Source: a virus
Taxonomy: Duplodnaviria > Heunggongvirae > Uroviricota > Caudoviricetes
Length of the DNA: 47,998 nucleotides
Reading direction: 5' to 3' (one strand)
Virus record (IMG/VR): IMGVR_UViG_2687453188_000002
Made by a program: the position numbers and the translations under genes. Below are positions 1 to 47,998 of this stretch, piece by piece. The notes under the pieces are model-generated. The model saw nothing but the letters and a program-made list of their open reading frames with translations, had not been told where the DNA came from and did no database searches. The stretch's first letter is position 1, and the number at the start of each line of letters is the position of its first letter.

Positions 1-1311
1 TTAACTTACTGATTTTAATAAGCCTCTGGTGTCACTTTGGTGACTATGGGGCATCATTGGGACATAATCTGTCAGCTTCTGATTCAGCATTGCGATCTGT
101 TCTGCATTGCTGTCAGTCATCCATGCTCCGTATACATTGAATACCATCTGGGCACTTGCATGGCCCATCTGGCTGGCAATGAAGCTTGGGTTTGCTCCGG
201 CAGATAATGACCAGCACGCATAAGTGTGTCGTGACTGGTATGCCTTTCGATGCCTGATCCCTGCACGCTTAATGGCTGTTTCCCATGAGTCACCTACAGA
301 ATCGACTTTGTAGACAAAACCTACCTGTTCGCTTTTTCTAACCACTTGAGGGTTAAACACGAAAGTACATTCATGGTTCACTGAACGTCCATATTCACGT
401 AGTTGCACCTTGATGTTGTACTGCTTACCCAGTCTTGTCATTTCAGCCTGATTTTTCAGGACACTGATAGCGGGCTGGATAAGGTGCACAACCCTGTTTG
501 TGCTTGCTTCAGTTTTCGGTAGAGTGAACTCACCAAGTTTCGTATAATTGCGCCTGATGGTAATTGTTCCTGCCTTCAGATCGATATCTTCCCAGGCCAG
601 GGAGACCAGTTCACCGTGACGCATTCCTGTGTACACAGCCAATGACCACAGGTTTTTCGTCTGCTGATGTCGGCAAGCATCTATCAGGCGAATAAATTCG
701 TCACGAGTTAGCGGATCTGGCTCTGCCCTGGCTCTTTTAAGAGGCTTAATTCCTTGGAAGGGATTTGCTTCTAAGTAACCGTGATCTGCAGCAAACTGAA
801 ACATTCCAGCGATTGTCGTCATGTAATAATTTACAGTAACAACGCTCCGTCCTTTTGCTGCTTTGTTTTTCATTGAATTCTGATACCCGGTCAGCAAATC
901 TTTCCTGATATACAGCAATTCCTCTTTGGTTACCGATGACACCAGTCTACTGCCTCCAATTTTCGGAACCATCGTTCTTGCAACGGATTCATAGCGATTG
1001 AATGCATTTGCAGAGATTTCCATTCGTTTCAGATCCAGCCACTTTTCTTCAAGTTCCTTCACCGTAATTTCTTTTTTACTTACCCCAAAAGCCTGAAGGT
1101 TGGGGGAGTCAGGGAACTGTGCAGCATAATCAAAGCTTCCTGTGCGGATGGCAAAACATACTGATGTCCGCAGTTCCCCGGCGATCTTCCTGTTCTTGGC
1201 AGTGTCAGGGACACCAAGATTTTCCCTGACACGTTTACCTTTAAAATTAAACCAGATGCGTAATGTGCCGCCGTGGTTTTCGACGCCTGTTGGATATTTG
1301 ACTTTATCCAT
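1..1311 (-). CDS. int: Tyrosine-recombinase phage integrase
   Basis: 436-aa ORF with ATG at 1309-1311 and stop at the window edge. C-terminal catalytic region carries an Arg box (GMRHGEL) and the RHTYA..HxxxQ..VYGAW arrangement typical of lambda-family integrases; sits next to an excisionase-like gene. Confidence 0.85.
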   Translation of the reverse strand: MDKVKYPTGVENHGGTLRIWFNFKGKRVRENLGVPDTAKNRKIAGELRTSVCFAIRTGSFDYAAQFPDSPNLQAFGVSKKEITVKELEEKWLDLKRMEISANAFNRYESVARTMVPKIGGSRLVSSVTKEELLYIRKDLLTGYQNSMKNKAAKGRSVVTVNYYMTTIAGMFQFAADHGYLEANPFQGIKPLKRARAEPDPLTRDEFIRLIDACRHQQTKNLWSLAVYTGMRHGELVSLAWEDIDLKAGTITIRRNYTKLGEFTLPKTEASTNRVVHLIQPAISVLKNQAEMTRLGKQYNIKVQLREYGRSVNHECTFVFNPQVVRKSEQVGFVYKVDSVGDSWETAIKRAGIRHRKAYQSRHTYACWSLSAGANPSFIASQMGHASAQMVFNVYGAWMTDSNAEQIAMLNQKLTDYVPMMPHSHQSDTRGLLKSVS

Positions 1312-1366
1312 CGATACCTCCAGACGCCCAAGAGCGATACGAGCTTACATATTTCATGATATTAAA

Positions 1367-1603
1367 TCACCTGGGTTGTTTGTTTTTCATTGAGGCGACC
1401 CAGGCATCTATTGCTTTTCTGTTATACATACATTCACTGGAAGGCTTTGGATTACCGTCTGGTGATACGTGAATATACTCTCTTCCAACCATCCAGCATT
1501 CTTTCCGGGCCCGAAGAATTGTGCCTGGTTTGAGCCCGGTAATTGCGATAAGAACGCTTTCACAAACCCATTCATTGGGAGCCAGTTGAATCACATTGCC
1601 CAT
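1367..1603 (-). CDS. xis: Excisionase-like small DNA-binding protein
   Basis: 78-aa basic ORF immediately upstream of int on the same strand, the usual Xis position and size. Family assigned from context and general resemblance only. Confidence 0.55.
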   Translation of the reverse strand: MGNVIQLAPNEWVCESVLIAITGLKPGTILRARKECWMVGREYIHVSPDGNPKPSSECMYNRKAIDAWVASMKNKQPR

Positions 1604-1611
1604 GTATTACC

Positions 1612-1758
1612 TCACACAACACTCAGCCCACGGCAGTGGCAACACACTTCAAACATTCGCTTCACAACTTCACGACAGTAGAAGCCGTCAACATCTCGCG
1701 TCAGGTCATAGCGATTGCCGTAACGCTGGTGGACCCATCGTTCAAATGCTTTATTCAT
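1612..1758 (-). CDS. Small hypothetical protein (48 aa, Cys-containing)
   Basis: Short ORF (MNKAFERWVHQRYGNRYDLTRDVDGFYCREVVKRMFEVCCHCRGLSVV) filling the gap between the 92-aa ORF and xis on the same strand; below the 60-aa cutoff of the supplied track, so read directly from the sequence. Confidence 0.3.
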   Translation of the reverse strand: MNKAFERWVHQRYGNRYDLTRDVDGFYCREVVKRMFEVCCHCRGLSVV

Positions 1759-1761
1759 TCT

Positions 1762-2040
1762 TTACTTCCTTTTTATGGCTCGTAATTTTTTCAGGTGCTT
1801 TTCCTGCTCAGTGTCCGCGAGAATTTTGCGGTACTCCTGGTGGTCAATATGTTCGAACAGGCAGTTTAACTCACCAATGCGTACCCGCCCGGATCGTCCG
1901 TCCATCCGTCGAAAGAACACTGAGTGCTCAGTGATGCGAGTAATCACCACGGGGTATCCGGCTCTGTCCGTGTATATCTGACCGCGTTGAATCAAAGCGA
2001 ACATGTGGTTATCCCCATCGACAAATCGAGAACACAACAA
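1762..2040 (-). CDS. Hypothetical phage early protein
   Basis: 92-aa ORF in the minus-strand early-left operon, tightly packed with its neighbours. No motif recognised. Confidence 0.4.
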   Translation of the reverse strand: MLCSRFVDGDNHMFALIQRGQIYTDRAGYPVVITRITEHSVFFRRMDGRSGRVRIGELNCLFEHIDHQEYRKILADTEQEKHLKKLRAIKRK

Positions 2041-2088
2041 ACGCTGCTGCGAATACCACCCCCAGAGTTACGATTGCATCAGGCCAGC

Positions 2089-2847
2089 TCATTGATTCAC
2101 CTCCTGCCTGTCGTCCGGCATTCGCTCACTACAGGTTATCCAACCATCCGGAGTTACCGGAGAGTTGCCCGATAGTGCATTCTGCTCCAGTGATGCTTTT
2201 ACAAACCACGCTGCCTGAACTATAACGCCATGAATCCAGCGCAAATCAGCATCGCGATCTTTCTTTTTCATCTTTTCGCCACTTAAGGCCTTGCTTATGT
2301 GGCTGCGTACCAGGTCTTCATGTAATTCCTTCGCCTCCTCAATGGTGAAACCACCAGGCAGAAGAGCCGGAGTTACCGGAGAGCTGGTTGACGCTTCCGG
2401 GATTTCCCGAAAATTATTGGTTGACGAATTCTTGCTTTCCCGAAAGTTTCCGGACTGAAGCATGGCTGTGCGGCAGGCGTTCCATATTTCGGCAGCAATA
2501 TCGCGCTCGCTATCGGTTAATTTGTACGTGGAAACATAGCCAGAGAGCATTTCTACGTTTTCCGGAGTTGCTTCTTCCGGCACTACCGGCGCTGGCGGGG
2601 CGGCAAATAGATATCCGCCAAAGTCAGGAAGCTCTCCAATGGCCTGCACGAACTTTTGTTTGCCTACGTCAACTCCTAATGGGTAATGAGCTATAATCTT
2701 TGCCACCGGCTCTGCTTCCAGCGATATCAGTGCAATTCGTGCCAGTTCTTCCGCTTCTTCTGCTGGCAGTACAACGTTGCTACCCGGTCCGTATGTTTCG
2801 CGCCACTGCTTGATTGTCAGCAGTCGCCCTTTGGTAATAGTGATCAT
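2089..2847 (-). CDS. Hypothetical phage early protein with internal repeat
   Basis: 252-aa ORF containing a 17-bp exact direct repeat (ccggagttaccggagag at 2148-2164 and 2367-2383) that encodes SPVTP twice. The 3' end overlaps the next gene by 4 nt. Confidence 0.5.
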   Translation of the reverse strand: MITITKGRLLTIKQWRETYGPGSNVVLPAEEAEELARIALISLEAEPVAKIIAHYPLGVDVGKQKFVQAIGELPDFGGYLFAAPPAPVVPEEATPENVEMLSGYVSTYKLTDSERDIAAEIWNACRTAMLQSGNFRESKNSSTNNFREIPEASTSSPVTPALLPGGFTIEEAKELHEDLVRSHISKALSGEKMKKKDRDADLRWIHGVIVQAAWFVKASLEQNALSGNSPVTPDGWITCSERMPDDRQEVNQ

Positions 2848-3392
2848 GCCGCGTTTCCTTCTTTCTTATTAACAATCACACCGTCATATATTTCATTAAG
2901 GTGCCCTCTCAACTCCATGCGCCTTAATGCAGATAACATGTAATCGCATTCAACCTGCTTATTCCCAGTAAATGGCTTATCGTCAGGATTACCCCAACAG
3001 CAATTACCCCTGGGCCATCCATGTACTTTCCGTACTCTTCCGTTAACAACGTGAAGTAATCCCCAGCCGGGAGGTAAATCCTCAACTGAAATAATTTCCG
3101 GCTCACTAATAAAGAATCGCCAGTCGCCCATGCCAAGTGAGGGATTTTTACGGAAACGCTTTTTTCTATCTGCCAACAAGTCAGCACGAGAACACTTCGC
3201 CTCTATCAGGCATGATGCTGAATTTCTGAATCCCATAGCATCTGGCTGTTCTCCGGTACTGGTTACAGCAACAAAGCGGTCATGAAAGCAAACCTTGAAC
3301 CCGTTGCGCTTAAGGAACTTGTACGCAATCTGACAGAGTTCGTGGTGTGTTAACGCCATATCACTCTCCTTTGATGCGAATGCCTGTTGCAA
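2844..3392 (-). CDS. Putative PD-(D/E)xK-motif nuclease-like protein
   Basis: 182-aa ORF with a PD ... EAK arrangement (EQPDAMGF...CLIEAKCS) that fits a PD-(D/E)xK nuclease core. The motif is read by eye and the family is not confirmed. Confidence 0.45.
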   Translation of the reverse strand: MQQAFASKESDMALTHHELCQIAYKFLKRNGFKVCFHDRFVAVTSTGEQPDAMGFRNSASCLIEAKCSRADLLADRKKRFRKNPSLGMGDWRFFISEPEIISVEDLPPGWGLLHVVNGRVRKVHGWPRGNCCWGNPDDKPFTGNKQVECDYMLSALRRMELRGHLNEIYDGVIVNKKEGNAA

Positions 3393-3909
3393 TGCTGTTT
3401 ATGATGCTGTCAGTGCATGGGGTAGAAAGCTGGGCATCTCCAGCAATTTTCATGACCTCAACATCTGCATATCGAATACCGAGGTGTATCAGACCGGCTA
3501 TGCCTGACTTAAGCCGAGCATTTTCCATAAATAGAACTTTTGCCCGCTGTTTTTCTGCTTCAAGCTCAACACGCAGCTTCCCTACCGTTAGCGCAATATC
3601 CTCGTTCTCCTGGTCACGGCGTTTGATGTATTGCTGGTTTCTTTCCCGTTCATCCAGCAGTGCCAGCACGGTAGCCGGGTTAGCCTCTGCTATGAATTCA
3701 GCGTTTGCATAAGCCTGAGCATCTGATTCAATCAGGCAGTTAACATGACATTCCGCAATCACGCCACCGGGTTCTCCTTTCCATTTTTGACAAACAAAAA
3801 CTCCTGTTAAATTGCCGTGTTGGTTAACAGATGTATGCCCTACGATGTAGCTTCCTTTAGTTGCTTTCTCTGCCTTTTCACGCAGTACCTGATAGTTAAT
3901 GTTGCTCAC
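3361..3909 (-). CDS. Hypothetical phage early protein with coiled-coil segment
   Basis: 182-aa ORF; the middle (ERERNQQYIKRRDQENEDIALTVGKLRVELEAEKQRAK) reads as coiled coil. Overlaps the downstream ORF by 32 nt, so the true start or end is uncertain. Confidence 0.4.
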   Translation of the reverse strand: MSNINYQVLREKAEKATKGSYIVGHTSVNQHGNLTGVFVCQKWKGEPGGVIAECHVNCLIESDAQAYANAEFIAEANPATVLALLDERERNQQYIKRRDQENEDIALTVGKLRVELEAEKQRAKVLFMENARLKSGIAGLIHLGIRYADVEVMKIAGDAQLSTPCTDSIINSIATGIRIKGE

Positions 3910-4145
3910 TGGTTGCCTCCTTTACGGATCTGCGCTGCGATGCACGAAAAAAAAGACTTTCGCGTATGACTGTTAAGAGCTGGCGCGAACGCCGCGTTAA
4001 GAACGACGGCATCACAGCCGTCATCGATATAGAGCGCAATTTTTTTCTCCAGGCGTGCTTTGGCTTCCTGCAACTGCATATCCCGGCACGCACGCGGGAT
4101 ATACTCAGCAATTTGAGCGATAGATTTTTCGTTCTGTTTAAACAT
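3906..4145 (-). CDS. Hypothetical protein
   Basis: 79-aa ORF in the operon with 4-nt overlaps to both neighbours, suggesting translational coupling. Confidence 0.4.
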   Translation of the reverse strand: MFKQNEKSIAQIAEYIPRACRDMQLQEAKARLEKKIALYIDDGCDAVVLNAAFAPALNSHTRKSFFSCIAAQIRKGGNQ

Positions 4146-4341
4146 GCTTCACCTCGATAGGCTTGATGGTATCGATCAGCAGTCGGCGGCGAGTATTTTC
4201 TGCAAAGTGGCGGCGTCCGGTTTCTTTGTGGTAAAACTCGTTTTTTCCGACGACCCACATCCGCTTTGTCTGGTGCAGTTTTTTTACCTGCGGACCGTCT
4301 CGGGTGATAACAATTCCTGTATGAGTTTTTATCACGCTCAT
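4138..4341 (-). CDS. Hypothetical protein
   Basis: 67-aa ORF, 4-nt overlap with the upstream gene. Confidence 0.4.
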   Translation of the reverse strand: MSVIKTHTGIVITRDGPQVKKLHQTKRMWVVGKNEFYHKETGRRHFAENTRRRLLIDTIKPIEVKHV

Positions 4342-4700
4342 TTTTTATTCTTCGGTGCTTTCGGCATTACTGCCCAGTGAGTGATATTGACGTTTTCAAG
4401 GTCCCCGACCTGAAATGTCCACAGCCATTCTCCGGTTTCTTTTTGTCCCCAGGTGTACCAGAGAGAACGCCAGCCAATTAGCCAGCCTTCTCCGTTAGCA
4501 TCAAATAACAGAACACTTTCATTTGCTGGCGGCAGTTCAGCTGACACTGGTATTATTTTGTTTTCCAGTGCCGCACATTTAGCTTCAAGCGCATCGAATT
4601 TACGTACCAGGTACTCAGCATTTGTTTCATTCACTTTCAGATCTCGTGGTACACATTTCCCGCGAAGAAACCCTTCCATTTCGAAAACATTCATGCGCAT
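4338..4700 (-). CDS. Hypothetical Trp-rich phage protein
   Basis: 120-aa ORF. Size and position match the protein that follows the HD-hydrolase in the E. coli K-12 CPS-53 yfdP-yfdQ-yfdR-yfdS block, as I recall it. Confidence 0.45.
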   Translation of the reverse strand: MRMNVFEMEGFLRGKCVPRDLKVNETNAEYLVRKFDALEAKCAALENKIIPVSAELPPANESVLLFDANGEGWLIGWRSLWYTWGQKETGEWLWTFQVGDLENVNITHWAVMPKAPKNKK

Positions 4701-5227
4701 TTGCGTAACTCCGATAACTCGTTAAAACGTTCCATAAACATCCCGTAGGCATGGCCTGGTGACAGTGGAATAACTTTGAACATCTCTGTCGCCGGGATAC
4801 CTTCCAGTACAGGCCAGAAAGAGCCATCATCAAGCCCGAGATCGCGACGTTCGGTTGCCAGCATAATGAGATCGGCATATTTCACTGGCGTGCTCATAAC
4901 AGGAGGTAACCCGTATTTCTCACGGATTACGGCGTCTATTTTTTCTTCCATCCGTTTATAGTCAGGAAGAAGGCGTTTCAGTGGAGCTGGGATGTCCTGG
5001 CAATACGCTTCTGTTGCATCATGCATTAACGCTTCAAAAGCAAATTCCTGCGGCACCAGCTGGCTGCAAAGCACCGCATGTTGGGCGACGCTGTAGAAGT
5101 GAGAAAGATGACCGGCAAAGCGACAGATATTTGAAAGGGAAACCGCGATATCGTTAATAACGATGTCATCTTTATTTATCTTGTCATAATAAAAATGCTT
5201 CCCGGAAAAAGTTTTAATAAATGACAT
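4691..5227 (-). CDS. HD-domain phosphohydrolase (5'-deoxynucleotidase-like)
   Basis: HD motif (ALMHDATEAY) with upstream His residues; start taken at MSFIKTF giving 178 aa, the size I recall for prophage YfdR-type HD hydrolases. Confidence 0.6.
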   Translation of the reverse strand: MSFIKTFSGKHFYYDKINKDDIVINDIAVSLSNICRFAGHLSHFYSVAQHAVLCSQLVPQEFAFEALMHDATEAYCQDIPAPLKRLLPDYKRMEEKIDAVIREKYGLPPVMSTPVKYADLIMLATERRDLGLDDGSFWPVLEGIPATEMFKVIPLSPGHAYGMFMERFNELSELRKCA

Positions 5228-5354
5228 TTTGTTCTCCACGTATATGCGCTGCACCGCGCTGAATTTGGGTAAAAGGAAGCCCTCACCATCCGGTGATTAT
5301 TGAGTTAATTACGTTTCCATAAATGCCCCCGCAGGGGCATTTGCAGTAATGAAA

Positions 5355-6179
5355 TCAGGCGGTGAAAGTACCAATAAAGGTTTCTACTTTGCTGTCTTTG
5401 AATTTCTCAACAAGCAGATCACGAAATTCGTTAGCCATATCTTCCTGCACCGCTTCCAGCTGAATAATGCGCAGAACCAGTACAGGGCGATCACCAGTGA
5501 TAATGCTGAGGCGTAATTTAAACGGACGTTCTTTCAGGCCTTCAAACGGAACGCATTTAAACTCAAATGCTACTGGCATAATGTCTTTGGTTTTCGCTTC
5601 GACAGACTCCATCAAAGAGCGTTTGCCGCTGAAGTCATTATCTTCAAAATCAGCGGTCTGGTTTGCTTCAATCGTGATTTTACGGACTGCCGCAGCCGCT
5701 TTTGTTGCCTTAATAGCGTCACCATTAGCATCAAAGCCCACAAGATAGTCGGCCCAGTCTTCAATCCATTCTGCCAGTGACTTCTGGGAGTTACGCTCGC
5801 CGTTAACAGACAACAGAGCAGAGAACGGTGCTGTCTTTTTCAGTTTGAGTGTGGCGGTGTTATCTGCGTGACCTGGTTCACCAATAGTACCCAGGTTAAG
5901 CACACTGACGGCACGCATATTATCGGCATCGATAAAGCAGCGGGTGCCTTCATCTGCAAGATCTTTAGAATAACGGGTAAAGTCATCGATGCTGGCAGTG
6001 GAAAGCGCACCACGGAAACGGAAGCGATTTAAATTAAATTTTTCCAGATCATGAATGCGGAAATTCTCAGGCAATGCCACAGCATCGGCACCAATCTTAC
6101 TGATAATTTCATTAACACCCTGAGCAGAAATAAGGGCATGGATTTGATTAATTGCGGTTGCGTCTAAGTTCTGAGACAT
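5355..6179 (-). CDS. Conserved prophage protein (YfdQ-like)
   Basis: 274-aa ORF; length and position next to the HD hydrolase match the yfdQ-yfdR pairing in CPS-53-type prophages. Identity is by recollection, not search. Confidence 0.5.
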
Positions 6180-6244
6180 AATAAGTCCTCACTATATTAA
6201 GATATTCAGTGATGAGATAAATAATCAGTTAATTAAGAACGATA

Positions 6245-6607
6245 TTAATGACCTGCTGCGCGGAGTTTTCCGTCAGGTTCACCGGCAAGAGTCAGTAATT
6301 GTCCCTGGTCTTCCTGCAGAATAGTCAGGCGACCACCTCGATTGACATACATCGGCGTTTCGGTGGTGTCTTCTTCGGAGATTTTCCCGCGGTTAGTCGG
6401 GCGAACATATGAGAGTTTGTGTTTGATTTTCACACGGTTCTCATCAAACGGTTCGATGTCCAGATTGACCGAGACTTTACCTTTGTTTTTCGTGTTCATC
6501 ACACCGGAAGCGACTTCACTGAGAACTGCGCCGAGTTTGGTTTCAAATACGCCGCCGTCCAGTTCTACGATAAATACCTGCACATCAGTACTGCGTACGC
6601 TAGCCAT
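6245..6607 (-). CDS. Hypothetical early protein (YfdP-like by position)
   Basis: Start taken at internal ATG (MASVRSTDVQ...) giving 120 aa. The longer 197-aa frame upstream has a low-complexity Cys/Arg-rich extension that looks non-coding. Confidence 0.45.
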   Translation of the reverse strand: MASVRSTDVQVFIVELDGGVFETKLGAVLSEVASGVMNTKNKGKVSVNLDIEPFDENRVKIKHKLSYVRPTNRGKISEEDTTETPMYVNRGGRLTILQEDQGQLLTLAGEPDGKLRAAGH

Positions 6608-7205
6608 TTTGCTGCTCCTCATCATACCGACCCTGCAAGGTCGGTTGGTTTCTCCACAAAACAGAGAAGAACACCTGCGGTGACAGCCGCCCGGATGGAT
6701 TGGGTTATGAGCCCGTCGTCCGGTGATGCTCTTCTCTGTTTTGTAAAAAGAGCGGTACCAGCCGGAAGCAAGGGTACAAACTGGTACCGCCAAAGCAGTG
6801 GCTGTTGTGGTGGGGTTGTCACTCAGGCGTATGGTCAACCTGACAATCCGGTGTCCTCAACGGGGAAAGAGTAACCCCGCCATACTTACCGCCGCGCCAT
6901 TTCGCGGATTACCACAACGCTGAGAGCACTTAGCCAGTTACGGCACCACACTTTGTCGCGGTTCCATAAATGCCCTCATCGTTGCACCCTGGTCTCTTCC
7001 CAGGCGTCAAACCGGATCGCCACGCTGGTTAGGCGTCTTATCAGCATCATCATTGACTTGCACATTCCGGCTACCTGGTTTGTTTGCCCGAGCAAGGAGT
7101 GGATTGTCCCCTTTAACGTCACCAGACCGCTAACGACGCATGTGCCATACGCCGTGTTACAACCAAATTTTGTTAGTACCTTGTTTGTATGTCTGGAAAG
7201 AAAGA

Positions 7206-7244
7206 TAAAATGAAGTTGCGCATTATGCAAGTGTTTTTATTGCG
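7206..7244. promoter_or_regulatory. Putative left operator/promoter (OL/PL): two TTGC-N7-GCAA palindromes
   Basis: ttgcgcattatgcaa (7206-7220) and ttgcgagatatgcaa (7230-7244), centres about 24 bp apart, just downstream of the cI 3' end and upstream of the leftward operon. The same palindrome recurs in the cI-cro intergenic region. Confidence 0.5.
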
Positions 7245-7309
7245 AGATATGCAATTTGGTGGGTAATGAAAAGCCACCTTCTGGTGGCTAATTGATGTTG
7301 AGGTAGGGG

Positions 7310-8002
7310 TTAATTGTGTCGCTTAAGGGTTTGTGACTGACTGATTAAGACCTTTCCAAAGACCATAAACCGATGTTCGTTTTCGCTGGTAATTCCCCAT
7401 TCGCGGTAAATCTGATTATCAGAAATTACCAGCAGTTTATCAGGTATCATTTGCAGTCGTTTGACGTAAATTTTATCATCAAAACCAAATACATATATAC
7501 CATCCCCATCAAACTGATTGATACTGATATCAACGAAGATGAGATCTCCTGGCTCAATGGTTGGACACATACTGTCCCCACGAACGTTGATAACTTTAAT
7601 GTGATTGGCTGGCCGTCCGCCAAACATCGATACAGCATTATCAGTTCTGTATTCAATGGCATGAATCACATCAATGACATCACCGCCCTGGATAAGGCCA
7701 TTTCCCGCACTGGCACTGACATCCAGCATTTCAATACGGAATACATCCTTCACCTGCGCAACATCCTCACCAATACTGTTTTTACATACAGTATTACTTT
7801 TGACGTCTGAGGTAAAGAGATCAGCGATATCAACACCTAAGCTCCTGGCAATATTACTCAGGGCTTGTTCAGTGAATTGTTTCTGCTTACCTGTTTCCAG
7901 GCGTGAGATATTCGCCGCATCCACTCCTATTGCTTCAGCGAGATCGGCGATTTTCATGTTCTTCGCCTGGCGAAGTTGTCTGACTCGGTTTCCTATGTTC
8001 AT
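7310..8002 (-). CDS. cI: CI-type repressor (HTH plus LexA-like S24 peptidase domain)
   Basis: 230 aa. N-terminal XRE-type HTH (VRQLRQAKNMKIADLAEAIGVDAANISRLETG) and C-terminal S24 signature (GDSMCPTIEPGDLIFVD ... KRL), divergent from cro. Confidence 0.85.
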   Translation of the reverse strand: MNIGNRVRQLRQAKNMKIADLAEAIGVDAANISRLETGKQKQFTEQALSNIARSLGVDIADLFTSDVKSNTVCKNSIGEDVAQVKDVFRIEMLDVSASAGNGLIQGGDVIDVIHAIEYRTDNAVSMFGGRPANHIKVINVRGDSMCPTIEPGDLIFVDISINQFDGDGIYVFGFDDKIYVKRLQMIPDKLLVISDNQIYREWGITSENEHRFMVFGKVLISQSQTLKRHN

Positions 8003-8099
8003 GCGTTTATTACATTTCTTTATTGCGCGTTAAGCAAATCAACTTGCGCAAAATATTTGCGTGAAATAATATGCTCATCACGCAATATGTGGAGGTTAT
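8003..8099. promoter_or_regulatory. Putative OR/PR/PRM immunity control region
   Basis: 97-bp divergent intergenic region. Perfect TTGC-N7-GCAA site at 8023-8037, palindromic ttgcgcaa at 8045-8052, near-match aTGC-N7-GCAA at 8071-8085, and GGAGG Shine-Dalgarno at 8091-8095 before the cro ATG. Confidence 0.6.
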
Positions 8100-8360
8100 A
8101 TGCAATCACCATTACGGAATGTGCGTAAGGCGCACGGATTTACTTTGCAGCATGTTGCTGCGGGCGTTCAGGTCAATCCAGCGACGCTGAGTCGTATTGA
8201 AAGACTGGAACAAATTCCATCTATCGATCTTGCAGAACGTCTGGCCAATTTTTTTAAGGGTGAAATCAGCGAAATGCAGATTCTTTATCCGGCACGTTTT
8301 CAATCTAGCCAAAACCAGAATGGGTTTAAACCACAGGAACAGGAGGTAAGCCGTGGGTAA
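8100..8360 (+). CDS. cro: Cro-like HTH regulator
   Basis: 86-aa ORF with HTH (HGFTLQHVAAGVQVNPATLSRIER) transcribed divergently from cI. Confidence 0.7.
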   Translation: MQSPLRNVRKAHGFTLQHVAAGVQVNPATLSRIERLEQIPSIDLAERLANFFKGEISEMQILYPARFQSSQNQNGFKPQEQEVSRG

Positions 8361-8910
8361 TCATCACTGGAAAGTGGAAAAACAGCCTGAGTGGTACGTG
8401 AAAGCTGTCAGAAAAACTATCGCGGCGTTGCCGGGGGGTTACGCTGAAGCTGCTGAGTGGCTGGATGTAACAGAGAACGCATTATTCAACCGCCTTCGTG
8501 CAGATGGCGATCAGATTTTCCCGCTGGGATGGGCAATGGTTTTACAGCGTGCGGCTGGCACTCACTACATTGCGGATGCTGTCGCACAGTCTGCTGGTGG
8601 GGTGTTCGTATCGCTTCCTGAAATTGAGGCAGTAGAGAACGCCGATATAAACCAGCGCCTGCTGGAAGTCATTGAACAGATCGGCAGTTATTCCAGACAG
8701 ATTCGTTCAGCAATCGAAGACGGTGTAGTGGAACCGCATGAGAAGACAGCAATTAACGACGAACTGTATCTTTCAATTTCGAAGCTCCAGGAGCATGCAG
8801 CACTGGTCTACAAAATCTTCTGCGCTCCAGAAAAGAGTAACGCCCGCGAGTGTGCAGCTCCGGGCGTCGTGGCGTCGATTGCTTCTGGTTGTGGAGAAAC
8901 TAACGCATGA
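8353..8910 (+). CDS. CII-like phage regulatory protein (CII/YdaT-type)
   Basis: 185-aa ORF right after cro with a GTG start behind an AGGAGG Shine-Dalgarno. Position is that of cII; family assigned by position and general resemblance only. Confidence 0.45.
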   Translation: MGNHHWKVEKQPEWYVKAVRKTIAALPGGYAEAAEWLDVTENALFNRLRADGDQIFPLGWAMVLQRAAGTHYIADAVAQSAGGVFVSLPEIEAVENADINQRLLEVIEQIGSYSRQIRSAIEDGVVEPHEKTAINDELYLSISKLQEHAALVYKIFCAPEKSNARECAAPGVVASIASGCGETNA

Positions 8911-10052
8911 ATAGTTTAACGGCAAATAACCGTTTGTCGCAACAGCTGGTGGTCAGCGTCGCTGAACACCTGTTGTTACGGCATGAATGCAGATTACCAA
9001 ATCACCTGGCTGTAAGTAACCACAGAGAACTTTACCTGACTGTGGGGGGCGAGTTGTGCAGGAACTTAACCGCTGGTTTCGTGACGGAAGAGGGCTTTAT
9101 GTCCATGTTATTCGTTGGGAGCCAGAAACACAGCGCGTTATCTATCTTCGCAAAGACTACCCGCATGAGTGCTTTAGTCCTTTGTGGAAATTCAGGCGTG
9201 ATTTTGTTGAGTGTGAAGGACCACCAGCATATTGATTCTGCAATTCCGGGACGTTACACTGTTCAGGCACCTTATAAAGCGGGTGCCGGGATTGGCGTCC
9301 TGAAATTCGCACATGCGCATAACCGCGCTTCAGCGGTTTTTTTGCGCACGTTTCCTCACATCCAAATTATGGTGGGGCGTGCAGGGGCATCGAAAGATGC
9401 GCCGGGGTCATGTGCGACCGGTTACGCCAACCCTGTACGTCTCACCACCTCTGTGATTGGCGTCCCATGTGGTGAGTTTTCAAAATTCGCACATGAGGAT
9501 GTCACTATGGCAACCACCCCTACCCAAACTCACCCTAAAATTGATGTTATCCATGGGAAGGCTGTTACCTCTTCTTTGGCCGTTGCCGAATATTTCTGCA
9601 AGCAGCACAAAAACGTTATTCAAAAAATCCAGACGCTTGAGTGCTCTGTTGAATTCACTGAGCTGAATTTTCAGCCCAGTGATTACACCGATTGCACAGG
9701 CCGCAAACTCCCTTGTTACCAAATCACCCGCGACGGTTTTGCGTTTCTTGCCATGGGCTTCACGGGGAAACGTGCTGCCCGGTTCAAAGAGGCATACATC
9801 AATGCCTTTAACCAGATGGAGAAACAGCTTTCAAATCCCTCTGTACTGAGCGACGTTGCACATAACGCCAGCGTTCTCTATTCCTACATTTCATCAATTC
9901 ATCAGGTCTGGCTGCAGCAGCTTTATCCCATGTTGGCAAAAGCCGAATCCCCGCTGGCTGTAAGTCTGTATGACCGCATCAACGACGCGGCGCTACTGGC
10001 CAGTCTCATAAATTTGTCGCTGAACCCTTCAGAGGTAAGGGGGCGCAAATGA
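8907..10052 (+). CDS. ORF with C-terminal Rha-type phage regulatory domain; N-terminal 200 aa of doubtful coding status
   Basis: ATG at 8907 overlaps the cII stop (ATGA). Residues from MATTPTQTHPKIDVIHGKAVTSSLAVAEYFCKQHKNVIQKIQTL (from about 9507) look like a Rha domain. The upstream part is low-complexity, contains direct repeats and a terminator-like hairpin, so the real Rha gene may start near 9507. Confidence 0.45.
   Translation: MNSLTANNRLSQQLVVSVAEHLLLRHECRLPNHLAVSNHRELYLTVGGELCRNLTAGFVTEEGFMSMLFVGSQKHSALSIFAKTTRMSALVLCGNSGVILLSVKDHQHIDSAIPGRYTVQAPYKAGAGIGVLKFAHAHNRASAVFLRTFPHIQIMVGRAGASKDAPGSCATGYANPVRLTTSVIGVPCGEFSKFAHEDVTMATTPTQTHPKIDVIHGKAVTSSLAVAEYFCKQHKNVIQKIQTLECSVEFTELNFQPSDYTDCTGRKLPCYQITRDGFAFLAMGFTGKRAARFKEAYINAFNQMEKQLSNPSVLSDVAHNASVLYSYISSIHQVWLQQLYPMLAKAESPLAVSLYDRINDAALLASLINLSLNPSEVRGRK
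9323..9343 (+). terminator. Possible short intrinsic terminator inside the 8907-10052 ORF
   Basis: ccgc-gcttca-gcgg followed by a run of 7 T. The stem is only 4 bp, so this is weak. Confidence 0.25.
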
Positions 10053-10269
10053 TCCGGAATATTTTCAAACGGTTTACCAATCATACTTTCCGTTGTCCTC
10101 GTCCGGGTCAGTGGTACACCACGCCTGCAGGGCATGTTCTACGTGTTAGCCTGGTTGACCGTGAATGTCAGAAGGTGATTTGTGAACCGCTGGGCCGTAA
10201 TTACCGCATCAGTATGCCGCTTATAGCCTTTTGCTCCGGAAAAAACATGAAGCATCTCGGAGGTGCAGC

Positions 10270-11088
10270 ATGAGTATGGAGCTGATGGTTAAAGCGATGA
10301 AAATTCGAGTGGGTAATCCATTGCGAAAACTGGTTCTGATCAAGCTGGCTGATAATGCCAGCGATCAGGGTGAGTGCTGGCCCAGCTACCAGCATATTGC
10401 TGACCAGTGCGAGATTAGCAAACGTTCTGTGATGAATCATATTGCGGCCCTTTGTGAGTCCGGGCTGGTAAAAAAAGTCACCCGGAAAGGTGAAAAAGGT
10501 AACTCAAGTAATATCTATCTCCTTCATCTTGATGGTGCAGGAGATTCACTAGGGGGTAGTGCAAATAATTCACTATCTGGTGCAGCAAATTCACCAGGTA
10601 GTGCAGGAGTTGCACCAGGGGGTGGTGCAGGAGATTCACCCAGAACCAGTCACTCTTTTGAACCAGTCAAAGAACCAGTCAATGAACCAATAGCTGTTGG
10701 TGCATCTGCTGATGAGTCTGTGCGAGTTCGTTCAAACCGACCGGAATACTCTCCGGAGTTTGAGCAGGCATGGCTGGCATACCCCAAACGTGCTGGTGGC
10801 AATTCAAAATCTGCAGCCTTCAAAGCCTGGAAAGCCCGTTTGAATGAGGGGGTAAAACCCGAAACCATGCTGGAAGGTGTGAAACGCTACGCGGGCTGGG
10901 TATCTGCGATGGGTAACAGCGGCACACAATTTGTGAAACAGGCTGTCACGTTCTTTGGTCCGGATCGTCATTTCGAAGAATCCTGGGAAGTTCCTGCGGT
11001 ATCTGCAGCCAGACGCGAGGACCCGTACTTCAAAGCCAGTTACGACAACGTGGACTACAGCCAGATCCCGGCAGGATTCAGGGGGTGA
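10270..11088 (+). CDS. Replication initiator O-like protein (HTH N-terminal domain) with internal origin iterons
   Basis: ATG at 10270 behind a GGAGG Shine-Dalgarno. N-terminal HTH (SYQHIADQCEISKRSVMNHIAALCESGLV), then a Gly/Ser/Ala linker encoded by iterons. Position after cII matches lambda O. Confidence 0.6.
   Translation: MSMELMVKAMKIRVGNPLRKLVLIKLADNASDQGECWPSYQHIADQCEISKRSVMNHIAALCESGLVKKVTRKGEKGNSSNIYLLHLDGAGDSLGGSANNSLSGAANSPGSAGVAPGGGAGDSPRTSHSFEPVKEPVNEPIAVGASADESVRVRSNRPEYSPEFEQAWLAYPKRAGGNSKSAAFKAWKARLNEGVKPETMLEGVKRYAGWVSAMGNSGTQFVKQAVTFFGPDRHFEESWEVPAVSAARREDPYFKASYDNVDYSQIPAGFRG
10534..10639. repeat. Iteron array (putative ori) inside the O-like gene
   Basis: About five imperfect 21-24-bp direct repeats of GGT(A)GTGCAG...ATTCAC; ggtgcaggagattcac is exact at 10534-10549 and 10624-10639. 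Analogous to the ori iterons inside lambda O. Confidence 0.6.
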
Positions 11089-11090
11089 TC

Positions 11091-11579
11091 ATGAGTCTTT
11101 TGAATGAAGTTCAGAAATTCATTGAAGCCCATCCGGGGTGTACTTCCGGAGACATTGCGGATGCTTTTGCAGGTTACTCACGGCAGCGCGTTCTGCAGTC
11201 AGCAAGCAAGTTACGTCAGAGTGGGCGTGTGGCTCACCGTTGTGAAGGAGATACACGCAGACATTTCCCGCGCCTGACTGAGAGAGCACAGGAGCCGGAA
11301 CCACAACCAGTTCGTGAAACCAGACCTGTGCGCAATTTCTGTGTCGGCACTAACGACCCGCAGGTGATTTTGTGCCTGACTCGCCAGGCGGAAGAACTGG
11401 AGTCCAGGGGCTTATTCCGTCGAGCTGCAACGGTGTGGATGGAGGCATTCCGTGAAAGCCACTCCCAGCCAGAACGAAACAATTTTCTGGCGCATCGTGA
11501 GCGGTGCTTACGGAAAAGCAGCAAGCGCGCTGCATCGGGTGAAGAGTGGTATCTGTCAGGGAATTACGTGGGGGCTTAA
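11091..11579 (+). CDS. Hypothetical regulator, possibly PerC-family
   Basis: 162 aa from ATG at 11091. The segment ELESRGLFRRAATVWMEAF resembles the PerC-family motif as I recall it. Low certainty. Confidence 0.35.
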   Translation: MSLLNEVQKFIEAHPGCTSGDIADAFAGYSRQRVLQSASKLRQSGRVAHRCEGDTRRHFPRLTERAQEPEPQPVRETRPVRNFCVGTNDPQVILCLTRQAEELESRGLFRRAATVWMEAFRESHSQPERNNFLAHRERCLRKSSKRAASGEEWYLSGNYVGA

Positions 11580-12232
11580 TGAGTAATAAATATTGCCAGG
11601 CGCTGGTGGAGCTGCGGAACAAACCAGCCCATGAACTGAAGGAAGTGGGCGATCAGTGGCGCACGCCGGACAACATTTTCTGGGGAATTAACACCCTGTT
11701 TGGCCCGTTTGTTCTGGATCTGTTCACTGATGGTGATAACGCCAAATGTGCCGCTTATTACACTGCGGAAGACAATGCGCTGGCGCATGACTGGTCAGAA
11801 CGTCTTGCGGAGCTTAAAGGTGCTGCCTTTGGTAATCCCCCGTACAGCCGCGCCAGTCAGCATGAGGGGCAATACATCACCGGCATGCGTTACATCATGA
11901 AACATGCCAGTGCTATGCGTGATAAAGGCGGGCGCTATGTTTTCCTGATCAAAGCTGCCACCAGCGAAGTGTGGTGGCCGGAAGATGCAGACCATATTGC
12001 TTTTATTCGCGGGCGTATTGGTTTTGAACTGCCTGCCTGGTTTATCCCGAAAGACGAAAAGCAGGTGCCAACAGGTGCTTTCTTCGCTGGTGCTATTGCT
12101 GTTTTCGACAAGACCTGGAAGGGACCGGCAATCAGCTACATAGGGCGCGATGAACTTGAGGCATGTGGTGAGGCGTTTCTGGCGCAGGTTCGCCAGCAGG
12201 CGGAAAAACTGGTCAGGGAGATGGCGGCATGA
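11579..12232 (+). CDS. Phage N6-adenine DNA methyltransferase (Dam-type)
   Basis: NPPY catalytic motif (AFGNPPYS) and typical phage Dam-family layout; ATG at 11579. Confidence 0.75.
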   Translation: MSNKYCQALVELRNKPAHELKEVGDQWRTPDNIFWGINTLFGPFVLDLFTDGDNAKCAAYYTAEDNALAHDWSERLAELKGAAFGNPPYSRASQHEGQYITGMRYIMKHASAMRDKGGRYVFLIKAATSEVWWPEDADHIAFIRGRIGFELPAWFIPKDEKQVPTGAFFAGAIAVFDKTWKGPAISYIGRDELEACGEAFLAQVRQQAEKLVREMAA

Positions 12233-12555
12233 CGACGTTAACTCAATGCCAGCAGCAGGTGCTGGATATGCTGATTTCTTATCAGAAAGAACGTGGCTTC
12301 CCGCCAACCAATCAGGAGGTGGCAACCATGCTGGGATACCGTTCGGTGAATGCAGCGGTGGAGCATCTTCGCGCACTGGAGAAAAAAGGCGTCATCACGA
12401 TAAAGCGTGGCGTGGCCCGGGGGATAACGCTTCATACTGCGATGAAGGACGACGACAGCGAGGCGGTCGGGATTATCCGCGCACTGCTTGCCGGTGAGGA
12501 AAACGCAAGGCTGCGTGCAACCCACTGGTTACATGAGAGGGGCCTGAAAGTATGA
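12229..12555 (+). CDS. LexA-like DNA-binding-domain protein lacking the S24 peptidase domain
   Basis: 108 aa. The N-terminal 70 aa align by eye with the LexA DNA-binding domain (LTxxQQxVxDxIxxxxxxxGFPPTxxExAxxLGYRSxNAAxEHLxALxKKGVIxIxxGxARGIxL); the ORF ends before any Ser/Lys peptidase domain. Confidence 0.6.
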   Translation: MTTLTQCQQQVLDMLISYQKERGFPPTNQEVATMLGYRSVNAAVEHLRALEKKGVITIKRGVARGITLHTAMKDDDSEAVGIIRALLAGEENARLRATHWLHERGLKV

Positions 12556-12947
12556 AGCTAATACTGCCTTTTCCGCCCAGCGTGAACACGTACTGGCGAC
12601 ACCCCAACAAAGGGGCGTTTGCTGGTAAGAGCCTGATAAGCGCGGCGGGGCGAAAATTCCAGAGCGCGGCGTGTGCAGCAATAGTTGAGCAGTTACGTCG
12701 TCTGCCGAAACCAACGTCGGCACCTGCTTCAGTGGAGATCGTGTTGTTTCCTCCGGATAACCGGATCCGCGATCTGGACAACTATAACAAGGCGCTGTTT
12801 GACGCCCTGACCCACGCGGGTGTGTGGGAAGACGACAGTCAGGTGAAAAGAATGCTGGTGGAGTGGGGACCGGTTATCCCGGAGGGGAAGGTCGAGATCA
12901 CTATCAGTAAGTACGAAAAAGCGAGTTGCAAATTAGCAACTCGGTAA
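12552..12947 (+). CDS. rusA: RusA Holliday-junction resolvase
   Basis: 131 aa with the RusA-family pattern (LPxPPSxNxYxR ... RDLDNxxKAxFDALTxAGxWxDDxQV). Confidence 0.8.
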   Translation: MKLILPFPPSVNTYWRHPNKGAFAGKSLISAAGRKFQSAACAAIVEQLRRLPKPTSAPASVEIVLFPPDNRIRDLDNYNKALFDALTHAGVWEDDSQVKRMLVEWGPVIPEGKVEITISKYEKASCKLATR

Positions 12948-12992
12948 CGGAATTGAGCAACACCCTAAATTTGGGTATTACCTCGTTAAAGA

Positions 12993-13012
12993 TACTGTAT
13001 TTATGAACAGTG
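12993..13012. promoter_or_regulatory. LexA (SOS) box upstream of the KilA-N gene
   Basis: tACTGTatttatgaACAGtg is a perfect CTGT-N8-ACAG match to the E. coli LexA-box consensus, about 100 bp upstream of the ATG at 13110. Confidence 0.65.
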
Positions 13013-13109
13013 TATCCTTGATAACTATTAAAAATCGCAGTAAGTTCATCCTGCATCAACGAAAAGGGAGTGCAGTCCCGCTCGTGGATAAAAATTTGTG
13101 GAGAAACCA

Positions 13110-13925
13110 ATGAATCAGTTGCTTGTAATTGATGGCGTTTCTGTGCGCCAGTACTTCGAATCTAACTACTGTCTTAACGACCTTCAGAAAGCTGCTCTTC
13201 TTGCCGCTGGTGAGAATCGCTCCTCCCGTTCGCTGGAAGTTCACGAGTTTATGCGTCGTCCTGAAACGAAGGCTCTTGTGGAATTATTGGAAGAAGAAAC
13301 TACGGGAGATTCCCGTAGTATTCCTGTCATCACCATTCAGGGGCGCAATGGTGGGACGTATGTCTGTAAAGAGCTGGTCTATGCATATGCAATGTGGATC
13401 AGCCCGGCATTCAGCTTAAAAGTGATACGTACTTTTGATGCGCTTCATAATTCATCACCAGAAGAAACCACATCCGACAAAATTAAATCCGGGGTCATTC
13501 TGCTTGAATCAGCAGCAAAGACTCTAAATCTGTCAAACTCCTCGAAACTTGGTGCATACCAGAAATTATCAAAGGTAGCTGGTCTTCCTGAACTTATGCC
13601 GATCTATGCCATTGATGCACCTGCTGATGCGCCAGATGGTTCAAGCCGCCCTACGCTGTCGCTGAGTGCACTGCTGAAGCAGTATGGTATCCGCCTGACG
13701 GCTAATCAGGCATATCACCAGATGGTGAAGCTGGGGATCGTCGAGCAGCGCGAACGATACAGCCGTACCGCGATTAACAACATCAAAAAATTCTGGTCGC
13801 TGACAGCGAAAGGCTGCATGTTCGGCAAGAACATCACCAGTCCCGCAAATCCGCGCGAGACGCAGCCGCATTTCTTCGAATCCCGATTCCCTGAGCTGTT
13901 AAAGCTGCTCGATACCGTTCATTGA
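13110..13925 (+). CDS. KilA-N domain protein (antirepressor-like)
   Basis: ATG at 13110 behind a GGAG Shine-Dalgarno. N-terminal region (IQGRNGGTYVCKELVYAYAMWISPAFSLKVIRTFDAL) resembles the KilA-N DNA-binding domain. Confidence 0.55.
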   Translation: MNQLLVIDGVSVRQYFESNYCLNDLQKAALLAAGENRSSRSLEVHEFMRRPETKALVELLEEETTGDSRSIPVITIQGRNGGTYVCKELVYAYAMWISPAFSLKVIRTFDALHNSSPEETTSDKIKSGVILLESAAKTLNLSNSSKLGAYQKLSKVAGLPELMPIYAIDAPADAPDGSSRPTLSLSALLKQYGIRLTANQAYHQMVKLGIVEQRERYSRTAINNIKKFWSLTAKGCMFGKNITSPANPRETQPHFFESRFPELLKLLDTVH

Positions 13926-13926
13926 G

Positions 13927-14922
13927 GTGACCGTGAGAGCACTACTGACCCCTGAAATTGCCCCGCGTATGGGGATCGTATTGTTCAGACCAGGTTCAGA
14001 GCTGATGCCCTTGTTTATGCAGGGGCGTGTCTTGCTGGAGCCTGAGCCGGAACGTTATTCATCTTTCGCCAGTGGTGCCGTTCCGGCGGCATCACAACCG
14101 CTGGCGGATGATCCTGCCGTTCGGGCCGTGTTCCGTAATGAGGCAGTGATCCGTCGTGCTGGTGGCGTGGAATGTCTTGAAAGCTGGTTACTTCGTGAAA
14201 AAGGCTGCCAGTGGCCTCATTCCGACTGGCACAGCGAGAACATGACAACAATGCGACACGCTCCGGGCGCAATCCGTTTGTGCTGGCACTGCGATAACCA
14301 GCTGCGCGATCAGTTCACGGAACGGCTGGAATCAATGGCAACGGATAACAGTGCCCGCTGGGTGTTGTCTGTTGTGCGTCGGGATCTCGGTTTTGATGAC
14401 AGTCATGTTGTGACAATGCCGGAACTGTGCTGGTGGCTGATTCGTAATGATCTGGCGGATGCCTTACCGGAAAGTGCAGCCCGTAAGGCACTGAGATTAC
14501 CGAAGCCTGTTGTGCCGTCTGTTACCCGGGAAAGTGACCTTGTGCCTTCGGTTCCTGCCACCAGCATCATCCAGGATAAGGCGAAAAAGGTGCTGGCGCT
14601 GAAAGTGGATCCGGAGTCGCCGGAGTCTTTTATGTTACGCCCCAAACGTCGCCGCTGGGTTAATGAAAAGTACACGCGCTGGGTTAAGACGCAGCCGTGC
14701 GCATGTTGTGGAAAACCTGCTGATGATCCCCACCACCTGATAGGTCACGGTCAGGGTGGAATGGCTACAAAAGCGCATGACCTCTTTGTGTTGCCTTTGT
14801 GCAGAAAGCATCACGACGAGCTGCATGCGGATACCGTGGCATTTGAAGAGAAGTATGGCTCCCAGCTGGAGCTGATATTTCGTTTTATCGATCGTGCACT
14901 GGCAATTGGCGTGCTGGCCTGA
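13927..14922 (+). CDS. DUF968-like prophage protein with C-terminal Cys/His cluster
   Basis: 331-aa ORF. C-terminus (CACCGKPADDPHHLIGHGQGGMATKAHDLFVLPLCRKHHDELH) is like DUF968 proteins of E. coli prophages. Start codon uncertain (GTG at 13927 or a downstream ATG). Confidence 0.5.
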   Translation: MTVRALLTPEIAPRMGIVLFRPGSELMPLFMQGRVLLEPEPERYSSFASGAVPAASQPLADDPAVRAVFRNEAVIRRAGGVECLESWLLREKGCQWPHSDWHSENMTTMRHAPGAIRLCWHCDNQLRDQFTERLESMATDNSARWVLSVVRRDLGFDDSHVVTMPELCWWLIRNDLADALPESAARKALRLPKPVVPSVTRESDLVPSVPATSIIQDKAKKVLALKVDPESPESFMLRPKRRRWVNEKYTRWVKTQPCACCGKPADDPHHLIGHGQGGMATKAHDLFVLPLCRKHHDELHADTVAFEEKYGSQLELIFRFIDRALAIGVLA

Positions 14923-14936
14923 TTTTGTGGAGAAAG

Positions 14937-15281
14937 TTGATGCGTGATATGTATGAAGTATTGGACCGCTGGGGTGCATGGGCTGCAGCAGATAACAGTG
15001 GTGTGGACTGGCAGCCTGTTGCTGCAGGGTTTAAAGGTTTACTACCTCATGGAAAGAAAACACGCCAACAATGCGATGATGATGAAGGAATCATGATTGA
15101 CAGCTGTGTTGCGCGATTGCGGAAATATAAGCCCGAAGAGTATGAGTTGGTTATTGCTCATTTTGTTATCGGCATCTCACTAAGAACTATTGCAAAGAAG
15201 CAGAAGTGTTCTGATGGGACAATAAGAAAAGAGTTGCAAACAGCTCTTGGTTTTCTGGATGGTGTGCTTTCAATGTTGTAA
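14937..15281 (+). CDS. Late-gene antiterminator Q (small QuuD-type)
   Basis: 114 aa from ATG at 14937 behind a GGAG Shine-Dalgarno. Pattern RWGAWAA ... AAGFKGL ... CDDDE ... CSDGTIRKEL resembles the DLP12 QuuD-type family as I recall it. Confidence 0.65.
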   Translation: MMRDMYEVLDRWGAWAAADNSGVDWQPVAAGFKGLLPHGKKTRQQCDDDEGIMIDSCVARLRKYKPEEYELVIAHFVIGISLRTIAKKQKCSDGTIRKELQTALGFLDGVLSML

Positions 15282-15293
15282 TATTAGGGGGAA

Positions 15294-15842
15294 TTACCCC
15301 CCTTTTTTTCTCTGTTGCTTTAATAAAATTTTAATATTTTGTCTGATTATGATGAGGCAATGTAATAAAAGAAATACCGTTAGTATTGCAAGCCATACGC
15401 AAAATAAGCATGCATATAAATTAGTTGAAAGTCCAATAGTGAATTGTGCAATTGCTGTTGTGATAGAACATAATATTGATGTATTAATAAATGAGGATAA
15501 ATTGTCTAAAGGTTTATAAAGTACACTATCATTGATTTTGTCAATAGGTATACCAGTGGCAATGCTATAAATTTCCTTATATTCCTGAGTTGCAAAAACC
15601 TTATCGCGTAAATTTATTATAACAAAGGTATGCAGGCTCAATAAAAATGAGCCCACGGAAATAAAACCGGAGAAGAGATAGCCTCGTAAGTTTTTATGAT
15701 AAAAATCAAAAAAGTTAACACTTACTTTAGGTGTGTTTCTGTACAATAGGTAAAGTGCAAGCAATGCCAGGATCGAGAATGCAAGCAGTGTAAGGTACTG
15801 ATACCTCAATCTTTTATTTATTAGCCATTCATATAAAGGCAT
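15294..15842 (-). CDS. Hypothetical multi-pass membrane protein, second gene of AT-rich cassette
   Basis: 182 aa with about four hydrophobic helices (YLTLLAFSILALLALYLLY; LFSGFISVGSFLLSLHTFVIINL; ILCSITTAIAQFTIGL; LYACLFCVWLAILTVFLLLHCLIII). Its ATG (15840-15842) lies 11 nt before the upstream gene's TGA, a 14-nt overlap. Confidence 0.6.
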   Translation of the reverse strand: MPLYEWLINKRLRYQYLTLLAFSILALLALYLLYRNTPKVSVNFFDFYHKNLRGYLFSGFISVGSFLLSLHTFVIINLRDKVFATQEYKEIYSIATGIPIDKINDSVLYKPLDNLSSFINTSILCSITTAIAQFTIGLSTNLYACLFCVWLAILTVFLLLHCLIIIRQNIKILLKQQRKKGG

Positions 15843-16755
15843 TTTTATTCGTCCCGTTCAGCATTTCTTCTTTTATCATATCAAAAACAGGGTTTGTTGT
15901 ATAATTATCGTTTGTCAATCCATTGACTTTATCGGCAATTATATCGAAATCGTATGTTTCAAAAAAAACAGGGCAGTTCATAAAATCAATGGTTTTTTCT
16001 ATTCCTGCATGGTTTACTGCAATAACCTGTGCTTTAGCAACTCCACTCATAGAATTATAAATATTTGAAAGATTCTGAGATAGTTGTTGCACTTTTGTTC
16101 TGTCGCTAGAATTAAAATTCATATCTATTGTGGTGGTGTTAACAAATTGTTCAAGCGCAGTCATTGGTCCACCTTTAAAATCTATATAATTAAATTTAAA
16201 GCTTGTGCTTTTAATCTCTTTGAATTGACATAAAACACTCTGAATGTTGTTTTTATTTGTCATAAGGCTGAAAGTCAGTCTTTCTTTGTATTTTTTATTT
16301 ATTGCAGTTACTTCTTTTTGTTTTGGTTTATCACCAAGTTTTTTTATTTCTTCTTTATTTTGATTTCTGATAAATTCATTACTTATTGTTTCTAAATGAG
16401 AAAAGAGAGTGTTCAGACTGCATGAACCGTGGTGATACATATAGAGACCAGAAAGATTAGATTTTTTAATTAAGAAAAAGTTGAAATTAGCAAGTTTGTC
16501 ACTTCCTTGAAGATCTTCAATTTTAAGCTGGAATTTACCATCAACAAATTGCGACTTACAGTTCTTTTTTTGGTTTCTGAATGTGACAACTAATCCATAA
16601 TAGAAATCATTCACATCCGAAATGAGAATTTTACGAGTATAGTCTGTGCGACTGTGTTCTCTGTTTGATGCGTTGATAAAAGCATTCATTACGTCAACGG
16701 TATTAATATTTTTGTTATTGTTATTTATTGTAAATCCTATGCTTCTAACTTTCAT
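15829..16755 (-). CDS. Hypothetical Asn-rich soluble protein, first gene of AT-rich two-gene cassette
   Basis: 308-aa ORF, ATG at 16753-16755. Strongly AT-rich and Asn/Lys-rich codon usage unlike the surrounding phage genes. No Walker, HD or other motif recognised. Confidence 0.6.
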   Translation of the reverse strand: MKVRSIGFTINNNNKNINTVDVMNAFINASNREHSRTDYTRKILISDVNDFYYGLVVTFRNQKKNCKSQFVDGKFQLKIEDLQGSDKLANFNFFLIKKSNLSGLYMYHHGSCSLNTLFSHLETISNEFIRNQNKEEIKKLGDKPKQKEVTAINKKYKERLTFSLMTNKNNIQSVLCQFKEIKSTSFKFNYIDFKGGPMTALEQFVNTTTIDMNFNSSDRTKVQQLSQNLSNIYNSMSGVAKAQVIAVNHAGIEKTIDFMNCPVFFETYDFDIIADKVNGLTNDNYTTNPVFDMIKEEMLNGTNKNAFI

Positions 16756-16880
16756 GTGTATTCCAGGACCGACTAAAGATAGCGAGAATGGGGACGCATA
16801 GTTTATAAAAATCCTAACGCGTACGCAAAAAGTATTATATCGTGTTAAGAGTGGTTACTTCGCCACACAACTTAAACCCG

Positions 16881-16898
16881 CCGCTGAGCGGTTTTTTT
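16881..16898 (+). terminator. Possible short intrinsic terminator (candidate tR'-like element)
   Basis: ccgc-tga-gcgg hairpin followed by 7 T, between the AT-rich cassette and the downstream plus-strand genes. Short stem, weak. Confidence 0.3.
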
Positions 16899-25390: not shown

Positions 25391-25939
25391 ATGAAGGTTA
25401 ATAAAAAGAGGCTTGCCGAAATTTTCAACGTGGACCCGCGGACGATTGAACGCTGGCAGTCTCAGGGACTCCCTTGCGCCTCCAAAGGTAGTAAGGGCAT
25501 TGAATCTGTATTTGATACTGCCATGGCAATTCAGTGGTATGCGCAGAGGGAAACTGATATCGAAAACGAAAAGCTCCGCAAAGAACTGGACGATTTGCGT
25601 GCGGCAGCGGAGTCAGATTTACAACCCGGCACCATTGACTATGAACGCTACCGGCTCACAAAAGCGCAGGCAGATGCGCAGGAACTGAAAAATGCCCGTG
25701 AAGACGGAGTAGTGCTGGAAACTGAACTGTTTACCTTCATTCTGCAACGTGTGGCACAGGAGATTTCGGGGATACTTGTGCGTGTGCCGTTGACATTACA
25801 GCGTAAATATCCGGACATTTCACCATCACACCTTGATGTGGTGAAAACTGAAATCGCGAAAGCCTCCAATGTTGCAGCTAAGGCCGGTGAAAACGTGGGC
25901 GGGTGGATCGATGATTTCAGACGCGCAGAAGGCAGCTAA
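25391..25939 (+). CDS. nu1: Terminase small subunit Nu1
   Basis: 182 aa, closely parallel to lambda Nu1 ([28 protein letters not shown]... [14 protein letters not shown] ... [20 protein letters not shown]). Confidence 0.9.
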
Positions 25940-27839
25940 TGCAGCCGGTGCGATAGCTACAGGGCTTTTATCTCTCATTATTCCTGTTCCACTGACGACA
26001 GTTCAGTGGGCCAATAAACATTATTACCTTCCTAAAGAGTCGTCTTATACCCCCGGGCGGTGGGAAACACTGCCGTTTCAGGTTGGCATCATGAACTGTA
26101 TGGGCAACGATCTGATTCGCACGGTTAACCTGATTAAATCTGCCCGTGTTGGTTATACAAAGATGTTGCTGGGAGTGGAGGCTTATTTTATTGAGCATAA
26201 ATCACGCAACAGCCTTCTTTTTCAGCCCACGGACTCAGCTGCTGAAGATTTTATGAAATCTCATGTTGAGCCAACGATAAGGGATGTTCCTGCATTGCTG
26301 GAGCTGGCTCCATGGTTCGGAAGAAAACACCGCGATAATACGCTCACCCTGAAGCGTTTTTCCTCCGGTGTGGGGTTCTGGTGTCTGGGTGGTGCGGCAG
26401 CAAAAAACTACCGTGAAAAATCCGTGGATGTGGTCTGTTATGACGAGCTTTCCTCGTTCGAACCGGATGTTGAAAAAGAGGGTTCGCCAACCCTGCTGGG
26501 GGATAAACGTATTGAGGGCTCTGTATGGCCAAAATCCATTCGCGGCTCGACGCCTAAAATCAAAGGCTCCTGCCAGATCGAAAAAGCCGCTAACGAGTCG
26601 GCACACTTCATGCGTTTTTATGTGCCCTGTCCGCACTGTGGGGAGGAGCAGTATCTGAAATTTGGCGATGATGCCTCGCCTTTCGGTCTTAAGTGGGAGA
26701 AGAATAAACCAGAAAGTGTTTTCTACCTTTGTGAGCATCATGGCTGTGTGATCCATCAGTCTGAGCTTGACCAGAGTAACGGGCGGTGGATCTGTGAAAA
26801 CACGGGCATGTGGACCCGTGACGGCCTGATGTTTTTCAGCGCCCGGGGTGATGAAATTCCGCCGCCGCGTTCCATCACTTTCCATATCTGGACGGCGTAC
26901 AGTCCGTTCACCACCTGGGTACAGATTGTCTATGACTGGCTGGATGCACTGAAAGATCCCAACGGCCTGAAAACCTTTGTGAACACCACGCTGGGCGAGA
27001 CCTGGGAAGAGGCCGTGGGCGAAAAACTCGATCACCAGGTACTGATGGATAAGGTTGTGCGTTACACGGCGGCGGTGCCTGCCCGGGTGGTTTATCTGAC
27101 GGCGGGCATTGACTCGCAGCGAAACCGTTTCGAGATGTATGTCTGGGGATGGGCTCCGGGAGAGGAAGCCTTTCTGGTGGATAAAATCATCATTATGGGG
27201 CGTCCCGATGAGGAAGAGACGCTGTTACGTTTGGATGCGGCGATCAACAAAAAATACCGCCATGCAGACGGAACCGAAATGACTATTTCCCGTGTCTGCT
27301 GGGACATCGGGGGGATCGATGGCGAAATCGTTTATCAGAGGTCAAAAAAACACGGTGTTTTCCGGGTGCTGCCGGTAAAAGGCGCATCTGTCTATGGCAA
27401 GCCGGTGATCACCATGCCAAAAACCCGCAATCAGCGGGGCGTGTATCTGTGTGAAGTGGGGACGGACACCGCAAAAGAAATTCTCTATGCCCGTATGAAA
27501 GCCGATCCCACGCCTGTGGATGAAGCCACGTCGTATGCCATCCGTTTTCCTGATGATCCGGAGATTTTTTCGCAGACAGAGGCGCAGCAACTGGTCGCGG
27601 AAGAGCTTGTGGAGAAGTGGGAAAAAGGAAAGATGCGTCTGCTGTGGGATAACAAAAAGCGGCGTAACGAAGCGCTGGACTGCCTGGTGTATGCCTACGC
27701 GGCATTACGTGTGTCCGTGCAACGCTGGCAGCTTGATCTGGCTGTACTGGCAAAATCCCGGGAAGAAGAGACGACCCGGCCAACCCTTAAAGAACTGGCA
27801 GCGAAGCTGTCCGGAGGAGTGAATGGTTACAGTCGCTGA
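25911..27839 (+). CDS. A: Terminase large subunit (gpA)
   Basis: Lambda A-like throughout ([25 protein letters not shown] ... [14 protein letters not shown] ... [16 protein letters not shown]). Start taken at an internal ATG overlapping the Nu1 end; the exact start is uncertain. Confidence 0.88.
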
Positions 27840-28029
27840 ACTGCAGGCGCTGCGTCAGGCGCGCCTTGATTTATTAACCGGTAAACGGGTGGTGTCTGTC
27901 CAGAAAGATGGTCGCAGAATTGAATATACGGCGGCTTCTCTGGATGAGCTTAACCGGGCGATCAATGATGCGGAGTCGGTACTGGGGACAACCCGGCGTC
28001 GCCGTCGTCCGCTGGGAGTGAGGTTATGA
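27823..28029 (+). CDS. W: Head-tail joining protein W
   Basis: 68 aa similar to lambda gpW (LTGKRVVSVQKDGRRIEYTAASL). Confidence 0.85.
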   Translation: MVTVAELQALRQARLDLLTGKRVVSVQKDGRRIEYTAASLDELNRAINDAESVLGTTRRRRRPLGVRL

Positions 28030-29618
28030 AACGAACGCCTGTCCTGATTGATGTGAACGGCGTTCCGCTTCGTGATAGTCTCAGCTACAACGGGGGCGGT
28101 GCAGGATTTGGCGGGCAAATGGCTGAGTGGTTGCCACCGGCGCAGAGTGCCGATGCGGCCCTGCTGCCCGCGTTGCGTCTGGGGAATGCCCGGGCAGATG
28201 ATCTGGTGCGCAATAACGGAATAGCGGCCAATGCGGTGGCCCTGCATAAGGATCACATTGTCGGGCATATGTTTCTGATTAGCTACCGTCCGAACTGGCG
28301 CTGGCTGGGGATGCGGGAGACCGCGGCAAAAAGTTTTGTCGATGAGGTGGAGGCGGCCTGGTCAGAATACGCAGAAGGGATGTTTGGTGAGATCGACGTG
28401 GAAGGGAAACGCACGTTTACGGAATTTATCCGTGAAGGTGTGGGCGTTCATGCGTTTAACGGCGAAATCTTTGTGCAGCCGGTCTGGGATACGGAGAGCA
28501 CGCAACTGTTTCGTACGCGTTTTAAAGCCGTGAGTCCGAAACGGGTGGACACGCCAGGACACGGTATCGGGAACCGTTTTCTGCGGGCCGGTGTGGAGGT
28601 TGATCGATATGGCCGTGCCGTTGCGTACCATATCTGTGAGGATGATTTTCCTCGCTCCGGGAGTGGACGATGGGAACGGATCCCGCGTGAACTTCCCACC
28701 GGGCGTCCGGCCATGCTGCATATTTTCGAGCCGGTGGAGGACGGGCAGACCCGTGGAGCCAATCAGTTTTACAGCGTTATGGAACGGCTGAAGATGCTGG
28801 ATTCCCTGCAGGCAACACAGCTTCAGTCGGCCATAGTGAAGGCGATGTATGCAGCGACGATTGAAAGTGACCTTGATACCGAAAAGGCCTTTGAATATAT
28901 CGCCGGTGCGCCGCAGGGGCAGAAGGATAATCCGCTTATTAATATTCTGGATAAGTTCTCCACCTGGTATGACACGAATAGCGTGACGCTGGGCGGTGTC
29001 AAAATTCCGCACCTTTTCCCCGGTGATGATCTGAAACTTCAGACCGCGCAGGATTCAGACAATGGATTTTCGGCGCTTGAACAGGCGCTGCTGCGGTATA
29101 TCGCCGCCGGTCTTGGCGTTTCCTACGAACAGTTGTCCCGTGATTACTCGAAGGTCAGTTATTCAAGTGCCCGCGCCTCCGCCAATGAGTCGTGGCGCTA
29201 TTTTATGGGGCGGCGAAAATTTATTGCGTCCCGGCTGGCCACGCAGATGTTTTCCTGCTGGCTGGAAGAGGCACTTCTTCGGGGGATTATTCGTCCGCCA
29301 CGGGCACGTTTTGATTTTTATCAGGCGCGTTCAGCCTGGTCACGGGCTGAGTGGATTGGTGCCGGAAGAATGGCCATTGACGGGCTCAAGGAGGTTCAGG
29401 AATCGGTGATGCGTATTGATTCCGGACTGAGCACGTATGAGAAAGAGCTGGCGCTGATGGGCGAGGATTATCAGGACATTTTCCGCCAGCAGGTCAGGGA
29501 ATCTGCAGAGCGGGAAAAAGCCGGACTCTCACGTCCGGTGTGGATAGCGCAGGCGTATCAGCAGCAGATAGCGGAGAGTCGCAGGCCGGAAGAGGAGACA
29601 ACACCACGTGAGACGTAA
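28026..29618 (+). CDS. B: Portal protein B
   Basis: 530 aa in the lambda portal position and of matching size. Confidence 0.88.
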   Translation: MKRTPVLIDVNGVPLRDSLSYNGGGAGFGGQMAEWLPPAQSADAALLPALRLGNARADDLVRNNGIAANAVALHKDHIVGHMFLISYRPNWRWLGMRETAAKSFVDEVEAAWSEYAEGMFGEIDVEGKRTFTEFIREGVGVHAFNGEIFVQPVWDTESTQLFRTRFKAVSPKRVDTPGHGIGNRFLRAGVEVDRYGRAVAYHICEDDFPRSGSGRWERIPRELPTGRPAMLHIFEPVEDGQTRGANQFYSVMERLKMLDSLQATQLQSAIVKAMYAATIESDLDTEKAFEYIAGAPQGQKDNPLINILDKFSTWYDTNSVTLGGVKIPHLFPGDDLKLQTAQDSDNGFSALEQALLRYIAAGLGVSYEQLSRDYSKVSYSSARASANESWRYFMGRRKFIASRLATQMFSCWLEEALLRGIIRPPRARFDFYQARSAWSRAEWIGAGRMAIDGLKEVQESVMRIDSGLSTYEKELALMGEDYQDIFRQQVRESAEREKAGLSRPVWIAQAYQQQIAESRRPEEETTPRET

Positions 29619-31113
29619 TCTTTCACACATTATTGCAGCAGCATTCAATGAACCGCTGCTTCTGGAGCCCGCCTATGCGCGGGTTTTCTTTTGCGCGCTC
29701 GGGCGCGAGATGGGGGCAGCAAGTCTTTCGGTACCACAACAGCAGGTACAGCTTGATGCACCCGGAATGCTGGCTGAAACGGACGAGTACATGGCCGGAG
29801 GTAAACGACCGGCCCGTGTTTACCGGGTGGTGAACGGTATTGCTGTACTGCCGGTGACAGGCACGCTGGTGCACCGGCTGGGGGGTATGCGGCCATTTTC
29901 CGGAATGACAGGCTATGACGGCATTGTCGCCTGTCTTCAGCAGGCAATGGCGGATAGCCAGGTGCGGGGCGTACTGCTGGACATTGACAGTCCGGGCGGG
30001 CAGGCCGCCGGTGCGTTTGACTGTGCTGACATGATTTACCGCCTCCGTCAGCAGAAGCCGGTCTGGGCACTGTGCAATGACACGGCCTGTTCTGCAGCCA
30101 TGCTGCTGGCGTCGGCCTGCTCCCGACGACTGGTTACCCAGACATCCCGTATCGGCTCCATTGGCGTGATGATGAGCCATGTCAGCTATGCCGGTCATCT
30201 GGCGCAGGCCGGGGTGGATATCACGCTGATTTATGCCGGGGCGCACAAGGTGGATGGCAATCAGTTTGAAGCCTTACCGGCAGAGGTGCGTCAGGACATG
30301 CAGCAGCGGGTTGATGCGGCGCACCGGATGTTTGCCGAAAAAGTGGCGATGTATACCGGGTTGTCTGTGGATGCGGTCACGGGAACAGAGGCCGCCGTTT
30401 TTGAAGGTCAGTCCGGCATTGAGGCCGGGCTGGCGGATGAATTAATCAATGCGTCGGATGCCATCAGTGTGATGGCCACGGCGCTGAACAGTAATGTCAG
30501 AGGAGGCACTATGCCGCAATTAACTGCAACGGAAGCCGCCGTGCAGGAGAACCAGCGAGTGATGGGGATCCTGACATGCCAGGAAGCGAAAGGACGTGAA
30601 CAGCTTGCCACGATGCTGGCAGGGCAACAGGGCATGAGCGTTGAACAGGCCCGGGCGATTCTGGCCGCGGCGGCACCGCAGCAGCTGGTGGCATCCGCGC
30701 AGAGTGAAGCCGATCGCATTATGGCGTGTGAAGAAGCGAACGGTCGTGAACAACTGGCGGCAACGCTGGCGGCGATGCCGGAGATGACGGTGGAAAAAGC
30801 CCGCCCGATCCTGGCGGCTGCACCACTGGCGGATGCCGGGCCCTCACTTCGTGATCAGATCATGGCCCTGGATGAGGCAAAAGGGGCAGAAGCGCAGGCT
30901 GAAAAACTGGCGGCCTGCCCGGGAATGACCGTGGAGAACGCCCGGGCTGTGCTGGCTGCGGGATCAGGTAAGGCCGAACCGGTCTCTGCATCCACAACCG
31001 CCCTGTTTGAACATTTCATGGCGAATCATTCACCGGCAGCGGTGCGGGGTGGCGTGTCACAGACGTCAGCAGACGGTGATGCGGACGTGAAAATGCTCAT
31101 GGCCATGCCATGA
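29608..31113 (+). CDS. C: Capsid assembly protease C (S49 family) with in-frame Nu3-like scaffold region and three tandem protein repeats
   Basis: 501 aa. S49 ClpP-like protease N-terminal part, then three roughly 45-aa repeats (...C.EA.GREQLA..LA....M.VE.AR.ILAAA...). GTG start as in the track. Confidence 0.8.
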   Translation: MRRNLSHIIAAAFNEPLLLEPAYARVFFCALGREMGAASLSVPQQQVQLDAPGMLAETDEYMAGGKRPARVYRVVNGIAVLPVTGTLVHRLGGMRPFSGMTGYDGIVACLQQAMADSQVRGVLLDIDSPGGQAAGAFDCADMIYRLRQQKPVWALCNDTACSAAMLLASACSRRLVTQTSRIGSIGVMMSHVSYAGHLAQAGVDITLIYAGAHKVDGNQFEALPAEVRQDMQQRVDAAHRMFAEKVAMYTGLSVDAVTGTEAAVFEGQSGIEAGLADELINASDAISVMATALNSNVRGGTMPQLTATEAAVQENQRVMGILTCQEAKGREQLATMLAGQQGMSVEQARAILAAAAPQQLVASAQSEADRIMACEEANGREQLAATLAAMPEMTVEKARPILAAAPLADAGPSLRDQIMALDEAKGAEAQAEKLAACPGMTVENARAVLAAGSGKAEPVSASTTALFEHFMANHSPAAVRGGVSQTSADGDADVKMLMAMP

Positions 31114-31149
31114 AGTCAGTGCTGACCATCAATATGAGGTTTTAACAAA

Positions 31150-31497
31150 ATGGTGACGAAAACCATCACTGAACAGCGTGCGGAAGTACGTATTTTTGCC
31201 GGTAATGATCCGGCTCATACCGCCACAGGCAGCAGCGGGATTTCTTCTGCAACACCGGCTCTGACGCCCCTGATGCTGGATGAAGCCACCGGGAAACTGG
31301 TGGTCTGGGATGGACAGAAAGCCGGTAGTGCGGTTGGCATACTGGTACTGCCGCTTGAAGGCACCGAGACGGTGCTGACCTATTACAAGTCGGGGACCTT
31401 TGCGACGGAGGCAATCCGCTGGCCTGACAGTGTGGATGAACACAAAAAGGCAAATGCCTTTGCCGGCACAGCCCTGAGTCACGCGGCTCTGCCGTAA
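31150..31497 (+). CDS. D: Head decoration protein D
   Basis: 115 aa similar to lambda gpD (NDPAHTAT ... TPLMLD ... LVVWDG ... VGIL ... YKSGTF). Confidence 0.85.
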   Translation: MVTKTITEQRAEVRIFAGNDPAHTATGSSGISSATPALTPLMLDEATGKLVVWDGQKAGSAVGILVLPLEGTETVLTYYKSGTFATEAIRWPDSVDEHKKANAFAGTALSHAALP

Positions 31498-31554
31498 CAC
31501 GTTATCAGGCCACCATGGTGGCCTGACTGATTTCTTAATGAAAGGAACTGATTT

Positions 31555-32583
31555 ATGGGATTGTTTACGACCCGCCAGTTACTCGGTTATACCGAACAAA
31601 AAGTTAAATTCCGTGCGCTGTTTCTGGAGCTGTTTTTCCGCCGTACGGTGAATTTCCACACCGAAGAGGTGATGCTGGACAAAATTACCGGAAAAACGCC
31701 GGTGGCGGCCTATGTCTCCCCGATCGTTGAAGGAAAAGTGCTTCGCCATCGCGGTGGTGAAACCCGCGTGTTACGTCCGGGCTACGTCAAGCCCAAACAC
31801 GAATTTAATTACCAGCAGGCGGTTGAGCGCCTTCCTGGTGAAGATCCGGCTCAGCTGAACGACCCGGCCTACCGTCGTCTGCGTATCATTACCGATAACC
31901 TCAAACAGGAAGAGCACGCTATTGTCCAGGTGGAAGAAATGCAGGCGGTGAATGCCGTGCTGTATGGCAAATACACCATGGAAGGGGAACAGTTTGACAC
32001 GGTCGAGGTGGATTTCGGACGCTCTGAAGGAAATAACATTGAGCAGGCCGACGGTAAAAAATGGTCTGAGCAGGACCGTGATACGTTTGATCCGACGCAT
32101 GATATTGACCTTTACTGCGATCAGGCCAGCGGTCTTGTGAATATTGCCATTATGGACGGTACGGTCTGGCGTCTGCTGAATGGCTTTAAGCTGTTCCGCG
32201 AAAAACTGGATACCCGTCGCGGCTCAAATTCACAACTCGAAACGGCAGTGAAAGACCTGGGAGCGGTGGTGTCTTTCAAAGGGTATTACGGTGATCTGGC
32301 CATTGTGGTGGCGAAAACGTCTTATGTGGCAGACGACGGTACCGAAAAACGTTATCTGCCGGTGGGCACACTGGTCCTGGGGAATACGGCAGCAGAGGGC
32401 ATTCGTTGCTATGGTGCCATTCAGGATGCGCAGGCGTTGTCCGAAGGTGTGGTGGCCTCTTCCCGTTATCCGAAACACTGGCTGACTGTGGGCGATCCGG
32501 CCCGTGAATTCACCATGACGCAGTCCGCACCGCTGATGGTGCTGCCGGATCCGGATGAGTTTGTGGTGGTGCAGGTGAAATAA
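31555..32583 (+). CDS. E: Major capsid protein E
   Basis: 342 aa closely matching lambda gpE (YVSPIV ... PGYVKPKHE ... DPAYRRLRII ... TGDPAREFTM.QSAPLM.L.DPDEFV.VQ). Confidence 0.9.
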   Translation: MGLFTTRQLLGYTEQKVKFRALFLELFFRRTVNFHTEEVMLDKITGKTPVAAYVSPIVEGKVLRHRGGETRVLRPGYVKPKHEFNYQQAVERLPGEDPAQLNDPAYRRLRIITDNLKQEEHAIVQVEEMQAVNAVLYGKYTMEGEQFDTVEVDFGRSEGNNIEQADGKKWSEQDRDTFDPTHDIDLYCDQASGLVNIAIMDGTVWRLLNGFKLFREKLDTRRGSNSQLETAVKDLGAVVSFKGYYGDLAIVVAKTSYVADDGTEKRYLPVGTLVLGNTAAEGIRCYGAIQDAQALSEGVVASSRYPKHWLTVGDPAREFTMTQSAPLMVLPDPDEFVVVQVK

Positions 32584-32634
32584 TCCGTGAGCGGGGGCGA
32601 AATGCCCCCGTGTCTTTTTTCACAGGAGGCTGAG

Positions 32635-33018
32635 ATGGCAACAAAAGAAGAAAATCTGAATCGTCTTCGTCAACTTGCTGGCCTGCTGGGGCGCGAGGCG
32701 GATATGTCGGGGAGTGCTGCGGATATTGCGCAACGTGTGTCTGAGTGGGAAGAGGAGCTTGCTGTTTCCCCGGAGGGCATTATGCACTCTGATGAGAGCG
32801 GGGCTGATCAAAATCACACAGACGATGGTGAGCAGTTGAACAACACGGATGCTCCGGATGATGTTAAAGCCGTCCGGGTACGGAAGTGCCTGCAAGTAAT
32901 GGGGTATTGCCCGGAGACAGGTCGTCCCGTTGAGCTGGCGTTACGGGGTATGCGTGTTCTGGTGCCATCATCACTGGCAACGGCCATGATACAGCACGGA
33001 ACGGCTGAATATGCGTGA
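32635..33018 (+). CDS. FI: DNA-packaging protein FI
   Basis: 127 aa from ATG behind an AGGAGG Shine-Dalgarno; acidic middle and position between E and FII as in lambda. Confidence 0.6.
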   Translation: MATKEENLNRLRQLAGLLGREADMSGSAADIAQRVSEWEEELAVSPEGIMHSDESGADQNHTDDGEQLNNTDAPDDVKAVRVRKCLQVMGYCPETGRPVELALRGMRVLVPSSLATAMIQHGTAEYA

Positions 33019-33364
33019 TTTTCAGAATGCCTTTGATGCTGCCCTCGCCGGGGTAGACAGTACGATCGTTGAAGTGATGGGGCTCTGTGCGCAGTTCACC
33101 TCGGGGGCACAGTGTGGCAGCGAAGTTCAGGGGGTTTTTGACGATCCGGAGTCGCTGGGGTTTGCCGGTGGCGGGGTCCGTATTGAAGGAAGCAGCCCGT
33201 CATTATTTGTGCGGACGGATACGGTTCGTGCCGTGCGGCGTGGTGACACGCTGACCATTAATGGTGAGACATTCTGGGTGGATCGTGTTTCTCCGGATGA
33301 CGGGGGCAGCTGTTATCTCTGGCTCAACCGTGGGCAACCACCCGCAGTTAACCGGCGACGATAA
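33011..33364 (+). CDS. FII: Head-tail connector protein FII
   Basis: 117 aa similar to lambda gpFII (GVRIEGSSPSLFVRTD ... RRGDTLTI ... FWVDRVSPDDGGSCYLWL ... PPAVNRRR). Confidence 0.85.
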   Translation: MRDFQNAFDAALAGVDSTIVEVMGLCAQFTSGAQCGSEVQGVFDDPESLGFAGGGVRIEGSSPSLFVRTDTVRAVRRGDTLTINGETFWVDRVSPDDGGSCYLWLNRGQPPAVNRRR

Positions 33365-33378
33365 ACGCAGGGTGAATT

Positions 33379-33954
33379 ATGGCGATAAAAGGGCTTGATC
33401 AGGCGATTGACAATCTGAGCCGGGTTCGTAAAAACGCCATTCCGGCTGCTTCTGCAATGACCATTAACCGCGTGGCCACAACGGCGATTAATCAGTCTTC
33501 GTCACAGGTTGCCCGGGAAACCAGGGTGAGACGGAAACTGGTAAAGGAACGGTCCAGACTGAAACGGGCGACGGTCAGAAATCCGAATGCCAGAATTATC
33601 GTTAACCGCGGTGATCTCCCTGTGATTAAGCTGGGGATCAGAATGCTGGGGCGTCGTCCGAACAGCATACTCAAAGCCGGTCAGCATCGTTATCAGCGGG
33701 CATTTATCCAGCGATTAAATAATGGGCGCTGGCATGTTATGCAACGTCTTCCCCAGGCCAGATATGAGGAGGGCAATGACGACAAGGGAAGGAAAAAGCG
33801 TAATCGCCTTCCCATTCAGGTGGTGAAAATCCCGATGGCGGCCCCACTGAAACAGGCATTTGATGAGAATGTTGACCGTATCCGGCGTGAACGCCTGCCT
33901 AAAGAACTGGCATACGCGCTGAAACAACAACTGAGGATTGCGATAAAACGATGA
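33379..33954 (+). CDS. Z: Tail completion protein Z
   Basis: 191 aa, lambda gpZ size and position. Confidence 0.8.
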   Translation: MAIKGLDQAIDNLSRVRKNAIPAASAMTINRVATTAINQSSSQVARETRVRRKLVKERSRLKRATVRNPNARIIVNRGDLPVIKLGIRMLGRRPNSILKAGQHRYQRAFIQRLNNGRWHVMQRLPQARYEEGNDDKGRKKRNRLPIQVVKIPMAAPLKQAFDENVDRIRRERLPKELAYALKQQLRIAIKR

Positions 33955-34346
33955 AACACACTGACATTCGTGCCGCAGTGCTGGATGCACTCGAGCAGCA
34001 TGAACACGGGGCGACGCTGTTTGATGGTCGCCCCGTTGTTTTTGACGAAGAGGATTTTCCTGCGATCGCGGTTTATCTGACGGATGCAGAGTATACCGGT
34101 GAAGAGCTGGATGCAGATACCTGGCGGGCCACACTGCATATTGAGGTGTTTTTACCGGCACAGGTACCTGATTCGGAGCTCGATCAGTGGATGGAAAGCC
34201 GGATTTATCCGGCGATGACTGCGATCCCTGCACTGGCAGGACTGATTACCACGATGGTTACGCAGGGCTATGAGTATCGTCGTGATGACGATATGGCGTT
34301 ATGGAGCTCTGCAGATCTGACTTATTCCATTACATACGAGATGTGA
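33951..34346 (+). CDS. U: Tail terminator protein U
   Basis: 131 aa near-collinear with lambda gpU ([17 protein letters not shown] ... [26 protein letters not shown] ... [13 protein letters not shown]). Confidence 0.9.
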
Positions 34347-34353
34347 GGACGAT

Positions 34354-35106
34354 ATGGCAACACCAAATCCCCTTGAGCCGGTAAAAGGTGCCGGTACCAC
34401 TCTGTGGGTTTACAACGGCAAGGGTGATGCTTATGCAAACCCGTTGTCAGACGATGACTGGCAGCGACTGGCTAAGGTGAAGGATCTGACGCCGGGCGAG
34501 ATGACGGCAGAATCCTACGATGATAACTACCTGGATGATGAAGACGCGGACTGGACCGCGACCGGGCAGGGGCAGAAATCTGCAGGTGATACCAGTTTTA
34601 CGCTGGCCTGGAAACCGGGAGAGGAAGGCCAGAAAGGGCTTATAGGCTGGTTTGAAAGCGGCGATGTCCGGGCCTATAAAATCCGTTTTCCGAATGGCAC
34701 GGTGGATGTGTTTCGTGGCTGGGTCAGCAGTATCGGTAAGGCCGTGACGGCGAAAGAAGTGATCACCCGCACGGTGAAAGTCACTAACGTGGGTAAACCT
34801 TCTGTAGCGGAAGAACGCAGCAAAATTACGCCGGTCAGTGCGATTAAGGTGACGCCGGCATCCGGTACGGTGGCAAAAGGGAAAACAACCACCCTGACGG
34901 TTTCTTTTGAGCCGGAAAGTGCAACCGACAAGACGTTCAGAGCGGTTTCCGCCGATCCGTCGAAAGCCACCATTAGTGTGAAAGATATGACAATTACGGT
35001 AAACGGCGTGGCGACAGGTAAGGTGCAGATCCCTGTGGTGAGCGGAAATGGTCAGTTCGCCGCAGTGGCTGAAGTCACCGTTACTGAAGCGGGCGCTGCA
35101 GGGTAA
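34354..35106 (+). CDS. V: Major tail protein V
   Basis: 250 aa, lambda gpV-like with a C-terminal Ig-like (Big_2-type) region. Confidence 0.88.
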
Positions 35107-35119
35107 ACGGAGGTAATAC

Positions 35120-35542
35120 ATGTTTCTGAAAACAGAACAATTTGAATATAACGGTATGTCCGTCACGCTTTCCGAATTGTCTGCGCTGCAGCGGTTTGAT
35201 TATATAAAGTTTGTTTCAGACGCAGAACAACAGGAGACAACGAAGCATGATGTCGTGCACATTAACCAGCGATATCTGGAAACGGCATCCCTGCTTGTGG
35301 CGATGTCGCTATGGCATACCCATTCCCTCAAAGGCACTCTGGCCTCTCCGGAGACAGAGATGCAGCAGATCCGCCGTGAAGTGATGCTGGGATGGCCTGC
35401 TGATGCACTGAATCAGGCAACGAACCGGGTGCTTTATCTTTCAGGTATGCTGGATAACCGGCACGATGCCGATCCTGAACAAACCGGGAAAGCAGAAGCG
35501 ACTGAGCCGGTAACATCAAAAAAGCATTCGAAGGCGAGCTGA
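35120..35542 (+). CDS. G: Tail assembly chaperone G
   Basis: 140 aa lambda gpG-like (MFLKTEQFEYNGMSVTLSELSALQR...). Confidence 0.85.
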   Translation: MFLKTEQFEYNGMSVTLSELSALQRFDYIKFVSDAEQQETTKHDVVHINQRYLETASLLVAMSLWHTHSLKGTLASPETEMQQIRREVMLGWPADALNQATNRVLYLSGMLDNRHDADPEQTGKAEATEPVTSKKHSKAS

Positions 35543-35982
35543 ACTTTGTCCTGAAACTGGCGCGAGAGATGGGGAGACCCGACTGGCGCGCCATGCTTGC
35601 CGGGATGACATCCACCGAATATGCCGACTGGCGACGTTTTTACTGCACGCATTATTTTCAGGATACCCAACTGGACGCTCATTTTTCCGGGCTGATGTAC
35701 GCCGTACTCAGCCTGTTTTTTGGCGATCCGGATATGCATCCGGCGGATTTCAGTCTGCTTGCTCCAGCGTGTGAGGAAGAGCAGACGGAGATGCCGGACG
35801 AGGAAGAAATGCTGATGCAGAAAGCGACAGGAGTTGCCGGAGGCGTCCGGTTCAGAGGGGACGGAGGGCGCGATATTTCACCTTCTGCGGATGTGGTGGA
35901 TGTCAGCGAGGATGATGTTGCATTAATGATGGCTTCAGCGGGGATTTCCGGAGGTGTGAGATATGTCCCAGCCAGCGGGTGA
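35120..35982 (+). CDS. GT: G-T tail assembly chaperone fusion made by programmed -1 ribosomal frameshift
   Basis: Slippery heptamer A AAA AAG at 35518-35524 in the G frame; a -1 shift enters the frame that runs without a stop through the T ORF (35569-35982). Coordinates span both segments; the product is a join. Confidence 0.7.
35518..35524 (+). other. -1 frameshift slippery site (A AAA AAG) for the G/GT switch
   Basis: Zero-frame codons AAA-AAG (Lys-Lys) near the 3' end of G. Lambda uses G GGA AAG at the equivalent position. Confidence 0.65.
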
Positions 35983-47353: not shown

Positions 47354-47614
47354 TCAGATTTTGGGAAATCCATATTTTTCCCGTGCGCGGTTACATGCTT
47401 CATTCGCGATGCCATTTTCTCCGGACATTGCGAATTCCCTGCATGTGGACGGACGGTTTTTGTAAACAGAGCAATATGCGTTTTCACCCGGAGTTCCCGC
47501 CAGAGCGACTGACCGGAACCTTTCCGCCAGCATCGTCAGCGTCTGCCCAGTAAAAAGAGACGCGGAAAATGCACAACAGGCACCACACGTCATGCATGGA
47601 TTCAGATTGCTCAT
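47354..47614 (-). CDS. YkgJ-family Cys-cluster protein (CxxCxxCC)
   Basis: 86 aa. N-terminal [16 protein letters not shown] and C-terminal [13 protein letters not shown]...EACNRAR resemble E. coli YkgJ as I recall it. Confidence 0.55.
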
Positions 47615-47749
47615 AATTCACCAGTACAGCTATAAATCGTAAAGAGAACAGCGGTACATCGTATGTAAGAACGTACCGCGGCTGGCTGGTGAACTTCCGA
47701 TAGTGCGAGTATTGAATGATTTCCAGCCGTTACAGATTTTACGTGCTAA

Positions 47750-47998
47750 TTAGTGAACAAACCACTCGTCAGCAGACTCCCAGGTATCTTTCAGAGTTTC
47801 CTGAACAAAAGTTTTAGCTGAATCTTTATCGGCGGTGCGCGTAACAGAAAGGCCATCGTTGCTGGTAGCTTTTACGATCACCTCTACATCGTCATAACGT
47901 TTACTGATGCGTCGGGTTAATTCTTCCTTTAACGCATCCACAGCACCGGTTGGCATTTTAGTCATTTTTTCTTTGGCTATGCAGATTTCAATACGCAT
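47750..47998 (-). CDS. dinI: DinI-family DNA-damage-inducible protein
   Basis: 82 aa ([11 protein letters not shown] ... [14 protein letters not shown] ... [11 protein letters not shown]) with the DinI pattern. ATG at the last 3 nt of the window, so its promoter lies outside. Confidence 0.75.

Follow-up and report, generated by a model that had tools for sequence, protein, structure and literature searches.

Which function is exerted by the approximately 600 nucleotides that separate the early-left promoter region of an N-less lambdoid prophage from its first leftward gene, at the very position where an N gene would be expected? We addressed this question for a stretch of 47,998 nt (IMGVR_UViG_2687453188_000002), referred to as the window, which represents an E. 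coli lambdoid prophage of the mEp460/cdtI/SfV type. A preliminary description of the window had proposed that the interval 6608-7205 is a structured RNA leader, possibly a put-like antitermination element, a riboregulator or a processed small RNA.

Genomic setting and coding content of the leader

The leader lies next to a cI-like repressor gene (7310-8002, minus strand), beyond which a cro-like gene (8100-8360, plus strand) and a CII-like gene (8353-8910) are located. A pattern search for the palindrome TTGC-N7-GCAA detected six copies in the window compared to 1.9 expected, including the OL-type operators at 7216-7230 and 7240-7254 (minus strand, within 7216-7254) and an OR operator at 8023-8037. 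Overlapping the OL-type operators, a candidate PL was read by eye on the minus strand, consisting of the -35 element TTGCAT (7230-7225), a spacer of 17 nt and the -10 element TATCTT (7207-7202); this pair was not listed by a consensus promoter scan. It is plausible that PL is located at 7230-7202, and its transcript would start near 7195. The first convincing leftward gene had been placed at 6607, and this assignment is supported by a match to phrog_204 (E = 2.5e-48): the gene starts with the ATG at 6607 (minus strand), is preceded by the Shine-Dalgarno sequence GAGGAG (6620-6615) and encodes a YfdP-like acidic protein of 120 amino acids with no function assigned. Downstream, yfdQ and then yfdR follow. 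The stretch 6608-7260 is 100% identical in the FORC_069 chromosome, and at least 80% of the leader was found in 1,029 of 5,426 complete E. coli genomes, with parts of it in 4,768.

All six frames of 6608-7205 contain just short or start-less reading frames, in agreement with the earlier view of this interval as ORF-poor. The N gene is indeed missing after PL, as neither an N-like ORF nor a PHROG match to one was obtained in the leader or elsewhere in the window. The RefSeq annotation of the identical FORC_069 stretch shows no feature in the leader interval, and in other carriers of the structured element described below neither an N-like protein encoded between the repressor gene and the element nor a common protein upstream of it was found. 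The frames of 84 and 86 amino acids, which had been judged implausible as genes, have no homologues in PHROG. One or more small protein genes might nevertheless have been overlooked, as a frame of 66 amino acids (6622-6822, minus strand) matches phrog_33599 (E = 6e-18) and relatives possess a Shine-Dalgarno sequence and an AUG or GUG start ('MF(Y/C)R') within the terminator loop. In the window, however, this frame lacks both a Shine-Dalgarno sequence and a start codon, the reading frame diverges downstream among relatives, and a hand count against Erwinia yielded one synonymous and four non-synonymous differences, so that non-synonymous changes predominate while base pairing is retained. Since the frame has no start, is not kept and has changed mostly non-synonymously, the leader is conserved at the level of RNA. 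Based on the PHROG search and the frame analysis, protein coding of the leader was rejected, and we consider an overlooked small protein gene extremely improbable.

Folding of the leader RNA

The whole leader folds far better than shuffled sequences (z = -5.6), mainly due to a terminator and a long hairpin. Scanning 6400-7400 with Rfam 15 at E ≤ 10 produced chance-level matches alone (E ≥ 2), and scanning at the gathering score likewise yielded nothing relevant; no relevant family was detected in the mEp460 leader or the type-2 loci treated below either. A hammerhead-II match at 6606-6656 was dismissed as chance, reaching 15.5 bits compared to a gathering score of 37. The Rfam scan and the folding analysis, both suggested in the preliminary description, consequently revealed an RNA that matches no Rfam family and whose fold as a whole clearly exceeds shuffled controls.

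Comparison with relatives defined a first non-coding module of approximately 180 nt (module 1; 7168-6991, minus strand), for which a long-range closing helix and internal hairpins are predicted. The identity of module 1 amounts to 98-100% among relatives sharing the leader, to 88% in Citrobacter and to 79% with a P1/P7-like segment between tRNA-Ile and ban. Its RNAalifold consensus contains five pairs with double-sided changes. Following the leftward early promoter, the leader thus strings together several RNA modules that are folded and conserved, and the structured leader proposed initially was borne out by folds that are conserved in relatives.

Structure and covariation of the core domain

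The central part of the leader is a type-1 structured RNA domain (6918-6804, minus strand), which was defined by a covariance model and by covariation. Helix A, an 8-bp clamp (6918-6911/6811-6804), encloses a pseudoknotted domain of about 100 nt. It comprises hairpin B (CCGCG-AAAUGG-CGCGG; 6907-6903/6896-6892), helix C (6891-6888/6852-6849) carrying the variable hairpin E (6878-6875/6865-6862), and helix F with a 19-nt loop (6848-6841/6821-6814), all on the minus strand; pseudoknot D is predicted between the F loop and the internal loop of C (6885-6880/6834-6829, minus strand).

With filters switched off, the covariance model of the domain (R1) gave a single match in the 48-kb window, at 6924-6795 (minus strand, 144.8 bits). 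Homologues were taken from phage records, IMG/VR and one genome per species, and were detected in Escherichia, Shigella, Salmonella, Citrobacter, Trabulsiella and Serratia symbiotica, as well as in Erwinia tracheiphila, Izhakiella and P1/P7-like phage-plasmids. In an alignment of 32 representative domain sequences with 35 pairs (A1), 93.6% of the cells were paired. Double-sided changes were found in 14 of the 35 pairs compared to 6.0 ± 1.5 in shuffles and at most five in slid controls. Compensatory changes affected six of the eight pairs of helix F, which reads GGGUAACCA/UGGUUACCC in Izhakiella and GGGUUGUCA/UGACAACCC elsewhere, and four of the eight pairs of helix A. Helices C and D showed one compensatory pair each, originating from P7 and P1, respectively, and hairpin B none. 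A targeted search for more compensation in D retrieved only single mutants from cryptic Qin-type copies, one of them a wobble and two mismatches; with one compensatory lineage (P1) and wobble intermediates, pseudoknot D is proposed tentatively from the aligned sequences. Hairpin E varies in sequence and length, folds in 30 of the 32 variants and retains a CU-rich loop. Many unpaired bases are invariant, in the F loop those of CAGGUUGACCAU.CGC.U.AG. As the thermodynamic stability is unremarkable, with z = -0.38 for the domain alone (z = -1.5 together with the terminator), the case for the fold rests on the comparison with relatives.

Immediately 5′ of helix A, a boxA-like motif, GUGCUCUCAGC, is located (6929-6919, minus strand). 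Followed by an 11-nt spacer and by hairpin B with its five GC-rich base pairs and purine-rich loop, it resembles the layout of the lambda and P22 nut sites, and the leader might accordingly contain a nut-type site for an unrecognised N-like protein, with hairpin B acting as boxB. This appears very unlikely: no small basic ORF is present in or after the leader, the product of the first gene is acidic, and the carriers share no upstream protein. In addition, the covarying fold is much larger than a nut site needs. Of the features which characterise lambda-type nut, the boxA-like motif and hairpin B are present, but an N-like ORF or PHROG match was found neither in the window nor in other carriers.

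Terminator and downstream hairpins

Inverted-repeat analysis and folding identified an intrinsic terminator at 6791-6743 (minus strand), composed of GGCGGUACCAG, a 19-nt loop, CUGGUACCGC and UCUUUUU. Its stem is a perfect 10-bp inverted repeat (6752-6761/6781-6790). This terminator is absent from the preliminary description, and its presence makes read-through the central functional question. In 109 of 110 unique type-1 contexts, a terminator-like hairpin with a U run follows 75-157 nt past the anchor, and in all lambdoid carriers examined the domain is found in sense orientation within the early-left operon.

An inverted repeat in this region had been noticed before. It is real, the arms 6656-6680 and 6720-6744 forming 15 perfect pairs, or 20 with G-U pairs included, and as the F1055, Serratia and Erwinia relatives maintain the pairing by compensatory changes it goes beyond chance. 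The resulting long hairpin (6744-6656, minus strand; inverted repeat and fold) has a 20-bp stem (6744-6725/6675-6656) and a variable interior. The stem is kept in F1055, Serratia L138 and Erwinia L154, with varying interior length and reading frames. Judged from the modelled fold, the hairpin looks like an RNase III-type duplex of read-through transcripts. A small RBS-proximal hairpin (6645-6626, minus strand), replaced by another hairpin in relatives, precedes the Shine-Dalgarno sequence.

A compact pseudoknot with invariant unpaired bases and a terminator behind it would also be compatible with a riboswitch-like attenuator, in which the ligand-bound domain decides whether the adjacent terminator forms. 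The terminators (DicF, the window, P1 and large F1055-type hairpins) and the spacers of 75-157 nt are, however, unrelated in sequence and length, so that the domain cannot engage in a conserved alternative pairing with them. The riboswitch was rejected on account of these unrelated expression platforms, and we regard it as most unlikely.

Relation to the DicF precursor and to P1/P7

In the Qin prophage, abundant terminated transcripts are produced, and a 190-nt DicF species with an RNase III-dependent 5′ end as well as an RNase E-dependent 53-nt form have been described (Ragunathan et al. 2023, PMC10448788); the 190-nt precursor of the dicBF operon is attributed there to Faubladier et al. 1990. 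The DNA upstream of dicF in K-12-type copies shares 91.7-93.5% identity with the window domain over approximately 105 nt, and judging by its length the 190-nt species would begin about 5 nt before helix A (our own approximate count). By homology and by the terminator that follows, the window element belongs to the long DicF precursor or 'dicF-like region'. As in Qin, the domain is located in the early-left operon of a lambdoid element ahead of a terminator-ended sRNA. In contrast to Qin, the window contains no DicF, no ydfABC upstream and no dicB downstream, and the 3′ part differs, the position of DicF being occupied by the terminator 6791-6743 with a hairpin unrelated to DicF. Consistently, the DicF family RF00039 matched neither 6400-7400 at E ≤ 10 nor any part of the window at the gathering score. 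A description of the folded 5′ domain was not found in the DicF literature searched.

In P1 and P7, the DNA just downstream of Pban shows 75-80% identity to the domain. The match begins approximately 35 nt past the predicted start of the C1-repressed Pban, and the order is domain, terminator, and then tRNAs and ban. The P1 match (2501-2594) overlaps a 'dicF-like region' (2553-2654; annotation of AF234173), which was annotated by sequence similarity alone, with neither structure nor function. P1 and P7 supply compensatory changes in helices C, D and F; unlike the window, they possess no clear helix A and no boxA-like motif.

Exchange of the domain and correspondence to sRNA-17

The leader of mEp460 is 98-100% identical to that of the window except exactly between the strands of helix A, where a different cassette of about 115 nt, designated type-2, is located. 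No sequence similarity of the type-2 interior to the type-1 domain was detected (alignment columns 360-486). An RNA from this locus has already been mapped, namely sRNA-17 of E. coli K1 strain RS218 with a length of 193 nt according to 5′/3′ RACE and with Northern support (Front Microbiol 2020, PMC7719688). We placed sRNA-17 by means of the Table S2 primers on the leaders of mEp460 and the window. Its start, CGTTGTGG / CGTTGTGGTGAATGCGC..., corresponds to a helix A strand and its end to the terminator of the window; sRNA-17 represents the type-2 cassette plus the terminator common to the window, in an mEp460-type prophage of RS218. The window element agrees with sRNA-17 in locus, in the clamp start CGUUGUGG and in the GGCGGUACCAG...CUGGUACCGC terminator, but not in the sequence of the RNA body, and the lengths are 193 nt compared to about 175 nt. 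By analogy, the window equivalent of sRNA-17 would extend from about 6919 to about 6745 (approximately 175 nt), the terminator providing its predicted 3′ end.

The 250 nt upstream of sRNA-17 were interpreted as an ArcA-controlled promoter (PMC7719688). The fragment so named is module 1, the conserved RNA module common to P1. What was published as a promoter thus seems to be a conserved RNA module in its own right, and the sRNA may consequently be processed from the PL transcript. When the RS218 cassette was deleted with the terminator kept, the reads of yfdP increased from 0.5 to 47 and those of yfdR from 0 to 8.5 (PMC7719688). This result does not fit a cassette which is needed for read-through, but the promoter of the marker may confound it.

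Antitermination and Nus factors

The put RNAs of phage HK022, of about 70 nt with two stem-loops and present downstream of PL and PR, bring about a protein-independent read-through of terminators which is blocked by mutations in the zinc-binding domain of rpoC. Analogously, the domain might be an RNA-only processive antiterminator that binds RNA polymerase and allows read-through of 6791-6743 and of later early-left terminators. The similarity in setting is evident, as in both cases a lambdoid phage without N carries a cis RNA in the interval from PL to the first terminators. Moreover, the domain is always found in sense orientation in repressor-controlled early operons (lambdoid PL; Pban of P1/P7) and always upstream of an intrinsic terminator, its loop nucleotides are invariant, and the 9-mer GCGCGGCGG is common to the domain and putL stem II, with no further sharing. 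The preliminary description had considered membership in the put family, which was not upheld: model R1 gave no match at E ≤ 10 at putL (L004 ~4313-4235) or putR (~5470-5540). In contrast to put, the domain occurs as a single copy in the 48-kb window with none in the rightward operon after PR, and it consists of five helices and a pseudoknot instead of two stem-loops. The terminated transcripts of Qin and, with the reservation concerning the marker, the increase of yfdP and yfdR in RS218 likewise speak against an antiterminator. Finally, the domain is exchangeable with type-2, which is found after qut in HK620 and in virulent phages. This exchangeability favours a role of the domain as cargo over one in antitermination, and type-2 is also present at sites at which no RNA antiterminator is needed, namely in HK620, where Q already provides antitermination, and next to tRNAs in virulent T1-like and Ackermannviridae phages. 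Taking both sides into account, we consider RNA-only antitermination unlikely.

In the equivalent sRNA-17, the 5′ end mapped by RACE follows shortly after the boxA-like motif, and the sequence (C)AGTGCTCT(T/C)T(C)C is found ahead of GTTGTGG in a large number of independent phage contexts. The motif might recruit NusB/NusE and other Nus factors, which would protect the 600-nt untranslated leader against Rho and retain the upstream strand of helix A until the partner strand has been transcribed; subsequently, the RNA inside the helix would be cut out by RNase III, much like 16S rRNA. Such an rrn-like module could coexist with the production of a sRNA. The occurrence of (C)AGTGCTCTTTCC directly 5′ of the GU-rich GTTGTGG in many unrelated phages resembles the boxA-boxC arrangement of rrn operons, the 5′ end of sRNA-17 lies just after the motif, and, as demonstrated with CRISPR arrays (PMC7665894), RNAs that are long and untranslated have to be protected from Rho. 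The agreement with the boxA consensus GYTCTTTAANA (PMC5725501) is limited: the window motif GCTCTCAGCGT matches at positions 1-5 only, and GCTCTTTCC, found in relatives and type-2 contexts, at positions 1-7. Position 6 of the window motif is a C; in suhB, a double mutant altered at this position and at position 4 (C4T/T6C) no longer had a functional boxA (PMC5725501). In Qin-type copies (GTGCGCTTCC) and in P1 no good boxA match is present, and the motif precedes only 23 of 41 type-2 copies. Nus/boxA complexes, moreover, are known to act on Rho-dependent and not on intrinsic terminators. Processing in the manner of rrn operons is rather unlikely on balance.

The leader also bears an architectural resemblance to the STnc100/PasD sRNAs (RF02076; bioRxiv 10.64898/2026.05.13.724894), which are likewise embedded in phage leaders and feature an outer clamp helix, an 'AAU' linker, a GC hairpin and a terminal hairpin. 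The window harbours one copy, at 18802-18992, which in contrast to the leader is located in the late region after tRNAs. As the resemblance is one of architecture alone, with no covariance-model match, kinship of the leader with STnc100 was rejected.

Type-2 elements in other phages

The type-2 arms, GTTGTGGTGAATGCGCAGGCTGATGCGC ... AAGCCGGAGATCAGCRCCGGCCACCACAAC, are 90-100% identical across very different phages, and their loops are complementary (GCUGAU with AUCAGC). The element is located between qut and the late terminator tQ in HK620, beside tRNA-Ile in the T1-like phage HC6, and in the Ackermannviridae phage Magnus directly 3′ of the tRNA-like T-arm sequence GGTTCGATTCC, at which no tRNA is annotated and none was called by ARAGORN. 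Further copies were found in ep3 and in phages of Klebsiella, Aeromonas, Stenotrophomonas and Pseudomonas; the scaffold is carried by temperate as well as virulent phages infecting many Gammaproteobacteria. A type-2 25-mer gave more than 120 exact matches in IMG/VR. The inserts are hypervariable, with 39 different ones in 40 unique copies, and whole elements measure 62-228 nt. In a second count of 41 unique copies, a terminator-like hairpin followed in 32, and a boxA-like GCTCT-type motif, mostly (C)AGTGCTCTTTCC, preceded 23. When applied to type-2, the type-1 covariance model recognised the clamp alone.

These observations allow a more general, tentative reading, which we put forward as a possibility of modest likelihood: the leader core might belong to a large and hitherto undescribed class of 'RNA cassettes' in phages. 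Each cassette would begin with a boxA-like loading motif, followed by a GUUGUGG/CCACAAC clamp whose cleavage sets the enclosed RNA free. Two interchangeable contents were observed, namely the invariant pseudoknotted type-1 domain (in the DicF precursor, at P1 Pban and in the window) and the type-2 scaffold of two kissing hairpins with a hypervariable insert of 12-180 nt. If true, phages would share a portable sRNA expression-and-processing chassis modelled on rRNA maturation, and the variable inserts could be programmable guides or decoys.

Proposed function of the leader

The core unit of the leader (6929 to ~6745, minus strand) consists of the boxA-like motif, the clamp with the pseudoknotted domain and the intrinsic terminator. 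We propose that it forms part of a sRNA-generating, terminator-gated untranslated leader of a PL-type early-left operon, and assign this reading a probability of roughly 55%. It is supported by the lack of an ORF or N gene, by the covarying fold, by the homology to Qin and sRNA-17 and by the terminator in 109 of 110 contexts. Among the options of the preliminary description, the processed small RNA fits best, owing to the homology to the DicF precursor and the correspondence to the sRNA-17 locus, and the put-like element was not sustained.

The observed anatomy, conservation, covariation, homology and positional identity with mapped RNAs would be accommodated as follows. Transcripts initiated at PL after derepression, and likewise the few made in lysogens, would fold the domain co-transcriptionally, and most polymerases would stop at the terminator 6791-6743. 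At the base of the clamp, RNase III and/or RNase E would shorten the 5′ side, as happens to the DicF precursor of Qin, resulting in a stable sRNA of about 175 nt that may act in trans; its ends are predicted by analogy to sRNA-17. The terminator would double as an attenuator keeping yfdP-yfdQ-yfdR silent, and the read-through fraction would be processed at the 20-bp duplex before the first RBS. The processing enzymes, the action in trans and the attenuator role are thus proposed by us.

A terminator ahead of every early-left gene demands a mechanism for read-through, and the generation of a sRNA supplies none. As it offers no way past the terminator on induction, the put-like and the rrn-like alternatives remain under consideration. 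Furthermore, the very conserved loop nucleotides suggest a specific macromolecular partner, which would not be needed by a sRNA acting simply through base pairing.

The long DicF precursor, the 'dicF-like' annotation of P1 and sRNA-17 were already known. Apparently new are the model of the folded domain and its distribution among phylogenetic groups, the exchange of cassettes within the clamp and the connection drawn between the three, as judged on Rfam 15 and the searchable literature; an earlier description in King et al. 2011 (put-like RNAs), Lobocka et al. 2004 (P1 genome) or Faubladier & Bouche 1994 is possible.

The model presented here accounts for what occupies the position of the 'missing N gene' in a very common E. 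coli prophage family and raises the question by which means lambdoid phages without N get past a strong terminator that precedes every early-left gene. It provides a testable secondary structure including a pseudoknot for an RNA outside Rfam, and it brings together the long DicF precursor, the P1 'dicF-like' annotation and sRNA-17 as one modular RNA architecture.

RNA elements around the leader

Within the type-1 domain of the leader, the variable hairpin E has an apical loop (window 6866-6874, minus strand) that is CU-rich in nearly all variants (UUAYUCYUU, CUUCCUU, GACUCCUU, UCCUCC) and resembles an anti-Shine-Dalgarno sequence. The loop could serve as a seed that pairs with ribosome-binding sites. 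A 9-mer, GCGCGGCGG, is common to window 6892-6900 (minus strand) and stem II of putL, the RNA antiterminator site of HK022, and no likeness between the window's leader and HK022 putL was found beyond this match, for which we roughly estimate a chance expectation of 3%. The shared 9-mer covers putL residues reported to be important for put activity.

The terminator hairpin 3′ of the domain is much larger in the relatives L008 (F1055), L138 (Serratia), L152, L154 (Erwinia) and L155, where a Shine-Dalgarno sequence followed by AUG or GUG in the loop opens a mini-ORF, 'MF(Y/C)R...', extending across the terminator 3′ arm and the U tract. No conservation of its frame was seen further on, and the mini-ORF is absent from the terminator loop of the window.

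A separate conserved non-coding module makes up the initial 180 nt of the leader (window 6991-7168, minus strand). Its counterpart in P1-like phages lies between tRNA-Ile, directly 5′ of it, and ban (4772-4956 in P1). Upstream of the leader, a GC-rich 7-bp hairpin with T runs on either side (window 7272-7289) directly follows the cI-like gene and is a bidirectional terminator-like site between cI and the PL operators.

Elsewhere in the window, Rfam matches were obtained on the plus strand for isrK (9267-9343; 62 bits) and C4 antisense RNA (9365-9452; 75 bits). As both fall within a mechanically predicted 381-aa 'Rha family' ORF (8907-10052), a P1 immI-like RNA module is present in the rightward operon, and the true antirepressor start is probably located further downstream than that of the ORF. 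STnc100 (18802-18992, plus strand; 140 bits) follows three tRNA genes (18474-18722, plus strand). Its outline is that of the leader cassettes: the strands GCAUGGUG...CACCAUGC clamp it on the outside, the linker reads AAU, and of its two hairpins one is GC and the other, CCGGG, is terminal; no covariance-model similarity between STnc100 and these cassettes was found.

The type-2 scaffold and sRNA-17

The alternative type-2 scaffold consists of a hypervariable insert of 12-180 nt between two invariant hairpins with complementary loops. It was located in mEp460 (2796-2945), HK620 (1501-1590), L157-L159 and L162-L280, is common in temperate and virulent phages, and has no Rfam family. In mEp460-type prophages it forms the body of sRNA-17, the 193-nt RNA of E. 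coli K1 RS218, for which the 180-nt module served as the 'sRNA-17 promoter' fragment (PMC7719688). Deletion of the sRNA-17 body in the RS218 prophage, with the terminator kept, raised yfdP, the counterpart of window 6245-6607, ~96-fold and also increased yfdR (PMC7719688, Table 1). Either read-through from the replacement marker accounts for this rise, or the cassette lowers expression of the downstream genes.

Follow-up and report, generated by a model that had tools for sequence, protein, structure and literature searches.

Palindromes on both sides of cI as probable operators of a lambdoid prophage with mEp460/SfII-type immunity

Introduction

In phage lambda the operators are 17 bp long and OR is tripartite, with three adjacent sites approximately 23-24 bp apart, and cI bound to OR2 activates the promoter PRM. 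The operators of phage 434 are 14 bp long (ACAA-N6-TTGT). The prophage that is the subject of this study shares its backbone with e14 of E. coli K-12, whose YmfL is 91% identical to the cII-like protein encoded here. The layout of e14 is also alike, since a palindrome is repeated on both sides of ymfK, although its sequence is a different one (GTACC..GGTAC). The closest experimentally studied homologue, however, is HK022, the cI of which is 43% identical to the repressor described here and which likewise has a 15-bp palindromic operator. About 700-800 bp separate OL from OR in HK022, for which OL-OR looping has been demonstrated (PMC8053113). Its CI also bridges sites that are spaced as widely as 53 bp (PMC8053113), and its immunity is in part due to an extra CI operator, located downstream of OR (PMC8053113).

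The window examined here is the whole stretch of viral DNA that was analyzed, 47,998 nucleotides in length (Caudoviricetes; IMG/VR record IMGVR_UViG_2687453188_000002). According to a preliminary description of it, the palindrome TTGC-N7-GCAA, which occurs to the left and right of cI, serves as the operator of this immunity type and indicates the positions of OL and OR. We are dealing with a lambdoid switch of the standard kind and with a very common specificity, the operators of which were previously undescribed in the literature searched: searches with the site sequences, the consensus and the phage names yielded no description of an operator, footprint or transcription start for the mEp460/SfII immunity type. 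The database records of mEp460, SfII and the Stx2a phages 1447/WGPS2 annotate cI and cro and no operators.

Results and Discussion

Organization of the Immunity Region

The cI and cro genes are divergently oriented on the minus and plus strand, respectively, with a gap of 97 bp between them, i.e., the gene layout of a lambdoid cI/Cro switch. Palindromes of one and the same type are present in OR (8023-8037 and 8071-8085, plus 8121-8135) and in OL (7216-7230 and 7240-7254). The features of the region are as follows (positions in the window; PWM, score in the matrix discussed below):

7175-8324: immunity cassette with PL/OL, cI terminator, cI, OR and cro, exchanged as one block (BLASTN against a heteroimmune phage)
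7202-7207, minus strand: putative PL -10, TATCTT (T-12, A-11 and T-7 invariant in the OL alignment)
7216-7230: OL-a, putative PL-proximal operator, TTGCGCATTATGCAA (perfect match; PWM 18.7)
7225-7230, minus strand: putative PL -35, TTGCAT, the reverse complement of the right half of OL-a
7240-7254: OL-b, putative second left operator, TTGCGAGATATGCAA (perfect match; PWM 20.3, the best of the window)
7264-7289, minus strand: rho-independent terminator of cI, a hairpin (7272-7289) followed by a U-run (terminator scan)
7310-8002, minus strand: cI repressor, 230 aa, with an XRE/434-type helix-turn-helix and an S24 self-cleaving domain (Pfam)
8009-8014, minus strand: putative PRM -10, TGTAAT, ending 6 nt before the cI ATG (ATTACA invariant, flanks variable in 11 aligned relatives)
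8023-8037: OR-a, putative operator, TTGCGCGTTAAGCAA (perfect match; PWM 18.5; offset -35 from the cI start in 14 of 14 loci)
8032-8037, minus strand: putative PRM -35, TTGCTT, which is overlapped, along with the PRM spacer, by OR-a
8042-8051, plus strand: invariant 10-mer ACTTGCGCAA, comprising the putative PR -35 (TTGCGC, 8044-8049) and orphan half-sites (TTGCG / CGCAA)
8067-8072, plus strand: putative PR -10, TAATAT (TAAYAT in the family; every position but the fourth invariant)
8071-8085: OR-b, putative operator over the end of the PR -10 and the expected transcription start, ATGCTCATCACGCAA (one mismatch; PWM 16.7)
8100-8360, plus strand: cro, 86 aa, with an XRE-type helix-turn-helix (Pfam HTH_3)
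8121-8135: OR-c, candidate third right-hand operator within cro codons 8-12, GTGCGTAAGGCGCAC (PWM 11.8, sixth best of the window)
8353-8910: open reading frame of a CP76/YmfL-type cII-like protein

The Pfam matches of cI are HTH_3, HTH_26 and HTH_31 together with Peptidase_S24, and its sequence contains the Ala-Gly (SASAGNG), GDSM and VKRL motifs. The protein accessions are WP_001387485.1 for cI and WP_001191669.1 for Cro. The RNA of the cI terminator folds with -12.3 kcal/mol (z = -4.6), and in relatives compensatory changes preserve the stem (GCCACC/GGTGGC, GGCCTC/GAGGCC and CCGCC/GGCGG). The centers of OL-a and OL-b are 24 bp apart, and a paired site at a spacing of 22-24 bp is present in most relatives.

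Distribution of the Palindrome Within the Window

An exact scan located perfect copies of TTGC-N7-GCAA at 7216-7230 (TTGCGCATTATGCAA), 7240-7254 (TTGCGAGATATGCAA) and 8023-8037 (TTGCGCGTTAAGCAA), while a copy with one mismatch, ATGC-N7-GCAA, occurs at 8071-8085 (ATGCTCATCACGCAA) and TTGCGCAA at 8044-8051. The preliminary description had correctly placed the perfect copy at 8023-8037 and the near-perfect one at 8071-8085, as the exact and one-mismatch scans show. Its left pair does consist of perfect copies but had been given coordinates (7206-7220 and 7230-7244) that are each 10 bases too low, and the additional TTGCGCAA, although present, had been put at 8045-8052.

The motif scan of the whole window that had been recommended gave six perfect matches, compared to 1.9 +/- 1.4 in shuffled sequences, none of which reached six. 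Three of the perfect copies are found within the 232 bp of non-coding DNA around cI, where approximately 0.009 would be expected (arithmetic from the shuffle scan). A similar frequency of the motif throughout the genome, which had been named as an observation that would speak against operators, was thus not encountered for the perfect copies, which cluster in the non-coding DNA around cI. The other three perfect copies in the window (9692, 31400 and, within a tRNA, 18677) are as many as chance predicts and were not retained as operators. When all classes of palindromes with 4-base arms were counted by arm and gap in the non-coding DNA around cI, TTGC with a gap of 7 was the sole class with three copies, and in only 3 out of 2000 shuffles did any class reach that number. 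Across the window the one-mismatch class is not enriched (27 observed vs. 34 expected) and, consequently, the site at 8071-8085 rests on its position and conservation and not on motif statistics.

A symmetrized matrix (PWM) was constructed from 55 distinct sites, which were chosen by motif, so that its scores are partly circular. In these sites T2, G3 and C4 are invariant, G5 occurs in 74%, the center is A or T in 98%, and every tolerated mismatch falls on the outermost base. This leads to the refined consensus wTGCGnnWnnCGCAw with TGC(G) as its core, instead of TTGC. The proposal that TTGC is the operator half-site, therefore, holds as far as the half-site is concerned but has to be narrowed to the invariant core TGC(G), the outermost base being free. 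The top ranks of the matrix scan of the window are 7240, 7216, 8023 and 8071 (scores 16.7-20.3), and a score of 14 or more is reached by four sites, compared to 0.25 in shuffles, a contrast that shares the partial circularity of the scoring.

Two further sets of matches were considered and rejected. The site at 10407-10421 (PWM 13.8) is part of a replication-gene segment that heteroimmune phages (Stx2c phages, SfV and ST64B) share with 98-100% identity; it is, therefore, not linked to this immunity. The weak matches at 9478-9870 in the antirepressor gene form a cluster that is not conserved in the Salmonella relative.

Conservation Among Related Loci

The comparison set consists of 14 loci with cI proteins that are 67-100% identical, from at least seven genera (sources: E. 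coli, Shigella, Salmonella, Klebsiella, Citrobacter, Pseudescherichia, Buttiauxella and Trabulsiella). Every one of these loci has sites at offsets of -35 (OR-a) and -83 (OR-b) relative to the start of cI, and eight of them have one at -133 when at most one mismatch is allowed. The left pair occurs at about +745 to +774 in most of the loci, and beyond these fixed offsets there are almost no matches to the motif in the 3.7 kb examined per locus. In an alignment of 11 OR sequences the three right-hand sites do not vary in any of their 18 TGC/GCA core columns, whereas every one of the 15 spacer columns (positions 6-10) does. In OR-a, TTGCG and GCAA are invariant around a variable spacer; the left half of OR-b is always ATGC because the site overlaps the putative PR -10. 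The alignment of nine OL sequences gives the same picture of invariant cores and varying spacers; in OL-a these cores are TTGC and GCAA.

The nucleotide identity of the region 7100-8400 is 99.2% with mEp460 and 90.3% with SfII, and that of the cassette with the Stx2a phages 1447/WGPS2 is 96%; cI is 99.6% identical to the mEp460 repressor. All of these phages have the same five sites as the prophage studied here, without any real difference. The comparison with known lambdoid operators that the preliminary description had called for, therefore, places the locus in the mEp460/SfII type by identity and sets it apart from HK022 and e14. HK022 has TGAACCATAAGTTCA twice in its OR and no TGC-N9-GCA; its recognition helix is KAISKWFNG and its operator TGAAC-N5-GTTCA, whereas the corresponding helix here is ANISRLETG. 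With both helix and operator being different, the two represent separate immunities. In the places that the motif occupies here, HK022 and e14 each have a palindrome of their own. The e14 cassette contains no TGC-N9-GCA either, and e14 was not accepted as a member of this immunity type in view of its different palindrome and because YmfT and the DNA-binding domain of YmfK are unrelated to the cro and cI products here.

Relationship of the Sites With cI and Cro

The N-terminal domain of cI matches the fold of the 434 repressor (1sq8, E = 2e-4), and the alignment with this structure places A, A and R at the positions of Q28, Q29 and Q33 of 434. As in 434, repressor and Cro have an XRE-type helix-turn-helix with related recognition helices, and the operator has conserved outer half-sites of 4-5 bp and a variable center. 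Helix 3 of cI (ANISRLE) and that of Cro (ATLSRIE) conform to a common pattern, A-(N/T)-(I/L/V)-S-R-(L/I/V)-E, across the family. It was revealed by MAFFT, which was needed to show this common helix, as BLASTP produced no alignment between the N-terminal domain of cI and Cro. The motif co-varies with this helix: it is present in the 14 loci with an ANxSRxE helix and absent where the helix is another, i.e., TGC-N9-GCA was not found in the control regions of Turner, Salfasec13b, PhiR30_1 and HK022, which have cI proteins that are 42-43% identical and contain other helices.

The sites are also linked to the two genes physically. In a BLASTN comparison with the heteroimmune phage Stx2c_PV98-693, homology stops at 7174 and restarts at 8325, and nothing but PL/OL, the terminator, cI, OR and cro makes up the replaced block (7175-8324). 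This block is swapped as a unit and all sites are, consequently, inherited together with cI and cro.

These data bear on the possibility that the palindromes are real sites but serve only one regulator (e.g., Cro alone), or a host factor or another factor that is independent of the cassette, with cI acting elsewhere. An order of affinities cannot be read from the sequence, and the apparent strength of OR-a, which lies over PRM, would be odd for a cI site. On the other hand, cI and cro are the only genes of the cassette and their products have the same helix-3 signature; no other repeated palindrome is available for cI. The cII-like protein was excluded as the binding protein, since YmfL of e14 is 91% identical to it and yet TGC-N9-GCA does not occur there. 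A host factor would not track the cassette over seven genera, nor vanish in heteroimmune cassettes on the same backbone. We, therefore, regard such a restricted or cassette-independent role as very unlikely. The interpretation of the palindrome as the operator of this immunity type, and as the marker of OL and OR, is supported by the conserved positions, the invariant cores, the link with the recognition helix and the linkage within the cassette. Judged from these sequence comparisons, the palindromes are very probably operators for the prophage's own cI repressor and Cro, in a lambda-type switch of the mEp460/SfII immunity type.

Putative Promoters and Proposed Regulation

Three conserved hexamers, the putative -10 elements of PR, PL and PRM, are each located at 17 bp from a TTGC half-site. 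They take the form of invariant TAnnnT or TGTAAT hexamers and are apparent from conservation, the promoter scan being silent: it called none of the three promoters, the -35 hexamers of which match the consensus at 3 out of 6 positions. For PL, the hexamers on the minus strand would be TTGCAT (7230-7225) and TATCTT (7207-7202), and positions 7202, 7206 and 7207 are the only invariant bases left of the sites in the nine-sequence alignment. The putative PR has 8 out of 12 consensus matches, and the spacer of 17 bp between its -10 and TTGCGC is fixed in all relatives. The PRM -10, also not called, has a G at position 2, where A is usual; it ends 6 nt before the cI ATG, upstream of which no Shine-Dalgarno sequence was seen, which would imply a leaderless cI mRNA. 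A minus-strand promoter that the scan did call (TCCACA...TATTAT, 8093-8066) was rejected, as its -35 is not conserved and coincides in part with the ribosome-binding site of cro. The promoter positions are those that we infer from this conservation, and the identity of the bound proteins and any cooperativity or looping are to be read in the same conditional sense. The predicted starts are at about 8079-8080 for PR, about 7195 for PL and about 8002 for PRM.

TTGCGCAA had been listed as an additional palindrome. It belongs to the 10-mer ACTTGCGCAA, no column of which varies among 11 relatives, in contrast to the 15 columns that follow, and a full operator was not found at this 10-mer (PWM <2). 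TTGCGCAA is best read as the putative PR -35 combined with an orphan half-site, not as a full operator.

Could the TTGC elements then be -35-like hexamers only, in an AT-rich control region, with coincidental palindromic partners and without dedicated repressor sites? TTGC resembles the TTG of TTGACA and three TTGC half-sites do coincide with the putative -35 hexamers of PL, PRM and PR, but OL-b, the left half of OR-a, OR-b and OR-c coincide with none. The lack of enrichment of the one-mismatch motif in the window would fit this explanation as well. A -35 hexamer, however, does not account for a partner GCAA that is invariant at exactly N7 in 9-11 diverged relatives in which the spacers change, for the loss of the motif when the recognition helix changes, or for the rarity, noted above, of any three-copy class in shuffled DNA (just 3 in 2000). 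This explanation seems extremely unlikely.

With the palindromes as operators for cI and Cro, the switch might operate as follows. Dimers of the SOS-cleavable cI and of Cro, which have nearly the same recognition helix, would bind through their 434-type helix-turn-helix domains. OL-a would cover the -35 and spacer of PL, with OL-b, 24 bp away, probably aiding by cooperative binding. Occupation of OR-b, over the PR -10 and start, would shut off cro and the lytic genes, OR-a would lie over the -35 of PRM, the promoter for cI maintenance and the apparent source of the leaderless cI mRNA, and downstream of PR another site may be provided by OR-c inside cro. The -35 of each of the three promoters seems to be a TTGC half-site, in which case RNA polymerase would face direct competition from a bound protein. 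In the PL leader, a conserved RNA analogous to put or nut was also sought; no consensus structure was obtained (fold z = -1.2), and the element common to other PL leaders is absent from it.

A Candidate Operator Within cro

The four copies listed in the preliminary description were all recovered, but a fifth site, OR-c (8121-8135), had been missed. It is located 50 bp from OR-b, at the offset of -133 from the cI start. In eight relatives it reads TTGC-N7-GCAx, with x being A, T or G, and it is perfect in phage Eeyore; in the window both outer bases are changed (G...C), while TGCG and CGCA are invariant in the OR alignment. An alternative for OR-c, which is part of a coding sequence, would be that it forms a hairpin in the RNA or results from the conservation of Cro residues, and is not a DNA operator. 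The site indeed encodes conserved residues, (V/L)-R-K-(A/S)-(H/Q), but the codon choice is frozen exactly on the core bases of the operator: codons 8, 9, 11 and 12 of cro are NTG, CGN, NCG and CAN in every lineage, which preserves TGCG...CGCA, whereas third positions in the OR-c spacer and the Leu, Arg and Val codons nearby vary freely. Furthermore, two defective loci have retained the site despite the loss of cro by truncation or replacement.

A hairpin is suggested by the fold of 8121-8135 in the window (6-7 bp, -8.2 kcal/mol, z = -1.95), which the terminator scan flagged as terminator-like, and by the outermost bases, which differ here from TTGC/GCAA. This stability is, however, not conserved: values of -8.2, -6.0 and -4.0 kcal/mol were obtained, the lowest stability being that of the Salmonella relative (z = -0.4). 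Five lineages have U-U as the outer pair, and the sequence agrees with the operator consensus down to the central A/T. Moreover, the closest studied relative, HK022, owes part of its immunity to a CI operator located downstream of OR (PMC8053113), where it lies about 300 bp downstream in contrast to the 50 bp of OR-c. A hairpin or a by-product of the Cro sequence, therefore, appears unlikely. The frozen codons on the core bases, the survival of the site after loss of cro and the inconsistent stability of the hairpin make it likely that OR-c is a third right-hand operator, a selected DNA site that would be held by synonymous codon choice.

Comparison With the Lambda Switch

The region resembles that of lambda in its divergent cI and cro genes, in the odd-length palindromic operators on both sides of cI that overlap the putative PR, PRM and PL, in an S24 self-cleaving repressor, in paired OL sites 24 bp apart, in the probable leaderless cI mRNA from PRM, and in operators that travel with cI and cro as a cassette. 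In contrast to lambda, the operator is 15 bp long (wTGCGnnWnnCGCAw), OL has two sites instead of three, and cI adjoins OL at about 800 bp from OR, without rex genes or an N gene. An adjacent OR1-OR2-OR3 triplet is also lacking: the cI-cro gap contains two full sites 48 bp apart with half-sites only between them, and the next full site, 50 bp further, is inside cro. These spacings correspond to about 4.6-4.8 helical turns, with 48 bp being out of helical phase. Between the putative -35 and -10 of PR the sequence shows no conservation, and the candidates for OR2 at 8047-8061 (CGCAAAATATTTGCG, 24 bp from both neighbors), 8044-8058 and 8037-8051 were rejected, since none scores above 2 in the matrix and none is conserved as a full site; one-mismatch versions at the OR2 position occur only in Camal, Kp4873 and Eeyore among the 14 loci.

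Without a recognizable OR2, and with spacings of 48 and 50 bp, pairwise cooperativity in the style of lambda is not evident at OR. OR-a, which is expected to repress PRM, looks as strong as any other site. It is conceivable, though we hold it for doubtful, that the switch is wired unlike that of lambda, with three right-hand operators approximately 48-50 bp apart, of which the last is embedded in the cro reading frame, with an invariant orphan half-site at the PR -35 and a site of consensus strength over PRM, but with no adjacent OR1-OR2 pair and no PRM-activating OR2. Should this be the case, repression of PR might depend on OL-OR looping or on a downstream "antivirulence"-type operator, as in HK022, which provides the precedent for both the bridging of wide-set sites and OL-OR looping, and cI might only repress, and not activate, its own synthesis.

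Occurrence and Applications

For a switch of the textbook type, the gain is one of annotation and testable detail and not of a new principle. The consensus and site map can be used to predict which prophages are mutually immune and to design reporter or footprinting experiments, and the map may help to understand how operator layout affects induction and, for Stx phages, toxin release. The cassette occurs in 1041 out of 5426 complete E. coli genomes, i.e., in about one in five, and several Shiga-toxin phages are among its carriers (Stx2a_1447/WGPS2 and phiSTEC1575-Stx2k), next to the O104:H4 outbreak lineage and the Shigella serotype-converting phage SfII. The prophage studied here is itself lambdoid, does not carry stx and adjoins yecE/yecN, and its immunity region is identical to one in E. 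coli O104:H4.

Boundaries of the Immunity Cassette

In Stx2c phages the place of the cI/cro cassette is taken by a YmfK/YmfT cassette of the e14 type, and comparison with them shows abrupt mosaic junctions at 7174/7175 and 8324/8325. The left junction lies 27 bp past the -10 element of the inferred leftward promoter PL, and the right junction falls within the final 36 bases of cro, shortly upstream of the cII-like gene. The element e14 itself (L021, E. coli K-12) has its own palindrome, TGTACC-N6-GGTACA, together with GGTACA repeats, both in the gap between ymfK and ymfT and downstream of ymfK (1586-2530 of that locus); these are probably the operators of the YmfK/CohE repressor.

Two of the comparison loci, from Pseudescherichia (L012) and Klebsiella spallanzanii (L013), belong to defective prophages whose cro, upstream of cI, has been truncated or replaced. 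Both retain cI along with all three right-hand operator sites, and the Pseudescherichia locus has lost OL as well.

In the OL alignment of relatives, the stem of the cI terminator (7264-7289) differs in sequence while its pairing is retained (GCCACC/GGTGGC, GGCCTC/GAGGCC, CCGCC/GGCGG, and GACCAC/GTGGTC), a clear-cut case of compensatory substitution.

The Putative PL Leader

Some 590 nt on the minus strand (about 6607-7195) separate the inferred PL start from the first annotated leftward gene. This leader contains no convincing ORF, gave no match in Rfam, has a fold that is not unusual (z = -1.2), and yielded no consensus structure when one was sought. Also missing from it is the 28-nt leader element common to SfII, Adana, Eeyore, and e14. 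Phages of this group lack an N gene (PMC3851460).

The Antirepressor Region and Operator-Like Matches Outside the Cassette

Two RNAs were found in the antirepressor region:
9267-9343, plus strand, isrK RNA (Rfam, 62 bits)
9365-9452, plus strand, C4 antisense RNA (Rfam, 75 bits)

Both lie within a 381-aa ORF (8907-10052), which is annotated in RefSeq as a single "Rha family phage regulatory protein" and has the Pfam domains Ash and Rha. The stretch 9267-9452 looks like an antisense-RNA/antirepressor module of the P1 immI type, and the call of the long ORF is therefore doubtful.

Within the antirepressor gene, four weak operator-matrix matches (scores 7.9-9.6) occur in 400 bp (9478-9870), among them a perfect TTGC-N7-GCAA at 9692. 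Only one of the four is retained in the Salmonella relative, and these matches are thus probably not functional.

The match at 10407-10421 (GTGCGAGATTAGCAA) ranks fifth in the window and shares 12 of its 15 bases with OL-b, the second left operator. It sits within a replication gene, in a segment that is 98-100% identical in the heteroimmune phages ST64B, SfV, and Stx2c phages. Its likeness to an operator is probably coincidental.

Late Region and Prophage Setting

The late region (17375-21069) resembles that of a Shiga-toxin phage; toxin genes are absent from it. It comprises:
within 17375-21069, DNA methyltransferase gene
18474-18722, tRNA Ile-Arg-Arg
18802-18992, sRNA STnc100
after STnc100, within 17375-21069, SASA/NanS-p-type esterase (617 aa)

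The prophage adjoins yecE/yecN, and its immunity cassette is identical to that of one E. coli O104:H4 prophage.

Follow-up and report, generated by a model that had tools for sequence, protein, structure and literature searches.

A probable antisense-RNA switch of the P1 immI and P4-immunity type over a Rha-family regulator in the early-right operon of an SfV/e14-like lambdoid prophage

What is encoded between a cII-like gene and a Rha-type domain when one open reading frame of 381 codons spans the whole interval? In the 47,998-nt stretch of viral DNA analysed here (hereafter the window), such a frame runs along the + strand from 8907 to 10052, and an earlier note on this DNA had doubted it after noticing direct repeats, a hairpin followed by seven Ts and an alternative GTG-initiated ORF inside it, all of which, like the 381-aa ORF itself, are present with the same coordinates. 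Our analysis indicates that the segment is probably an antisense-RNA switch of the P1 immI/P4-immunity type placed over a Rha-family regulator, in the early-right operon of an SfV/e14-like lambdoid prophage. Its elements are ordered as cII-like gene, ATGA-coupled long frame, nested DUF4222 gene, putative internal promoter, leader RNA, C4/CI-type RNA, a2/b2 target copy and rha.

The interval begins behind a cII-like gene of the YmfL family (8353..8910, +), which matches Pfam PF06892 Phage_CP76 (E 3e-15) and PHROG 101 (E 3e-73; described as 'CII-like transcriptional activator'), is named ymfL in RefSeq, and has a TGA stop (8908-8910) that shares bases with the start codon of the long ORF. With a G-run SD at 9044-9049, the GTG ORF at 9056..9235 (+), which lies within the long ORF in its +2 frame, is a genuine 59-aa DUF4222 gene, and the suspicion that a short gene follows cII was thus well placed. 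The gene matches Pfam PF13973 (E 9e-14, 51.1 bits against a cut-off of 27) and, over its full length, PHROG 1343 (E 2e-36), while comparisons with diverged homologues revealed that third codon positions of the DUF4222 frame take 28/41, 27/40 and 14/21 of the substitutions. Its protein is almost unchanged among 33 variants, and RefSeq annotates the gene in some genomes; in the literature on DUF4222 we found no functional information. A sequencing frameshift around 9050-9240, which had also been considered, is ruled out: both frames are conserved, and the layout is kept, in ~50 distinct homologues, and identical genomes are found in RefSeq.

Downstream of the DUF4222 gene lies an IsrK/seqA-type leader RNA (9267..9343, +), recognised by Rfam RF01394 (isrK) at 9267-9343 with 62.3 bits against a gathering score of 50. 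This leader is composed of a 5' hairpin, a first target copy with a1 (core TTGGCGT, 9292-9298) and b1 (TCGCACATG, 9307-9315), and an intrinsic terminator at 9321-9343, where a terminator scan returned a stem at 9321-9338 followed by TTTTTTT; the hairpin that had been taken for a terminator is therefore the one that closes the leader. The Rfam c4-a1b1 model (RF03163), which overlaps the isrK matches in Gifsy-1, Sakai and P1, stayed below threshold in the window (21.6 against 46.7). A putative internal constitutive promoter (9232..9260, +) is suggested by alignment with the annotated P1 promoter P1c4/P51b, with a -35 TTGATT (9232-9237), a 17-nt spacer, a -10 TACACT (9255-9260) and a predicted start at ~9267. 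The two promoters align column for column (-35 at 2196-2201 and -10 at 2219-2224 in the P1 sequence), and the hexamer positions TTG and TA.A.T are invariant across six phages; a generic promoter scan of the window did not call the site, which has 8/12 matches and falls under the tool threshold.

Beyond the terminator, a C4/CI-type antisense RNA (9365..9452, +) is identified by a full-length match to Rfam RF01695 at 9365-9452 (75.1 bits against a gathering score of 45). The consensus fold across 20 diverse sequences consists of a long closing stem, two internal hairpins and a single-stranded segment, with 27 pairs of which 11/27 show compensatory changes and with an outer stem unbroken in 20/20, and the window sequence adopts the same fold (z = -5.1). 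Analogy with P1, which has an annotated mature RNA, predicts mature C4 at about 9371-9449, and the conservation of its ends (AUUAU|GGUGGGG ... CCACC, common to P1) supports a model in which RNase P cleavage and 3' processing of a longer transcript would release a stable RNA of ~77 nt. The recognition segments of this RNA are b' (TCATGTGCGA, 9408-9417), located in the loop of hairpin 2, and a' (ACGCCAA, 9424-9430). A second target copy (9455..9499, +) follows, with the same layout as the annotated P1 a2/b2/icd, in which a2 (core TTGGCGT, 9457-9463) is followed by b2 (TCGCACATGA, 9487-9496), and b2 overlaps the SD GAGGA (9495-9499). Reading the sequence at the 5' end of C4 also revealed an ATG-GTG (9369..9374, +) that lies 46 codons before the rha ATG in the same frame, and that is the counterpart of the two Gifsy-1 orf45 start codons.

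The gene behind this target copy codes for a Rha-family regulator of 181 aa with its own start (9507..10052, +), matching Pfam PF09669 (Rha; E 1e-32, 113 bits against 29.9, residues 21-106 counted from the ATG at 9507) as well as PHROG 821/995/518, whose descriptions are transcriptional regulator or Rha-like. That Rha is separately initiated near 9507, as the earlier note had proposed, is borne out by the SD just described, by an ATG context (GAGGATGTCACTATGGC) resembling that of P4 kil and SfV-like modules (GAGGCTGCCATCATGGC), and by equivalent ATGs at P1 icd and Gifsy-1 anrP. The N-termini of Rha (MATTPTQTHPK) and P4 Kil (MATTLTPSHPE) are alike. By analogy with these systems, Rha from 9507 would be the cargo of the RNA switch and the counterpart of P4 kil, P1 icd-ant and Gifsy-1 anrP.

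Given these elements, we turn to the status of the long 381-codon 'eta-like' frame (8907..10052, +), which was defined from the ORF list and by homologue comparison. It is ATGA-coupled to cII (8907-8910) and open to 10052, shares its frame with the nested ATG at 9507, and spans rha, the two RNA genes, the putative internal promoter and the DUF4222 gene, which is read in another frame. Its first 200 codons are without protein-level constraint, and their openness is conserved. Variation per codon position across the RNA module is 0.570, 0.565 and 0.546, which is to say without periodicity, and the absence of codon periodicity rules out a protein-coding reading of that module; within 9056-9235, it is the second codon position of the long frame that takes the substitutions. 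Codon periodicity, put forward earlier as a means of judging each frame, thus yields a coding signature for the DUF4222 frame but none for the long frame across the RNA module. The description of the first 200 residues as "low-complexity" was inaccurate wording, as they look non-protein-like because they are mostly another gene's frame or RNA genes. Doubt about the 381-aa ORF was justified for the peptide, which is unconstrained, but the ORF is not simply spurious, being conserved in its openness and ATGA-coupled upstream.

One could still regard the long ORF as an annotation artefact, open by chance, with nothing real besides the two RNAs, DUF4222 and the 181-aa Rha and no translation of 8907-9055 or 9236-9506. 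Such a reading fits the lack of protein-level constraint in the first 200 codons, the non-periodic character of 8907-9055 in every frame, the existence of P1, Gifsy-1 and other phages that manage without such a frame, and the occasional dropping of the long form by RefSeq. We nevertheless consider it unlikely, given how consistently the frame has stayed open. Among 55 unique homologues, stops number 0 in the long frame versus 209 and 98 in the other two frames, and of the polymorphic stop sites 0/27 fall in the long frame, for which (2/3)^27 ~ 2e-5 is a simple estimate made without phylogeny, P values here being approximate as the homologues are related. Length differences between homologues are all multiples of 3, and in four unrelated upstream contexts the frame again begins with an ATGA on the stop codon of a long preceding ORF. 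Within DUF4222, stop-prone codon pairs are avoided (P ~0.04 per lineage), with synonymous resampling of the gene leaving the overlapping frame stop-free in only ~4% of trials. In e14 the long frame is still open over an unrelated 195-nt segment, and P4 eta is of the same design. These observations indicate that the long frame is maintained for translation and not for its peptide. The segment at 8911-9055 is non-periodic in all frames, gives only a weak signal of folding (z = -1.8) and is not homologous to the corresponding e14 segment; it is part of the open frame, and we make no other assignment for it. In P1, Gifsy-1, VT2-Sakai, TL-2011b and one P2-like phage a stop interrupts the frame shortly before the cargo ATG, and translation through the module is therefore not intrinsic to the RNA system.

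A second alternative takes the 381-aa ORF as one functional two-domain protein (Ash plus Rha), to whose coding the RNA matches and repeats would be incidental. In its favour is Pfam PF10554 'Ash', which matches residues 117-211 of the long ORF (E 1.7e-14, 54.6 bits against a cut-off of 26), and it can draw further on the conservation of the frame as open, on single-CDS annotation in mEp460, cdtI, ST64B, SfV, Lys8385Vzw and O104:H4, and on the literature, which regards Ash, reported in Rha proteins of Stx phages, as a protein domain whose function is unknown (PMC8951638). The PF10554 match, however, covers nt 9255-9539, which is the IsrK plus C4 module and lacks codon periodicity, with no third-position excess of variation; the variable blocks there coincide precisely with the RNA recognition segments and with their targets, and changes in the stems come as compensating pairs. 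The second-position substitutions at 9056-9235 likewise speak against a constrained polypeptide, as does the functioning of the RNA module in phages where the frame is closed. A further PF10554 match is to the old P4 'cI ORF137' and coincides exactly with the stretch of the CI RNA locus that Rfam C4 recognises, whereas the true P4 epsilon protein belongs to PF25738. In Gifsy-1, orf45 is conserved in nucleotide sequence and variable in amino-acid sequence (PMC4825925). With this evidence in view, a two-domain protein appears highly improbable. PF10554 is translated RNA and not an amino-acid-constrained domain, and it is for this reason a poor marker for P4 epsilon.

The RNA switch also explains the direct repeats. 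GATTGGCGTCC occurs in two copies (9290-9300 and 9455-9465), as does AAATTCGCACATG (9303-9315 and 9483-9495), with no further copies of either in the 48-kb window, where chance would predict 0.06 and 0.10 matches; two matches were obtained in 0/100 shuffled sequences. Between the repeat copies lie inverted repeats (9408-9417 and 9424-9433) that are complementary to both and had been overlooked in the earlier note. Specifically, b' (9408-9417) is complementary to b1 (9307-9315) and b2 (9487-9496), and a' (9424-9430) to a1 (9292-9298) and a2 (9457-9463). Segments and targets co-vary across ~30 distinct phage modules, which comprise at least 15 b specificities and 6 a specificities, and b'-b2 complementarity averages 8.7 nt for cognate pairs versus 3.7 nt for non-cognate ones. 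The repeats are neither chance nor protein operators: that they serve a DNA-binding protein (cII, Rha or a repressor), with the hairpin an ordinary operon-internal terminator, might be suggested by the promoter-like site near them and the neighbouring genes for DNA-binding proteins, but this reading is almost certainly wrong and is ruled out by RNA complementarity and co-variation. The RNA encoded between the repeats contains two segments to which the two motifs are perfectly complementary; in each specificity type a change of motif goes with a change of segment, with which the neighbouring protein genes do not keep step; the motifs are one-stranded and non-palindromic; and the layout equals that of experimentally defined P1 RNA targets. 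The proposal that the repeats are regulator-binding sites holds to the extent that they are binding sites; their regulator is the C4/CI-type RNA encoded between them, not a protein.

Comparison of the antisense-RNA switch with known systems places it closest in architecture to three of them, each of which differs from it in a particular way. The P1/P7 immI operon (P51, a1 b1, c4, a2 b2, icd, ant) shares the order and spacing of promoter, a1, b1, hairpin/T-run, C4, a2, b2 and cargo ATG, and in both b' sits in the loop of hairpin 2, a' lies in a single-stranded segment, b2 adjoins the SD and the promoter hexamers align. P1 differs in having no long frame through the module, with a stop 33 nt upstream of icd, in carrying icd plus ant as cargo, and in its recognition sequences (TTGACAG and GTTAGTG, against TTGGCGT and TCGCACATG here).

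The P4 immunity region (PLE, seqA, CI RNA, seqC), in which kil is nested in frame within eta, matches the locus in its long ORF as well. Rfam isrK, which also matches Gifsy-1 isrK, falls over seqA, and C4 over CI. In P4 as here, the long ORF is ATGA-coupled to the upstream gene, has its start ahead of the internal promoter and continues in frame across leader, RNA and targets into a short nested gene that has an SD of its own; 46 codons separate an ATG in the RNA 5' end from the nested start (kil), PF10554 matches both, and the SD/ATG context and first residues are similar. The primary paper on P4 eta/kil is that of Forti et al. from 1999. P4 differs in that it is a satellite whose cargo is the 65-aa Kil, whereas here a 181-aa Rha-family regulator stands in a lambdoid early-right operon behind a cII-like gene; the long frame here is also longer by 342 nt, holding the separate DUF4222 gene in another frame, and the recognition sequences are different. 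In P4 the control acts on termination, and PMC10111431, which summarises the eta/kil nested-gene mechanism, describes the translated long ORF as making upstream-promoter transcripts insensitive to immunity-dependent termination.

The isrK-orf45-anrP module of Gifsy-1 from Salmonella (Hershko-Shalev et al. 2016, PMC4825925) has IsrK and C4 (STnc1160/orf45') that the same models recognise, an a sequence (TTGGCGT) in common with the present locus, a terminator with partial read-through upstream of an antirepressor-type cargo, and an ATG-GTG at the C4 5' end that is used there as the orf45 start. That ATG opens a 45-codon ORF ending in ATGA on anrP, matching the orf45 of PMC4825925, where orf45 is reported to be translated and the processed RNA to be ~80 nt. 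Gifsy-1 orf45 does not share the frame of anrP and terminates at the anrP start codon (AUGA coupling), whereas the equivalent frame in the window is fused to the cargo and extended upstream to cII; in addition, the Gifsy-1 module stands behind the Q gene and not cII. The cargo proteins are unrelated by BLASTP, by which homology of Rha to AnrP was considered and rejected, and the cargo of the RNA module is exchangeable. The upstream target copy aids termination in P4 and activates translation in Gifsy-1.

With P1, P4 and Gifsy-1 as guides to promoter use, C4 processing, termination efficiency and long-frame translation, the switch would work as follows. In the lysogen, the internal promoter would give rise to a short leader, and transcripts reading through the leaky terminator would be processed to C4, which may then pair with a2/b2 and keep rha untranslated; probably, downstream transcription would be terminated by this pairing too. 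When the early promoter fires, ribosomes leaving cII would start again at the ATGA, and their translation of the long frame would carry them across the terminator, C4 and the targets, such that early-promoter transcripts would escape RNA immunity and the operon would be read through. The long ORF would thereby stand in for P4 eta, and Rha from 9507 for P4 kil.

The element or a relative of it is present in 2279/5426 complete E. coli genomes, and it is 100% identical in O104:H4 outbreak strains such as E. coli O104:H4 C227-11. Public annotation is inconsistent, with a 381-aa 'Rha', 'peptidase' or 'antirepressor' in some genomes and DUF4222 plus a truncated Rha in others, and the public records inspected hold no RNA gene annotation for the element. 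The RNA-switch reading would account for the 'Ash domain of unknown function' of Stx-phage Rha proteins (PMC8951638). It is also possible, though we offer this tentatively, that the 'eta' trick of P4 is generalised in a large lambdoid prophage group including that of O104:H4, in which a frame without meaning as protein, overprinted on DUF4222 and translated only from early-promoter transcripts, would override an RNA immunity switch and a terminator; as a corollary, the 'cell division inhibitor' YmfM of e14 would be a remnant of this frame, and SfiC filamentation may come from the nested DUF4222 protein. The principles known from P1, P4 and Gifsy-1 are left unchanged by our findings. The many segment/target specificities would form a catalogue of orthogonal RNA-RNA pairs from nature, and in prophages of pathogenic E. 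coli an antirepressor-type regulator would be under a second layer of control that is based on RNA.

The segment between the cII-like gene and the Rha domain contained everything that the earlier note had described there (repeats, a hairpin with seven T residues, a 381-aa ORF and an alternative GTG-initiated ORF), as recovered by a repeat search, a terminator scan and the ORF list. Across the 48-kb window, GATTGGCGTCC was limited to 9290-9300 and 9455-9465 and AAATTCGCACATG to 9303-9315 and 9483-9495 (chance matches expected, 0.06 and 0.10; no shuffle gave two matches), and the hairpin spanned 9321-9338 followed by T7. Both motifs were complementary to 9408-9417 and 9424-9433, between the two copies (inverted repeats I5, I8 and I9). 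Two Rfam models scored above their gathering thresholds here, isrK (RF01394; 9267-9343; 62.3 bits against a gathering score of 50), whose 3' end is the hairpin plus T7, and the C4 antisense RNA (RF01695; 9365-9452; 75.1 bits against 45). Read 5' to 3', the element comprises the a1 core (TTGGCGT, 9292-9298), b1 (TCGCACATG, 9307-9315), the terminator (hairpin plus T7, 9321-9343), the C4 recognition segments b' in the loop of hairpin 2 (TCATGTGCGA, 9408-9417) and single-stranded a' (ACGCCAA, 9424-9430), the a2 core (TTGGCGT, 9457-9463), b2 (TCGCACATGA, 9487-9496), a Shine-Dalgarno sequence (GAGGA, 9495-9499) that has two bases in common with b2, and the rha ATG at 9507. Because the order and nearly the spacing are those annotated in P1 (promoter P51b, a1, b1, hairpin with T-run, c4, a2, b2, and the icd start 10 nt past b2), with b2 over the Shine-Dalgarno, the two "duplicated modules" of the earlier note are target copies that lie upstream and downstream of the antisense RNA which they flank. 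The interpretation in that note was partly supported: a short real gene does follow cII, and the repeats are binding sites for a regulator, which is an antisense RNA and not a protein.

The isrK-then-C4 order was found in all 14 phage loci compared (including mEp460, cdtI, ST64B, SfV, phiP27, Stx phages, Gifsy-1, VT2-Sakai, TL-2011b, a Yersinia phage, a P2-like phage and P1), with the P1 leader matching the related c4-a1b1 model instead of isrK. A set of 120 viral contigs chosen by conserved leader provided about 50 distinct modules. The C4 fold showed compensatory changes in 11 of its 27 pairs with the outer stem broken in none, while the recognition segments were the most variable parts and varied jointly with both target copies. 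There were at least 15 b types (e.g., TCGCACATG, TCACCAAAG, GTTATCGG, GATCAAGG, GCATACGG, GTCAACGG and CTACACAAG; also GTTAGTG in P1) and six a types (TTGGCGT, GTGGAAA, TCGCAG, TTGGAAC, TTTGCAC, plus TTGACAG in P1), and mean b'-b2 complementarity was 8.7 nt for cognate against 3.7 nt for non-cognate pairs. This pattern is the hallmark of specificity set by RNA-RNA pairing and rules out protein operators. By model score, structure, pairing and layout the element fits the C4 and isrK families and the eta/kil arrangement, and we regard its identification as an RNA switch as close to certain.

Several further features of the modules were observed. Contig L079 (module about 570-830, minus strand) carries a natural hybrid, with a leader b1 (TCAATATAG) of one specificity but C4 b' and b2 of another (the TCACCAAAG type), such that its short leader RNA would mismatch its own C4 at the b site. 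A GGTGGTGA(G) motif 3' of a2 (window 9469-9476), conserved in almost all modules including those of Gifsy-1 and Sakai, is complementary to CTCACCACC (9441-9449), the 3' side of the stem that closes C4, which suggests that the two may pair alternatively in the unprocessed transcript. The minimum-free-energy structure of the full leader also places the rha Shine-Dalgarno inside a local hairpin (9457-9503).

A putative internal promoter lies directly upstream, with TTGATT (9232-9237) overlapping the final DUF4222 codons and TACACT (9255-9260) 17 nt downstream, about 7 nt 5' of the isrK match. Both hexamers share columns with the annotated P1 promoter (P1c4/P51b) in a six-phage alignment in which TTG and TA.A.T are invariant. 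A generic promoter scan did not report the 9232-9260 site, so we infer this promoter from homology.

The alternative frame at 9056-9235, which the earlier note had found more protein-like, is a real gene. Its 59-aa product matched DUF4222 (E 9e-14) and, from end to end, PHROG 1343 (E 2e-36), was near-invariant among 33 sequence variants and is annotated by RefSeq in some genomes. Against diverged homologues, 28 of 41, 27 of 40 and 14 of 21 substitutions fell on its third codon position, which corresponds to codon position 2 in the long ORF. In the 145 nt between the cII stop and this gene (8911-9055) none of the frames was codon-periodic, the folding signal was only weak and the corresponding e14 segment was not homologous, the sole recognisable property being that the long frame is open throughout. 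In e14 of E. coli K-12, the counterpart of window 8907-9235 is ymfM (L135 2323-2680; annotated "cell division inhibitor YmfM", the SfiC candidate), which starts by ATGA on ymfL, corresponds to the unconstrained long frame and outside the overlap is not homologous to the window. What is conserved there is the protein of a nested DUF4222 ORF, read in a different frame from a TTG start with a Shine-Dalgarno (AAGGAG) of its own. As the published pBAD-ymfM clone includes 53 of the 59 DUF4222 codons and its description mentions no frameshift or stop control, either product may be the cause of filamentation.

The long ORF itself (8907-10052, 381 codons) starts by an ATGA overlap on the stop of the cII-like gene (PF06892), and codon-level analysis of each frame argued against a conserved polypeptide. 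Within the DUF4222 overlap substitutions fall on its second codon position, and variation in the RNA module had no periodicity (mean entropy 0.570, 0.565 and 0.546 at the three positions). The Pfam match there, "Ash" (PF10554; residues 117-211, nt 9255-9539), covers exactly the IsrK and C4 module. PF10554 also matches the old P4 "cI ORF137", precisely over the Rfam C4 match marking CI RNA (phage P4, L136 8330-8521, minus strand), and the true epsilon of P4 falls in another family, PF25738; PF10554 therefore amounts to a conceptual translation of the IsrK/seqA and C4/CI RNA genes. PF10554 has been treated as a protein domain of Rha proteins in Stx phages (PMC8951638), and a published study used it as an epsilon marker for P4-like satellites.

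That the frame is open by chance is also unlikely. In 55 unique homologous modules, not one stop interrupted the reading phase of the rha ATG, against 209 and 98 in the other two frames, and all 27 distinct polymorphic stop positions lay in those two frames ((2/3)^27, ~2e-5). Length differences among modules were all multiples of three, and synonymous resampling of DUF4222 left the overlapping frame stop-free in only ~4% of trials, whereas it is actually stop-free in three or four diverged lineages. The ATGA overlap with the stop of a long upstream ORF recurs in four unrelated contexts (the cII-like gene, an Ant gene in phiP27 and, in tandem arrays, the long ORF before it in two forms), and in three more the same ATGA follows an open stretch of just 13 to 23 codons. 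Comparison with homologous prophages thus revealed a conserved DUF4222 protein and a long frame kept stop-free with its peptide unconstrained, so that the earlier doubt about a single protein was sound for the peptide but not for the frame. In P1, Gifsy-1, Sakai, TL-2011b and the Yersinia and P2-like phages, by contrast, the frame closes within 12-111 nt 5' of the cargo ATG; openness is a property of the window's lineage and not of the RNA system.

P4 has the same design. One of its ORFs starts ATGA-coupled to ORF88 and runs through seqA (isrK match) and CI (C4 match) in frame into the short gene kil, whose Shine-Dalgarno/ATG context (GGAGGCTGCCATCATGGCTAC) recurs unchanged in the SfV-like modules and has a similar counterpart in the window (GAGGATGTCACTATGGC); the first Kil residues (MATTLTPSHPE) resemble those of Rha (MATTPTQTHPK), and 46 codons separate the ATG at the RNA 5' end from the nested start in both. 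According to the passage on Forti et al. 1999 in Mageeney et al. 2023 (PMC10111431), a constitutive promoter inside eta gives a transcript terminated via CI/seqA interactions that yields CI, Kil is a truncated Eta produced on read-through, and full-length Eta is translated from the upstream promoter only, coupled to the alpA homologue, its translation blocking termination. In Gifsy-1, orf45 starts (ATG-GTG) at what is the C4 5' end, ends by AUGA on anrP, has to be translated for anrP to be expressed and is conserved in nucleotides but not amino acids, and the ~80-nt STnc1160 is processed from a read-through transcript (Hershko-Shalev et al. 2016, PMC4825925).

By homology with these systems, in a lysogen the repressor would shut the early promoter and the internal promoter would yield the short leader and, by read-through, C4, which would pair with a2/b2, block the rha ribosome-binding site and probably also provoke termination, keeping Rha and the downstream replication genes off. 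Upon induction or infection, early transcripts would be translated from cII into the long frame, with ribosomes crossing the terminator hairpin, C4 fold and targets so that these transcripts escape RNA control; Rha might then be made in a 381-aa, a 181-aa or possibly a 227-aa form (the last from ATG 9369). In P4 the upstream target copy helps termination and in Gifsy-1 it activates translation, and a1/b1 is a candidate for either role. We consider this combination of an RNA switch and an eta-like long frame probable overall, and lean more modestly towards eta-like translation itself.

Tandem modules ~865 nt apart, with differing a and b specificities, were seen in some viral contigs (L041, anchors 6905 and 7774; L050; L087), the second following a Rha-type gene via a ATGATCCGGAAT junction, and L060 (8734 and 8972) has a partly duplicated leader without C4. 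The same ATGATCCGGAAT forms the first codons of a 74-aa ORF in the window (10049-10273), ATGA-coupled to the rha stop and matching PHROG 1153 (unknown function) over its full length. Elsewhere in this prophage, three tRNA genes (18474-18546, 18559-18632 and 18649-18722) precede an STnc100 sRNA match (18802-18992, 140 bits; region 18474-18992).

Of 5426 complete E. coli genomes, 2279 contained related DNA, and the O104:H4 outbreak strains carry an identical copy. RefSeq treats DNA identical to window 8850-9560 in two incompatible ways in E. coli FORC_043 and O104:H4 C227-11, one having a 381-aa Rha protein and the other DUF4222 together with a 295-aa Rha that starts internally, with no ncRNA annotated at this DNA in either, and GenBank phage records name the long ORF "peptidase", "antirepressor" or "transcriptional regulator". 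The element belongs to the known C4/isrK plus eta/kil type and is set apart from the model systems by its Rha-family cargo, unrelated to Gifsy-1 AnrP, by its place in a lambdoid early operon, behind a cII-like gene, and by the separate DUF4222 gene overprinted on its long frame. It is of value for correcting the "Ash domain" annotation, for carrying the P4 eta principle over to lambdoid prophages on comparative grounds and for the side question that it raises on e14 YmfM.

Follow-up and report, generated by a model that had tools for sequence, protein, structure and literature searches.

A LexA box upstream of a KilA-N gene and a separate LexA-like DNA-binding protein in a lambdoid prophage of Escherichia coli O104:H4

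The stretch of 47,998 nucleotides analysed here (the window) is a lambdoid prophage of E. coli O104:H4, and the strain is polylysogenic. The region of interest is a cassette encoding dam, a LexA-like protein, rusA, kilA-N, DUF968 and Q in this order (Table 1). The succession from the LexA-like gene over rusA to kilA-N is the one given in an earlier note on this DNA. The rusA gene lies between the LexA-like gene and a LexA box, and shares a 4-nt overlap with the LexA-like stop codon. Downstream of the box, kilA-N, DUF968 and Q adjoin each other with gaps of 1-2 nt in the list of open reading frames, and a terminator scan placed a strong terminator only after Q.

Table 1. Coordinates of the kilA-N cassette and of related features in the window.
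Feature	Position	Strand	Evidence
CI repressor gene	7310..8002	-	
LexA box inside cI (linker codons)	7774..7793		weight matrix
LexA-like protein, 108 aa	12229..12555	+	Pfam PF01726, LexA alignment, AF2/Foldseek, PHROG 362
rusA, Holliday-junction resolvase	12552..12947	+	Pfam PF05866, RefSeq annotation
8-bp-stem palindrome	12922..12943		sequence; rusA 3' end, shortly before the box
Candidate upstream promoter TTGAGC-17-TATTAC	12953..12981	+	read from sequence
LexA (SOS) box TACTGTATTTATGAACAGTG	12993..13012		sequence, palindrome search, weight matrix
Conserved promoter-like element, -35 TTGATA (13018-13023), 17-bp spacer, -10 TAAGTT (13041-13046)	13018..13046	+	11-genus alignment
5'-leader hairpin ACGA..GGGA-[GTGCAG]-TCCC..TCGT	13059..13085	+	stem search across genera
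KilA-N gene, 271 aa	13110..13925	+	Pfam PF04383, AF2 model, Foldseek
DUF968/HNH (to 14922) and Q antiterminator (14925-15281)	13927..15281	+	Pfam PF06147, PF06530
Terminator after Q	15286..15310		terminator scan
LexA box at DNA methylase start (codons 3-9)	17383..17402		weight matrix

The LexA box upstream of kilA-N contains a perfect CTGT-N8-ACAG core at 12995-13010 and agrees with the 20-mer consensus in 16 of 20 positions. We scored the box with a LexA weight matrix derived from 30 E. coli sites, the absolute scores of which are approximate. The box reaches 22.6 bits, compared with 13.2-28.4 bits for the training sites and with 19.4 bits as the best score when the whole 48-kb window was shuffled 50 times. 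With its palindrome, its AT-rich spacer and a score inside the range of known sites (as defined by this matrix), it has the sequence properties of a gammaproteobacterial SOS box. The box is located in a non-coding 162-bp spacer between rusA and kilA-N, which stands in place of a 19-bp spacer, at a dip in GC content. From the end of the box, the distance is 97 bp to the kilA-N ATG at 13110 and 85 bp to a GTG at 13098. RefSeq uses the ATG, in front of which lies GGAG (13100-13103). The copy of the box in phage SfIV is TACTGTATTTATGAACAGTA, and the box is identical in an E. coli variant of 97% identity. The motif CTGT-N8-ACAG occurs six times in the window compared with 0.66 expected occurrences. 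Scanning the whole window with the matrix retrieved the kilA-N box together with two further strong boxes, one inside cI (26.0 bits) and one at the start of the DNA methylase gene (24.3 bits). The cI box is confined to one cI allele, and the methylase box is found at the gene start in 78 of 80 viral contigs. CI itself combines an HTH with an S24 peptidase carrying GDSM and KR motifs, and looks cleavable. The palindrome preceding the kilA-N box has no T-run on the plus strand. Terminator-like palindromes precede the Gifsy LexA boxes (PMC3121763).

Promoter-like and leader elements accompany the box in the spacer. The box and the downstream -35 of a conserved promoter-like element are 5 bp apart, with the box centre near -50. 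Across the 11 aligned genera, T1 and A2 of the -10 are invariant, T6 is nearly invariant, and most rows have the TTG of the -35. The upstream candidate TTGAGC-17-TATTAC is found only in the E. coli/Shigella allele. Judged from its sequence only, its use would bring the box to about +5 to +24. The candidate falls under the threshold of the consensus promoter scan, which no promoter passed. The 5'-leader hairpin has a conserved loop and stems that covary across genera. A dedicated stem search with control windows detected the hairpin in 21 of 80 homologous loci compared with 83 of 2374 controls, and the hairpin is also present in the short-spacer SfV allele. An Rfam search of the spacer, including the hairpin, gave nothing above noise, and a single-sequence fold of the leader was no more stable than shuffles. 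RNAalifold returned no structure for the hairpin because MAFFT misaligned the variable stems. The leader hairpin suggests an extra, previously undescribed post-transcriptional control on KilA-N genes.

The 108-aa protein has the LexA DNA-binding domain but no peptidase. Residues 1-65 match Pfam LexA_DNA_bind (PF01726, E = 2.9e-19), and Pfam gave no Peptidase_S24 match. The protein aligns with E. coli LexA residues 2-86, matches 1LEA/3JSO in phmmer at 1e-15, and stops at residue 108, therefore lacking equivalents of Ser119 and Lys156. The AF2 model (pLDDT 81) predicts a winged HTH at residues 1-68 and, C-terminal to it, a helical hairpin specific to the family (helices 75-87 and 93-102). Foldseek superposes the predicted fold on the LexA DNA-binding domain (3JSO/1LEA) with an rmsd of 0.9-1.2 A and 49-52% identity. 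The C-terminal helices are kept within the family down to about 40% identity and may act as a dimerisation domain. DNA contacts of LexA are made by Ser39, Asn41, Ala42, Glu44 and Glu45 (PMC3091678). The LexA-like protein retains S39, N41, A42 and E45, and carries Val instead of Glu at position 44, which is variable across the family. With four out of five contact residues retained, it is plausible that the protein occupies LexA boxes or similar palindromes. The N-terminal fragment (1-84) of cleaved E. coli LexA is known to bind weakly as a monomer and to be degraded. The LexA-like protein has the same fold and four of the five contacts, but adds the conserved helical extension, which is possibly dimerising. 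An Ala-Gly at positions 88-89 aligns with the LexA cleavage site (Ala84-Gly85) but is not conserved in the family. Trans-cleavage of the protein by LexA/RecA* was considered and dropped, as the motif is AN or VG in close relatives.

The KilA-N gene product carries a KilA-N domain (E = 1.3e-15). In the AF2 model, the KilA-N domain (1-114) is followed by a helical linker, a disordered segment (158-180) and a C-terminal alpha/beta domain (182-270). Foldseek recovered only KilA-N/APSES matches, including phage and poxvirus KilA-N proteins and, weakly, Mbp1. The KilA-N domain is 43% identical to Emek Ant and 37% identical to P1 KilA, and PADLOC reported only a weak domain-level match of the domain to a candidate system. 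Compared with the common kilA-N allele, the N-terminal third shows about 47-52% identity and the remainder about 91% DNA identity. The earlier description of the gene as antirepressor-like is not borne out by its domains. Pfam finds KilA-N only, with neither an ANT nor an AntA domain, and the C-terminal 150 aa have no Pfam match up to an E value of 1. Searches of the PDB by sequence and by fold with the C-terminal domain gave only weak winged-helix-like matches and no antirepressor. The sole link to antirepressors is the P22-like Emek gene annotated as ant in immI, which bears a KilA-N N-terminal domain. The placement of kilA-N in the nin region, outside of the immunity region and with the box 97 bp upstream, fits LexA-gated antirepressor genes (186 Tum, Gifsy GftA/GfoA and Fels-1 FsoA).

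The cassette is matched in 2323 of 5426 complete E. coli genomes, and the box-bearing 162-bp spacer is found in only 186 of the cassette-matching genomes as well as in phages SfIV and PhiR49_1. The 19-bp spacer without a box is present in SfV, SfII, mEp460, cdtI, Kati and Stx2a_1447, as well as in most E. coli cassettes. The box-bearing E. coli/Shigella allele is about 98-100% identical everywhere, hence conservation within the allele is uninformative. LexA_DNA_bind, RusA, spacer and KilA-N are syntenic in Escherichia, Citrobacter, Kluyvera, Cedecea and Leclercia. In the closest orthologous spacers, the promoter and the hairpin are kept and the box is degenerate (Kluyvera GGGTGTATGCATGAACAGTG, 8.4 bits; Citrobacter farmeri and Cedecea, below 8), which indicates that a strong LexA site is not required for kilA-N. 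In other species, LexA-type palindromes of at least 14 bits occur 50-200 bp upstream of homologous KilA-N genes at 5 loci compared with 0.13 expected (Poisson P = 3e-7). Nearly all long rusA-kilA spacers carry a LexA-type palindrome, and short spacers carry none. The strongest boxes before KilA-N homologues are those of Edwardsiella, Erwinia and Serratia, and the 1.5 kb upstream of these loci yielded no LexA-like gene. At Erwinia L059, the palindrome overlaps a TTGCCA-17-TATATT promoter, as read from the sequence.

Comparison with relatives identifies the box and the LexA-like gene as separate mosaic pieces, because the cassette is far more widespread than the box-bearing spacer, and because the best boxes of other genera and most methylase boxes (16 of 25 informative related viral contigs) are found without a LexA-like gene. 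The LexA-like protein is a separate regulator not specifically tied to the kilA-N box, and is among the commonest uncharacterised regulators of E. coli prophages. No palindrome common to all compared phages carrying the LexA-like gene was identified. A scheme with all three boxes of the window as operators co-occurring with the LexA-like gene was rejected on the evidence of the methylase boxes, the cI allele and the KilA-N loci of other genera. The earlier note had proposed one SOS-linked module, and its interpretation stands in part. A LexA domain without peptidase, a LexA operator-like box 97 bp before kilA-N and a cleavable-looking CI are all retained, whereas the single module and the antirepressor label are not supported. 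A literature search returned no study of the 108-aa LexA-like family or of LexA control of KilA-N genes, and no experimental LexA-binding or expression data for the kilA-N box or for kilA-N.

We suggest, with a probability of roughly one half, that the box is a host-LexA operator within an insert of box, promoter and structured leader that gives this kilA-N allele its own damage-responsive transcription. In most relatives, kilA-N would be read only via read-through from pR. In the lysogen, LexA would keep the kilA-N promoter region repressed, and RecA-stimulated cleavage of LexA would lead to kilA-N transcription independent of CI. DUF968/HNH and Q would probably be transcribed along with kilA-N, since they follow it without a gap or terminator. 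The LexA-like protein would serve as a separate, widely conserved delayed-early regulator immune to RecA-mediated self-cleavage, and could re-occupy LexA-box-like sites in lytic growth. Host LexA is favoured as the ligand because the strongest boxes belong to loci whose 1.5 kb upstream yielded no LexA-like gene. The conserved -35 and -10 directly after the box speak for damage-responsive kilA-N transcription. A host operator is harder to reconcile with a box upstream of the conserved -35, as this is not the usual repressing position, and the upstream promoter offering a more suitable position matches at just 8 of 12 positions and was not called by the scan. An SOS transcript reaching Q would also be dangerous to the lysogen unless weak or attenuated.

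The palindrome might instead be primarily an operator of the phage LexA-like protein, which would repress kilA-N or, similar to gp6 of GIL01, activate it in lytic growth. The resemblance to a host LexA box would then be a by-product of shared DNA-binding-domain ancestry. The synteny across five genera fits such a pairing. Syntenic loci often have nTGT-N8-(A/C)CAG, a palindrome lacking the outer C in one half, which is poor for LexA and could suit a protein with E44 replaced (V44 here, variable in the family). A site near -50 abutting the -35 is also activator-like, given that gp6 activates from -43.5 (PMC6182141). However, both the spacer and the box are missing from about 92% of the E. coli cassettes that encode the LexA-like protein, thus the kilA-N box cannot be the main target of the LexA-like protein. 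The near-consensus of the E. coli box for host LexA, and the best boxes before KilA-N homologues occurring without a LexA-like gene, likewise make a phage operator unlikely. An inert box, being either a recombination relic or bound by LexA without effect on kilA-N as reported for sites upstream of -35, seems rather unlikely. The position upstream of the conserved -35 and the free decay of box quality in the nearest orthologues are what an inert box would predict. The boxes in cI and the methylase gene are intragenic and repression is not obvious there, hence strong matches exist in the phage family without a clear promoter context. A chance match of such quality in 162 bp is very unlikely though, and the excess of LexA-type palindromes upstream of KilA-N homologues from several genera speaks for selection.

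LexA-gated antirepressors outside of the immunity region are established for Gifsy (GftA/GfoA), and Fels-1, whose induction is attributed to CI-type repressor cleavage, has a damage-induced antirepressor acting in trans on Gifsy-2 (PMC3121763). KilA-N could similarly be a LexA-gated antirepressor of its own CI or that of co-resident prophages, with the LexA-like protein tuning SOS timing via LexA boxes. In favour of this, the strain is polylysogenic, and the P22-like gene annotated as ant in immI has a homologous KilA-N N-terminal domain. We consider an antirepressor improbable, as Pfam as well as PDB sequence and fold searches give no similarity to characterised antirepressors, and CI has its own S24 cleavage domain. 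The known LexA-gated antirepressors are small, whereas KilA-N has 271 aa and two putative nucleic-acid-binding domains. The common kilA-N allele is without LexA control, which argues that the core role of KilA-N is not SOS sensing. A bolder and equally improbable scenario treats the LexA-like protein, carried by prophages in about 40% of E. coli genomes, as an uncleavable, tail-dimerised LexA surrogate re-occupying LexA boxes in lytic growth. The surrogate would silence the host SOS regulon and, in rival elements, the LexA-gated genes for antirepressors, colicins and dinI, and the phage's own box would give kilA-N, HNH and Q a CI-independent SOS pulse later switched off by the surrogate.

Among known proteins, GIL01 gp6 comes closest to the LexA-like protein. 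Gp6 is a truncated LexA homologue encoded by an early phage gene (Fornelos et al. 2018, PMC6182141). The LexA-like protein fits a gp6-type truncated LexA homologue by domain and fold, with the likeness drawn from the published description of gp6. Gp6 stems from a Gram-positive tectivirus, has a palindrome unlike the LexA box and activates a late promoter (PMC6182141), whereas the LexA-like protein has an extra conserved two-helix C-terminal domain and belongs to lambdoid phages with Q-dependent late genes. Gifsy-1, -2 and -3 carry a LexA-controlled dinI-antirepressor operon (Lemire, Figueroa-Bossi and Bossi 2011, PMC3121763). As in the present locus, the Gifsy phages are lambdoid, and their LexA box and promoter lie outside of the immunity region, downstream of replication genes and behind a palindrome (PMC3121763). 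The CI-independent SOS-induced transcript of Gifsy (PMC3121763) has a predicted counterpart here, which would run into Q. The Gifsy genes are a dinI homologue and a small antirepressor, and the repressors are uncleaved, in contrast to a 271-aa KilA-N protein and a CI with S24. Pfam and PDB sequence and fold searches gave no sign of a relation of KilA-N to GftA/GfoA. Tum of coliphage 186 is a further LexA-repressed gene coupling SOS to prophage behaviour. This small antirepressor belongs to a P2-like phage whose CI is non-cleavable, and it has no KilA-N domain. P1 KilA and Emek Ant have the N-terminal KilA-N domain in common with the protein described here, and the C-terminal domains are unrelated. 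P1 kilA is part of the lytic replicon. Emek ant belongs to immI and is controlled by Mnt/Arc. LexA control is annotated in neither record.

If the box works, damage would switch on a nin-region operon ending in Q without prior removal of CI. SOS would then act on a lambdoid prophage by a second, direct route in addition to its cleavable-looking repressor. If the LexA-like protein binds LexA boxes, it would represent a phage device overriding host SOS and cross-talking with other prophages. The same cassette, mostly without the box, is present in Stx2a and Stx2c phages, Shigella serotype-converting phages and a cdt phage, and its regulation therefore bears on the induction of toxin phages.

Over the region of the finding, the window is identical to a lambdoid prophage of E. 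coli O104:H4 (e.g. strain 2011C-3493, NC_018658, ~2.16 Mb). The earlier note had proposed a single SOS-linked module composed of a LexA domain without peptidase, a LexA box and a KilA-N antirepressor-like gene. Judged by sequence comparison, the proposed module is two independent mosaic elements, a LexA-like regulator and a probable operator. A 1.7-kb query had matches in 2323 of 5426 complete E. coli genomes and in numerous phages, among them SfV, SfII, SfIV, mEp460, cdtI, Ayreon, Kati, and Stx2a and Stx2c phages. Full query coverage was found in only 186 E. coli genomes, as well as in SfIV and PhiR49_1. The common form has 19 bp between rusA and kilA-N and lacks the box; most copies of the LexA-like gene are therefore not accompanied by it. 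A mosaic patch covering the spacer and the KilA-N N-terminal domain sets the present allele apart from the common one, with only 47-52% identity between the two N-terminal domains. The patch coincides with a GC dip to 42-46% over 12900-13500, compared to 52-57% in the flanks. A comparison of 80 homologous loci from other species and four orthologue contigs placed the strongest boxes ahead of KilA-N genes in Edwardsiella (19.2 bits), Erwinia (16.1) and Serratia (14.2); in these three, no LexA-like gene was detected in the 1.5 kb upstream. A Citrobacter freundii locus (L088) has a 17.9-bit box on a contig too short to show presence or absence of the LexA-like gene.

Features of the prophage and of related phages, with the early-right genes (cI to Q) in order
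Feature	Position	Details
cI	7310-8002	minus strand; HTH and Peptidase_S24
cI linker-codon box	7774-7793	also mEp460 (same cI allele)
cro	between cI and CII-like gene
CII-like gene	after cro
Ash/Rha gene	8907-10052, after CII-like gene	381 aa; Phage_ASH (residues 117-211), Rha (221-306)
CTGT-N8-ACAG core in Ash/Rha	9010-9025
Replication gene	after Ash/Rha gene
PerC-like gene	between replication gene and dam
dam	ends at 12232
LexA-like gene	12229-12555	108 aa
rusA	12552-12947
Palindrome before box	12922-12943
rusA-kilA-N spacer		162 bp
Mosaic patch	~12948 to 13350
Allele-specific candidate promoter	12953-12981	TTGAGC-17-TATTAC
kilA-N box	12993-13012	also SfIV, PhiR49_1
Conserved promoter-like element	13018-13023, 13041-13046	-35 TTGATA, -10 TAAGTT
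Leader hairpin	13059-13085	SfV: L003 ~2197-2212
kilA-N	13110-13925
KilA-N domain	residues 1-114
Helical and disordered middle	between 1-114 and 182-270
C-terminal alpha/beta domain	residues 182-270
DUF968/HNH	13927-14922
Q	14925-15281
Strong terminator after Q	15286-15310
Two-gene insert	15294-16755	minus strand; ~30% GC
Terminator-like sites	16880, 16932	likely pR'/tR' region
N6/N4 DNA methylase gene	17375-18424
DNA methylase box, codons 3-9	17383-17402	also SfV, mEp460, Ayreon, cdtI
tRNA-Ile, tRNA-Arg, tRNA-Arg	18474-18725
SASA-family carbohydrate esterase	19216-21069
Double boxes before dinI		mEp460 (L008 23255-23302), cdtI (L010 26720-26767)

The box itself, TACTGTATTTATGAACAGTG, holds up as described in the earlier note. 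The core is a perfect CTGT-N8-ACAG and the annotated kilA-N ATG starts 97 bp past the box end. On a weight matrix built from 30 E. coli LexA sites (13.2 to 28.4 bits), whose absolute values are approximate, the box scores 22.6 bits and the best site among 50 window shuffles 19.4 bits. The match is not due to chance. Sites of at least 14 bits located 50-200 bp upstream of KilA-N homologues were found at 5 loci versus 0.13 expected (P ~3e-7), the expectation being derived from the remaining parts of those loci, a mostly coding background. A LexA-like palindrome is almost always present in rusA-kilA spacers of at least 93 bp, and in none of the short spacers among the loci compared. These patterns suggest that the box is probably meaningful.

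A promoter-like element is conserved in a spacer alignment across 11 genera, and its -10 keeps the diagnostic T, A and last T. Read directly from the sequences, the palindrome lies over the -10 in Erwinia, Rahnella and Serratia, and abuts the -35 in E. coli and Kluyvera; the window's box is centred at about -50 relative to this promoter. With a weaker, allele-specific candidate promoter, the box would instead lie at +5 to +24. Neither candidate passed a strict consensus promoter scan. In the closest orthologues (protein identity 72-80%; Citrobacter farmeri, Kluyvera, Cedecea and Leclercia), synteny, promoter and leader are retained, yet the box is degenerate (e.g. GGGTGTATGCATGAACAGTG). LexA control thus appears to be an input that recurs but can be dispensed with.

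Repression of the kilA-N promoter by host LexA is the best reading, with a probability of about 0.5. A transcript starting there would probably run on into Q, because DUF968 and Q follow kilA-N contiguously and there is no strong terminator ahead of the one behind Q. Such a transcript might provide a CI-independent SOS route to late-gene antitermination. A direct precedent is found in Gifsy prophages, where a LexA box and promoter, with a palindrome ahead of them, lie downstream of the replication genes and drive dinI and an antirepressor (PMC3121763). The window's box is likewise preceded by a palindrome. The window's arrangement, in which one allele of a nin-region KilA-N gene has acquired a probable host-LexA operator, is a member or variant of the Gifsy type. 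An antirepressor role for KilA-N is unsupported. The sole tie to known antirepressors is the homologous KilA-N domain of a gene that the P22-like phage Emek carries in its immI locus under the annotation ant. The C-terminal domain had no Pfam match, and fold searches gave weak winged-helix-like matches only. The cI product appears to be the cleavable repressor that the note expected, and because the S24 domain of CI is intact, SOS induction does not require an antirepressor. A cleavable repressor and an antirepressor can coexist, as in Fels-1 (PMC3121763).

The 108-aa product is, as proposed, a LexA DNA-binding domain without peptidase. Pfam matched LexA_DNA_bind at residues 1-65 (E = 2.9e-19) and no peptidase domain, and the protein aligns to E. 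coli LexA residues 2-86. The AlphaFold model (pLDDT 81) shows the LexA winged helix-turn-helix followed by helices 75-87 and 93-102. The first 66-69 residues superpose on DNA-bound LexA (3JSO) at 0.9-1.2 A with ~50% identity. Four of the five listed LexA DNA contacts (S39, N41, A42, E44 and E45; PMC3091678) are retained, with E44 replaced by Val. The family, included in PHROG 362, reaches down to ~40% identity with length and C-terminal helical hairpin unchanged; the Ala-Gly aligned with the LexA cleavage site is not conserved. Location in the pR operon implies that the protein would be made only during lytic growth. The only characterised analogue found was GIL01 gp6, a truncated LexA homologue activating a late promoter via a palindrome unlike the LexA box (PMC6182141), and the protein may be a regulator of this kind. 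It is a very common, uncharacterised LexA-domain regulator. An exhaustive protein search also recovered proteins of 140-350 aa (P0252, P0253, P0267, P0268, P0273 and others) matching the query in two separate stretches. These may carry two LexA-type DNA-binding domains per chain, which would make dimerisation unnecessary.

The weight-matrix scan revealed two further strong boxes in the window, and 1-4 per genome in seven related phages. The best in the window is TACTGTTTTTACATACAGTA (26 bits, 17/20 to consensus) in cI, falling in the codons (NTVCKNSI) for the linker that joins HTH and S24; the mEp460 copy is identical and other cI alleles examined lack it. Downstream of the likely pR' is the methylase box, TACTGTAAAAATATCCAGTT (24.3 bits); SfV, mEp460, Ayreon and cdtI carry TACTGTAAAAATAAACAGTG at this position. 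A methylase-start box occurred in 78 of 80 IMG/VR viral contigs as six LexA-compatible variants. Of the 25 informative contigs, 16 lack the LexA-like gene, and the box is there whether or not the gene is present. In mEp460 and cdtI, two adjacent boxes of 21-23 bits lie directly upstream of a dinI-like gene, which looks like a classical SOS-regulated arrangement. The core near the 5' end of the single Ash/Rha ORF is perfect, with a GC-richer spacer and a low matrix score.

The kilA-N 5' leader contains a conserved hairpin with a (G/T)TGCAG loop, also present in SfV and L013-L098. The hairpin is flanked by GCGAAAC and, at its other end, by the GTGGAGA ribosome-binding region. Stems vary yet stay complementary across genera (GGGA/TCCC, GGCGG/CCGCC, CGGGC/GCCCG; 12 bp in Erwinia). 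The hairpin occurs in long-spacer and 19-bp-spacer alleles alike, at 21 of 80 loci versus 83 of 2374 control windows, and has no Rfam family.

Further downstream, the tRNA genes and the SASA-family esterase that follows them have the late-region layout of Stx phages, but with no toxin genes between them. The two-gene insert lies between the post-Q terminator and the likely pR'/tR' region. Its genes encode a 308-aa and a 182-aa protein, of which the latter has a hydrophobic sequence and is on that basis predicted to be membrane-associated; neither had a Pfam match at E < 0.1 or a PADLOC match. The 308-aa protein matches PHROG 2802, of unknown function. Homologues of the insert genes are found at the same place in cdtI and Stx2a_1447.
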